Below are positions 1-60,962 of a stretch of DNA of 60,962 nt, piece by piece. The notes under the pieces were generated by a model. The model was not told the origin of the DNA. It was given only the letters and a program-made list of their open reading frames with translations, and did no database searches. Position 1 is the first letter of the stretch; the number at the start of each line of letters is the position of its first letter. The DNA comes from Gammaproteobacteria bacterium (lineage in GTDB: Bacteria; Pseudomonadota; Gammaproteobacteria; UBA12402): positions 1 through 60,962 of the forward strand of contig JAHJDF010000092.1 in the NCBI GenBank assembly GCA_018812595.1. The letters are read 5' to 3'. A program made the translations under genes and the position numbers.

Positions 1-165
1 ATGACGGGGTACTGAATTCTAAGCTTTCGCGAGAATGACGGGGTACTGGATTCCCGCCTTCGCGGGAATGACGGGGTACTGAATTCTAAGCTTTCGCGAG
101 AATGACGGGGTACTGGATTCCCGCCTTCGCGGGAATGACGGGGTACCGCCTTCGCGAGAATAACG
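1..165. repeat. Tandem array (about 2.4 copies) of a 67-nt composite REP-like unit, truncated by the window start
   Basis: The unit is ATGACGGGGTACTGAATTCTAAGCTTTCGCGAGA plus ATGACGGGGTACTGGATTCCCGCCTTCGCGGGA at 1-67. It repeats exactly at 68-134, and a degenerate partial copy lies at 135-165. Confidence 0.9.
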
Positions 166-1770
166 AAGCCGACGAGAAAACAACACACAGAGTTTATGGC
201 CGATTTTTCCTTGGGCTAGAACAGAAAACAAACGTTTCGTTTGAATGGGTAATGCCTCGTAATCTTTTTTGATAGCGATGAAACACGCTGGAGCTTTGTA
301 TTGAATCAACGCTTGTTCCGTTTGAATAAAGACCGGCGTGATATTCCTATCCGCGTTCGCAATAAATTTTATGTCTTCGCCATCAGGGCCTATTTTGAAA
401 AATACGGTATGCGGTTTTTTCGGCAATTGTTCGAACGATGTAATAAAGGGCCTGCTCCGTTCAAGATAATTGCTGAGCGGAGCAATCACCATAAGGTGCA
501 TCACGACGAAAGCCAACACGGCAACAAACACAGTGAAAAAATAATTTCTAGGATGAATTTCAAACTCTGTTTTGATGAGCTGACGAATCAATATCAAAGC
601 CAGCATGACAAATAACAAAGCGAACAGATCGGATTGAATTGGAAAATGCACGATGCGATGTGTAAATAAAGCGCTTAGCGCAATCGCAAAAATCAACCAT
701 GGGAATGCGGAACAAAAAAGGACAACCCCTTTACGCAGCCAAAAAAGTGCGCCTTGTTTTTGCAGGTCTACAAAAAGATACGCTGAAATTAAAGACAACG
801 CCGGAACGATAGGTAATACGTAATGCGATTTTTTTGCGCCGGGAATCGACATGCCCAATAAGATGATGAAGACCCATGCAATCAAATACAGCAAGAAACG
901 GTGATCAATATCGACGCGTTTAAAAATAGATCGGACACACGTTGCGATCACCAACAAAGCCAAGGGGTAACCGACGGCATAACTGCCAAAACTGTGAATC
1001 CAGTAGTAATAGAACGGTACATTCTTAGCGCCGTTATTCATTCTTCCAAAAGCCTGCGATAGAAAAATTTGACGAGCAAAAGCGTATCCATATTCGTGGT
1101 TCGCAAGCCATAACAATAACGCCCCGCAAATAATAAAAAGAAGGACACCAACGATCGCTATCAAGAATGCTTTTTTCTTTTCATTGGCCAACACAGCATA
1201 AATAAAACTCACAGCCACAGGAATCACAATGCCGATGGGCCCTCGGAATAAAAAGGAAGCGATGAATAAAATAGGTAACCACAGCAAACGTTTGTTCGTT
1301 TGTAATAAAGTTGCGGAATAAACAATGTAAAAACTTAAGGCTGTAAAAAAAGAAACAAATTGATCTGGGGAAACGCTTCTGGCCGATATAAAAAATTGTT
1401 GCGTAAAAAGCGCAAACAAAACGGCATACAGCCCCCAAATGCGGCGATGCAATAAACCGATTCGATAGATAACAACCAAGGTTGCAGCAGAGATTGCAGC
1501 GGTTGGGAAGATCACGGTTAACGGAGTCACGCGACCAAAGATAGATGAAACGAGATCAGTCAAAACAACAATGGTGCTAGGATAATCGGCATACGGTCCC
1601 AGGTAAGTTGCAGGGAACAAACTGATGCCGTGTTGCATCATGGTTTTCGCGAAAATCGCAAATCGAGCTTCTAACGATAGAAACTCCGCATGAGGAGAAA
1701 TTGTGAATATCAATAAGCCAATAAAAAAGATAGCGCACGACTCAATGCGAATGGCTCGTTTGGCGTTCAT
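19..1770 (-). CDS. Polytopic membrane glycosyltransferase, GT39/GT83 (ArnT/PMT-like) family
   Basis: 583-aa ORF with about 12 hydrophobic segments. The N-terminal loop and overall architecture look like ArnT/PMT-type lipid-linked sugar transferases. It is a paralogue-like partner of ORF 3559-5037. The last roughly 49 codons (19-165) run through the REP tandem array, so the true C-terminus is uncertain. Confidence 0.5.
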   Translation of the reverse strand: MNAKRAIRIESCAIFFIGLLIFTISPHAEFLSLEARFAIFAKTMMQHGISLFPATYLGPYADYPSTIVVLTDLVSSIFGRVTPLTVIFPTAAISAATLVVIYRIGLLHRRIWGLYAVLFALFTQQFFISARSVSPDQFVSFFTALSFYIVYSATLLQTNKRLLWLPILFIASFLFRGPIGIVIPVAVSFIYAVLANEKKKAFLIAIVGVLLFIICGALLLWLANHEYGYAFARQIFLSQAFGRMNNGAKNVPFYYYWIHSFGSYAVGYPLALLVIATCVRSIFKRVDIDHRFLLYLIAWVFIILLGMSIPGAKKSHYVLPIVPALSLISAYLFVDLQKQGALFWLRKGVVLFCSAFPWLIFAIALSALFTHRIVHFPIQSDLFALLFVMLALILIRQLIKTEFEIHPRNYFFTVFVAVLAFVVMHLMVIAPLSNYLERSRPFITSFEQLPKKPHTVFFKIGPDGEDIKFIANADRNITPVFIQTEQALIQYKAPACFIAIKKDYEALPIQTKRLFSVLAQGKIGHKLCVLFSRRLRYSREGGTPSFPRRRESSTPSFSRKLRIQYPVIPAKAGIQYPVILAKA

Positions 1771-1853
1771 GAATCAACCTTAGGAGAATAAAAGAGACGT
1801 CTTTTAACACGCTCTAATTTTGTTGCAATCCCTTTTTGTTTTCAGATACTGAC

Positions 1854-1953
1854 GCGATTTATCGTCATCCCCGCGTAGGCGATTTATCGTCATCCCCGCG
1901 TAGGCGATTTATCGTCATCCCCGCGTAGGCGATTTATCGTCATCCCCGCGTAG
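1854..1953. repeat. Perfect tandem repeat, 4 x 25 nt (GCGATTTATCGTCATCCCCGCGTAG)
   Basis: Copies read directly at 1854-1878, 1879-1903, 1904-1928 and 1929-1953. Each copy carries one REP half-site, GTCATCCCCGCG. Confidence 0.95.
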
Positions 1954-2036
1954 GCGGGGATCCAGTTCTGTCGACACTATTGTCTGGATCCACACCGAAG
2001 CGGGAATGACGAGAGAGATGCGGGGATAACGAGAGA
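1954..2036. repeat. REP-like palindromic element cluster
   Basis: GCGGGGATCCAG-N-CTGGATCC is followed by GAAGCGGGAATGAC and GCGGGGATAAC half-sites. The 24-nt core at 1964-1987 is the exact reverse complement of 3461-3484. Confidence 0.85.
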
Positions 2037-2065
2037 AACTCACAACAAAATAAGGAGACGGAAGA

Positions 2066-2632
2066 ATGAGCATTAAAGCAGACAAATGGATTCGAAAAAT
2101 GGCGCTAGAACACGGAATGATTGATCCTTTTGTGGATCGCCAAGTGCGCAATCATTCGGATAAAAAAATTGTCTCTTTTGGTCTCTCTAGTTATGGCTAC
2201 GATGTTCGTTGTGCGGATGAATTTAAAATTTTCACGAACATCAACGCGGCTACTGTAGATCCGAAAAATTTCACTTCTGATAGTTTCGTCGATATCAAAG
2301 CGCCGGTTTGTATCATTCCTCCAAATTCTTTTGCGCTTGCAAGGACGATTGAATATTTCCGTATCCCTCGGAGTGTACTCACGATTTGCCTTGGAAAATC
2401 TACGTATGCACGTTGCGGAATCATTGTGAATGTCACGCCATTAGAGCCTGAATGGGAAGGTCATGTGACGTTGGAATTTTCGAACACAACAAATTTGCCT
2501 GCGAAAATTTATGCACATGAAGGCGTGGCGCAAATGTTATTTTTAGAAGCCGATGAAGAATGTGAAGTGTCGTATAAAGATCGCGGTGGGAAGTATCAAG
2601 GACAAGAAGGCGTAACCCTCCCTAAGATATAA
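2066..2632 (+). CDS. dcd: dCTP deaminase
   Basis: 188 aa. The N-terminus is [13 protein letters not shown]. The blocks [18 protein letters not shown] and [28 protein letters not shown] match the Dcd family, and the length is typical. Confidence 0.93.
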
Positions 2633-2754
2633 GGACGGCCATTAGCACGGAATCTTCGGGCGAAAAAATTCTTTTTAAAGCGCAGCGTATCGAGACATAC
2701 GTGAGCATTTAAAAAGAATTTTTTCGCCCAAATCTTCCGCACTACTGACCGTCC
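2633..2754. repeat. Long imperfect inverted repeat (arms about 47 nt, loop 28 nt) directly after the dcd stop codon
   Basis: The left arm is 2633-2679 and the right arm 2708-2754. The inner 22 bp (AAAATTCTTTTTAAA... / ...TTTAAAAAGAATTTT) are perfectly complementary and the outer parts are partly complementary. A related half-copy lies at 53565-53610. Confidence 0.8.
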
Positions 2755-2824
2755 TCACGATCTATCCGTAATCCATATGTCGAGCTAAAGAATGACTGTC
2801 GCTGTGCCGCTAGTGGACGTTGCT

Positions 2825-2967
2825 GTCATTCCCGAGAAAGCTAAGAATCCAGTCTTTAATTAATATGTTTTCTGGATCCCCGCTTTCGCGGGGATGACGG
2901 AGACGCTTTCGCGGGGATGACGGGGTGCTGCGGGAATAACGAAACGGGCGGATTGCAACCACACGCC
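2825..2967. repeat. REP-like palindromic element cluster with a GCGGATTGCAAC terminal module
   Basis: GTCATTCCCGAGAAAGCTAAGAATCCAG ... CTGGATCCCCGCTTTCGCGGGGATGAC (x2) ... GCGGATTGCAACCACACGCC. Confidence 0.85.
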
Positions 2968-3041
2968 CCCTCTGACGGTTTAAATGCTCATATACGTCTA
3001 TGTTCGCGAACGCAATGTGTGATTAAACAGCTACATACAAG

Positions 3042-3070
3042 TTGACACTATTTGGGTGAATGTTTACTTT
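3042..3070 (+). promoter_or_regulatory. Candidate sigma70 promoter for ihfB (TTGACA-17 nt-TACTTT)
   Basis: TTGACA lies at 3042-3047 and TACTTT at 3065-3070, about 33 nt upstream of the ihfB ATG. This is a sequence match only. Confidence 0.3.
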
Positions 3071-3102
3071 GCTGCGTTTTTTATTCCTCACAGGAAAGTC
3101 CA

Positions 3103-3426
3103 ATGATTAAATCCCAGCTTGTTGAAAGGATCGGTCGTAAATTGTCCTATTTATCAGAAAAAGACATTACGTTGTGCGTTAACAACATCATCGATTCGTT
3201 AATTAAAAATCTCTCAAAAGGCAAACGCATAGAAATTCGTGATTTTGGAAGTTTTGATTTGAACTACCATGCTCCACGTTTAGCGCATAATCCAAAAACC
3301 GGTGAAAAATTAATTACAGATCCAAAATATGTAGCGCATTTCAAACCTGGAAAAGATCTGAAAGAACGAATCAATGCCTCCACTCAGCCGATTCGAGCGG
3401 CAAAAGATGAGGAATCAGAAGAATAA
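3103..3426 (+). CDS. ihfB: Integration host factor beta subunit
   Basis: MIKSQLVERI..., RIEIRDFGSF, and the HU/IHF arm APRLAHNPKTGEKL. An AGGAAA RBS lies just upstream of the ATG at 3103. The track start at 3052 adds a non-homologous Cys-rich leader, so I rejected it. Confidence 0.9.
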   Translation: MIKSQLVERIGRKLSYLSEKDITLCVNNIIDSLIKNLSKGKRIEIRDFGSFDLNYHAPRLAHNPKTGEKLITDPKYVAHFKPGKDLKERINASTQPIRAAKDEESEE

Positions 3427-3436
3427 ATCTGCAGTT

Positions 3437-3537
3437 GTCATTCCTAGCTGCAGCGGGAATCCAGACAATAGTGTCGACAGAACTAGATCCCCGCTTTCGC
3501 GGGGATGACGACAAAACGCTTTCGCGGGGATGACGAC
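3437..3537. repeat. REP-like palindromic element cluster
   Basis: GTCATTCCTAGCTGCAGCGGGAATCCAG, then a 24-nt core, then GATCCCCGCTTTCGCGGGGATGAC twice. Confidence 0.85.
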
Positions 3538-3558
3538 GGAGAGAAATAAGCTTCCACC

Positions 3559-5037
3559 ATGACTCAACAAATTCGCACGAAACGCTGGTTTTCTCTTTTT
3601 ATTTTTCTTCATGTCTCATGCTGGACCCTTGTCACCTCTTTGATGCGTTCAAACTTACCGATGGATGCGATCGAAGGATTCATCTGGGGAAGGCACTTTG
3701 CTTTTGGCTATGACAAAAACCCTTATTTCAATGGTTGGTTGTTTGGCTTAGCAGGGTTGATTGGAGGACACAGTGACTGGGTCATCTATTTCATCTCTCA
3801 ACTATTTGTTGCGCTGTGTTTTTGGGCCATTTGGCGACTCGCAAATAAATTGCTTGCGCCAATCAGCGCACTTGTTTCAGTGTTCCTTTTAGAACTGATT
3901 TCAAGCTACAACATCGATGCCATCGACTTCGACGACAACGTCATTGAATTATCTCTTTGGGCTTTAACCATCCTTACTTTTTATTCCGCGTTAAAAAACA
4001 AAAAAGTGACAAGCTGGTTGCTCGTTGGATTATTTTCTGGGCTCTCGTTCATGACGAAGTATTACGCCATCGTTCTGCTTGCTCCTATGTTATTGATGTT
4101 AGTGCTCGATAAAAGCCTTTGGGATCATTTCAAACAACCCGGTATTTATCTTGGAGGCATCGTCTTTTTAGCGTTGACGCTTGTGCACATTCTTTGGTTG
4201 TTCTCTCATGACTTTGTCACCGTCACTTACGCGATAGGGCGAGTGAATACCGAGATCACGTGGTGGGCTCATTTAATAAAACCGATTCGTTTTACGCTGC
4301 CTTTACTAGAGGCCTGCATATTGCCCGTGCTTGTTTTTTATGGCGTTTTCTATATCGGACGTGAGCCACTTCGTCTGCTTGTAGAACCACAACGCATCAC
4401 ACCGTTCCAACGACAATTTCTGTTGTATATGGGGATAGGGCCTTTTATCACGACCATTATGTTGTCCTTTTTATTTGGCTTTGATTTACATTCCGCATGG
4501 GGACAACCGCTATTTTCGTTATTGGGTATTTTGTTAGTTGTATTTATGAAACCCAAAATCAATGCAAAACGTTTTTATCGTTTTGTGGTTGTTTTAAGCA
4601 TTGTTTTTATTCTTGCTTTGTCGGCTTATGCGATTTCTATGTCGCGTGCAGGTTCTACTTCAAGCGCTCATTATCCGGGCCGCAAAATTGCAACGAACTT
4701 AACGCATGAATGGCATCAGCGTTACCACACTCCTTTGGCTTATGTGATTGGCCCAAGATGGGAAGCCGGAAATGTTGCCAGGTATTCTAAAGATCACCCG
4801 ACGGTTTATATGGAAGCGGATCCTGTTGCGAGTTTTTGGATCAATAAAAAAGAACTACAGAATAAAGGGGCTTTAGTTGTTTGGGATGCAACTAAATCTC
4901 GCGCACAGCAATTCAAAAAATCGCTGAAACATCTTCATCATTGGCGTATAGAAACTTTCTATTGGGATCGCGATAACAGTAAAAAACCTATTAAAATAGG
5001 CGTTGCGTTCTACCCGCCACATGCTGTTGGTTTGTAA
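3559..5037 (+). CDS. Polytopic membrane glycosyltransferase, GT39/GT83 (ArnT/PMT-like) family
   Basis: 492 aa. The first periplasmic loop, LPMDAIEGFIWGRHFAFGYDKNPYF, resembles the acidic loop of ArnT/PMT enzymes. There are about 10-12 TM segments followed by a soluble C-terminal domain. Confidence 0.6.
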   Translation: MTQQIRTKRWFSLFIFLHVSCWTLVTSLMRSNLPMDAIEGFIWGRHFAFGYDKNPYFNGWLFGLAGLIGGHSDWVIYFISQLFVALCFWAIWRLANKLLAPISALVSVFLLELISSYNIDAIDFDDNVIELSLWALTILTFYSALKNKKVTSWLLVGLFSGLSFMTKYYAIVLLAPMLLMLVLDKSLWDHFKQPGIYLGGIVFLALTLVHILWLFSHDFVTVTYAIGRVNTEITWWAHLIKPIRFTLPLLEACILPVLVFYGVFYIGREPLRLLVEPQRITPFQRQFLLYMGIGPFITTIMLSFLFGFDLHSAWGQPLFSLLGILLVVFMKPKINAKRFYRFVVVLSIVFILALSAYAISMSRAGSTSSAHYPGRKIATNLTHEWHQRYHTPLAYVIGPRWEAGNVARYSKDHPTVYMEADPVASFWINKKELQNKGALVVWDATKSRAQQFKKSLKHLHHWRIETFYWDRDNSKKPIKIGVAFYPPHAVGL

Positions 5038-5048
5038 TTGAGAAAAGG

Positions 5049-6110
5049 ATGAACCACATGATGAAATTTGTTTGTGCATTGCTATTCGCTTTCTTTGTAC
5101 AAACTGTTTTTGCAGTACAAGTGAATCATCTCTACAGCACATCTGTTCCTGTTTCCTCACAATCAACTGCTCAACGTAAACGCGGATTGCATCAGGCTTT
5201 AGCGAAAGTTTTGATTCGAGCGAGTGGCGATGACGCTGTTGTACAGCGCGCACCGATGAAACAAGCTTTACAACAAGCTTCTCAATATGTCCGTGAATAC
5301 AGTTATGAAAAGCAGCAAAACGATGACGGCTCACAAACGTTGCAGATGTCTGTCACTTTCGATGCAATTGCTATCAACCAATTGCTACAACAAGCAAAGG
5401 TGCCTGTGTGGTCTTCTCAACGCCCCTTAACATTGCTTTGGTTGGTCATTAAAGATTCTAATGGCACACACCTTATCAACGCTTCATCCACGCACCCAAT
5501 CATCCAAGTGCTTCAAAAGGAAATGGATGCGCGAGGTATTCCTATGTCGATGCCGCTATTAGATCTCTCTGACTTGCAACAAGTATCTCCAGATGACGTT
5601 TGGTATCTCAATCAAACAGCGATCTCAAATGCGTCTAAACGTTATAGATCAAATGCTGTATTGATTGGACGGATTGATGAAACGGATTCATCGCACTTAA
5701 ACAGTCAATGGACTTTGAAGATGGAAGATTCAGAAGAACAATGGTCTGTACCAGACAGTACTGAGGAAAACATCGGATCGATGAGCGTAAAACATCTGGC
5801 ACAAGCCTTGCTTTCTCGTTTTATGACGCCTCCAAATAACACAGTGGATGACATTACTCTTTCGGTGACAGGGTTACACAACGTGACGGATTACGCTCAA
5901 CTAACTCGTTATCTAGAAAATTTATCGGGGGTAACGCATGTGTCCGTGTTGGATATTTCGTCTAATGCAGTGCAATTTAAACTTTCAATCAACGTTAGTG
6001 TGGATGCATTAAAACGAAATATGGAACTAAGCCCTGTACTGAACGGGCTCTCTATAGACAATACGGATCCACAAAATCTTGTGTTAAATGCAGTCATGAA
6101 AAATCAATAA
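5049..6110 (+). CDS. Secreted protein of the DUF2066 type
   Basis: 353 aa. It has a signal peptide (MMKFVCALLFAFFVQTVFA) followed by LYSTSVPVSSQS...RKRGLHQALAKVLIRASGD, which matches my recollection of the DUF2066 N-terminal block. Confidence 0.5.
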   Translation: MNHMMKFVCALLFAFFVQTVFAVQVNHLYSTSVPVSSQSTAQRKRGLHQALAKVLIRASGDDAVVQRAPMKQALQQASQYVREYSYEKQQNDDGSQTLQMSVTFDAIAINQLLQQAKVPVWSSQRPLTLLWLVIKDSNGTHLINASSTHPIIQVLQKEMDARGIPMSMPLLDLSDLQQVSPDDVWYLNQTAISNASKRYRSNAVLIGRIDETDSSHLNSQWTLKMEDSEEQWSVPDSTEENIGSMSVKHLAQALLSRFMTPPNNTVDDITLSVTGLHNVTDYAQLTRYLENLSGVTHVSVLDISSNAVQFKLSINVSVDALKRNMELSPVLNGLSIDNTDPQNLVLNAVMKNQ

Positions 6111-6121
6111 AAAAACAGAAA

Positions 6122-6820
6122 CTACTCTTGGCTTTTAATATTCCATCCGGCGCACTTCCAATACGGTTGAGCGTTTTCTTTTTCAAAAATACATAACCCG
6201 CCTGTCGACACTTTTATTTTGTGTTCCGCTGCGAAGGTTTTGAAATCACCTGTTAAATAAGGAGAAAAACGAATAATGCCGTTACTGGATACAATCATGA
6301 CCGTCTGGTCTTGATATTGTTCTGCAACCTCTTTCCCCAGCGTTACCCATGTATCGATATATTTTTGCGGGTCAACCAACCAGCCGTTTGGCACAGTTGC
6401 ATCACGGTTCCATGCATCGATGATCGCACGTCCTTTTTCTTTAATTTGTTCTTCAGAAAACTTAGAAAGATTTTCGCCTTCATCTTTCAGACTTTTTTTA
6501 CCAAGTCTAAAACGCACTTCATCCTCTGTTTTATTTTCATCGGGGCCGTAATCAATTTCAGTAAAACGATGATCTTCATAGATCATGGAAGGATCTAACC
6601 CCATTGCTTCACAAGCGAATTGTGCTGTTTCCATTGTGCGTTTTAAGGGAGCCGCCCAGATAACATAAGGCAATAAATGATGGTTTTTAATATATCGCCC
6701 TAAAGCACACGCTCGATCTTTTTCAACTAATGATAAGTCTGTGCGCGCACCGACACGACGAGGTGTTTCATTTGGAAGGAATGTATTTCCGTGTCTAGCG
6801 ATCAGAATGCGTGTGGTCAT
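6122..6820 (-). CDS. Histidine phosphatase (phosphoglycerate mutase-like) family protein
   Basis: RHG catalytic motif (ILIARHGNT) at the N-terminus. A GGAGA RBS lies upstream of the ATG at 6820. The track start at 6841 would contain that RBS. The CDS overlaps the kdsB 3' end by 26 nt. Confidence 0.75.
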   Translation of the reverse strand: MTTRILIARHGNTFLPNETPRRVGARTDLSLVEKDRACALGRYIKNHHLLPYVIWAAPLKRTMETAQFACEAMGLDPSMIYEDHRFTEIDYGPDENKTEDEVRFRLGKKSLKDEGENLSKFSEEQIKEKGRAIIDAWNRDATVPNGWLVDPQKYIDTWVTLGKEVAEQYQDQTVMIVSSNGIIRFSPYLTGDFKTFAAEHKIKVSTGGLCIFEKENAQPYWKCAGWNIKSQE

Positions 6821-7646
6821 TATTCTCTCCGGTAAATTCACCCTGTTTTTCTAATAATGCTTCGGCTTTCGAAACATCTTCGGGGCTATCAATGCCAGAC
6901 ATGCCGATACGTCCTCGGTAATCAACGGCCACAATGCGAATAGAAATACCATTTTCTAAAAAACGTAATTGTTCGAGCCCTTCAAGTTTCTCGTAATAAC
7001 TTTCTGGGAGTTGTTTTAGTTTCTTCAGAATGTCTGTCCGATAACCGTACACACCGATATGACGATAGATGGGAGATTGTTTTGATAACTGTCGATACTT
7101 TTCTTCTTTGCGAATGGCAGGAATGATTTGCTTAGAAAACCAAACGGCATTTTTAGTCTTGTGATTTAAGACGGCTGTCGTTCCCGAAAAAGGTGTTTTT
7201 ATTTTACTGCTTCTTAACGCGTCCAATTCCTGCCAAGTCAAATTAACGCACGGAGTAACAACTTCAACCGATGAATCATTGTTGTATTCATTTAACATGG
7301 CTTCAATGAACCAAGGGGGGCAGAGAGGGTTGTCGCCTTGCAAATTCATAACGAAACTAAACTTATCGTCTATTTTTTGTATCACTTCACAAACACGATC
7401 TGTTCCCGTTCGGCATTCCGTAGAAGTCATGAAGTACCGAATATCATGCTGTTCGCAAAATGATTGAATGCGTTCATCGTCCGTTGCAACAACAGCTTCA
7501 ACATTCTCAATTTTATTAGAAACATATTGAGCAATTTCCCAAACACGCAACAACATTTCTTTCCCAGCAATTTTTACTAACTGTTTACCAGGAAAACGTG
7601 TTGAGGCATAACGTGCGGGAATAACAATTAAAGATTTTTGATTCAT
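6795..7646 (-). CDS. kdsB: 3-deoxy-manno-octulosonate cytidylyltransferase (CMP-KDO synthetase)
   Basis: The N-terminal block is IVIPARYASTRFPGKQL, with LQGDNP and GVYGYR blocks further in. At 283 aa it is about 30 aa longer than typical KdsB at the C-terminus. Confidence 0.88.
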   Translation of the reverse strand: MNQKSLIVIPARYASTRFPGKQLVKIAGKEMLLRVWEIAQYVSNKIENVEAVVATDDERIQSFCEQHDIRYFMTSTECRTGTDRVCEVIQKIDDKFSFVMNLQGDNPLCPPWFIEAMLNEYNNDSSVEVVTPCVNLTWQELDALRSSKIKTPFSGTTAVLNHKTKNAVWFSKQIIPAIRKEEKYRQLSKQSPIYRHIGVYGYRTDILKKLKQLPESYYEKLEGLEQLRFLENGISIRIVAVDYRGRIGMSGIDSPEDVSKAEALLEKQGEFTGENNDHTHSDR

Positions 7647-7697
7647 ATAGATCTCTTTTTTGCTAAAGAGTATGCCGTAACTTTCAGAATGAAATGA

Positions 7698-10600
7698 TTA
7701 TCCCAAATGTTTCGCGTTGGGATCTTTGGCGTATGCGGCAAGAATTTCTTCAACCAATTGATCGATCACGCTGAGTGAATCGACTTCTTCGATAAATCCT
7801 TTTTCTTCTTTCATCGTAGACATACGTGTTTCAATCAAAGGACGAACTGTGCCTGTAGGAAATAAATTCGCTAACACTCTTCTGGCTTCCGCTGGATTCA
7901 AACGTTTGTATAGTTTGTTACGCAAACTGGCATCTTCAGCGGTAGTGCTCAATGCCCACAATTCAATGGGACCGATGGTGTTTGTTAATAGCTGGGTGTT
8001 GAGCCCATATTTCGTAGCGAATTGCGCTAAGAATGTAGAACCACCCGCGCGAGGGCCATGCACTCTTGTTTTTAATGCATATTTAGCGGTTTCAGATAAT
8101 CCGAACACTTCTGACGAACGTTCGATAGCGCTTAAAGGACCGGCATCCATAATGAAAACGCTGGTGGCGAATTCAACCATGACACTGTCAAAGTCATCTA
8201 ACGATTGAGAAATCAAAGCAATTTGCACATTCCATTTACGACCTTCACGCATATCCGTAACGACTTGTTCTCGAATAGCTTGTGCACGCGCCGTACGATG
8301 GAATTCGTCATAAACCAAACGCTTTGGATCTTCTCGAATTTCTATAATTCTTTCTCTGTGGTAGCTCTGATACTGCTCCAACATGTCTGCAACGTTGTCT
8401 TCTGTCAGGTAATAATGTCGTGCCAAAACATAACGGGCCAACATATACATCACCGCTGTTTGACGATCTGCAGCATCTCCACCACTCTTAGCAACTTCAT
8501 CCAAATCTAGAGAAACAATACGCCCATCACCAATATCAAAACGTGTCACCCAGGAAAGAATAGGGTATTCACGCACGGCACTAGAAATCATTCGACTAAA
8601 GGTTAGGACTAAAGATTCACCTGTTGGAGCCTTCACTTGACCATACAAATCTTCGATTGCCTGTGCACGACAAATGGAAGCAACGTCCGGTAATAGAGGC
8701 ATTGCGTAACGCTGCGCTAATGTGGCTTCATGTACGAAACCTGCAACGAACAAAGCATCAGTGACTTCCCACCACGTCGTGTGTTCATCGCGGACAAATC
8801 CAATTTCCGCCAAGATGCCATCGACAATCGTTTCAATACCTGGGGTATAAACGCGAGGGCTTTCTTCGTCTGAGAAATTTTTATATAGCTCATCAACAAC
8901 AATACCCGCCATATCTGTAATCCCATCGTATGGCTTTAATGAGCCTAACGGGGTCGCAAGCAATGTTAAGAAATTCACTAAAAAGCTACGTTCTTGTGCC
9001 GTTGGGTGGCGGCAACCTAATTGGGTATCAAAAGGATTGATGGCGTAATCAGGAGTCATTTGTAACCGATAGTAAGCAGCTTCGTGTTTACGAGCGGACG
9101 GCAAGGCTTCTTGTAACAAAGAGACCAATCCACTACTCGATGGACCAATATCAATAATCGCTATGTGTGGTAAACGTTTGATACCAGCCGCCAAACACAA
9201 CCCCAAGTTGATGGTATTGGATAAGACAGATTTACCTGAACCTGGTCGTGCATAAAACAGGTCAATCCATGTGGTTTGTTGGCTAGAGCCAGGTTGATAC
9301 GGCCAGGGTTTTCCATCAGGTGAACGTAATAACACAGCGCCATATGTCCACGGAGAAGAAGGCCTGGTAATAGGCATCATATAAACAACATCCGTCAAAG
9401 GAGCGACAGAGCTGGTAGCAACGGTATTCGTCGTCACAGCTAACATGCTGGAAACTGCTCCGGCAAACGCATCTCCAGAAATTTCAGAAACCTCACAAGA
9501 ACCCCAACCTTCAACCGCTCGCGCTAACTCGGCCAATCGAGTTCTTAAAACTTCTTCAGAACCCACCGGCGCCCAAGTCGACAAAGAGACACGTAATCGA
9601 ACGACTGCTTCGTCAGTATTCGTGTCCAAATAAACTAATGCATTCTTAGCATCGCTTAACAATCGATTTTGTTGTGATGCAAAACTCAAAATAGCCGCAA
9701 CAGTGGCTTTAAATTTGATAGAAGAAAGCCCATCAGACTCTAGAAAAAACGAGATGCGCCATGGAATTTGTGACGGAAGGATGCGGTTAAATAAATGAAT
9801 GAAAGATTTCACTTCTTGTGGAAATAAATCGATAAACAAAGAAGCATAAACCTTGTCTCCGATGCGACACGTTCTAAGGTCTAAATTTTCAGCATCCCTT
9901 GGCAAAATTTGTTTCGACAATGGAGGCCACAACACTCCAGACAATTCACCAGAAAGTCTTTGCATGTTTCTAATTGGAATTTTGTCACCCGGCAAAACTG
10001 CTCGCCAATCTGCAGCCGTAAAATCCGAATCTGCGCTTGAACGAATCGCAGCAACGGCGTCATGCACTTCAAGCAATTTCACGTCTAACGACAACGTTTC
10101 AAAATCATTGAAAATAGAACGGACAAATGAAGAATGTTGATCACGCATTTCTGGATAGGCGGCAACAATATCTTGTGCATTTTTTATGGATGGAATTTTG
10201 TTCTTTCTAACAGCTACTAATTTGTCATTGACTGCTTGCTTCCTTTGTTCCGCAGATAAAACAAAAGGACGAGTCCACAAAACGAAATACATTTTTTCGT
10301 GGCCGCAGTAATGTGACACATAGTTAACGTGTTCATCTAACAGATCATTTAGTTTTAATTCTAAACGGCTGGCGGTTTCACGCGCTGGAAGCAAGATCGA
10401 CTCTATTTCTCGTTGGACCGCATCTTTATCGTAGGTAAAGAAACATTGAATCGCGTGTCCAAAACGCTTCAAACTAGGACGTAAAGCAAGACTCACTCCT
10501 TCGTGCAAACGATCGAATTCTTCACGGCCCAAAAGATGCGTAATTCCTTTTACCTCAATCAACGACACCAAGGATCCATCATGGGCAACTAATGTATAGG

Positions 10601-10715
10601 TATCGTCTGCTGTTTCTAGATCGCAATAAGAAGCATTTGTTTCTTTCAATCCCGTGCTTAACCAAGCAAGGAAAGTATCGATCGTGTCAAAAAAAGCTTC
10701 TTTGAAGTTACTCAT
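7698..10715 (-). CDS. icmB: Dot/Icm T4BSS ATPase IcmB/DotO
   Basis: About 1005 aa. It has a Walker A-like motif ARPGSGKS. The N-terminus FFDTIDTFLAWLSTGLKE resembles Legionella IcmB. It is the last gene after icmJ, as in Legionella region II. The ATG at 10715 is preferred; the track start at 10739 is a TTG. Confidence 0.88.
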   Translation of the reverse strand: MSNFKEAFFDTIDTFLAWLSTGLKETNASYCDLETADDTYTLVAHDGSLVSLIEVKGITHLLGREEFDRLHEGVSLALRPSLKRFGHAIQCFFTYDKDAVQREIESILLPARETASRLELKLNDLLDEHVNYVSHYCGHEKMYFVLWTRPFVLSAEQRKQAVNDKLVAVRKNKIPSIKNAQDIVAAYPEMRDQHSSFVRSIFNDFETLSLDVKLLEVHDAVAAIRSSADSDFTAADWRAVLPGDKIPIRNMQRLSGELSGVLWPPLSKQILPRDAENLDLRTCRIGDKVYASLFIDLFPQEVKSFIHLFNRILPSQIPWRISFFLESDGLSSIKFKATVAAILSFASQQNRLLSDAKNALVYLDTNTDEAVVRLRVSLSTWAPVGSEEVLRTRLAELARAVEGWGSCEVSEISGDAFAGAVSSMLAVTTNTVATSSVAPLTDVVYMMPITRPSSPWTYGAVLLRSPDGKPWPYQPGSSQQTTWIDLFYARPGSGKSVLSNTINLGLCLAAGIKRLPHIAIIDIGPSSSGLVSLLQEALPSARKHEAAYYRLQMTPDYAINPFDTQLGCRHPTAQERSFLVNFLTLLATPLGSLKPYDGITDMAGIVVDELYKNFSDEESPRVYTPGIETIVDGILAEIGFVRDEHTTWWEVTDALFVAGFVHEATLAQRYAMPLLPDVASICRAQAIEDLYGQVKAPTGESLVLTFSRMISSAVREYPILSWVTRFDIGDGRIVSLDLDEVAKSGGDAADRQTAVMYMLARYVLARHYYLTEDNVADMLEQYQSYHRERIIEIREDPKRLVYDEFHRTARAQAIREQVVTDMREGRKWNVQIALISQSLDDFDSVMVEFATSVFIMDAGPLSAIERSSEVFGLSETAKYALKTRVHGPRAGGSTFLAQFATKYGLNTQLLTNTIGPIELWALSTTAEDASLRNKLYKRLNPAEARRVLANLFPTGTVRPLIETRMSTMKEEKGFIEEVDSLSVIDQLVEEILAAYAKDPNAKHLG

Positions 10716-10722
10716 GAATTCA

Positions 10723-11340
10723 TCATCCAGCTGATGCAAGTTCCTCTGCAGCGGAAGCAGCCCATCGGTCTAACTGCGTCTTAAATTTCGCGTAAGATGG
10801 AAGCAAGCGTAAATCCTTTAACAATAAGTCGGCAATCTCTTTACGTTCCCCTCCTTCATACTCCAACACCATTTGCCCAAAAATATTTGGGTTGCTGGTT
10901 TCAGAGCCAAATTTATCTTCGACAACCGGAGAACGATTTTTTAATTCTCGATAAACTGTTTGTGCCGTATCTCGATAACCCGTTCCATTAACCATCGCGC
11001 AAAAAATAACATGGCAAAAACTATTTAATTCCACTTGATTCATTTCGGGTAAATAAATCAATTGGCCACCGCCGTAACCCGTTTTTCCAACAGACTCAAT
11101 AAAAGAACACTGCGCACAAAAACAACAGGCTGTAGCAAGATTATCTAATCTATTATTACGATAGTTCTGATCTAAATTAATTACTTCTTGATATTCACGC
11201 GCCTGAAAACCACAGAACTGACAAGCATATTGATCCCTTGCAAAAACCCTATCACGCAGCGGTCGAAAAGCAGGATCTACTCTTCGACGCGCATAGAGTT
11301 GCCAATTTTCAGGGCTGATAATTAGCTTTAATGGATACAT
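10723..11340 (-). CDS. icmJ: Dot/Icm protein IcmJ/DotN (Cys-rich zinc-binding)
   Basis: 205 aa. It has Cys clusters (CQFCG..., CCFCAQC). Size and position between icmD and icmB match the Legionella gene. Confidence 0.82.
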   Translation of the reverse strand: MYPLKLIISPENWQLYARRRVDPAFRPLRDRVFARDQYACQFCGFQAREYQEVINLDQNYRNNRLDNLATACCFCAQCSFIESVGKTGYGGGQLIYLPEMNQVELNSFCHVIFCAMVNGTGYRDTAQTVYRELKNRSPVVEDKFGSETSNPNIFGQMVLEYEGGERKEIADLLLKDLRLLPSYAKFKTQLDRWAASAAEELASAG

Positions 11341-11344
11341 ATAC

Positions 11345-11731
11345 CTAAATACTTGTAGTGCCGCTTACACCAGCTTCTGTAGGTGTCGTTCCAAAAATGG
11401 TCATGCCCGCGGCTTTAAACACTGAAGGCAAGAACAACATTGCGGCAGCAATGAATAAAAGAGCAATAGGAGTTCCAAGAGGTACGGCCTGCGCATTATC
11501 TTTATGCGCTTTAAATTTAAGAATCGCGCCAATAGCAAACCCTAACCCCGCAATAAATGAACCTGCTGTAATTAGTTTCGCAATGTTTGAGAAACTAGCT
11601 TGGACATTTCCTGCAATTGAGCCCAAGGTCAGATCGCTTTGAGCAAAAGCAAAACTGACATAAAAACAACTAACTGCGCTTACAAATAATAAAATTGATT
11701 TTATTAGCGTGTAACGCTCTATTTTTTTCAT
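11345..11731 (-). CDS. icmD: Dot/Icm inner-membrane protein IcmD/DotP
   Basis: 128 aa, a small multi-TM protein. The call rests on size and on its position between icmC and icmJ. Confidence 0.65.
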   Translation of the reverse strand: MKKIERYTLIKSILLFVSAVSCFYVSFAFAQSDLTLGSIAGNVQASFSNIAKLITAGSFIAGLGFAIGAILKFKAHKDNAQAVPLGTPIALLFIAAAMLFLPSVFKAAGMTIFGTTPTEAGVSGTTSI

Positions 11732-11797
11732 GAGTCTTCTCCTTATATAAAATCTTGTTCCAAAATTTCAGTACAAAAGCCTAGTAATTTACACAGA

Positions 11798-12325
11798 TTA
11801 ACCACCACCTGACGCAAGGCCTAATGACGATTCAACAATCAACCAAGTACCAAAAATATTAATTGCTAATAAGCCACCAATAATATGAGCCATGGCTTTA
11901 GAAAGCCCTCCGCCACGAGAACCTTCTTGATAAATATTTGCTAACAACATCCATCCGCGAATAAATGCAATAAACCCTATAAATTGAATCACATGGCCAC
12001 ACACTTTAATTAGATCAGTGTAATCCGATTCCTTTTGATAGCTATATGGCGTCACTGTTGAAGTTCTATATACAGTCTCCATCAAAGAATGATAAATGTC
12101 TGGCCAATACAACAAGACCGTAGCTGTTAATAAACAAACTAACGGTTTACGAATATCTGGCGACTTCTGTGAAGCAAAACCTTCTCCATATTCTTTAAAT
12201 AAAAATAAGCTGCGAACTGCGAAAAAGATACCTGCAAGATAAGTAGCTCCTGTCACAAAACGCCATAACTCTGGCAAGTTTTGCTCAAGACCAATCAGCA
12301 TTGAATGAAATGACGGAAGCGCCAT
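11798..12325 (-). CDS. icmC: Dot/Icm inner-membrane protein IcmC/DotE
   Basis: 175 aa multi-TM protein. The call rests on synteny between icmG and icmD. Confidence 0.65.
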   Translation of the reverse strand: MALPSFHSMLIGLEQNLPELWRFVTGATYLAGIFFAVRSLFLFKEYGEGFASQKSPDIRKPLVCLLTATVLLYWPDIYHSLMETVYRTSTVTPYSYQKESDYTDLIKVCGHVIQFIGFIAFIRGWMLLANIYQEGSRGGGLSKAMAHIIGGLLAINIFGTWLIVESSLGLASGGG

Positions 12326-12339
12326 ATCGAAATCCTATT

Positions 12340-13257
12340 TTAATTCAGTCCGTATTGAATGCTGATACCAGAACTTGTTGACAATTTTCCACTAAAAGCA
12401 TCAATGCCTGTCACACGTCCATACCCAGGAACTGAATCGCCAACAGTCACTGACATCGAAGAACCATCTGCGGCTTGAACCCAAGCTCTTCCAGGAATAA
12501 CTGCTTTCACAAAATAACGTTTAGACGCACGAACAGCCTTTGCTCTACGAGCAGCCTGTGTTGCACGATAACGTGCAATAGCACGATTTCTTGCTTTCTC
12601 CGCTTTAACTTGATCCGCCAAATTCGCAATTGCTTCATGCAAATGATTAATGTTGTCGGATAAGCCATTTACTTGTTGATTAACTTGTTGATTCAAACCA
12701 GCCAGTTGTTTTTGACTCGCTTGTAGTTGTTTTTTGAGCTCCGTAAGCAGTTGCTCATTCATTTTTTGGCCCTGCATTAATTGCTGTTGCTGATCGGCAC
12801 TAACTCCAAACACCTCTTTATTCTGAGAATTAGATTGATCCAGTTGCATAGGAGGAACAGTTTGAACAGCTTCTTCTGACGGCTTCTTTGTTGCTTGCGC
12901 TGTAGCTTGTATCTTTTGTGCTGAAGCAGTTAAGTCTTCTGCAATTTTTTGCTCTTCTACTTTTGATTTTGAAACTTCGGCAGTTGCTTTAATAACAGGC
13001 TGCGTATGCTTCATCGTCAACATCGGGACAAAAACTTTGTAAACGACCAATACAGCCAAAACAATAACAACAAACCAAATAATGATCTTCTTTAACCGAC
13101 TGCCTCCAGAATTTGGTAAAGATTTCTTCGATTGAGATTTTTCTTCAGATACAGAGGGCTCATTATCATTTTCCTCGTCAAACACGTTATTGACGTCTTC
13201 AGTCTCATTTAACTGATATTCTGTATCGTCGTTATCGTAGTATGGATCTCTCACCAT
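12340..13257 (-). CDS. icmG: Dot/Icm core-complex protein IcmG/DotF
   Basis: 305 aa. It has an acidic N-terminus, a single TM segment (IIIWFVVIVLAVLVVYKVFV), a Q-rich coiled coil and a C-terminal beta domain. Its position downstream of icmE matches. Confidence 0.7.
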   Translation of the reverse strand: MVRDPYYDNDDTEYQLNETEDVNNVFDEENDNEPSVSEEKSQSKKSLPNSGGSRLKKIIIWFVVIVLAVLVVYKVFVPMLTMKHTQPVIKATAEVSKSKVEEQKIAEDLTASAQKIQATAQATKKPSEEAVQTVPPMQLDQSNSQNKEVFGVSADQQQQLMQGQKMNEQLLTELKKQLQASQKQLAGLNQQVNQQVNGLSDNINHLHEAIANLADQVKAEKARNRAIARYRATQAARRAKAVRASKRYFVKAVIPGRAWVQAADGSSMSVTVGDSVPGYGRVTGIDAFSGKLSTSSGISIQYGLN

Positions 13258-13276
13258 AATCTCCTGCTCCTATTAC

Positions 13277-15205
13277 TTAAGACGGTTGTTCAACGGGTTC
13301 CATAAATAGGATACCGATCCCCACCCCTGCATCAACTGTCACCGTCGGATTTCTATCAAAATACTTTTTAGTAGCATTACTTAATGCTTTTCCAACTTCT
13401 CCTAAACCAACAAACAGTTTCTCTTTTGCCGAAAGATTCGGATTATTGGTAGTAGTTGTCCCTGAATTAGTCGTGGTCGTTTGTCCTGAACTTTCTACAG
13501 CATTCGCATAACCTTTAATAAAATTAGCTGCGAACAGCGCTCCATAACGAGAGAGATAATGATGATCCACATCGCTCGCTATTGCTGTATGTGCCGTATC
13601 CGGATTAATGGCGAACGCATTTATTCGTACTGCCGATGGCCATTGCGGCAAAGTCAGTAAATTAAATTTTAAAACCACTCGCTCATGATCTGAGGTAACT
13701 GATAAACCACCTAATAATTTCGCGCCTTTCAACTTGCCAGACACAATGGTCGCCATCACAGGTTGAGGACGATCACTGTTCACACCCGTATCCAGAACAG
13801 CAAACATAATGTCGCCCACTTGCACTACAGGATATTGCGTACTGCCTTGCTTATTTGATCCTTCTTCGCCTGTCACTTTTGAAGCGTTATCAGAGGCGCC
13901 TTTTGTTTTTCCTGTTGATTCATAAACAAAATGCTGTGGACGAGGATTCCAAGCGCTTACCAATTTTTTCGCTTGCGAATTCATTGCACTTTGCAATTCT
14001 TTCAATGTTTTTTGAGTATCAGCCGCCTGAGTAGCTGCTAATTTCGCTTGTGCCTGCATTGCTTGACGTTGCATCTCTGCCTCTTGTTCTCGCAATGCAC
14101 GCTCTTGCTGTTGCTCCTGAGCTTGAATAAAACTTTTAGGAACGTTTTTAGTTGTTACAGAGATATCCCCATGTTCTGCTCTGTAAGCTTTTAATAATTG
14201 CTGTGCGACAATGGGTGATAATTCCCCACCTTCTATTAATCCATTCAACTTTGAAGCGAACTGATTTGCAGGAACATTGTTGTCAGAAAGTTCTTTTAAA
14301 ATATTTGCTGCTGTTTGAGACAGCTTTCCTTGGCTTAATAACTGATGGAGTAACGCATCCGTGGATCCAGTAGGAACAATTTCCTGAGCAGCGGGTTGCT
14401 GTGTTTGTTCAGCAACGATGCCTTGTTCTTTTTTATAAGCAGCAGAAAGTTGATTCACCTGATCTGACGTTAATTGCCCTGCTTGTCCTAAACGATTCAA
14501 GGTATCTGCATAGGTAGAAACGGGGGCTTTTTCATGAATAAGCTTACGAAGCTGGCCAGCCACAACAGAATTAACATTGCCTTGAGCAAGCATCGTATTA
14601 ACTAAATCATTAGAAGAAAGACCGCTTGAAGCGGCTTGTTCTGTTTTATAAGCATCCAACAAAGCTTTTGCTTGTTCAGGAGTGAGCTTGCCCGCATTAA
14701 CAAGTTTATTTAACTCGTCTGCAAATTGATCTACAGAAACGCCAGCATCTCGTAGTTGGTTAATCTGTGAAGCGGTAAGTTGTTGCATCTCTCCCGCTTT
14801 TACATAAGCGTTCAACAACCCCGTAGTGTTGTTTACATAACACTGTTGTACTTTGTCACAAAAATCAGATTGGTTTTTCGTGGTCGTGGAAGATGAAGCA
14901 GAGGTTTCTCCGGTAGCTACAAGTGATGGAATATCGCTGGACCCTTTCTTTATGGCTTGCTCCGAAGCAAGTTTGTCTGACTGTAATAACGCCTTTAGAT
15001 ACTCTGTCGATACGTTTTTTTCGCCGGGTTGTGATTGGATCTGTTGAGGGGGAGTAGCTATTTTTGCTTTCCCTTCTACCGGAACCTTTCCTTGTCTAAA
15101 CATATAGAGACCAACAAAGATAATAATTAAAAAGATTCCTGAAAGGATAATTACCGTATTACGGGTTTTACTACTTTGGAAAAAGCCTGAAAACTTAGCC
15201 ATCAT
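13277..15205 (-). CDS. icmE: Dot/Icm core-complex protein IcmE/DotG (VirB10-like C-terminal domain)
   Basis: 642 aa. It has an N-terminal TM segment, three helical repeats of about 63 aa, a Q/A-rich coiled coil and a TrbI/VirB10-like C-terminus (GDIMFAVLDTGVNSD...). It lies between icmK and icmG, and its start overlaps the icmK stop. Confidence 0.85.
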   Translation of the reverse strand: MMAKFSGFFQSSKTRNTVIILSGIFLIIIFVGLYMFRQGKVPVEGKAKIATPPQQIQSQPGEKNVSTEYLKALLQSDKLASEQAIKKGSSDIPSLVATGETSASSSTTTKNQSDFCDKVQQCYVNNTTGLLNAYVKAGEMQQLTASQINQLRDAGVSVDQFADELNKLVNAGKLTPEQAKALLDAYKTEQAASSGLSSNDLVNTMLAQGNVNSVVAGQLRKLIHEKAPVSTYADTLNRLGQAGQLTSDQVNQLSAAYKKEQGIVAEQTQQPAAQEIVPTGSTDALLHQLLSQGKLSQTAANILKELSDNNVPANQFASKLNGLIEGGELSPIVAQQLLKAYRAEHGDISVTTKNVPKSFIQAQEQQQERALREQEAEMQRQAMQAQAKLAATQAADTQKTLKELQSAMNSQAKKLVSAWNPRPQHFVYESTGKTKGASDNASKVTGEEGSNKQGSTQYPVVQVGDIMFAVLDTGVNSDRPQPVMATIVSGKLKGAKLLGGLSVTSDHERVVLKFNLLTLPQWPSAVRINAFAINPDTAHTAIASDVDHHYLSRYGALFAANFIKGYANAVESSGQTTTTNSGTTTTNNPNLSAKEKLFVGLGEVGKALSNATKKYFDRNPTVTVDAGVGIGILFMEPVEQPS

Positions 15206-16173
15206 TCGCTCTCTATATGAAGTTCAACTGGTTTTCCATTCTGCGAAACCAAGACAGTAGGGCTCATTGCCATCTCATAGGCCTTGGTCCCATCAGGACT
15301 TTGAACAACAGAAATCCAGCTCGGTGATAACACATTAAATTTTGTTCTGAGATACATTGTCTTGTCCACCAACCAGGCGTCACCAGCACCAGCACCACCC
15401 TCAACCTGCAACACGGCCGCTCCTTTTGGAGGAATTCCGTTCAGCACATTCAATAAAACGCTATTTACCGAGGAAGGGGCTTGATTAGCAATCATCGGAT
15501 TTGCATTTGGACCAAGTGCTTGAATTCTTAAATCAATTCTATAGTCCACTACTTTTTGCCCCGGCACTAATGTCAACATCACAGGGGTTGAAAGCCCTTG
15601 CAATTTCACAGCCAAATTGCCGTAGGTATACATACTGATTGCCTGAATCATTAATGTGTTTGTATGGCGCTGCCACTGGATATTAAATGCATTGGAATTT
15701 CCCAAATCGTAAGCTTCGATTGGCCAGTCTGCTCCTGTGCTATCGACAAACACCACCGATGTAACAAAACCTTGTTGTAAACGAATCACAGGGGGAACTG
15801 CACCCGGAGATAAATTAACCACCTGCGTACTTAGTGTTGGTTTGGGAGGAATTTCTGAAGAAGTAGCGGCCGCACGCTGAGTAACCGACAACATTTTTTT
15901 CAATCGAACAATTTGCGCGGGACTTAATGGCATTGCTTGGGTGGTTACATTTTCAAATGCTTGATTCTGTAACGCACCTTCTCTATTTGAAAAAAGATTT
16001 TGTGGATCATATTTGCTTGCATGATGAGCGCTTGCTTGACTTGCAACCGGATTGACAGCAGTTAAAGCTAATTGCTGATCATTTCCCTGCGCAAAAACAC
16101 TCAGTGAACCAAAAAAGTATACAAATACAATTCGTATACTATTTTTTAAACAACGACGCATTTTTAAACTCAT
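15202..16173 (-). CDS. icmK: Dot/Icm outer-membrane core protein IcmK/DotH
   Basis: 323 aa with a signal peptide (…SLSVFAQG). It lies between icmL and icmE. Confidence 0.8.
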   Translation of the reverse strand: MSLKMRRCLKNSIRIVFVYFFGSLSVFAQGNDQQLALTAVNPVASQASAHHASKYDPQNLFSNREGALQNQAFENVTTQAMPLSPAQIVRLKKMLSVTQRAAATSSEIPPKPTLSTQVVNLSPGAVPPVIRLQQGFVTSVVFVDSTGADWPIEAYDLGNSNAFNIQWQRHTNTLMIQAISMYTYGNLAVKLQGLSTPVMLTLVPGQKVVDYRIDLRIQALGPNANPMIANQAPSSVNSVLLNVLNGIPPKGAAVLQVEGGAGAGDAWLVDKTMYLRTKFNVLSPSWISVVQSPDGTKAYEMAMSPTVLVSQNGKPVELHIESE

Positions 16174-16179
16174 AAAAAG

Positions 16180-16803
16180 TTATTGCAGCTCGGCCACATA
16201 AGACGAGATGCCTACTCCATATACATTATCTAATGTCGACACTCTTTCTACCGTTAACAGCACAAGATAATGCTGATCTATTGTTTCACTCTGGCTTTGA
16301 TAAGAAACAACCATCGGTAATTGTAATTTCCAAGTATAGCGTCCATGTATGACATAGCGATTCGTAATAATGGGAGCACCGGAAAGAACTGCGGACACAA
16401 CTATTTTTTTGTTTTGAACAGTTTCTAAATTTTTAGACGTGCTCAACGCTTTCATGAAGCTATCCCAACCAGGTGAAGTGAAATATTTTTCACTGGCCTG
16501 GAATGCGGAGCGGAAATTCACAAAATCATATGAGTTAACCGCAATAACTGCTTCACTCGCCCATTGCAAAACATCCTGAGAACTTAGATTAGGTCTATCC
16601 AAAGGAATTAAAGGAATAATTCGGCCCGAATCCGTTGTTGCAAAATACGTTGGAGAAGGCCGCTCTATAATTAAAACGAACACCGTTACCGCTAATGCCA
16701 CAATCAAAAACATAGCTATTAGTAAAGAAAATAAAACTTTCCTATAACTATCGCGATAAAAATTATTCCGATGTTTTACAATTTCTAACGCATCATACGG
16801 CAT
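16180..16803 (-). CDS. icmL: Dot/Icm inner-membrane protein IcmL/DotI
   Basis: 207 aa from the ATG at 16803, with a GAGGA RBS upstream. It has a single N-terminal TM segment plus a periplasmic domain, and sits upstream of icmK. Confidence 0.8.
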   Translation of the reverse strand: MPYDALEIVKHRNNFYRDSYRKVLFSLLIAMFLIVALAVTVFVLIIERPSPTYFATTDSGRIIPLIPLDRPNLSSQDVLQWASEAVIAVNSYDFVNFRSAFQASEKYFTSPGWDSFMKALSTSKNLETVQNKKIVVSAVLSGAPIITNRYVIHGRYTWKLQLPMVVSYQSQSETIDQHYLVLLTVERVSTLDNVYGVGISSYVAELQ

Positions 16804-17021
16804 GAATAATTCCTCAAAAAACACAACACATGATCGCACAAAAACTTACATTTACTGTGCCACTATAAGAGATCGACTATATATGAGTAACCTGAGTTGC
16901 TCAAGGCTGATTTGAAATGCTAAATATCAATAAAACCCCTAAAAAAACAGAGGGTAAGCGCTTCTTGGAAAAATTAAAAAAACCGAATTATTTGCCTATT
17001 AGAATAAAGAAAATCATGCAA

Positions 17022-19388
17022 CTACAGATCTTCAAATAAATTACTTAAATCATCATTTCCTTTCATGGTTTCAAGAGAAGCTGACAGCTCACCAATCCAT
17101 TTCACAATCGCATCAACATCCGGCGGCTCTTGAATAGCAGGGGGATAATCTGTCACTGTTTGCATGTCTTTTAATAACTCTTTAGCAAGATTAGACGCCT
17201 GTTTTTCTGTTTTTCCGCACAAACGTTCAGAAAATTCTATCTTTTGGCCACACAAAGACTTCTTTAATAGAATTTCAGAAAACGCCGGCAGTTCGTCAGC
17301 AGAAACAATTTGTTTTGTCACATCCGTTAAATTCACTTTAGTAAATACATTCAATCGGCCTTCCGCCCGAGCCTCTTCTTCAACCTCTGCCTCTAAAGAC
17401 AAGTTTGCATCTTTGTTATGGTAAGCCAATAAAGTCGCAACCCCCCTCTCAATAAAAGTTTCCGCTTTATCGTTTTTAAGAGTGTCTGCAATAAACGAAA
17501 GATTTGTATTCGCTTCCGGTTCTTTATAAACAAAATCTTTAGCTCTCATTAACTGCGTGAAAGTATCAATGCGCCGTGCAAAAGCTAATAACTGTTTATC
17601 AGAAGGGCTCTGAACCCGCATAAAAATGTTTAAACGCATTTTCGAAACAGGTTTTGGATTTGCATAGAAAGTACGAGCCCGAACAATAGTAGATCTAAAG
17701 AATATGTGTGCATCGCCTTGCACCTGATCTTTTAAATCCAATAAGCTAATTCGTTGTCTTTTTTCCATAGAAGCGCTTAAAGCGTCGCCATAAAAATTCA
17801 ATACACCATTAGGATTTATACGGAATGAATCTACTTTCGCAACATAGGCTTCTGATGCTGTTTTATTGAAGAACTCCCAAGTTTCCATCGGGTCTTCCAA
17901 TTTCATTGCGATCTTAATATTCGTATTAGCGCCAATAGATGCAGCCTCTTCCTTCGAAACTTTTTGGAAAGCCGGAAGATCTTGGCCAGCAAAAACAACA
18001 GAAAAACCGAGAGAACGTGCTTGAGCAGGGACAACAGCAAAGCCTTGAACAGCGTAGTAACCGTACTCGTCTAAAATACATAAAAAGGGATTCGGTGCAT
18101 TAGTCGGCTTTCTTAAAATAATATCCTTATATGCACCTTCAACCTCTTCACCAAGACCTGAAGCCATCATCACTCGTAACGAAGCAATAATGATTTTTCC
18201 TAAATTCGATAATTCAACTGGCGATTTTTCTAGCGCGGGCAACAGCACCACTAAGATACGTCTATTCAACACAACATCTTTTAAATCCACTTCCGCTAAA
18301 TTCGTCCTCAAGATATGGCCATACGTATCCGCTAACGACGTAAAAACACGGGTTAACTGCATCGTAATAAAGCCATGTTGTTCTAACACTTGAGAAACTT
18401 GCTTGCCCTTACGCGAGCGATCATATCCAGGCAGGTTAATGACGTAGTTGTATAAAGGTTCCAAAATCACAGGATCTGCATCGGCTAAACTGACAGGCTC
18501 ATCATTATCGCGAGGAAACATCTTATCCAAGACCATGCTTTCTAAACGCTCTAAGAGAAAATAATTTCGAATAGTGTTTGCATCTAACAAAATAATGCCT
18601 TGATCTCGCGCATACACTAAAGTCTTCATCAACGCTTCTACAAAAGAAATCGCACGCCCCTTCCACATATCACCGTCAGGCGTATGACTTGCGGAATCCA
18701 TCATGCTCACAACCAACTGAGATAACATGCTGGATGAACCACGAGCAAATGGATTCATTGTGTTTGATAAACGATGCGGCTGCGGGCCAACAATATCTCT
18801 AGCACCGGTCATGTAGTTAATAACCAGCACGTCATCCTCTCTACCTACGGCACGAGCCATTGAAAAAATCTTGGAAAATAGTGTGTTATCGCCTTTTCCA
18901 TCCACATAGATAAACCCACTGCCTTGAATCAAAGCATTGAATGCTAAGGATATTAAAAATTCTGTTTTTCCACTTCCGGTTGAACCAAAGATCAAAGTAT
19001 GTGTTCGCATGTCTTCATTGCTGAACCACAACTCCTCATTAGTATCCAGCTCATTGCCATAAAAATAGATGCCTCTTGCCTGCCGTGGCTGACTCGTTCC
19101 GGGAGCCAAATCATTGTAATCAGGAAGATGAGAAGTTTCGGGCAATCGAAAAGGAAGTTTAGATTTGCGATTCATACAATACCAAAAAATGATAATACAA
19201 ATCACAAACAGGAAATCAGAAAACGCCATAAAAACAGGCATAAAACTCGCGATCGCTGCGGCCAATATCACGAGTGCTCCGTTGCGGGGTTCCTTATAAA
19301 AATCCGGGATACGTTCCCACATCGTGCGCACATCGCGCAACTGCTTCTTACCTGGCTGTTCCTCTGCTTTTAAAAGACCTCGAACCAT
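17022..19388 (-). CDS. icmO: Dot/Icm type IV coupling protein IcmO/DotL
   Basis: 788 aa. It has two N-terminal TM segments, a Walker A motif (GSTGSGKTE) and a Walker B-like motif (LCILDEYG). Size and position after icmP match DotL. Confidence 0.9.
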   Translation of the reverse strand: MVRGLLKAEEQPGKKQLRDVRTMWERIPDFYKEPRNGALVILAAAIASFMPVFMAFSDFLFVICIIIFWYCMNRKSKLPFRLPETSHLPDYNDLAPGTSQPRQARGIYFYGNELDTNEELWFSNEDMRTHTLIFGSTGSGKTEFLISLAFNALIQGSGFIYVDGKGDNTLFSKIFSMARAVGREDDVLVINYMTGARDIVGPQPHRLSNTMNPFARGSSSMLSQLVVSMMDSASHTPDGDMWKGRAISFVEALMKTLVYARDQGIILLDANTIRNYFLLERLESMVLDKMFPRDNDEPVSLADADPVILEPLYNYVINLPGYDRSRKGKQVSQVLEQHGFITMQLTRVFTSLADTYGHILRTNLAEVDLKDVVLNRRILVVLLPALEKSPVELSNLGKIIIASLRVMMASGLGEEVEGAYKDIILRKPTNAPNPFLCILDEYGYYAVQGFAVVPAQARSLGFSVVFAGQDLPAFQKVSKEEAASIGANTNIKIAMKLEDPMETWEFFNKTASEAYVAKVDSFRINPNGVLNFYGDALSASMEKRQRISLLDLKDQVQGDAHIFFRSTIVRARTFYANPKPVSKMRLNIFMRVQSPSDKQLLAFARRIDTFTQLMRAKDFVYKEPEANTNLSFIADTLKNDKAETFIERGVATLLAYHNKDANLSLEAEVEEEARAEGRLNVFTKVNLTDVTKQIVSADELPAFSEILLKKSLCGQKIEFSERLCGKTEKQASNLAKELLKDMQTVTDYPPAIQEPPDVDAIVKWIGELSASLETMKGNDDLSNLFEDL

Positions 19389-19398
19389 TTTTTATACT

Positions 19399-20520
19399 CT
19401 AATCAGGGGTGTCTGGATTATAAATGATCTCTTTAACGGCTGCTTCCAACCCATTAACGGCTTGATCAACCATCGGGGTTCTAATACGTCTGCCTAATTT
19501 TTTTTCAGCCAACCAATGCGCAAAAGGCCCAGCAACTTCTACAGCAACCGTTTGACGGCCCACCGCATTCAACATAAACCATAAACGACGATCTACTGGT
19601 TTTAGCCACAAAAATTCCGAGCTCGACAACACACCGTCTAATCGAGCCAATTTCAATAAAGAAGCCATCACTGTTAAACAGTACGCATGCTTATCCGTCA
19701 CTTCTTTTACAAAAGGCAGGTTCTCGTATTTTTTAATTCGCTCTTCAGCACCAGAAAAATCCAAACTGCCTGACCTAGATGATTCCGCTATTGATTGTAA
19801 TAAATCCTTTGCTTCTTGCGTGTTATGCGCCGCTTTAGTCACAAAAACTGCAAACAGTGCTTTGGTATACGCATCTAAATCATGAACATTCGTCCATAAC
19901 TTTCCTAACTGCATAGAAAAAACTCTTGATGCCCGATCTCGAATCACAATTGCCTTCGCTTGATTTTGACCCGCTAAAGCAGTTTCCTTAGAAGCCGCTA
20001 CTGTTTTCAACAGATGGTGTTTTTTTGCAAACCGCATAGGAGCCATTGCCATAGCCCATGGGCCCACCTCAATGTCTTCTGAGACCAAATCAACATCCCG
20101 CACAGGAGCCGTTTCAGGCCATAGTTCTAAAATAGAAGCCCGTAATGACTCCATCGTGAGTTTTCTCTTATATCGGCTAGCGCTGCTTCTGAAATACAAC
20201 AAAATTGCAAAAATAATTAATACAAATGCGATGAAATATCGCAGATAAAATGCGACTTGATACGCCACAACAGAGACAGTATGAAAAGGAACAGCTTTTG
20301 GATTTAAAGCAGCATCGGCGATAATTTGTTTGGTTTGAGTGAACGCTTGAGGAACAAAACCACCAATAAAGAATTGCACAAACTCAATTTCATAGCGCTT
20401 GATAAAAAAATAAAAAGAAACAATCTGTGCCCGAGCAACAAACCAAATAATGAACCCGACAACAAATAGTCCAATAATGATCCACACGGGCTCCATTTCA
20501 GTTGTACGTGCTTCAGGCAT
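19399..20520 (-). CDS. icmP: Dot/Icm coupling-complex protein IcmP/DotM
   Basis: 373 aa with N-terminal TM segments, immediately upstream of icmO. Confidence 0.8.
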   Translation of the reverse strand: MPEARTTEMEPVWIIIGLFVVGFIIWFVARAQIVSFYFFIKRYEIEFVQFFIGGFVPQAFTQTKQIIADAALNPKAVPFHTVSVVAYQVAFYLRYFIAFVLIIFAILLYFRSSASRYKRKLTMESLRASILELWPETAPVRDVDLVSEDIEVGPWAMAMAPMRFAKKHHLLKTVAASKETALAGQNQAKAIVIRDRASRVFSMQLGKLWTNVHDLDAYTKALFAVFVTKAAHNTQEAKDLLQSIAESSRSGSLDFSGAEERIKKYENLPFVKEVTDKHAYCLTVMASLLKLARLDGVLSSSEFLWLKPVDRRLWFMLNAVGRQTVAVEVAGPFAHWLAEKKLGRRIRTPMVDQAVNGLEAAVKEIIYNPDTPD

Positions 20521-20692
20521 ATCACCCTCTTAAAAATGCGCTGCAAATAAAAGCGGCGATCATAATAAAATTACCTATATAAGTTAAACATAAATCCCAA
20601 AACCTCCGATTCCTCCTCCTTTTCTTTTAAAGTTCTATAAAAATCCCTATATTGATTGTGAGACGTACTTCATTCTCGTTAATTATTGAATT

Positions 20693-21283
20693 ATGAAAAA
20701 ACAACCGGCATCACAAAACACAATCACAAAAATTTGCGCTTCTTGTAAGGTTCGAAAACCTTTGTCCTCTTTTTTACAAGAGTCCGTTTCTTACATGAAA
20801 ACTTACAGCAATATCTGTAATGACTGCCGCAATAAAAGTGCTTCTTCGTGGGTCAGATATTCTCGCGATACAACACATTCATCCGACGAAAAAGAAAAGC
20901 AATCTTCTTTTGGTTTGGACGCTTTCTATCTAAACGAGCAAGTTCCAAAAGATTATTCTTCTCATGCAAACTCTTATAAAAGTATGCATGAAACCAATTT
21001 TGAATCCCTATTTAAAAAGTCCGTTGCCACTTGGGCAAAAATCATTGCAAAGCAAGAAGACGATGACGACGATGAAGGCGGTGGCGGCACAAGAAAAGTG
21101 AAGAAAAACAGTATAGATTACTACGTATGGCGCTACATGCTTGATGCACAAGTAAATTATTTTATGCACCGAGGTGAGCAAAAAATGCAACACCGCGCGA
21201 ATCTAAACAAACAAAGCAAACTCAAGCAAAACACAAAACAAAAGAAAGCAAACTCTATGGCTCGCAAAGCTTCAAAAATTTAA
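20693..21283 (+). CDS. Hypothetical protein with a CxxC...CxxC zinc-ribbon-like N-terminus, a poly-Asp/Gly tract and a Lys-rich tail
   Basis: 196-aa ORF on the strand opposite to the icm operons, between icmP and icmQ. Motifs are CASC-x22-CNDC, EDDDDDEGGGG and a C-terminal KQSKLKQNTKQKKANSMARKASKI. I recognise no family. Confidence 0.5.
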   Translation: MKKQPASQNTITKICASCKVRKPLSSFLQESVSYMKTYSNICNDCRNKSASSWVRYSRDTTHSSDEKEKQSSFGLDAFYLNEQVPKDYSSHANSYKSMHETNFESLFKKSVATWAKIIAKQEDDDDDEGGGGTRKVKKNSIDYYVWRYMLDAQVNYFMHRGEQKMQHRANLNKQSKLKQNTKQKKANSMARKASKI

Positions 21284-21351
21284 TTGCGGCTATTCGTCGC
21301 CATTCTAGGAATATTCGTTTTTTACTTGGCCTGACAACACACCAGATATAT

Positions 21352-21999
21352 TTATTGCGGCGTTAAGATACCTTGCTCGGTAATAGTGTAGAACTTGCCG
21401 TTACTATAAAACCCTTCGATATTTTCCTTTTTCAAAGCGCCTTGACGCAATCTCAACAATGGATAACCGTGCTGATCATGCAATGTCGCTGTTTCAGAAG
21501 TTTCCATTAAATCATCAGGATCCACCGCGATTTCGATATACCCATGCTGCGTCTGAATCGGTTTTGCTTTGATGAGGCTCTCTATCTGTTCCCGACTCGC
21601 ATAAATAGGCCGATTTACACTGTGTTCAAATAACGCGCTTGGCCGTAATAATTTCTGCCATGTTTGTAGCTGCGCCCCCTGGGCATTAAACAAATAGACA
21701 TAAACAAACGTTTTTTTGTTTTCAGATGCCTCTGCAGGCCGGGCGTCACTAGACATCTGCAGAACTTCAATTTCTTGAAGATACTGATCAAACATTGCAT
21801 GCAATTGAGAGACAACCACATTAAATCGACTGCCTATTTCACATTCAGCACGCAATAGGGTTTCCTGCTCTAAAATATCTTTTAGGATTTCAGTAACGGT
21901 TAAATACGATTCAGGCGTTTCACTTAAATGTTTGATCAGTTCAGTACTCTCAACAATCGATTGACTTAACTTTTCTAGATACCGTTCTTCATCAATCAT
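21352..21999 (-). CDS. icmQ: Dot/Icm protein IcmQ
   Basis: 215 aa. The C-terminal block VNRPIYASREQIESLIKAKP...YIEIAV resembles my recollection of Legionella IcmQ (…RPIYADEQDIISLIKSK…). It lies downstream of icmS. Confidence 0.78.
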   Translation of the reverse strand: MIDEERYLEKLSQSIVESTELIKHLSETPESYLTVTEILKDILEQETLLRAECEIGSRFNVVVSQLHAMFDQYLQEIEVLQMSSDARPAEASENKKTFVYVYLFNAQGAQLQTWQKLLRPSALFEHSVNRPIYASREQIESLIKAKPIQTQHGYIEIAVDPDDLMETSETATLHDQHGYPLLRLRQGALKKENIEGFYSNGKFYTITEQGILTPQ

Positions 22000-22028
22000 G
22001 TGGGAGTTTCCTGCTGTAACATGTGTTC

Positions 22029-22373
22029 TTAGTCATACATCAGCTCATCTAACACCACCATATCTTTGGACGTCGATGAATGAATCAATTCATTCAAAAC
22101 ATCGATAATACAAAGATACCTAACTGTACTTGGAGTCACATCATCAAAAACCACTTTTACACCAAGCATGGAGCCTTCTGATTCATCAAAAGAAACCCCA
22201 ATACCATAGCCTAAACAAAGCGCGCACAACTGATCGGCTCTACGGGCAATGGCTGGCAACAAACCAGTTGGAGAAAAAATTTGTTCTTTTGAAATTTCTT
22301 TATTACGAAGTTGAAATTTCACACCGAAAACAGATGCGATAGAGATAAGTTTTTTTGAAATATCATCGTTCAT
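22029..22373 (-). CDS. icmS: Dot/Icm adaptor/chaperone IcmS
   Basis: 114 aa, the same length as Legionella IcmS. The conserved block is TGLLPAIARRADQLCALCLGYG. Confidence 0.9.
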   Translation of the reverse strand: MNDDISKKLISIASVFGVKFQLRNKEISKEQIFSPTGLLPAIARRADQLCALCLGYGIGVSFDESEGSMLGVKVVFDDVTPSTVRYLCIIDVLNELIHSSTSKDMVVLDELMYD

Positions 22374-22382
22374 AAAGTTTAT

Positions 22383-22634
22383 TTACTCCCACCAAGGGTG
22401 AGCCATTTTTCTAGGCCCTGTTATAAAACCACGCGTTAAACGCAAAAAGACGGGCACAGTAAAACCATATCGCGACAAAAAACTAAAAAACGCGGTTGCA
22501 GCAATAGCAACGGCAAAAGTCCAAAGGCGAATATGCAATAAAAATAAAACCATGGGAAAAACGGCCCATCCGTCTATAAAAAAGAATTGGGGCCGACGAG
22601 CGGAATCCCGCCAATAAGCATTTATTTCACCCAT
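22383..22634 (-). CDS. icmT: Dot/Icm inner-membrane protein IcmT
   Basis: 83 aa. It has the WRDSARRPQFFFID...LFLLHIRLWTF...RYGFTVPVFLR pattern typical of IcmT/TraK-like proteins. Confidence 0.9.
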   Translation of the reverse strand: MGEINAYWRDSARRPQFFFIDGWAVFPMVLFLLHIRLWTFAVAIAATAFFSFLSRYGFTVPVFLRLTRGFITGPRKMAHPWWE

Positions 22635-22839
22635 ATTTGTCCCTCGTAAAACTAACTATGATAAACCACAAACAAACGCGAGCTAATCTAAAACAATTTT
22701 ACAATCAACAATAGAATTTATATTGGCAAAAAGATCTACGAAACTTCTTGTATGCTTTGTGGTTTTTTACATCAACTTGACTTTATTTATGCGACTTGAT
22801 TCAATGAAATCCATTGTTTTTCCTAACAAGAAATACCCT

Positions 22840-23295
22840 ATGAAAATAAGATTATTACTCATTGTTATTGCCAGTTTACTCCTTTGTTCTTGTGCAAATA
22901 AAACTCATGATGACTCTTACACAGCCGCTCTTGCAAATGCAGCAACCTCATCCAGTCAAAGTTTGGTCCGTCTGAAAGCAATAGAACAAGCAGCCAATCC
23001 ACCTCAAAGTGTCGCTGAGCCTCCTGATCCAGCAACCTATGGAATGGCCATGCCTATCACTATTGATTGGAATGGACCGATTAAACCTCTCGTAAAGAAA
23101 ATAGCTACAACAACAAATTATAAGTTACGTGTGCTTGGCACGGCACCAGCGATTCCAATCATCATTTCAATTTCTGCAAAAGATGTCGCAATTGGCGATG
23201 TATTACGTGATGTTGGTTATCAATGCGGCAATCGCGCTCAGGTGGTAGTGTTCCCTTCGACACATACTATTGAGTTACGCTATGCAAAGACTTAG
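22840..23295 (+). CDS. dotD: Dot/Icm outer-membrane lipoprotein DotD
   Basis: Starts at the ATG at 22840 (MKIRLLLIVIASLLLCSCANK) with a lipobox LLCSC. The C-terminal block is ITIDWNGPIKPLVKKIA...LGTAPAIPIIISI...VLRDVGYQ. The track start at 22723 is rejected. Confidence 0.82.
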   Translation: MKIRLLLIVIASLLLCSCANKTHDDSYTAALANAATSSSQSLVRLKAIEQAANPPQSVAEPPDPATYGMAMPITIDWNGPIKPLVKKIATTTNYKLRVLGTAPAIPIIISISAKDVAIGDVLRDVGYQCGNRAQVVVFPSTHTIELRYAKT

Positions 23296-24133
23296 AACTA
23301 TCGAATCAATCATTTCGCGATCACTGCTTCTTTTATTGTGTTTAACAATTGGTTTATTAAGCGGTTGCTCTTCTTCTGTGTCGAAAGAATCTATAGACAC
23401 CGCAAATTTGTCAGATTTACAAAACCTCAATCAAAAAGACACAAGTGCAATACAACCCAAAATCGGGAAAATTCGTCTGGACGCCTTAAAAGAAGTGGCT
23501 ATGACGCTTGGTGCACAAGGGGGGCTGTATAAAAGAGCAACTCAGATCGATAGTTTGCTTGAGATGAATGGTCCAATGCTTGCGCAAGTCTTTAATTTTA
23601 ACGGTATGCTCCTTGATCATGCTGTCTTACCGCCAGTACTTACAGAAAGTATTTCCTCTCTACATTTGGCTGCACCTGATGTTATTCGAGCTTCGGACCG
23701 CACCTATAAAATTGTAAAACAAGCACGATTCGTCACTGCTGCGCCAACATGGCGAGATTATTTATGGATGGATTTCAAAAAACCTGAAATTCCAGATGCG
23801 ACCTTGTTACCTCGAGACAGTAAAGAGAGAGAGGTATGGATTGAATACGTTAACATCGGTTGGAAGAATGGCTTGAATCAAGCGGATAACATCTACGCGA
23901 CAAATCTCGCTACTCTGCAAAGAGACTTCAAAGGCATGATGATTTATGAAGAATTATTAGCACAAAATATGGTAAGTAAGCCTTTTGTTGCAACCGCTAA
24001 CATGGGGGTTACCAGCAACGATAGTCGCACCGAAATGCAAATTAATGTCCGCATCCTTCGTATTACTGCGACCCCACAATTGAATGCCAACTCAAAAGAA
24101 TGGCGCCCTGCGATGGTACAAAACAATGACTAA
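23282..24133 (+). CDS. dotC: Dot/Icm outer-membrane lipoprotein DotC
   Basis: Lipobox LLSGCSSS after a signal peptide. Size (about 283 aa) and position between dotD and dotB match. The ATG at 23282 is preferred over the TTG at 23270. Confidence 0.8.
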   Translation: MQRLRTIESIISRSLLLLLCLTIGLLSGCSSSVSKESIDTANLSDLQNLNQKDTSAIQPKIGKIRLDALKEVAMTLGAQGGLYKRATQIDSLLEMNGPMLAQVFNFNGMLLDHAVLPPVLTESISSLHLAAPDVIRASDRTYKIVKQARFVTAAPTWRDYLWMDFKKPEIPDATLLPRDSKEREVWIEYVNIGWKNGLNQADNIYATNLATLQRDFKGMMIYEELLAQNMVSKPFVATANMGVTSNDSRTEMQINVRILRITATPQLNANSKEWRPAMVQNND

Positions 24134-25277
24134 TGAAGAGCAATGTCTGTTTCAAAATGAACCAGCAAGATTCACTATAGACAGCATTGATGAACTGCTT
24201 ATTTTTGCAGCAAAAGCGAATGCTTCCGACATCACAATTCAAACTGAAGAACAAATATTCGCCGAGATCTATGGACGCCTGCATAAAATCACCAAACGAA
24301 GAATCTCAAACAATGAAGTTGGAGAAATTATCAACGAAATTTATGGTTCAAACGCAACCGCGCAATTGCTGGGCGGACATGATATAGACACACATTACGA
24401 AGTACGCCCCACACGGTCTGAACGATTTCGTTTCCGTATTAATGCCACAAGTTGCCTTGTAGAAGGTCACGATGCCATTCAGATCACAGCAAGAATCATT
24501 CCAAATGAACCCCCAGATCTATCTTCTTTAGATTTGCCGCAAGCCATTCTCGACGCATATGACCCTTCACAAGGGATTGTGTACATCACCGGCGCAACAG
24601 GTTCAGGAAAAAGCACGTTGTTGGCCGCAATCATTAAAGACATTGTTTCTAAAGAAAATGGCAACCGTAAGGTATTAACTTATGAGGCTCCGATTGAATT
24701 TGTTTTTGATAGCGTGCCGAAACCATCTTCTATCGTAAGCCAAATGGAAATTCCAAGACATCTCCCATCCTTTGCCGCGGGGGTACGTAACGCTTTACGT
24801 CGCAAACCTGGGCTGATTCTGGTGGGTGAATCCCGAGACAAAGAAACCATTAATGCCTCTATCGAAGCAGCGCTTACCGGCCATCCTGTTTACACAACTC
24901 TACACAGCACCGGTGTAGCAGAAACGATTCGACGTCTTGTCACCTCGTTTCCATTCGAAGAAAGACACGGAAGATCTATCGATATTCTCGAAACTATTCG
25001 TTTGGTTGTCTGGCAAAAGTTAGTTCCTACTATCGATGGGAAGCGTGTCGCTCTTCGTGAATTTTTAGTTTTTGATGAAAGCATTCGAGATAAATTACTG
25101 AGTAGCGATCTAGAAAATGCAACAAAGAATACGAGGAAGTTGTTGAGACAATATGGCCAAGTCATGGATGTCGACGCGAAAGAAAAATTCGATAAAGGCA
25201 TCATCGATGAAAGAACATACCAATTAGTCTGCGCAACGACTCATAATGCAGACATTGACGCAGGCATCCTTAAATAA
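24126..25277 (+). CDS. dotB: Dot/Icm secretion ATPase DotB (PilT/VirB11-like)
   Basis: 383 aa from the ATG at 24126, overlapping the dotC stop by 8 nt. It has a Walker A motif (GATGSGKST), Asp/His-box-like blocks (LILVGESRD, TGHPVYTTLH) and the PilT-family architecture. Confidence 0.9.
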   Translation: MTNEEQCLFQNEPARFTIDSIDELLIFAAKANASDITIQTEEQIFAEIYGRLHKITKRRISNNEVGEIINEIYGSNATAQLLGGHDIDTHYEVRPTRSERFRFRINATSCLVEGHDAIQITARIIPNEPPDLSSLDLPQAILDAYDPSQGIVYITGATGSGKSTLLAAIIKDIVSKENGNRKVLTYEAPIEFVFDSVPKPSSIVSQMEIPRHLPSFAAGVRNALRRKPGLILVGESRDKETINASIEAALTGHPVYTTLHSTGVAETIRRLVTSFPFEERHGRSIDILETIRLVVWQKLVPTIDGKRVALREFLVFDESIRDKLLSSDLENATKNTRKLLRQYGQVMDVDAKEKFDKGIIDERTYQLVCATTHNADIDAGILK

Positions 25278-25282
25278 GAAAT

Positions 25283-26611
25283 ATGTTAAGAAAACAAAAA
25301 ATACAGATAACCTTTTTAATTACTTTTTTTCTAGTTCTCCCATTTCCTCTCATCATTAATATTTTTTACGCCAAACAATTGTGTTCATTGAGGCTGCTGT
25401 CTTATCTGTTCCTCATTCCTTGCACGCTGTTACTGTTCACCAAACCTGGCAAGGCAATCATCGGGGAAGAAAAACAATCAAAGCAGCATATGGCAATTTG
25501 GCTATTAAAAATTCTCACCATTGAACTTTGTGCCTTTTCTCTATTTGCCATCCAAAATCAATTTTTGTTTACCTCGTTGAACACAGCCCTCAGCGCCCAC
25601 CACATGTCGTGGCAACAATTTATCTCTCCAAGCACTTTACTCTACAGCTGCCTCGCGTGGGCAATCGTCTGTTTCCTAGGTATCGTCATAGCTCAACACA
25701 GCCACGGAAGGAAAACCTATACCCCTTTTACTTTCTTCCTTCCCAGAAAAACACATCGATTCATACAAAACATTAGCCGCACCATCGTGGAATATCTCAT
25801 CAAATTTGCCACAACAGTTTTTCTCACATTAAGCAGCATCTTTTTGCTCTTTCAGCTCGCTTACATCATTCATCCATCTGAACTTTATTTCGTTCCTATA
25901 AACGGAATGATTCTGGCAACAGCACTGGCAATGTTTCCCCGATTAACGAAGATCGATGAACTCATACAAACTATCGAGGGGAAAAACATACGGCAGGGAT
26001 TTCATTATCTAATCATCGGCGTTACTTTTTTTGCTTTTCTATTGCTGTGCGTTCTGGCTACTTTTTTATTGTCAAAAAGCGAATTATCTCTGATGGATTT
26101 TTCTTTTCCGCGTTTTTTTGTAAACCATGTCGACTTAAAAACATGGATTCCTTTATGGCACTGGGGATGGTGGTTATTAAGCGCCCCTTTATTTGGCTCT
26201 ATACTAATCGCTGTTTCTCATGGACGTTCTGTACGAACCTTTATTCTCGCTGTGCTTACTCTCCCTTTGATGTTGTTTATCTACACACTCTTGGCACACC
26301 CAACATTCTTAAACCATGCATTCGCCATACACATAGCTCAAGCGCTAAGCGCCCTTTTTCTTCTTGTTCTATTCGTAAAAAAAACAAGTACAACAATGCT
26401 ATGGACTGGATTCATTCCTTTACATCCCATCAAAAAAGAACGTCGACTACACCCCATGCAAATGTGGCTTCTTTGGTCTTCTCTGACTGGATTATTGCTA
26501 TTAACTAGCTTTATCGGCATTCAATTATTGGTCATCGGATTAGTGCTAGTTTTACTTGTGATCTATCTATTGCAATTAAGCACGTCACTCAAAGCAATGT
26601 TTGTGAAATAA
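25283..26611 (+). CDS. Divergent, short BCCT-family-like transporter
   Basis: 442 aa with about 10-12 TM segments. The block LWHWGWWLLSAPLFGSILIAVSHGRSVRTFILAVL resembles the BCCT signature ([28 protein letters not shown]). Confidence 0.45.
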   Translation: MLRKQKIQITFLITFFLVLPFPLIINIFYAKQLCSLRLLSYLFLIPCTLLLFTKPGKAIIGEEKQSKQHMAIWLLKILTIELCAFSLFAIQNQFLFTSLNTALSAHHMSWQQFISPSTLLYSCLAWAIVCFLGIVIAQHSHGRKTYTPFTFFLPRKTHRFIQNISRTIVEYLIKFATTVFLTLSSIFLLFQLAYIIHPSELYFVPINGMILATALAMFPRLTKIDELIQTIEGKNIRQGFHYLIIGVTFFAFLLLCVLATFLLSKSELSLMDFSFPRFFVNHVDLKTWIPLWHWGWWLLSAPLFGSILIAVSHGRSVRTFILAVLTLPLMLFIYTLLAHPTFLNHAFAIHIAQALSALFLLVLFVKKTSTTMLWTGFIPLHPIKKERRLHPMQMWLLWSSLTGLLLLTSFIGIQLLVIGLVLVLLVIYLLQLSTSLKAMFVK

Positions 26612-26628
26612 ACAGGCTGCGCCACAAT

Positions 26629-26652
26629 CTGGAAAGGGAATCTACTTTCCAG
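26629..26652. terminator. Hairpin between the convergent BCCT-like gene and dotA (possible bidirectional terminator)
   Basis: CTGGAAAG-ggaatcta-CTTTCCAG. It overlaps the dotA stop codon. There is no clear U-tract. Confidence 0.35.
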
Positions 26653-35080: not shown

Positions 35081-35821
35081 TCAACCAGCGACAAGTGTTC
35101 CAGACACAGAATAGAAAGGCATATTTTCCAGCACACCCTGAATAATCACCTTAGTCCCGTTCTTCCCAGCACGAACAAACTCTTGATTCAGCCAACGAGC
35201 ATCTTCATTAAACAATCGAACACAACCGTGGCTCGCATGATATCCCGGTAGAAAACTTCCATGCATCGCAAAACCACGATAGAAAAACATGCAATATGGC
35301 ATCGGCGCACCGCCTTCTCCCACAGGGAATCTAGTGGATATACATCCTCTGCCTTGTTTCCGCGCCACGAAAAATTGCCCTCTTGGCGTTGTACAACGTC
35401 GGCCCACGTCCGGGCACCATCCTTTACCACCTGAAACAGGCCCCCAATGCACCAAGAAACCATCACTATCGTATGCGCCAAACGCATGCACTCGCATATT
35501 GATCAATACTAATCGACGCCCCACAGGTTCAATGCGTTGTGGCATCGGAGAAAAATACATGTGTGATGTGTTCATTAAATTCTTAGGGACTGCAATCACC
35601 ATCCCCGCACGCAAACGCATATTGGTACGATTAATGCGTCGCACAATGTCGCGATTTTTCGCATCAGGAAAAAGATTCTCCCAAGTTTGATTTCGTTTCA
35701 CCCGCACACACTGATACCCATTTTTGCGACACAACTTACTGCCATAACCGGCAAATGCAGGAACAGTGAAAAAGGCGCAAATAATGAAAATGAAGAAAGA
35801 ACGGAACAGTGTTTTCTGCAT
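35081..35821 (-). CDS. L,D-transpeptidase (YkuD domain) family protein
   Basis: The catalytic motif is HGS...SHGCVRL near the C-terminus. It has a signal peptide. An AAGGAG RBS lies 6 nt upstream of the ATG at 35821, and the track start at 35839 would contain that RBS. Confidence 0.85.
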   Translation of the reverse strand: MQKTLFRSFFIFIICAFFTVPAFAGYGSKLCRKNGYQCVRVKRNQTWENLFPDAKNRDIVRRINRTNMRLRAGMVIAVPKNLMNTSHMYFSPMPQRIEPVGRRLVLINMRVHAFGAYDSDGFLVHWGPVSGGKGWCPDVGRRCTTPRGQFFVARKQGRGCISTRFPVGEGGAPMPYCMFFYRGFAMHGSFLPGYHASHGCVRLFNEDARWLNQEFVRAGKNGTKVIIQGVLENMPFYSVSGTLVAG

Positions 35822-35884
35822 TGCAAACTCCTTATGCAATCTTGATTTTGATGTGTTGGTGAAAATGATAAAAAAATCCGTGTG

Positions 35885-38800
35885 TTAGCGTTTGGGTTTG
35901 TATTTACGACTTACTTTTTTCGACTCATCCAACAAACTTGTTTCCATATTGCTGCCTGTGCTACTAACGCTAGTTTCACTCTCTACACTAGTTAAGCTGT
36001 CTTGAGACGTACGATCCCGCGAATTGAATAAACTAGAGTCAGGTTCAAAAAAACCAACAGAGCCAGAACTAGCTTCAAGGAATTCTTCAGCACCACCAGA
36101 TTCAACACTTGTTTCTACATATGAGTTTTCACTTTCTTCTTCACTGCTTCTTTCACACCCATTCTTCAATGCACTCATTTCTTCATCCTTCCCTTCATGC
36201 TCTGACTCCACACGAATACACACAGATGAAGATCGCAGATTTGTTGTGCTCACTTTACCCGCAATATTAGTAACCATCAGCCCCATCGCGTCACTCTCGG
36301 CATCCGGCAACTTAAATACGCTTTTCCCAGAAGGAGAAAATTTCCAAAGTCTAATGCCAGGAAGATGTGTCATTGGCGGCCGATAAAGCTCATTGATTGT
36401 CTGCACCACACGTTTTACTAATTCTGCGCGATTTACCTCTGATAAATCAGCCCATTTTTTTCCATCTCGCCTTGAAATTGCATCTAATATTTTTTCAGCA
36501 AAGCACTTAAACTGTGGGTATTCTTTTAAATTTTTATACCCCCATACGTTTAATTTTTTACGCACCCTTTCCGCAAATTCACTCTCTCCCTTTCGCCACC
36601 CCTTCAATTCTCGTGCATTTTTTTGTTGCCTATAAAGAAACTGTGCAGCCCCAAACGCGATAGTTCCCCCAGTCATAATAAGCCCTATCGCTGACCCACC
36701 AATCTTCACCGCATCTAAAAGCCAAGCTTGAAATTGACTAGGCTCGGAAGGAAAGTTTGCGATTTTCATTGTAAGCGTAGCGCTTTTGCATAAATCAAGA
36801 TTGTTACAAGCAATAAGAACCCAACTGTAAGGGCCTTCATCGACTCCTATCGGTGGGTTCCATTTCAACAATAAGAAGCCTCGGCCAGAAACAGGATCCT
36901 CTTGAAAGTTGATTTGCATCCATTTTTGAACAAGATCTCCACCGGCTTGAGTAGCATTCACAGCCTTAACCGCAGGACTGAAATCCCCCAGAATAAGCCA
37001 CTCTGTTCCATTGACTGTGATTTCTTTACCGATATAAATCACTTGGCCAGTAGGTAAAACCCATTCAGGAGGATAAGCACGAGGATCGAAAGGAAGATTT
37101 AAAGGAGCAGTGGAAGTACGGTTATTGTAAGCACACGTTATGTCGCCAACCGAAGGATCCCAACCTCCATCATGGCTGAAAATAATGCGGCCTTGAGTCA
37201 CATCTGCCTGAGTAAAATTATCCACAGGCAGTCCATCTTTAAGAAACAGTCCGTGAGAACAATTCGGGTAAAATACAATTTCAGCTTTAGGCACCCCACC
37301 AACAGTCGCCTGCAAATATTCCTCCGTCACGGTGGTGTTTTGACCACGTTCAGTCGGAATTCCAATCTCAGTCAGCAGTGGTGTCAATGCACTTTGATCG
37401 GAAGAATAAACAATTGCAGCAGGGGCACCGTCTTTGGGGAAGGTGAAGACGATGCGTTTATCTGTCGGAAACGCGGCACTTTGAACTTGGCCCGTTATTG
37501 CCTGATCATAGATCTGCACAGGTTCTGACAAGAGAAGATCTGTCCCATTCCAAGCACCAGTAACAGCATAAACCCCCGCTTTTTTATCTCCTGATTGATA
37601 GCTATTAGCAATAACGACAGTCTCTCCATCAGAAAGCACAGCAGCTGCATAGTAGGGTCGATAGCCTATTGAACCCTGGGAGTTATATTCAGACGAAAAA
37701 GCAGGACCCTTATATTTTAAGGGCTGCCTCGTAGAGGGGTTCACGGAATAGACCATGGTCTGCCCCTCTCCCGAATAAGGGATAGGGGCACTAGAAGAAC
37801 ATGTAACAATCGCCACTTCTCCGGTAGGCCCATTCACTCTCATGATGGTGGGAAACAATGAAATAGCTGTAACATTGGGGTTCCCTAAACACGTCTTATC
37901 ACCAAGTGGATTATTATCTTTATCGAAGAATTGAACTGCTAGCACAACGGAAGCCGCACCACAGGTTCCACTTTTATCGCCAAATGCCACACCTTTGACA
38001 TGATTATCAAATAATGCCATTGATGCTGTAAAACCATTAGCAATTCTTTTCGGTGTATTGATATCCGTCTTATCGTATCCATTAAGCGTCATTATATCTA
38101 TTTTCGAATAGTCTCTTTCAGTCCAAACACAAGTAACAGGCAACTTTCCATTGTCCTCATAAGATACACACTTAAATCCAAAAGCCGCCTCTGTCTCCAC
38201 CAAACCACTATACTCATAAGGGCCTAAATAATATGTTCCGTCCGATTTCACCTGTTGGATAAACACGCTATATCCCACCATAAACCGTTCTGCCTGAGGA
38301 AGGGAAAATGCCCAAGGATATGAATAATATTTGTCGCTAAGCTTTATTGGATCCACCGTATAATTATTAAATTGCCCCTCTGTCTTATTAAATCCTTCCG
38401 GCTGAAAATAATTTCTGTTTCCGCTATCACTATTCCAATTTTCTCCAGTGAACATTACGACATCTCTACCACTGCTATCCTGAAATATAGCTACTGGAAT
38501 AGATAAAACAGAAGCAGGGTAAGGAATGCTCGACATCACAGAAACAATATCGGTTACAGGATAGAGGTTTGCCGGCAGAGCTTCATTTATAGACAAATTT
38601 GTAGGAACATCAGTATTTAGTGCAGTCAACAATCTATAGTCTGGCTTTTTTAAGCTAATTTGAGCATCCCCAGAAAAACCACAAAACGCTTGTTTGAAGA
38701 AAAGCGCACCAACAACTGTCCCGACACAAACTGTTGTCATCTTAAGAAGGAGCGTAAAAGTTATGGAGGCACTGTCCTTTTCTGTCACACCCTCATCAAG

Positions 38801-38890
38801 TTGTACATCTTGCCCAACTTCCGGAAGCAATACATTTTTTGGAGCAAAACTGGTCCACAAATTTCTGATTGGTTCAAAAGTAGTCCACAT
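35885..38890 (-). CDS. Large orphan membrane protein: N-terminal TM, about 650-aa beta-rich ectodomain, second TM, Ser/Glu-rich cytoplasmic tail
   Basis: 1001-aa ORF. TM segments lie around aa 45-65 and around aa 715-740. The block FTQADVTQGRIIFSHDGG resembles cadherin-like/CSPG-type repeat motifs. The acidic Ser/Glu tail ends in KKVSRKYKPKR. I recognise no family for the whole protein. Confidence 0.6.
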   Translation of the reverse strand: MWTTFEPIRNLWTSFAPKNVLLPEVGQDVQLDEGVTEKDSASITFTLLLKMTTVCVGTVVGALFFKQAFCGFSGDAQISLKKPDYRLLTALNTDVPTNLSINEALPANLYPVTDIVSVMSSIPYPASVLSIPVAIFQDSSGRDVVMFTGENWNSDSGNRNYFQPEGFNKTEGQFNNYTVDPIKLSDKYYSYPWAFSLPQAERFMVGYSVFIQQVKSDGTYYLGPYEYSGLVETEAAFGFKCVSYEDNGKLPVTCVWTERDYSKIDIMTLNGYDKTDINTPKRIANGFTASMALFDNHVKGVAFGDKSGTCGAASVVLAVQFFDKDNNPLGDKTCLGNPNVTAISLFPTIMRVNGPTGEVAIVTCSSSAPIPYSGEGQTMVYSVNPSTRQPLKYKGPAFSSEYNSQGSIGYRPYYAAAVLSDGETVVIANSYQSGDKKAGVYAVTGAWNGTDLLLSEPVQIYDQAITGQVQSAAFPTDKRIVFTFPKDGAPAAIVYSSDQSALTPLLTEIGIPTERGQNTTVTEEYLQATVGGVPKAEIVFYPNCSHGLFLKDGLPVDNFTQADVTQGRIIFSHDGGWDPSVGDITCAYNNRTSTAPLNLPFDPRAYPPEWVLPTGQVIYIGKEITVNGTEWLILGDFSPAVKAVNATQAGGDLVQKWMQINFQEDPVSGRGFLLLKWNPPIGVDEGPYSWVLIACNNLDLCKSATLTMKIANFPSEPSQFQAWLLDAVKIGGSAIGLIMTGGTIAFGAAQFLYRQQKNARELKGWRKGESEFAERVRKKLNVWGYKNLKEYPQFKCFAEKILDAISRRDGKKWADLSEVNRAELVKRVVQTINELYRPPMTHLPGIRLWKFSPSGKSVFKLPDAESDAMGLMVTNIAGKVSTTNLRSSSVCIRVESEHEGKDEEMSALKNGCERSSEEESENSYVETSVESGGAEEFLEASSGSVGFFEPDSSLFNSRDRTSQDSLTSVESETSVSSTGSNMETSLLDESKKVSRKYKPKR

Positions 38891-39040
38891 GTTCTTACCT
38901 CCCTTAATAAATCCAGCTGATACTGAACTAGACGCAACCCTTATCTATAAATTATAGACAGGCTTTACCATGGAACAAGTAAGAAACAAAGCTTGTTATC
39001 TAAGATTTGGCATTTAATTGAGAAGCTCAGGAAAGGGAGA

Positions 39041-39070
39041 ACTACTGCAAATCATCTGATTTGCAGTAGT
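39041..39070 (-). terminator. Rho-independent-type terminator hairpin after the pilin gene
   Basis: A perfect 14-bp palindrome, ACTACTGCAAATCA-TC-TGATTTGCAGTAGT, lies 10 nt downstream of the pilin stop. On the minus strand it is followed by a pyrimidine-rich tract. Confidence 0.55.
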
Positions 39071-39080
39071 TGAAAGAAAA

Positions 39081-39470
39081 TTACGATGCTGTATCACCAA
39101 CACATTGCACTAGATCTGCATTAGCAGCCGTTTCGGAACCAGCAGTACAATGCGAATCAGTATAGGTTGTAACTATATAAGGAGTACTTCCTATAGTAAC
39201 CTGTACTCCAGTGGTAGCAGCAACAACTCCAGCTCCAGACATATAACTTGAAGCAAGTTCTGTAAGAGAAGGATAACCCCCTTGTTTCTCAGCAACCGCT
39301 ATAGCGAACCCTGCTTTTATAGCGCCAACTGTGGCTTTTTTGGCAGCCGTAAGCGCATTGCCTTGCAAATCTACATACCTCGGGATCGCGACTGCGGCTA
39401 AGATACCTAGAATCACAATCACGATAACTAATTCGATTAAGGTGAAACCCTTAACATTCCTTTTGTTCAT
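39081..39470 (-). CDS. Type IV pilin (PilA-like, prepilin N-methylation signal)
   Basis: MNKRNVKG/FTLIELVIVIVILGILAAVAIPRY is the class III signal/prepilin peptidase site. 129 aa from the ATG at 39470, with a GGAGA RBS. There is a C-terminal Cys pair. Confidence 0.85.
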   Translation of the reverse strand: MNKRNVKGFTLIELVIVIVILGILAAVAIPRYVDLQGNALTAAKKATVGAIKAGFAIAVAEKQGGYPSLTELASSYMSGAGVVAATTGVQVTIGSTPYIVTTYTDSHCTAGSETAANADLVQCVGDTAS

Positions 39471-39574
39471 ATTCACATTCTCCGTAGAAATAATTGAAAA
39501 AAAGCGCGTGCAATCTATCAATGAACAAATACACAAACAAGAATTTTCCGCTTATTTATAGCCCCAAACCAACA

Positions 39575-40921
39575 TCACCCCTCCCCTCGAGCAATCTTTA
39601 CACACCCTCGAATAAAAGACCCACTCTCCGCAAATTTCAAACGATCACTTTGCAAAGGACTATAAAGAAAATCTTTATCGCTCAGAGGAATCTCAGAAGT
39701 CGGACGAATATCTTTGCCATAACTAAACAGCTCACCATGAAAAAAATCGAGCTTCATGAGAGACACAAGCTCATGCACTTTCATATTATTAATTTTTATA
39801 TTTCCGAAATCATGACTCAGCGAAGATTTGATCATCATCAACTCTCTCATCTCCTCAATGATCGTTTGCACCTGCCTCACATAAGGATTCGGCGACAACA
39901 TAGTAGGCGACTGCATGGAATAATAGACAGGCACGTTCTTCTCGAAAGAAAACAAAGCAGGCCCCATCATTGTAGGAATTTGATCGAGCCCATAAGTTTC
40001 AACATAAATTTTTTGAAATTCAGTAATTGGCCCACCCGAATCATCGATAAAAGGGCGATATCCTGCTCGATCCCCCAAAAAAAGATGCACAAGATGCTTA
40101 AAAGTATCAATCGCATAAATATCCGGTCGAAACCCCTCTTCTCTCAAAATAGAAACCACTTTTAACCATAAAATTTCAAGTATGGTCTTCCGTCGTCCGA
40201 TCTCTGAATGCTCATAAATTTTTCTATATAAATAAGCTTCCAACGCCGCCCACGCTTGAGATTTTTTTTTGTATTTTTTTAGACCTTCGTCCCAGGGCTT
40301 TGTTAGGTAGATGATTTCAGACTCCCATTGAGTATTGAAACTTGGACTGTTGTATAACGCCTTAAATACTTGCCATTGCTTAAAAATGTTCTTCGGCGGA
40401 GCACATGTAATCTGATATTCCCTCATCAATTTTTTGTGATGCCGAGCCTCTGAAATTTTTGGGATCATAAATAATGAACGCGCACCAGAAGACACTGAAT
40501 AACAAGCCGTCAAGCCAAAATACTCAAATATTCCTATCTCTATCCCTTTATCTGGACCCGATAACTCAACAGAAAACACTAGACCGTCTGTCTCAAGATA
40601 AATATCAACTGAATTTTTTGTAATAAAACCAAAAGGAATCGAACGATAACCTAACTTATCCTTTAACTTATCCGGCACAGAAGGATCAAATAAGGGAACA
40701 CTCTGATGCTCCATCGGAAGATAAACCGCATCATCCTGCATAATTATTTCTCCGAACGGATAACGCACACGTAAAAATGTGTATTTATCCGATGGATCGA
40801 TTGCTTCCATCACTTTAAAAAGATCTGGATTACTTTTAGCCGTGTATTTTCGCGCGGACTCCCACGTCAACTCTTCAATATAAGGAGAATATGATTGATC
40901 CATAAGTAATCCCTCGTTCAT
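39575..40921 (-). CDS. Hypothetical soluble protein (448 aa), no recognised family
   Basis: A long uninterrupted ORF in an AT-rich context with no TM segments. An alternative start is M7 (40903). The antisense 223-aa ORF at 39494-40165 is low-complexity and is rejected. Confidence 0.55.
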   Translation of the reverse strand: MNEGLLMDQSYSPYIEELTWESARKYTAKSNPDLFKVMEAIDPSDKYTFLRVRYPFGEIIMQDDAVYLPMEHQSVPLFDPSVPDKLKDKLGYRSIPFGFITKNSVDIYLETDGLVFSVELSGPDKGIEIGIFEYFGLTACYSVSSGARSLFMIPKISEARHHKKLMREYQITCAPPKNIFKQWQVFKALYNSPSFNTQWESEIIYLTKPWDEGLKKYKKKSQAWAALEAYLYRKIYEHSEIGRRKTILEILWLKVVSILREEGFRPDIYAIDTFKHLVHLFLGDRAGYRPFIDDSGGPITEFQKIYVETYGLDQIPTMMGPALFSFEKNVPVYYSMQSPTMLSPNPYVRQVQTIIEEMRELMMIKSSLSHDFGNIKINNMKVHELVSLMKLDFFHGELFSYGKDIRPTSEIPLSDKDFLYSPLQSDRLKFAESGSFIRGCVKIARGEG

Positions 40922-41233
40922 ATTTCAACCGCCATCGTAACCCCAGAAAGGGTAAAAGCAACGAATTAACTACGTAATTTTACTATTTTTTTTATGGTGT
41001 AAATTTACTCTATAAAAACATCCAAATAATTTCGGTTAAAAATGTCTCTAATTGAACATGGTTCCCAACAAAAACTATCATGTGCTCGTTTTATCTGAAC
41101 TCGTCACAGAACTCTCATCAGAATAGTAATAAATGCAGCTCTCTAAAAACGAGACGGGAGGCATACTTCTTCGAAGCGGCTTATCCCAAACACATGCTCG
41201 TGCACTTAATAAGAAAAATAATAAAACGCCATA

Positions 41234-41271
41234 CTGGATTCCCGCCTTCGCGGGAATGACAGGGGAATGAC
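41234..41271. repeat. REP-like palindrome
   Basis: CTGGATTCCCGCCTTCGCGGGAATGAC plus an extra GGGGAATGAC half-site. Confidence 0.8.
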
Positions 41272-41434
41272 AGATAAAAACTCGCTATAGAGGGCATACC
41301 GTTTGCTCATAATAGAGGAACTAATAAAGAACTTACTACTATTCGACGCGCCGATTTGATGACGATTTTGACAAAAAATGATCTGTAAACGGACGTTCTG
41401 GAATAGGAGTAAAAAATTAACAAGGAGAAGGAAA

Positions 41435-41668
41435 ATGTTAGTACTTGCAAGAAAAGACAACGAATCAATCATTATTGGCGATTCCATTGTTGTGACGATT
41501 CTGAGCACAAAAGGAAATAAAGTTCGCGTTGGAGTCACCGCGCCTAAAGACGTCTCAGTACACCGTGAAGAAATTTATGAGAAGCTGAAGACACCTAAAA
41601 ACAATGGGTTAGCCCCAATCCAGACGTGTACCAACAGGCCTGATCAGCCCGCTTCTGATAACAAATAA
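41435..41668 (+). CDS. csrA: Carbon storage regulator CsrA (RsmA family), with an extended C-terminus
   Basis: [51 protein letters not shown] is the canonical CsrA fold sequence. An AAGGAGAAGGAAA RBS region lies upstream. It is 77 aa versus about 61-65 aa for typical CsrA. Confidence 0.9.
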
Positions 41669-41682
41669 CAAGCCTTTAGATT

Positions 41683-41714
41683 GGCGATTTCCGGGCGTTA
41701 TCGCGGAAATCGCC
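41683..41714 (+). terminator. Hairpin downstream of csrA
   Basis: GGCGATTTCCG-ggcgttatcg-CGGAAATCGCC forms an 11-bp stem. There is no U-tract. Confidence 0.35.
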
Positions 41715-41897
41715 CCCAATCATCTTCCAAATTTCAGCTTTCCGGAGGTAACGATATTGATGATATTGCTTTTTAAAAGCTCGCTTTTTGTCCCCTGCTT
41801 AGAAAAACAAAAAATAAGACATATCGGTAAATAAAAAATGAGAAACAAAAATTATCGGCACCACAAAATCCTCACCCCCGGAAACCCATACCCAGCC

Positions 41898-41925
41898 TTG
41901 AGTGACGGGCTTTCTTCGTTATAAT
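41898..41925 (+). promoter_or_regulatory. Candidate sigma70 promoter for fis (TTGAGT-16 nt-TATAAT)
   Basis: TTGAGT lies at 41898-41903 and TATAAT at 41920-41925, 53 nt upstream of the fis ATG. Confidence 0.35.
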
Positions 41926-41978
41926 GCCTCGGCTTTTTGTCCTTCATTAATAATAGTAATTAAGCGAGGTCCTTTTTT

Positions 41979-42269
41979 ATGTCTACTATCGAATCAGAAG
42001 AAGCTTCACAAAAAATCAATCAGCACTTGTCCGCAAAGAGTGAACCTTTAAGAAACAGCGTCCAGGTTGCCCTCAGTAACTATTTTGCAAAATTAGACGG
42101 CGCCTTGGTCGATAATCTTTATCAAATGGTTTTGAGCGAAGTGGAAGAACCATTATTAAGAGCAGTTATGAGCCACACAAAAGAAAATCAATCTAAAGCT
42201 GCTATTTTGCTTGGATTAAGCAGAGGAACGCTCAGAAAAAAACTGAAACAATATGGACTATTAGATTAG
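41979..42269 (+). CDS. fis: Fis-family nucleoid-associated DNA-binding protein
   Basis: 96 aa. The C-terminal helix-turn-helix is NQSKAAILLGLSRGTLRKKLKQYGL, and the N-terminal region is LRNSVQVALSNYF. Length is typical for Fis. Confidence 0.85.
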   Translation: MSTIESEEASQKINQHLSAKSEPLRNSVQVALSNYFAKLDGALVDNLYQMVLSEVEEPLLRAVMSHTKENQSKAAILLGLSRGTLRKKLKQYGLLD

Positions 42270-42280
42270 TTGTAATCATT

Positions 42281-42304
42281 AGAGATGTGATTTGTCGCGT
42301 CTCT
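42281..42304 (+). terminator. Member of a conserved hairpin family (AGAGAYGYGA-TTTR-TCGCGTCTCT) after fis
   Basis: AGAGATGTGA-tttg-TCGCGTCTCT. Two positions differ from the copy at 46885 but keep G-U pairing. Confidence 0.4.
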
Positions 42305-42373
42305 AGAACTTTATGGATTTGAAAGGAGAAATCATTATGATTTCTCCTTTCTTTTTTACAGCTAAATATCGCA

Positions 42374-43147
42374 ATGAATAATGCTAATGTGTTTTCAATT
42401 CCAGACTCTAAAGCGCTTTGCGACATCCAACCCTTGTTCCTTCAAAATAAAAAATACTTGTTCACCAAAAACCGCCTTCTGATCGCCACAAGCAAACTCT
42501 TTTCGATTATTAATCAGCTGAAACACGGCGCCATGCATACAGACGTGCATCAACTGAAACACTATTTATTAAAAGAGCTACGAGCATTTCAATCGCACGC
42601 AGAAAAAGCCAATTACGATATGGACAACGTCTTGATTGCGAGATTTTTAATAAGCGCAACGCTGGATGAATTCATTACGCGCATTAACGACTCTGTAAAA
42701 GAGAAATGGATGGAAGCACCGCTGCTCAAATATTCCAATGGAGCGCACAACGCGAAACACAATTTCTTCATCGTGCTTGAACGACTCTGCCACTCTCCTG
42801 AAGAACATATTGACCTCATTGAGCTTGCTTACATCTGCTTAAGTTTAGGCTATGAAGGCATGTATAAAACAACAGGGCACCAACAAGAATTACAAAACGT
42901 TACTGAAAAAATTTATCAAATCATCCGAAACGAACGTGGCGATTTCAATAGAATACTGCTCCAGCAACACGCGCCTTCTAACAAGGCAAAACACACTCGA
43001 TCGTTTGTCAAATCATTCACGCTGACACTGGCTTTCTCGATCCTAATGCTCACGAGCGTTTATGCAGGACTCAGTTACTTGTTGAATTTTTCTTCTCAAC
43101 AGATCAACCAACAAATCACCCAAACAGTTAACTCTTTAACTAAATAG
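42374..43147 (+). CDS. icmH: Dot/Icm protein IcmH/DotU (DotU/TssL family)
   Basis: 257 aa with a cytoplasmic DotU-like domain and a single C-terminal TM segment (TLTLAFSILMLTSVYAGLSYLL). It lies immediately upstream of icmF. Confidence 0.8.
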   Translation: MNNANVFSIPDSKALCDIQPLFLQNKKYLFTKNRLLIATSKLFSIINQLKHGAMHTDVHQLKHYLLKELRAFQSHAEKANYDMDNVLIARFLISATLDEFITRINDSVKEKWMEAPLLKYSNGAHNAKHNFFIVLERLCHSPEEHIDLIELAYICLSLGYEGMYKTTGHQQELQNVTEKIYQIIRNERGDFNRILLQQHAPSNKAKHTRSFVKSFTLTLAFSILMLTSVYAGLSYLLNFSSQQINQQITQTVNSLTK

Positions 43148-43154
43148 GTTCTCT

Positions 43155-46100
43155 ATGCAACAGCCCTATTCCAACCAAGAATTGATACAACGTTTTAAAG
43201 AAAGCATGACTTTTTTAAAACAACATCACTTCTCTGAAAAAGAGAAAAAGACGCCTTTTTTCAATAGGCCTTGGTACCTCATCATCGGCAAAACAGGCGT
43301 AGGAAAAACATCAATCCTCAAAAACTCAGGGCTAAAATTTTCACTAGAAAGAAAAATTGATGCTTCAGAAACCTCCTTCCAAACACATCTCTTTGATTGG
43401 TGGGTATCAAAAAACGCCCTCATTATGGATGTCTCTGGAACATATTATGAAGAAAACGATGAGCAATACGCGCTACTGCTTAAATTACTGAAGAAAAATT
43501 GCTACAAAAAAACATTAGCCGGCATCATGGTTGTTTTAGAAATTGATGATTTGCTCCAATTCGAAGAAAACACTATTCAAACGCTTAAAAAACAAATTTC
43601 TCTCATCAAAAAAATATGCGGAAAACAAACCCCTTTCTATCTCCTAATAAACAAATTGGATCATCTAAACGGCTTCTTTGAATTCTTCGACGATTCCAGC
43701 TTGGATGAACGTTCTCAGATTTGCGGGTTCCCATTGCGCCAAAAAGGCAAGATAGAGCATCAACTTAACCCATATTTTTCCTCTCTCACTCAAAATATTT
43801 ATGACCAATTGGTTTGGAGATTGAGAAACGAACCGGACACAAACAAAAGGGCGCTTATCAATGATTTTCCTCAACAAATCGTTCAACTGCACCCGCAGTT
43901 ACACCGTTTTCTAAAGAATCTACAAAAGAACAAGCTTCTAGAATCAATCAAAGGACTTTATCTCACATCTGCGCTTTCGTGTTCTTTGAACACAATTACA
44001 AATCAAGAAGAAAAAGCGTTAACCGCTTTATGGGTCAACCCATACCCAAATACCCAAAGAGCCTTTTTTATTCATGACTTGCTCGAAAAGAAAATTTTCT
44101 CAAACGAGCCTTATGCCTTATCAAAAACCTCACGCAAATTACGCACCATCGGTTTAAGCGCCACGATCTTGTTCCTCATTACCGTTTCATTATTAACCGT
44201 AGCCTATCTGTTTTATGCCTTTAAAAATGAGATGTCCCGACTGAACAACATTGAAGAACAAATGCTTGCAGCTCAAGCCACACTACAAACCAACGCATCA
44301 AATCAGACGTACTCGCTCCCCAAAATATTAAAAATCCTGAATCAACTGGAAACAAACGAATTGCAGATAAATCACAAACACTTGCTGCTCAACCCTCTCA
44401 ACAAATCTGCGCAACTCAAACAAAAAATGCTTCTGACGCACCAGCAATTGATCAATAAAAGCCTATTACCAACGCTTTCTAATCTGTTTTCACAAGCATT
44501 AACAAAAAAGGATTTATCCAATGATTCGTTGTATTGCGCATTAGCAAGCTATTTGATGCTGACCACACAAACCAATTTCGACCCCGCTTATATTGTTCTT
44601 TCCTTGCAAAATATCTTTGGTGATCGTTTTTCCACGGAAACCTATTCTGAATTGTTAATCGCCCTTCAAAAAAGCACAGAAACCAAAAATGCTCCACAAG
44701 CCATAAATACTTCCCGAGTACGAGCTGCACAAGACCGTTTAAAAGCGCTGTCACCAAAAGAACTAGCCACCATTATATTGAACAACGAAACTCCCAATAA
44801 TCGATTGCTCTCGCTTAACCTCAAAACCAACGAAACAGCAGCCTCCGTGCTAACGTTTATTAATTACGACACCGCCATTTCCAGCATGTTCACTCGGCAA
44901 GCTTTTCAGTTCATCGAACCGCAAATGATTCATGCAACGGCAGATGCCGCACTGAATGGGAATTGGGTGATTGGAGAGATAGACACAAAACATAAAGCAT
45001 CAGAAAAACAAGTGGCCACATTCGAGGAAGAATTAAGCCAAATGTACAAACTAAATTATGCAGATGCTTGGTTGCAATTTATTAACAACATTCAGATGGT
45101 TAATTACACCAATATCCATCAACTAAAAGCTGCTCTAGATACCCTAACAAGCGATGAATCACCACTCCTACAATTGATCGGAATTATTCAAGACAATCTG
45201 GTTTCCCCAGTTGCTTCCATGAATCCAAAGCTACAAGCGTTAAAAAATATCCCAACTGACGATGACAACAACCAAGCCTCTGTCGCCCATCTTAAAAATG
45301 TCTTAACTGCATTGAATGCATACATCAGTCCATTAACAAACTCAGATCATTCCGATCAAACGGCTTTTCAATTAGCCAGCTACCGCATGAGAAATCATGG
45401 GAAGAATGACCCCATCGAACAGTTGTTACAGATTTCTCAACTGTACCCAAACCCTATAAAAACATGGATTTACAACCTGGGGATGAATGCATGGCAGCTC
45501 ATCTTGTTTCAAACGGAAAACTATTTAAATACGGCCTGGCAAACGACTATTTTTCCTCAATACAAAGCGCAGTTAGCCAATCGTTTTCCTTTTCAAATAA
45601 GCAGCAGCAATGAAGTCTCTTTAGATAGTTTCAAATACTTTTTTGCAACGAATGGATTATTCAACGTCTTTCTAACCCATAACCTAGCGCCTTTTATCGA
45701 TACAAGTGAAATGCCCTGGAAATTAAAAAATATGGACGGAATCACACTAGCTATTTCTAACAATGCACTACAAGCCTTGGAAAAGGCATACGAAATACAA
45801 CATCTCTTCTTTTCTGGATCTCAAAACTTACACATCCCATTCACGGTACAACCCGCCCAAATGAGTGACTCTATTCAAAACATGACAATTGCTATCGGCA
45901 ATCAAAGCGCAGATTTCCAAAACACATCTCCTAACACCGCCAAATCATTCTTTTGGCCAGACGATATGAATGCAAATTTCGTAAAAGTGACTCTGACGGA
46001 CCAAAAGAAAAATAAGACCATTTGGTTAAAAACAGGCCCCTGGGCATGGTTAAAAATTCTGAATCAAGGAAAAGTAATGAAAAAAGAAAATAATCAATTC

Positions 46101-46220
46101 ACAATTTCCATCGAAAAAAATCAAAAACAAGTCGATCTGGTCATTAACACAACGGATCATCCGTATCCCTTTGACCTCGAAAACCTTTTCAACTTCAAAT
46201 TACCAGAGCAATTTTCTTAA
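43155..46220 (+). CDS. icmF: Dot/Icm protein IcmF (TssM family)
   Basis: 1021 aa. It has a Walker A motif after PWYLIIG (GKTGVGKTS), a TM segment around aa 330-355 and a large periplasmic C-terminal region. It is paired with icmH. Confidence 0.85.
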   Translation: MQQPYSNQELIQRFKESMTFLKQHHFSEKEKKTPFFNRPWYLIIGKTGVGKTSILKNSGLKFSLERKIDASETSFQTHLFDWWVSKNALIMDVSGTYYEENDEQYALLLKLLKKNCYKKTLAGIMVVLEIDDLLQFEENTIQTLKKQISLIKKICGKQTPFYLLINKLDHLNGFFEFFDDSSLDERSQICGFPLRQKGKIEHQLNPYFSSLTQNIYDQLVWRLRNEPDTNKRALINDFPQQIVQLHPQLHRFLKNLQKNKLLESIKGLYLTSALSCSLNTITNQEEKALTALWVNPYPNTQRAFFIHDLLEKKIFSNEPYALSKTSRKLRTIGLSATILFLITVSLLTVAYLFYAFKNEMSRLNNIEEQMLAAQATLQTNASNQTYSLPKILKILNQLETNELQINHKHLLLNPLNKSAQLKQKMLLTHQQLINKSLLPTLSNLFSQALTKKDLSNDSLYCALASYLMLTTQTNFDPAYIVLSLQNIFGDRFSTETYSELLIALQKSTETKNAPQAINTSRVRAAQDRLKALSPKELATIILNNETPNNRLLSLNLKTNETAASVLTFINYDTAISSMFTRQAFQFIEPQMIHATADAALNGNWVIGEIDTKHKASEKQVATFEEELSQMYKLNYADAWLQFINNIQMVNYTNIHQLKAALDTLTSDESPLLQLIGIIQDNLVSPVASMNPKLQALKNIPTDDDNNQASVAHLKNVLTALNAYISPLTNSDHSDQTAFQLASYRMRNHGKNDPIEQLLQISQLYPNPIKTWIYNLGMNAWQLILFQTENYLNTAWQTTIFPQYKAQLANRFPFQISSSNEVSLDSFKYFFATNGLFNVFLTHNLAPFIDTSEMPWKLKNMDGITLAISNNALQALEKAYEIQHLFFSGSQNLHIPFTVQPAQMSDSIQNMTIAIGNQSADFQNTSPNTAKSFFWPDDMNANFVKVTLTDQKKNKTIWLKTGPWAWLKILNQGKVMKKENNQFTISIEKNQKQVDLVINTTDHPYPFDLENLFNFKLPEQFS

Positions 46221-46222
46221 GC

Positions 46223-46243
46223 AGGGGTTGCTCTTTAACCCCT
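46223..46243 (+). terminator. Hairpin after icmF
   Basis: AGGGGTT-gctcttt-AACCCCT is followed by TTAAAAA. It starts 3 nt after the icmF stop. Confidence 0.45.
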
Positions 46244-46274
46244 TTAAAAACAAGTACCTATCTTCAAACATCCT

Positions 46275-46376
46275 CCTCGCGAAAGATTAAGGATCCAGCT
46301 ACCCGTCATTCCTAGCTGCGAAGGGGATCCAGAATTTATATATTTTCTGGATTTCCGCTTCCGCTAGGAATGACGG
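46275..46376. repeat. REP-like palindromic element cluster
   Basis: …AAGGATCCAG, GTCATTCCTAGCTGCGAAGGGGATCCAG ... CTGGATTTCCGCTTCCGCTAGGAATGAC. Confidence 0.85.
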
Positions 46377-46531
46377 AAGAAACAAGCTGAACTTTCATTA
46401 GGGCATTTTTTTCTTCGCATGTAGAATGCGCGCCGCTATTGATACGCTAGTTCGGTGCTTCTCATTTCTAGACTGTTTCCGCCCTTCCGTAATTTCTTAG
46501 CATTTTTGTAATTGTAATAAAGGTAAAAACA

Positions 46532-46873
46532 ATGAACCCAAAGAAAATCTATGTGGGAAATCTTTCCTACAGCACAACTGGCGAAGACTTGAACGAGTTT
46601 TTTAGCCAATACGGAACGATTTCAGAAGTGAAATTAATTTCTGACTTCGAAGGCCGCTCAAAAGGTTTTGGATTTATCACTTTCGAGACCGAAGAAGGAG
46701 CACAGAGTTCACTGCAAGCGAATGATGTAGACCTGCAAGGGCGAAAACTGAAAGTCAATATCGCGCGAGACAAGCCAGCAAGCGACGGCGCTAGCCGTGG
46801 TGGTCGTGGTGGTCGCGGCGGCAGCAGCAGCGGCGGCGGTCGTTTTGGAGGATTCCACGGCGGTAATAGATAA
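46532..46873 (+). CDS. RRM-domain RNA-binding protein with an Arg/Gly-rich (RGG) tail
   Basis: RNP-2 is IYVGNL and RNP-1 is KGFGFITF. The C-terminus is RGGRGGRGGSSSGGGRFGGFHGG. Confidence 0.85.
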   Translation: MNPKKIYVGNLSYSTTGEDLNEFFSQYGTISEVKLISDFEGRSKGFGFITFETEEGAQSSLQANDVDLQGRKLKVNIARDKPASDGASRGGRGGRGGSSSGGGRFGGFHGGNR

Positions 46874-46884
46874 TCTCTGAACGT

Positions 46885-46908
46885 AGAGACGCGATTTATC
46901 GCGTCTCT
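46885..46908. terminator. Perfect 10-bp hairpin between the convergent RRM and mscK-like genes
   Basis: AGAGACGCGA-ttta-TCGCGTCTCT. It overlaps the last codons of the minus-strand channel gene. Related copies lie at 42281 and 60812. Confidence 0.5.
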
Positions 46909-49226
46909 ATCCCTTTCTCTCGTTTTTCCACATGCACCCAATCACGGATATGAACATCCTGTTGCGGGAATGCGATCTCAATCTTGTTTTCTTTAAATGC
47001 TTTGTCCACTGCAAAATTCAATTCGCTCATCACGGTATAACGCAAATTCACATTCCGAATCGCACAATAGAGATTAAAGTTCAACACACTGTCTCCAAAT
47101 CCAGAAAACAAAACGCACGGTTGATTTGTATTATCATCGGTAATCACTTCTGCATGCTGAAATGCAACCTCTAATAAAACTTTTTTGACCAACTCAACAT
47201 CGCTCCCATAAGCCACACCCACACTAACCTGCGCTGTTCCAATAAAATCCTTAAACATGTAATTAGTCACTTGCCCGGTCAAGATCTCTGAATTTGGAAC
47301 AATTAAATCAGACCGCTGCAACGTCCTAATCTGTGTGGAACGAATACGAATCTTTTTCACAAACCCTTCAGTCCCACCAATAGAAACACGGTCCCCCGGC
47401 TTAATTGGTTTCTCAATCAAAAGAATCAGCCCTGAAACAAAATTGTTCACAATGCCTTGCAGACCGAAACCAACACCAACGGAAAGAGCACCCGCGATAA
47501 TAGTTAGCCCTTCAAAATTCACACCGGCAATCAGTAATGCAACCAATAAAACAATCGCAATGCCGACATACCCAATAATAGAAGACAGGGCTTGTTGAGA
47601 TGCTTTTTCAACACTGAGGTTGGTACGCGTTTCGATGAAATTACACAGCCAGCGAATCACCAACGACATAAAAATAAAGAATAAAAAGCCGGATAAAATC
47701 CGAGAAGGAATCAGACCCATGCCCGCAACTTTAAATCCGTTCAATAGCGCGTTTGTTAATGCCGCAAAATGCAATTTCGACATTCCCCAAACTTTGAACA
47801 AGATAAGAATAAAGCCACCCCAAATAAGCAAAAAACCTATGGCATACAGCGTTAACACCTCAGGAGGCGCCACATGTTGTTTAAACCCGATGAATCGCCT
47901 AAAACTTTCAATCACTTCAGAATGACCATGAACAAATAAATGCAATGATCCAAAAACGATTTTGTATAACACCCACGCAATAAACAGATAGATCAATGTA
48001 ACCGTCACGCTTACTAATAAATAATTTACAAGAACCTGATAACCCAACCATTCGGCAATCAAAATGGTTAAAAGAAAGGCTGTTAACAGGGAACTAATAA
48101 ACAGCCTCAAAACAATGTGTTGCCCTAATATTTTTGGAACACGGTTCACCAACCACAAAACACTAATAAGACCGATCGCAAAAATAGTAATAAACACAGT
48201 ACGAGCAACATCAATAATCAAGAGAGGAAAATGTTGATCATTGAATAACACGTAAATAACGGCGCTGATCAAAATAAAATGAGCAAGCAATTTCAGCCTT
48301 GTAAACAAAGCCGTTGAAATATCTTTAGACAATCCACAAAGAGGAGGCAATGTATTCAGTGGCAAAAAGAAAAATCGAATCAAAACCAAAGAGATGCTGT
48401 AACAGAAACAGAGATAACTCGCGGCCATCAAATCGGTAAACTGTTTTAGCAACAAACCTTCGACGCTTGTCACAAGAGACAACAGAACCGACCCCAATAA
48501 CAAAATGTCATACCGCGCTATAGAGTCGATAAACGTGATTTTCAATTGATCCGTAACGGAGCTGATCTTCTTTGTATCAACATATTGGTAAGCAATTTTC
48601 TTTAATCTCAATCCAAAAAATAAAAACACAATAAAAAAAGATACAAATACGATTAAAGACCATGAGCCCGCAAATTGTTTCCACCCGCTGCTCTTAAGAA
48701 ACAGTTGCAAATCAAAAGAGGATTGGATTTGTGTGGCTAACTTTTTGATAGATAGAAGCGTTGAGAAAAAGGTTGGCTTTACTTCCAACAAACCAGCAGC
48801 TGTTAATTCTTGTATCTTCGAACTATAACCAGCCATTACTTCTTTAGTTTGTAACGATAATAATGCGCATTCTGATTGACGAGACGTTAATTCATCTCTT
48901 TTGTCTTGTAGGTATTTTTGAACCGAGGTCAAAGGAACATTTGCCTTTTCTGGCTTGACGTCTTCCCATAGTTTATTGAGCTCAGCGATATTTGTTGTTG
49001 CATGATCAGCACACTGTTTTGCCTGAGCCTGAAGACCCGTTAATTGATTTATTCCTTCCTGGAGCACTTTGCTGTTCAACTCTTTTGAATCAAGATCCGT
49101 TTTTAACTGCTCGAGTTTTTGATTTGCTGCCTGAACATCAAATTTCGAGCCATTCGTTACAGCGCCGAAACCAACAGCCGAAACACATAAAAGAGAAAGG
49201 AAAAGAAACCCTTTAAAAAACTTCAT
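46896..49226 (-). CDS. Mechanosensitive ion channel, MscK/KefA-like (MscS family)
   Basis: It has a signal peptide and a periplasmic coiled coil, about 11 TM segments, and the MscS core LSVGVGFGLQGIVNNFVSGLILLIEKPIKPGDRV...IRSTQIRT. The start is chosen at MKFFKG (49226). Confidence 0.85.
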   Translation of the reverse strand: MKFFKGFLFLSLLCVSAVGFGAVTNGSKFDVQAANQKLEQLKTDLDSKELNSKVLQEGINQLTGLQAQAKQCADHATTNIAELNKLWEDVKPEKANVPLTSVQKYLQDKRDELTSRQSECALLSLQTKEVMAGYSSKIQELTAAGLLEVKPTFFSTLLSIKKLATQIQSSFDLQLFLKSSGWKQFAGSWSLIVFVSFFIVFLFFGLRLKKIAYQYVDTKKISSVTDQLKITFIDSIARYDILLLGSVLLSLVTSVEGLLLKQFTDLMAASYLCFCYSISLVLIRFFFLPLNTLPPLCGLSKDISTALFTRLKLLAHFILISAVIYVLFNDQHFPLLIIDVARTVFITIFAIGLISVLWLVNRVPKILGQHIVLRLFISSLLTAFLLTILIAEWLGYQVLVNYLLVSVTVTLIYLFIAWVLYKIVFGSLHLFVHGHSEVIESFRRFIGFKQHVAPPEVLTLYAIGFLLIWGGFILILFKVWGMSKLHFAALTNALLNGFKVAGMGLIPSRILSGFLFFIFMSLVIRWLCNFIETRTNLSVEKASQQALSSIIGYVGIAIVLLVALLIAGVNFEGLTIIAGALSVGVGFGLQGIVNNFVSGLILLIEKPIKPGDRVSIGGTEGFVKKIRIRSTQIRTLQRSDLIVPNSEILTGQVTNYMFKDFIGTAQVSVGVAYGSDVELVKKVLLEVAFQHAEVITDDNTNQPCVLFSGFGDSVLNFNLYCAIRNVNLRYTVMSELNFAVDKAFKENKIEIAFPQQDVHIRDWVHVEKREKGIETR

Positions 49227-49465
49227 ATTCAAGACCCTGACTGGTTGCCAAAAAGGCTGGAAATTACACATAAAGATCCATGATGCAAGAGTGAAATGTT
49301 GTTTTCAGAAATTCTCACAAAACCCAAATGGTTGTATCCATCTGTAGCAACCGTATCACCATGCCTAGCTGCAGCGAACAGACCATCCATTTCCGCGCAG
49401 ATAATGGGCCTGTTGCAATCCGAATTTTTCGAGAAATTTTTGACGCGTAATTTATTGTTTTTTTT

Positions 49466-49514
49466 GGATCCCCGCTTTCGCGGGGATGACGAAACAGGCG
49501 GATTACGACACGCC
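49466..49514. repeat. REP-like palindrome with terminal module
   Basis: GGATCCCCGCTTTCGCGGGGATGAC-gaaaca-GGCGGATTACGACACGCC. Compare 2939-2967 and 60785-60800. Confidence 0.85.
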
Positions 49515-49642
49515 AATAATGTGTAAAAATACGATAAATAATCGCTAAAACAGAGAAGTATTGGAGGCTCAGCCCCCTTCTATCTTTTTCAAAATGCTTC
49601 GACTATTCTTTATTTTCTCTCTCTATTAAGGCCAAAAATGAT

Positions 49643-50602
49643 ATGAATCAAGAACCTAAAAAAACAGCCTCACACACCATTTCGTCTGCTCACATAAAAA
49701 AATGGAGATTGATATTTTGTTTCGCTGCATTTGTTTTATGCATCGCAGGACTTCTATGGATGGGCGGGCGTGATCTGATAACCGCTAATTCATTGCAATC
49801 TCAAAATGCCCAGATGACGTCACAAATACAAAACATGACGACAATGCTTCAAAAACAGCAAGATTCAATCACCGCTAACCAAAACGACATTCAGCAACTA
49901 CAGAACTTATCGAATCAAAACAGTTGGCGATTAGCAGAGGTAAACTACTTGATTCAATCGGCCAACATCACGTTGCAATATAAAAAAGATATTCCAACCG
50001 CCATTCAATTACTTCAAGCAGCCAATCATCAATTAACGCATGCACTGATGACAGATGACGTTGTCGCATTACAAAAAATGCTGAAAGCTAAAATCAATGA
50101 ACTGCAGAATGCTCCAAAAATAGACACCGTTACTCTTTATATACGCATTCAAAAATTGATTGATAACGCCGATACATTGACCCTGAGCAAACTAAAATTT
50201 CCCAAAAAACCATTGACAGAAAAAACCTTAAAAAACATACCTGCCTGGAAAGCAGCATTGCTAAAAAGTTGGGACAAAATCAGGAGCGTTTTAATCATTC
50301 AACGTCACAAAGCAAAAGTTGTGCTGCCGTTTGATGATCAACAAAAATTACTCTTTGTGATGAATATCAAGATGTTACTCACACAAGCCCAGTGGGCTGC
50401 TTTACAGCAAGAATCAACAATCTTTGAGACCAGCATAAGCCAAGCAATCCTCTTATTGGATCGGTACGCTTTTCAGTTAAACAACACACAACAGATGATT
50501 AAAGAATTACGTGCGTTGAAAAAAATTAGCTTAAATCGTGATGTACCAACGATGACGGATTTATTAATGACGTTGCAGAAAACAACGACAGCAAACACTT
50601 AA
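49643..50602 (+). CDS. hemX: HemX-like membrane protein
   Basis: It has an N-terminal TM segment, a Q-rich coiled coil, and then WRLAEVNYLIQSANITLQ...AIQLLQAANHQL, typical of HemX. It lies upstream of hemY. Confidence 0.7.
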   Translation: MNQEPKKTASHTISSAHIKKWRLIFCFAAFVLCIAGLLWMGGRDLITANSLQSQNAQMTSQIQNMTTMLQKQQDSITANQNDIQQLQNLSNQNSWRLAEVNYLIQSANITLQYKKDIPTAIQLLQAANHQLTHALMTDDVVALQKMLKAKINELQNAPKIDTVTLYIRIQKLIDNADTLTLSKLKFPKKPLTEKTLKNIPAWKAALLKSWDKIRSVLIIQRHKAKVVLPFDDQQKLLFVMNIKMLLTQAQWAALQQESTIFETSISQAILLLDRYAFQLNNTQQMIKELRALKKISLNRDVPTMTDLLMTLQKTTTANT

Positions 50603-50663
50603 AGGAAACGATAAGTTCTGCGCCATTCAAACGCGGACTAACTACCTTATAAGAGGAACGATC

Positions 50664-51842
50664 ATGCGGATTATCTTTTACTTTCTAATTCTCATTGCGG
50701 CGTTACTCGCTGGCATCGCTCTAAAAACAAACCCCGGCTATGTCTTAATCGCATACTCCCACTGGACTGCAGAAATGCCTTTATGGCTTGCTCTCGTCAT
50801 CATCGTTGGCGGTTTTTTGCTTTGGTATGTCATCGCCAAAATTTTCTCGACCATTCATCACTCATTCGCCTACTGGAGCAATTGGAGAAAAGAACGCGTA
50901 CGAAAAAAGAACATGCTTTTGTTTCAACAAGGCCTCCTAAATTTATATACAGGCTGTTGGAAACGCGCAGAAAAAATGTTGGTCCAAAGCGTTCAACTAA
51001 GCGACATACCTATGGCGCATTATCTAGGAGCAACTCAAGCTGCTAGTGCCCTCGGCTGTTATGACCGCGCGGCAAAATACATTCAAAAAATTAAGACAAT
51101 CGAAGCGGGAGAAATATTCATCGACATCGTGCACGCCCAAACATTATTGGCTCAAGAACAATATGAACTCGCGCTGAAACTACTAGAAAAAATCCGTATG
51201 CGAAACACGAAGCAATCTTGCGTATTGAAATTGCTCCAAGAGACTTATGAAAAACTAGATCGCTGGCGAGCGTTGATCGGGTTACTTCCTACTTTGAAGA
51301 AATACGAATTGCTCAATAAAGAACAAGCCCGTGCCTATGAAATCAAACTCTATTGCTCCTTATTTTCGAGCAAGCAACTCTCCGAAAACGACATCAAACA
51401 AACCTGGAAAAACGCGCCTCGCGAGTTGAGAAAACAATCAAATGTACTATTTTCTTACTGTTCAAAGCTGTTAGAGATGAATGAAGACGATGAAGCCATT
51501 GAACTATTGGCTCGTCACCTTTCAAATTTTTGGGACGATCAGTTGTGTGCACTGTATGGAAACATCGGCGCAACCGATCTAAAAAAACAGCTAAAGATTG
51601 CTGAAAAATGGTTTAACAAACAGCAAAGCAACCCAGTACTGTTATTAACACTCGCGAAAATAGCTGGCGCGCAAGGGGAATGGAAAAAAGCAGAAAAGTA
51701 TTTGTTGGCGAGTTTACAGCTCAAAGAAACGCCCCAGACCTACGCTTTACTGGGATTAGTGTATGAACGCTTGGGAAACATTGCAGAATCTTTAAAAGCT
51801 TACAGACACGCATCTGAAAACTTGATTAATACAACCACTTAA
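50664..51842 (+). CDS. hemY: HemY-like TPR membrane protein
   Basis: It has two N-terminal TM segments in the HemY_N pattern (…NPGYVLIAYSHWTAEMPLW…) followed by TPR-like helical repeats. Confidence 0.72.
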   Translation: MRIIFYFLILIAALLAGIALKTNPGYVLIAYSHWTAEMPLWLALVIIVGGFLLWYVIAKIFSTIHHSFAYWSNWRKERVRKKNMLLFQQGLLNLYTGCWKRAEKMLVQSVQLSDIPMAHYLGATQAASALGCYDRAAKYIQKIKTIEAGEIFIDIVHAQTLLAQEQYELALKLLEKIRMRNTKQSCVLKLLQETYEKLDRWRALIGLLPTLKKYELLNKEQARAYEIKLYCSLFSSKQLSENDIKQTWKNAPRELRKQSNVLFSYCSKLLEMNEDDEAIELLARHLSNFWDDQLCALYGNIGATDLKKQLKIAEKWFNKQQSNPVLLLTLAKIAGAQGEWKKAEKYLLASLQLKETPQTYALLGLVYERLGNIAESLKAYRHASENLINTTT

Positions 51843-51858
51843 ACAAACGGGGACTGTT

Positions 51859-52359
51859 ATGACTGTTAGAAAAATATTGTTTTATCCCAATGAGCGTCTG
51901 CGAAAAAAAGCAGAACCGGTTGAAAAAATAGATGATAAAGAGATCCAACAACTGATCGATGACATGTTTGAAACTATGTATGAATTCCAAGGCGGAGGAT
52001 TAGCTGCTACTCAAATCGACGTGCATAAACAAATCATTGTCATGGATCCAGACAAATCTCAAAAACTCGTGCTAATTAACCCAGAGATCGTGGAAAAATC
52101 CGGCTCATCTAAATACGAAGAAGGCTGTTTATCGCTCCCCGGGGTCTCTGCAGTCGTGCAACGTTTCGAACACGTAAAAGTCAAAGCATTGGATAGAAAT
52201 GGCAAACCATTCGAAATCGAGTCAACGGGCGATTATTTAGCCGCTTGTTTACAACACGAGATCGATCACTTGCACGGTACGTTATATATTGATCATGTTT
52301 CCCCGTTGAAACGCACATTGCTCATCAAAAAAATGAAAAAAATCATGAAAATGATGTAA
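51859..52359 (+). CDS. def: Peptide deformylase
   Basis: The three motifs are GGLAATQI, EGCLSLPG and HEIDHLHG. 166 aa. Confidence 0.95.
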   Translation: MTVRKILFYPNERLRKKAEPVEKIDDKEIQQLIDDMFETMYEFQGGGLAATQIDVHKQIIVMDPDKSQKLVLINPEIVEKSGSSKYEEGCLSLPGVSAVVQRFEHVKVKALDRNGKPFEIESTGDYLAACLQHEIDHLHGTLYIDHVSPLKRTLLIKKMKKIMKMM

Positions 52360-52402
52360 CACGCTGTTGCCATTCTTGGCTTCTTGTTGGGATCCAACTA
52401 AC

Positions 52403-52528
52403 GTCATCCCCGCGAAGGCTGGGATCCAGTCCTTCGTCATCCCCGCGAAGGCGGGGATCCAGTCCTTCGTCATCCCCGCGAAGGCGGGGATCCAGTCCTT
52501 CGTCATCCCCGCGAAGGCGGGGATCCAG
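52403..52528. repeat. Tandem array of 4 REP palindromes (33-nt period) between def and fmt
   Basis: GTCATCCCCGCGAAGGCGGGGATCCAGTCCTTC occurs at 52403, 52436, 52469 and 52502. The first copy has one substitution. Confidence 0.95.
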
Positions 52529-52554
52529 TAATAAATTCAAATAAGGAGCCTACC

Positions 52555-60962: not shown

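What the first reader, a model, noticed from the sequence alone, without database searches (positions are those of the whole stretch)
21352..22373. No icmR/FIR gene in the conserved slot between icmS and icmQ, and IcmQ has an extended N-terminus
In Legionella species the slot immediately upstream of icmQ always holds icmR or a non-homologous functional equivalent. These are the FIR genes; coxigA in Coxiella is one. The product chaperones the N-terminal domain of IcmQ.

Here the icmS stop (22029) and the icmQ start (21999) are only 29 nt apart, and no ORF lies between them on either strand.

The IcmQ ORF is 215 aa, versus about 190 aa as I recall for L. pneumophila. The extra length lies N-terminal to the conserved …RPIYASREQIESLIKAK… domain. 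That is exactly the region that binds IcmR.

There are two possibilities. This IcmQ may be chaperone-independent, with a self-complemented helical bundle. Or the partner may be encoded elsewhere, for example by the divergent 196-aa ORF next door.
Basis: partly seen in the sequence, partly recalled or inferred. Interest (0 to 1): 0.7.

Follow-up and report, generated by a model that had tools for sequence, protein, structure and literature searches.

The report
IcmQ with built-in chaperone helix
In this bacterium's Dot/Icm secretion gene cluster the small partner gene normally found upstream of icmQ is missing, and IcmQ carries an extra first helix that looks like half of that partner fused onto it, a natural variant that could help show what the partner is for.

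Summary
icmS (22029-22373) and icmQ (21352-21999) are 29 nt apart with no ORF between them. The same layout occurs in 11 independently assembled contigs.

IcmQ is 215 aa, against 191 aa in L. pneumophila. The extra about 25 residues are a conserved N-terminal helix (Y7 and L8 invariant) shared by a whole clade of 213-230-aa IcmQs.

That helix is significantly similar to the second helix of a conserved two-helix small protein. This protein is encoded immediately upstream of icmQ in Aquicella and many uncultured relatives, and in several lineages it is fused in frame to IcmQ.

AlphaFold predicts three N-terminal helices for the window protein and four for a fused form. L. pneumophila IcmR and IcmQ build four helices from two chains.

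The extension alone does not explain the empty slot. Most relatives with the same long IcmQ still carry a poorly conserved 38-136-aa ORF there. One has a fourth helix fused. Only this species and one other subclade have nothing.

I read this as a half-internalised chaperone plus loss of the slot gene. A partner encoded elsewhere is not excluded. It is a new variant of a known kind, of moderate interest.

The parts
21352..21999 (-). icmQ, 215 aa, of the 'long' architecture class
   Evidence: PF09475 at 73.9 bits. TIGR02527 at 72.5 bits, below its 99.1 cut-off. The AF2 model has pLDDT 92, and its top Foldseek hit is 4eyy_Q at E 2.6e-12.
21919..21999 (-). N-terminal extension, residues 1-27 (predicted helix 2-23). 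It has no counterpart in L. pneumophila IcmQ and resembles helix 2 of the upstream small-protein family.
   Evidence: The offset to 4eyy_Q is 27 residues. Y7 and L8 are invariant in 30 long-clade sequences. hhalign of residues 1-27 against the small-ORF family scores 22.8 (P 5.8e-5). None of 300 column shuffles reached it (max 15.6), reversed controls reached at most 12.8, and helix 1 alone scored 7.8. phmmer aligns window residues 4-11 onward to residues 32-54 of extended forms.
21748..21915 (-). Helices 29-53 and 60-84. These are the counterpart of the two N-terminal helices of L. pneumophila IcmQ (residues 1-57) that bind IcmR.
   Evidence: AF2 secondary structure with pLDDT above 90. Alignment to 4eyy_Q. 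The role of residues 1-57 is taken from PMC6761968.
21352..21711 (-). C-terminal alpha/beta domain (residues 97-215 plus the stop), with the conserved VYVYLFNAQG and HSVNRPIY motifs
   Evidence: Invariant columns N105, G108, W114, S127, N129, R130, P131 and Y133. Structural match to 4eyy_Q.
22000..22028 (.). 29-nt icmS-icmQ spacer. It holds no slot gene, has AGGA at 22009-22012, and contains an 8-codon mini-ORF whose TGA overlaps the icmQ ATG.
   Evidence: No promoter-like or terminator-like site in it. Identical in six independent assemblies.
22029..22373 (-). icmS, 114 aa
   Evidence: PF12608 at 66.9 bits. 60-65% identity to IcmS of related loci.
22383..22634 (-). icmT, 83 aa
   Evidence: tblastn gives 57-62% identity to IcmT of related loci, which carry PF28014.
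20693..21283 (+). 196-aa ORF convergent with icmQ. It has an N-terminal Cys4 motif (C-x2-C-x3-KPL-x2-FL...C-x2-CR) followed by an acidic/Gly run. It belongs to a family linked to icmQ in at least 35 loci.
   Evidence: tblastn hits next to icmQ in most loci of both clades. No Pfam or NCBIfam family.
19399..20520 (-). icmP/dotM
   Evidence: PF23127 DotM_C at 204.8 bits.
17022..19388 (-). icmO/dotL
   Evidence: 62% identity to the DotL homologue of L005. PF12696 in the corresponding genes of relatives.

Best explanation
This organism has a Legionella-like icmT-icmS-icmQ-...-icmP-icmO cluster. Its IcmQ belongs to a clade that has taken part of its partner protein into its own chain.

**The comparison cases**
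- In L. pneumophila, two helices of IcmR and the two N-terminal helices of IcmQ pair up. This keeps the IcmQ N-domain from aggregating or inserting into membranes.
- In the sister ('short IcmQ') clade, which includes Aquicella, the gene just upstream of icmQ encodes a conserved two-helix protein. In several lineages that gene is fused to icmQ, giving a single-chain four-helix N-domain.

**The window's clade**
- Only the second of those helices is part of IcmQ (residues 1-27), giving a three-helix N-domain.
- Most members still have a fast-evolving small ORF in the slot that may supply a fourth helix.
- One member has a fourth helix fused.
- This species and one other subclade have lost the slot gene. 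icmQ now follows icmS after 29 nt in one operon.

**Most likely consequence:** here IcmQ folds and works without a separately encoded slot chaperone. The built-in helix covers the face that IcmR covers in Legionella.

**Shown:** the empty slot; the conserved extension; its similarity to helix 2 of the small-protein family; the natural fusions; the predicted three-helix and four-helix N-domains.

**Inferred:** that the small-protein family does the job of IcmR; that helix 1 packs as the IcmR-type helix does; and that no partner in trans is needed.
For: **The slot**
- It is empty and the start codon is secure.
- The layout is reproduced in independent assemblies.

**Three architecture classes among 123 homologues**
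- Short forms, about 80.
- Long forms, about 30.
- Fused forms with the GLQNAAP motif, about 8.
- An exhaustive search of 1.84 billion cluster representatives gives 420 IcmQ representatives. Of the best 150, about 31 are collinear from residue 1. Nine are longer forms in which the window's residues 4-11 align to residues 32-54.

**The small-protein family**
- Short-form loci all carry a homologous 64-100-aa ORF directly upstream.
- The family has 579 members, including Aquicella siphonis AQUSIP_03990, which sits next to its IcmQ.

**Extension versus that family**
- hhalign of the long N-region against the fused N-region is collinear from residue 5 (E 6e-12).
- The extension alone scores 22.8. 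Shuffles reach at most 15.6, reversed controls at most 12.8, and helix 1 gives 7.8.

**Structure predictions**
- Window IcmQ: helices 2-23, 29-53 and 60-84, each 10-residue block over residues 1-70 at pLDDT 90 or more and the last block (71-80) at 85.
- Fused P0029: helices 4-32, 43-66, 71-95 and 102-124.
- Both match 4eyy_Q best.
- Weak structural analogues are three-helix MIT domains for the window model and four-helix bundles (Csp, ferritin) for the fused model.

**Relatives**
- P0004 is the closest relative by identity (46-47%). It has a genuine extra helix fused ahead of the YL helix, and its ATG overlaps the icmS stop.
- The other slot-less subclade has diverged to 60-82% IcmQ identity, so the state is stable.
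Against: - About 15 long-clade lineages keep an ORF of 38-136 aa in the slot together with the same extension. The extension may therefore not be enough by itself.
- A three-helix domain that normally takes a fourth helix could still need a partner here. Only 61 kb of the genome could be searched.
- Relatives' slot ORFs are too variable for homology search to find a relocated copy.
- No coordinates were available, so the packing of helix 1 against helices 2 and 3 rests on pLDDT and weak fold analogues.
- Equivalence of the small-protein family to IcmR/FIR rests on position, size, helices and fusions. It shows no sequence similarity to PDB IcmR and has no experimental support.
Confidence: 0.5

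Rival explanations
1. The partner still exists but is encoded elsewhere in the genome, outside the slot and perhaps outside this window. The three-helix IcmQ N-domain is completed in trans, as it presumably is in slot-bearing relatives.
For: Most long-clade relatives have a slot ORF. One has a fourth helix fused. Both suggest a fourth helix is the norm. FIR-type genes evolve too fast to be found by similarity (PMC6761968).
Against: Nothing in the 61-kb window resembles the two-helix family or any relative's slot ORF (best E 0.08). In Legionella and in all relatives seen here, the partner is always directly upstream of icmQ. A second subclade has lacked it through 60-82% IcmQ divergence.
Confidence: 0.28
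2. The conserved Cys4 protein next door (ORF196, 20693-21283) is the IcmQ partner in this organism.
For: Its family is adjacent to icmQ in at least 35 loci across both clades. In L033 it lies directly upstream of icmQ on the same strand, where a FIR gene would be, with no other slot ORF.
Against: It is present whether or not a slot ORF or two-helix gene is present, so it is not a substitute. It shows no similarity to the two-helix family. It is a zinc-ribbon-like, basic, low-complexity protein with no known family. In the window it is convergent with icmQ, not co-transcribed.
Confidence: 0.08
3. The whole long clade is already chaperone-independent. On this reading the slot 'ORFs' of relatives are decaying remnants or chance ORFs in a spacer, and the window simply shows the tidy end state.
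For: Slot ORFs share no detectable similarity across lineages. The one comparable pair has dN/dS 0.82, against 0.27 for icmQ. Sizes range from 38 to 136 aa. The slot has been emptied at least twice.
Against: The ORFs are always on the icmQ strand. Gene finders call them in independent assemblies. P0004 keeps such a segment as an in-frame helix. IcmR in Legionella is also the fastest-evolving Dot/Icm protein, so fast evolution is not evidence of decay.
Confidence: 0.14

Closest known systems
L. pneumophila IcmR-IcmQ complex (PDB 4EYY; N-domain complexes of Raychaudhury et al. 2009)
   Same: Same IcmQ family and fold (Foldseek E 2.6e-12). Same position in an icmT-S-(R)-Q-P-O cluster. The helical N-domain is the partner-binding part.
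   Different: There is no icmR-position gene. IcmQ has a third N-terminal helix of about 25 residues that Lp IcmQ lacks. TIGR02527 scores below its equivalog cut-off.
FIR genes of other Legionella species (Feldman et al. 2005; Gomez-Valero et al. 2019) and CoxigA of Coxiella
   Same: Relatives of the window carry small, fast-evolving, non-homologous ORFs in exactly this slot, as Legionella does (PMC6761968).
   Different: Legionella is reported to have one or two such genes in every species analysed. Here there is none. CoxigA could not be compared because no sequence or paper was available.
Aquicella-type two-helix small protein (AQUSIP_03990-like, unnamed family of 579 proteins) and its in-frame fusions to IcmQ
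   Same: The window's residues 1-27 match its second helix in the same register (YL to QYL) and in the same order relative to the IcmQ helices.
   Different: The first helix with the GLQNAAP motif is absent from the window in all six frames. The family is conserved in sequence, unlike Legionella FIRs.

Membership tests
IcmQ (PF09475 / TIGR02527) | Sequence match above the curated threshold | tested here: met
   Pfam gives 73.9 bits against a gathering score of 25. The stricter NCBIfam equivalog cut-off is not reached (72.5 against 99.1).
IcmQ (PF09475 / TIGR02527) | Two-domain fold: helical N-domain plus alpha/beta C-domain, as in 4EYY chain Q | tested here: met
   AF2 pLDDT 92. Foldseek hit 4eyy_Q at E 2.6e-12, probability 1.00.
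IcmQ (PF09475 / TIGR02527) | Encoded inside a Dot/Icm cluster next to icmS/icmT and icmP/icmO | tested here: met
IcmQ (PF09475 / TIGR02527) | NAD+ binding by the C-domain | not testable with these tools
   The conserved HSVNRPIY and LFNxxG motifs are present. Binding itself needs biochemistry.
IcmR/FIR partner gene | Small ORF immediately upstream of icmQ on the same strand | tested here: not met
   The spacer is 29 nt and holds no ORF of 20 aa or more. It is identical in six assemblies.
IcmR/FIR partner gene | Two helical regions with hydrophobic faces that pair with the IcmQ N-domain | tested here: inconclusive
   One such helix is present, but as part of IcmQ itself (residues 2-23). It matches helix 2 of the upstream small-protein family.
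IcmR/FIR partner gene | Binds IcmQ and prevents its aggregation or membrane insertion | not testable with these tools
   Needs co-expression, pull-down and liposome assays.
Aquicella-type two-helix small protein family (A5) | Helix 1 with the ...AKQA..LA.GLQNAAP motif | tested here: not met
   The family HMM finds nothing in the six-frame translation of the window (best E 0.82).
Aquicella-type two-helix small protein family (A5) | Helix 2 with the S[VI]QYL...L motif, placed directly before the IcmQ helices | tested here: met
   Profile-profile score 22.8, P 5.8e-5. Controls reach at most 15.6. Collinear in full-length alignments.

The most novel reading that the evidence does not exclude
Across uncultured Legionellales/Coxiellales relatives, the two-gene IcmR/FIR-IcmQ module appears in a natural series. 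The states are: split (a two-helix gene plus a two-helix IcmQ N-domain); fully fused (a four-helix IcmQ N-domain); half-fused (three helices plus a variable slot ORF); and, in this species, half-fused with no partner at all.

If the last state is truly partner-free, FIR proteins are structural complements of the IcmQ N-domain rather than regulators. This IcmQ would then be a minimal single-chain form in which to test what the IcmR-IcmQ pairing does.
Probability: 0.4. Interest if true: 0.65.

Novelty: new variant of a known kind. Interest (0 to 1): 0.55.

Why it matters
The role of IcmR-IcmQ in the Dot/Icm machine, and the reason IcmR-position genes evolve so fast, remain open. The 2019 comparative study says the reason for the extreme divergence is not known.

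This finding would give three things that sequence work on Legionella alone could not provide:
- A conserved partner family outside Legionella.
- Natural in-frame fusions of that partner with IcmQ.
- An IcmQ that carries half of the partner and has none in the slot.

Each yields a direct test:
- Truncate residues 1-27 and ask whether the protein becomes partner-dependent.
- Compare split and fused forms.
- Use the single-chain forms for structural work.

The finding does not change what a Dot/Icm system is. It shows how one of its least understood pairs can be rearranged.

Tried and rejected
1. **Search for the two-helix family in the window.** An HMM of the family was run against all six frames of the window. 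There was no hit, not even to the IcmQ N-terminus at that sensitivity. The link appeared only with profile-profile comparison.

2. **Idea that long-clade slot ORFs are helix 1 of that family.** Real sequences score no better than shuffles. Not supported.

3. **Mutual similarity of slot ORFs.** None beyond near-identical lineages.

4. **A basic A[KR]xF[LF] helix motif seen by eye in five slot ORFs.** A profile built from them only weakly picks up the others: P0004 N-term 1/100, L034 4/100, the rest 9-43/100. Left open.

5. **A relocated slot ORF in the window.** tblastn with 13 slot ORFs gave chance-level hits only.

6. **Charge compensation in slot-less lineages.** No trend. The window N-domain has net charge -12, while the other slot-less subclade ranges from +1 to +7 (the script stopped part-way).

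7. **Promoter and terminator scan of the spacer.** Nothing found, and counts for the region are at or near background.

8. **Pfam and NCBIfam on the small ORFs and ORF196.** No family.

9. **The small-ORF profile against PDB sequences.** It hits only designed coiled coils, not IcmR.

10. **Literature.** The two IcmR-IcmQ structure papers are not held. 'coxigA' appears in no held paper. Details of the four-helix bundle therefore rest on my own knowledge and on PMC6761968.

11. **Assembly artefact.** Rejected.

Full report
**1. The observation**

On the minus strand the window carries these genes:
- icmT (22383-22634)
- icmS (22029-22373; PF12608)
- icmQ (21352-21999; PF09475, residues 61-207)
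- a 196-aa ORF on the plus strand (20693-21283)
- icmP/dotM (19399-20520)
- icmO/dotL (17022-19388)

dotD, dotC and dotB run the other way from 22723. The rest of the cluster lies on either side: dotI, dotH, dotG and the large ORF I take to be dotO on one side, and icmW with the ORFs I take to be dotA and icmV on the other. Pfam confirmed dotI, dotH, dotG (TrbI domain) and icmW. The dotO, dotA and icmV assignments rest on position and size, because those ORFs had no Pfam hit.

The icmS-icmQ spacer is 29 nt (22000-22028). It contains an AGGA nine bases before the ATG. It holds no ORF of 20 aa or more on either strand.

The icmQ start is the first start codon after an in-frame stop. The residues that follow it (M1, E4, Y7, L8) are invariant or nearly so in 30 homologues, so the long N-terminus is not a start-codon artefact.

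L. pneumophila IcmQ in PDB 4EYY is 191 aa. It aligns with a 27-residue offset.

The same icmS-29 nt-icmQ-ORF196 arrangement is present in 11 contigs. The six that were read come from independent assemblies (three NCBI MAGs, one ENA, two Logan) and are 99.8-100% identical. One correction: the 196-aa ORF is convergent with icmQ.

**2. IcmQ comes in three architectures**

Homologue searches returned 123 proteins. They fall into three classes:

| Class | Length | Conserved core | Approx. number |
|---|---|---|---|
| Short | 187-204 aa | GDKFRFIR | about 80 |
| Long | 213-230 aa | GVRFNV; N-terminus M-x-D-E-K-x-Y-L | about 30, including the window |
| Extended | 253-271 aa | as short forms | about 8 |

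No homologue is more than 47% identical to the window protein.

An exhaustive scan of 1.84 billion cluster representatives found 420 IcmQ representatives. Of the best 150:
- About 31 are collinear with the window protein from residue 1.
- Nine are longer proteins in which the window's residues 4-11 onward align to their residues 32-54.

**3. What lies upstream of icmQ in relatives**

I fetched 23 genome loci and 32 metagenome loci, plus others by exact-protein look-up.

*Short-form loci.* Every one has a homologous ORF of 64-100 aa ending a few bases before icmQ. Its consensus is ...LLEIAKQAxxLAxGLQNAAP...S[VI]QYLLxxxxxL....
- The family has 579 members at E <= 0.01, all unnamed.
- One member is AQUSIP_03990, next to IcmQ (AQUSIP_04000) in Aquicella siphonis.
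- It has no Pfam or NCBIfam model.
- It has no sequence similarity to PDB IcmR.

*Extended IcmQs.* These are this ORF fused in frame to IcmQ (P0023, P0029, P0031, P0048, P0049, P0053, P0101, P0120, and loci L015, L016, L023, L043, L049, L054).

**4. The window's extension matches helix 2 of that small protein**

- Profile-profile alignment of the long-clade N-region against the fused N-region is collinear from window residue 5. ERYLEKL pairs with VQYLLEV (E 6e-12).
- Residues 1-27 alone, compared with the small-protein family, align in the same register with score 22.8 (P 5.8e-5).
- Controls:
  - 0 of 300 column shuffles reach that score (mean 7.9, max 15.6).
  - Thirty reversed and rotated versions, which keep helical periodicity, reach at most 12.8.
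  - The comparison with helix 1 alone gives 7.8.

I take the similarity as real, with about 0.8 confidence.

**5. Structure predictions**

*Window IcmQ* (77-sequence alignment, mean pLDDT 92):
- Helices 2-23, 29-53 and 60-84, with each 10-residue block over residues 1-70 at pLDDT 90 or more and the last block (71-80) at 85.
- A disordered linker at 86-92.
- An alpha/beta domain after that.
- The best PDB match is 4eyy_Q (E 2.6e-12).
- Weak analogues of the N-part are three-helix MIT domains.

*Fused P0029* (pLDDT 90.6):
- Four N-terminal helices: 4-32, 43-66, 71-95 and 102-124.
- It again matches 4eyy_Q best.
- The next matches are four-helix bundles such as Csp and ferritins.

By alignment, window helix 1 corresponds to helix 2 of the fused form. 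Window helices 2 and 3 correspond to the two IcmQ helices that bind IcmR in Legionella (residues 1-57, per PMC6761968).

No coordinates were returned. The packing of helix 1 is therefore inferred, not seen.

**6. The extension does not by itself explain the empty slot**

Long-clade loci usually keep 0.3-0.55 kb between icmS and icmQ, with a same-strand ORF in it:

| Locus or protein | Slot ORF |
|---|---|
| L003 | 100 aa |
| L005 / L037 / L041 | 63 aa |
| L024 / L026 | 75 aa |
| L028 | 83 aa |
| L032 | 102 aa |
| L034 | 81 aa |
| L035 | 136 aa |
| L036 | 119 aa |
| L055 | 72 aa |
| L060 | 38 aa |
| L061 | 107 aa |
| P0012 | 74 aa |
| P0016 | 54 aa |
| P0019 | 84 aa |
| L038 | about 48 aa, overlapping |

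These ORFs show no detectable similarity to each other, to helix 1 of the two-helix family, or to anything in the window. The one comparable pair has dN/dS 0.82, against 0.27 for icmQ. This is the behaviour described for Legionella FIR genes, but it also fits decay.

P0004 has the highest identity to the window protein (46-47%). It has a genuine extra 34-residue helix ahead of the YL helix. Its ATG overlaps the icmS stop, and there is no alternative start.

Slot-less lineages are:
- the window species;
- the 'MMADEKFYL' subclade (L001, L002, L027, L030, L031; spacers 2-91 nt), whose IcmQs are 60-82% identical to each other and 37-43% identical to the window's;
- L033, which also has no small ORF upstream of icmQ, but there the upstream neighbour is the ORF196-like gene rather than icmS.

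A neighbour-joining tree places the window next to slot-bearing L003, and places the other subclade next to slot-bearing L024. That suggests two independent losses, but the tree has no support values.

**7. Interpretation**

The most economical reading is that the partner has been taken into IcmQ in steps. The states seen are:
- split: a two-helix gene plus a two-helix IcmQ N-domain;
- fully fused: four helices;
- half-fused: three helices plus a variable slot ORF, or plus a fused fourth helix;
- half-fused with nothing in the slot, as in the window.

icmT-icmS-icmQ looks like one operon. There is no promoter-like or terminator-like site in the spacer.

My preferred view is that this IcmQ works without a slot chaperone (0.5). 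The rivals are:
- a partner encoded elsewhere (0.28), which the data cannot exclude, because only 61 kb was available and such genes cannot be found by homology;
- the whole long clade being already independent, with slot ORFs as remnants (0.14);
- the neighbouring Cys4 protein as partner (0.08).

**8. The 196-aa ORF**

Its family has these features:
- C-x2-C-x3-KPL-x2-FL...Y...C-x2-CR at the N-terminus;
- an acidic/Gly run;
- a low-complexity middle;
- in the short clade, a conserved ...WLG... motif and a basic C-terminal tail.

It lies next to icmQ in at least 35 loci of both clades. In L033 it is directly upstream of icmQ on the same strand.

The linkage suggests a Dot/Icm-related role. But the gene is present with and without a slot gene, so it is not a replacement for one. 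It has no known family.

**9. Comparison with what is known, and verdict**

The literature held here describes IcmR or non-homologous FIR genes in the icmR position in every Legionella species analysed (58 species / 80 strains in that study), and functional equivalents in Coxiella and Rickettsiella. None of the papers I read from the held library mentions a conserved partner family, fusions with IcmQ, or an empty slot, and no search was aimed specifically at such reports. The library is incomplete, so absence of a report is weak evidence.

The protein is a member of the IcmQ family. Pfam and fold criteria are met, while the NCBIfam equivalog cut-off is not.

The locus is a new variant of a known kind. 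Interest is moderate (0.55). It does not overturn anything, but it gives concrete handles on an unresolved pair of Dot/Icm proteins.

Noticed in passing
window 20693-21283 (+); also L004 5546-6361, L024 4665-5414, L033 2174-2857, L059: A family of 196-404-aa proteins is linked to icmQ in at least 35 loci. They have an N-terminal Cys4 motif (C-x2-C-x3-KPL-x2-FL...C-x2-CR) and an acidic/Gly run. Many also have a conserved ...WLG... motif and a basic C-terminal tail. The gene is usually convergent with icmQ and once lies directly upstream. It has no Pfam or NCBIfam family.
   Followed up: partly
window 22000-22026 (- strand): An 8-codon mini-ORF (ATG TTA CAG CAG GAA ACT CCC ACA TGA) fills the icmS-icmQ spacer, and its stop overlaps the icmQ start (ATGA). 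It is identical in six assemblies of the same species. It may be chance or a coupling device.
   Followed up: no
window 16839-17022: dotI/icmL (16180-16839) follows dotL/icmO (17022-19388) after 182 nt. No icmN/dotK or icmM/dotJ lies between them, unlike the L. pneumophila order icmO-N-M-L.
   Followed up: no
window 25283-26611 (+): A BCCT-type transporter-like gene sits just after dotB, between dotD-C-B and the large minus-strand ORF 26642-29038 that I take to be dotA. A weak BCCT hit sits beside dotB in a relative too.
   Followed up: no
loci L004-L022, L039-L054, L059 4592-4813: The two-helix small protein upstream of short-form icmQ is a large sequence-conserved family: 579 proteins, all annotated as hypothetical. 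This contrasts with the non-homologous FIR genes of Legionella. In these genomes icmQ is not next to icmT/icmS but follows mlaA-like or trmL-like genes.
   Followed up: partly
window 13277-15205 (-): The DotG/IcmE homologue is only 642 aa, about 400 aa shorter than the 1048 aa reported for L. pneumophila DotG (gene length 3,147 nt). It has a TrbI domain at the C-terminus and a short SHOCT-like match at residues 167-190.
   Followed up: no
window 21352-21999 (-), residues 1-86: The IcmQ N-domain of this species is strongly acidic (net charge about -12). The other slot-less subclade is neutral to basic (+1 to +7). This is an odd property for a domain thought to insert into membranes in Legionella.
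   Followed up: partly
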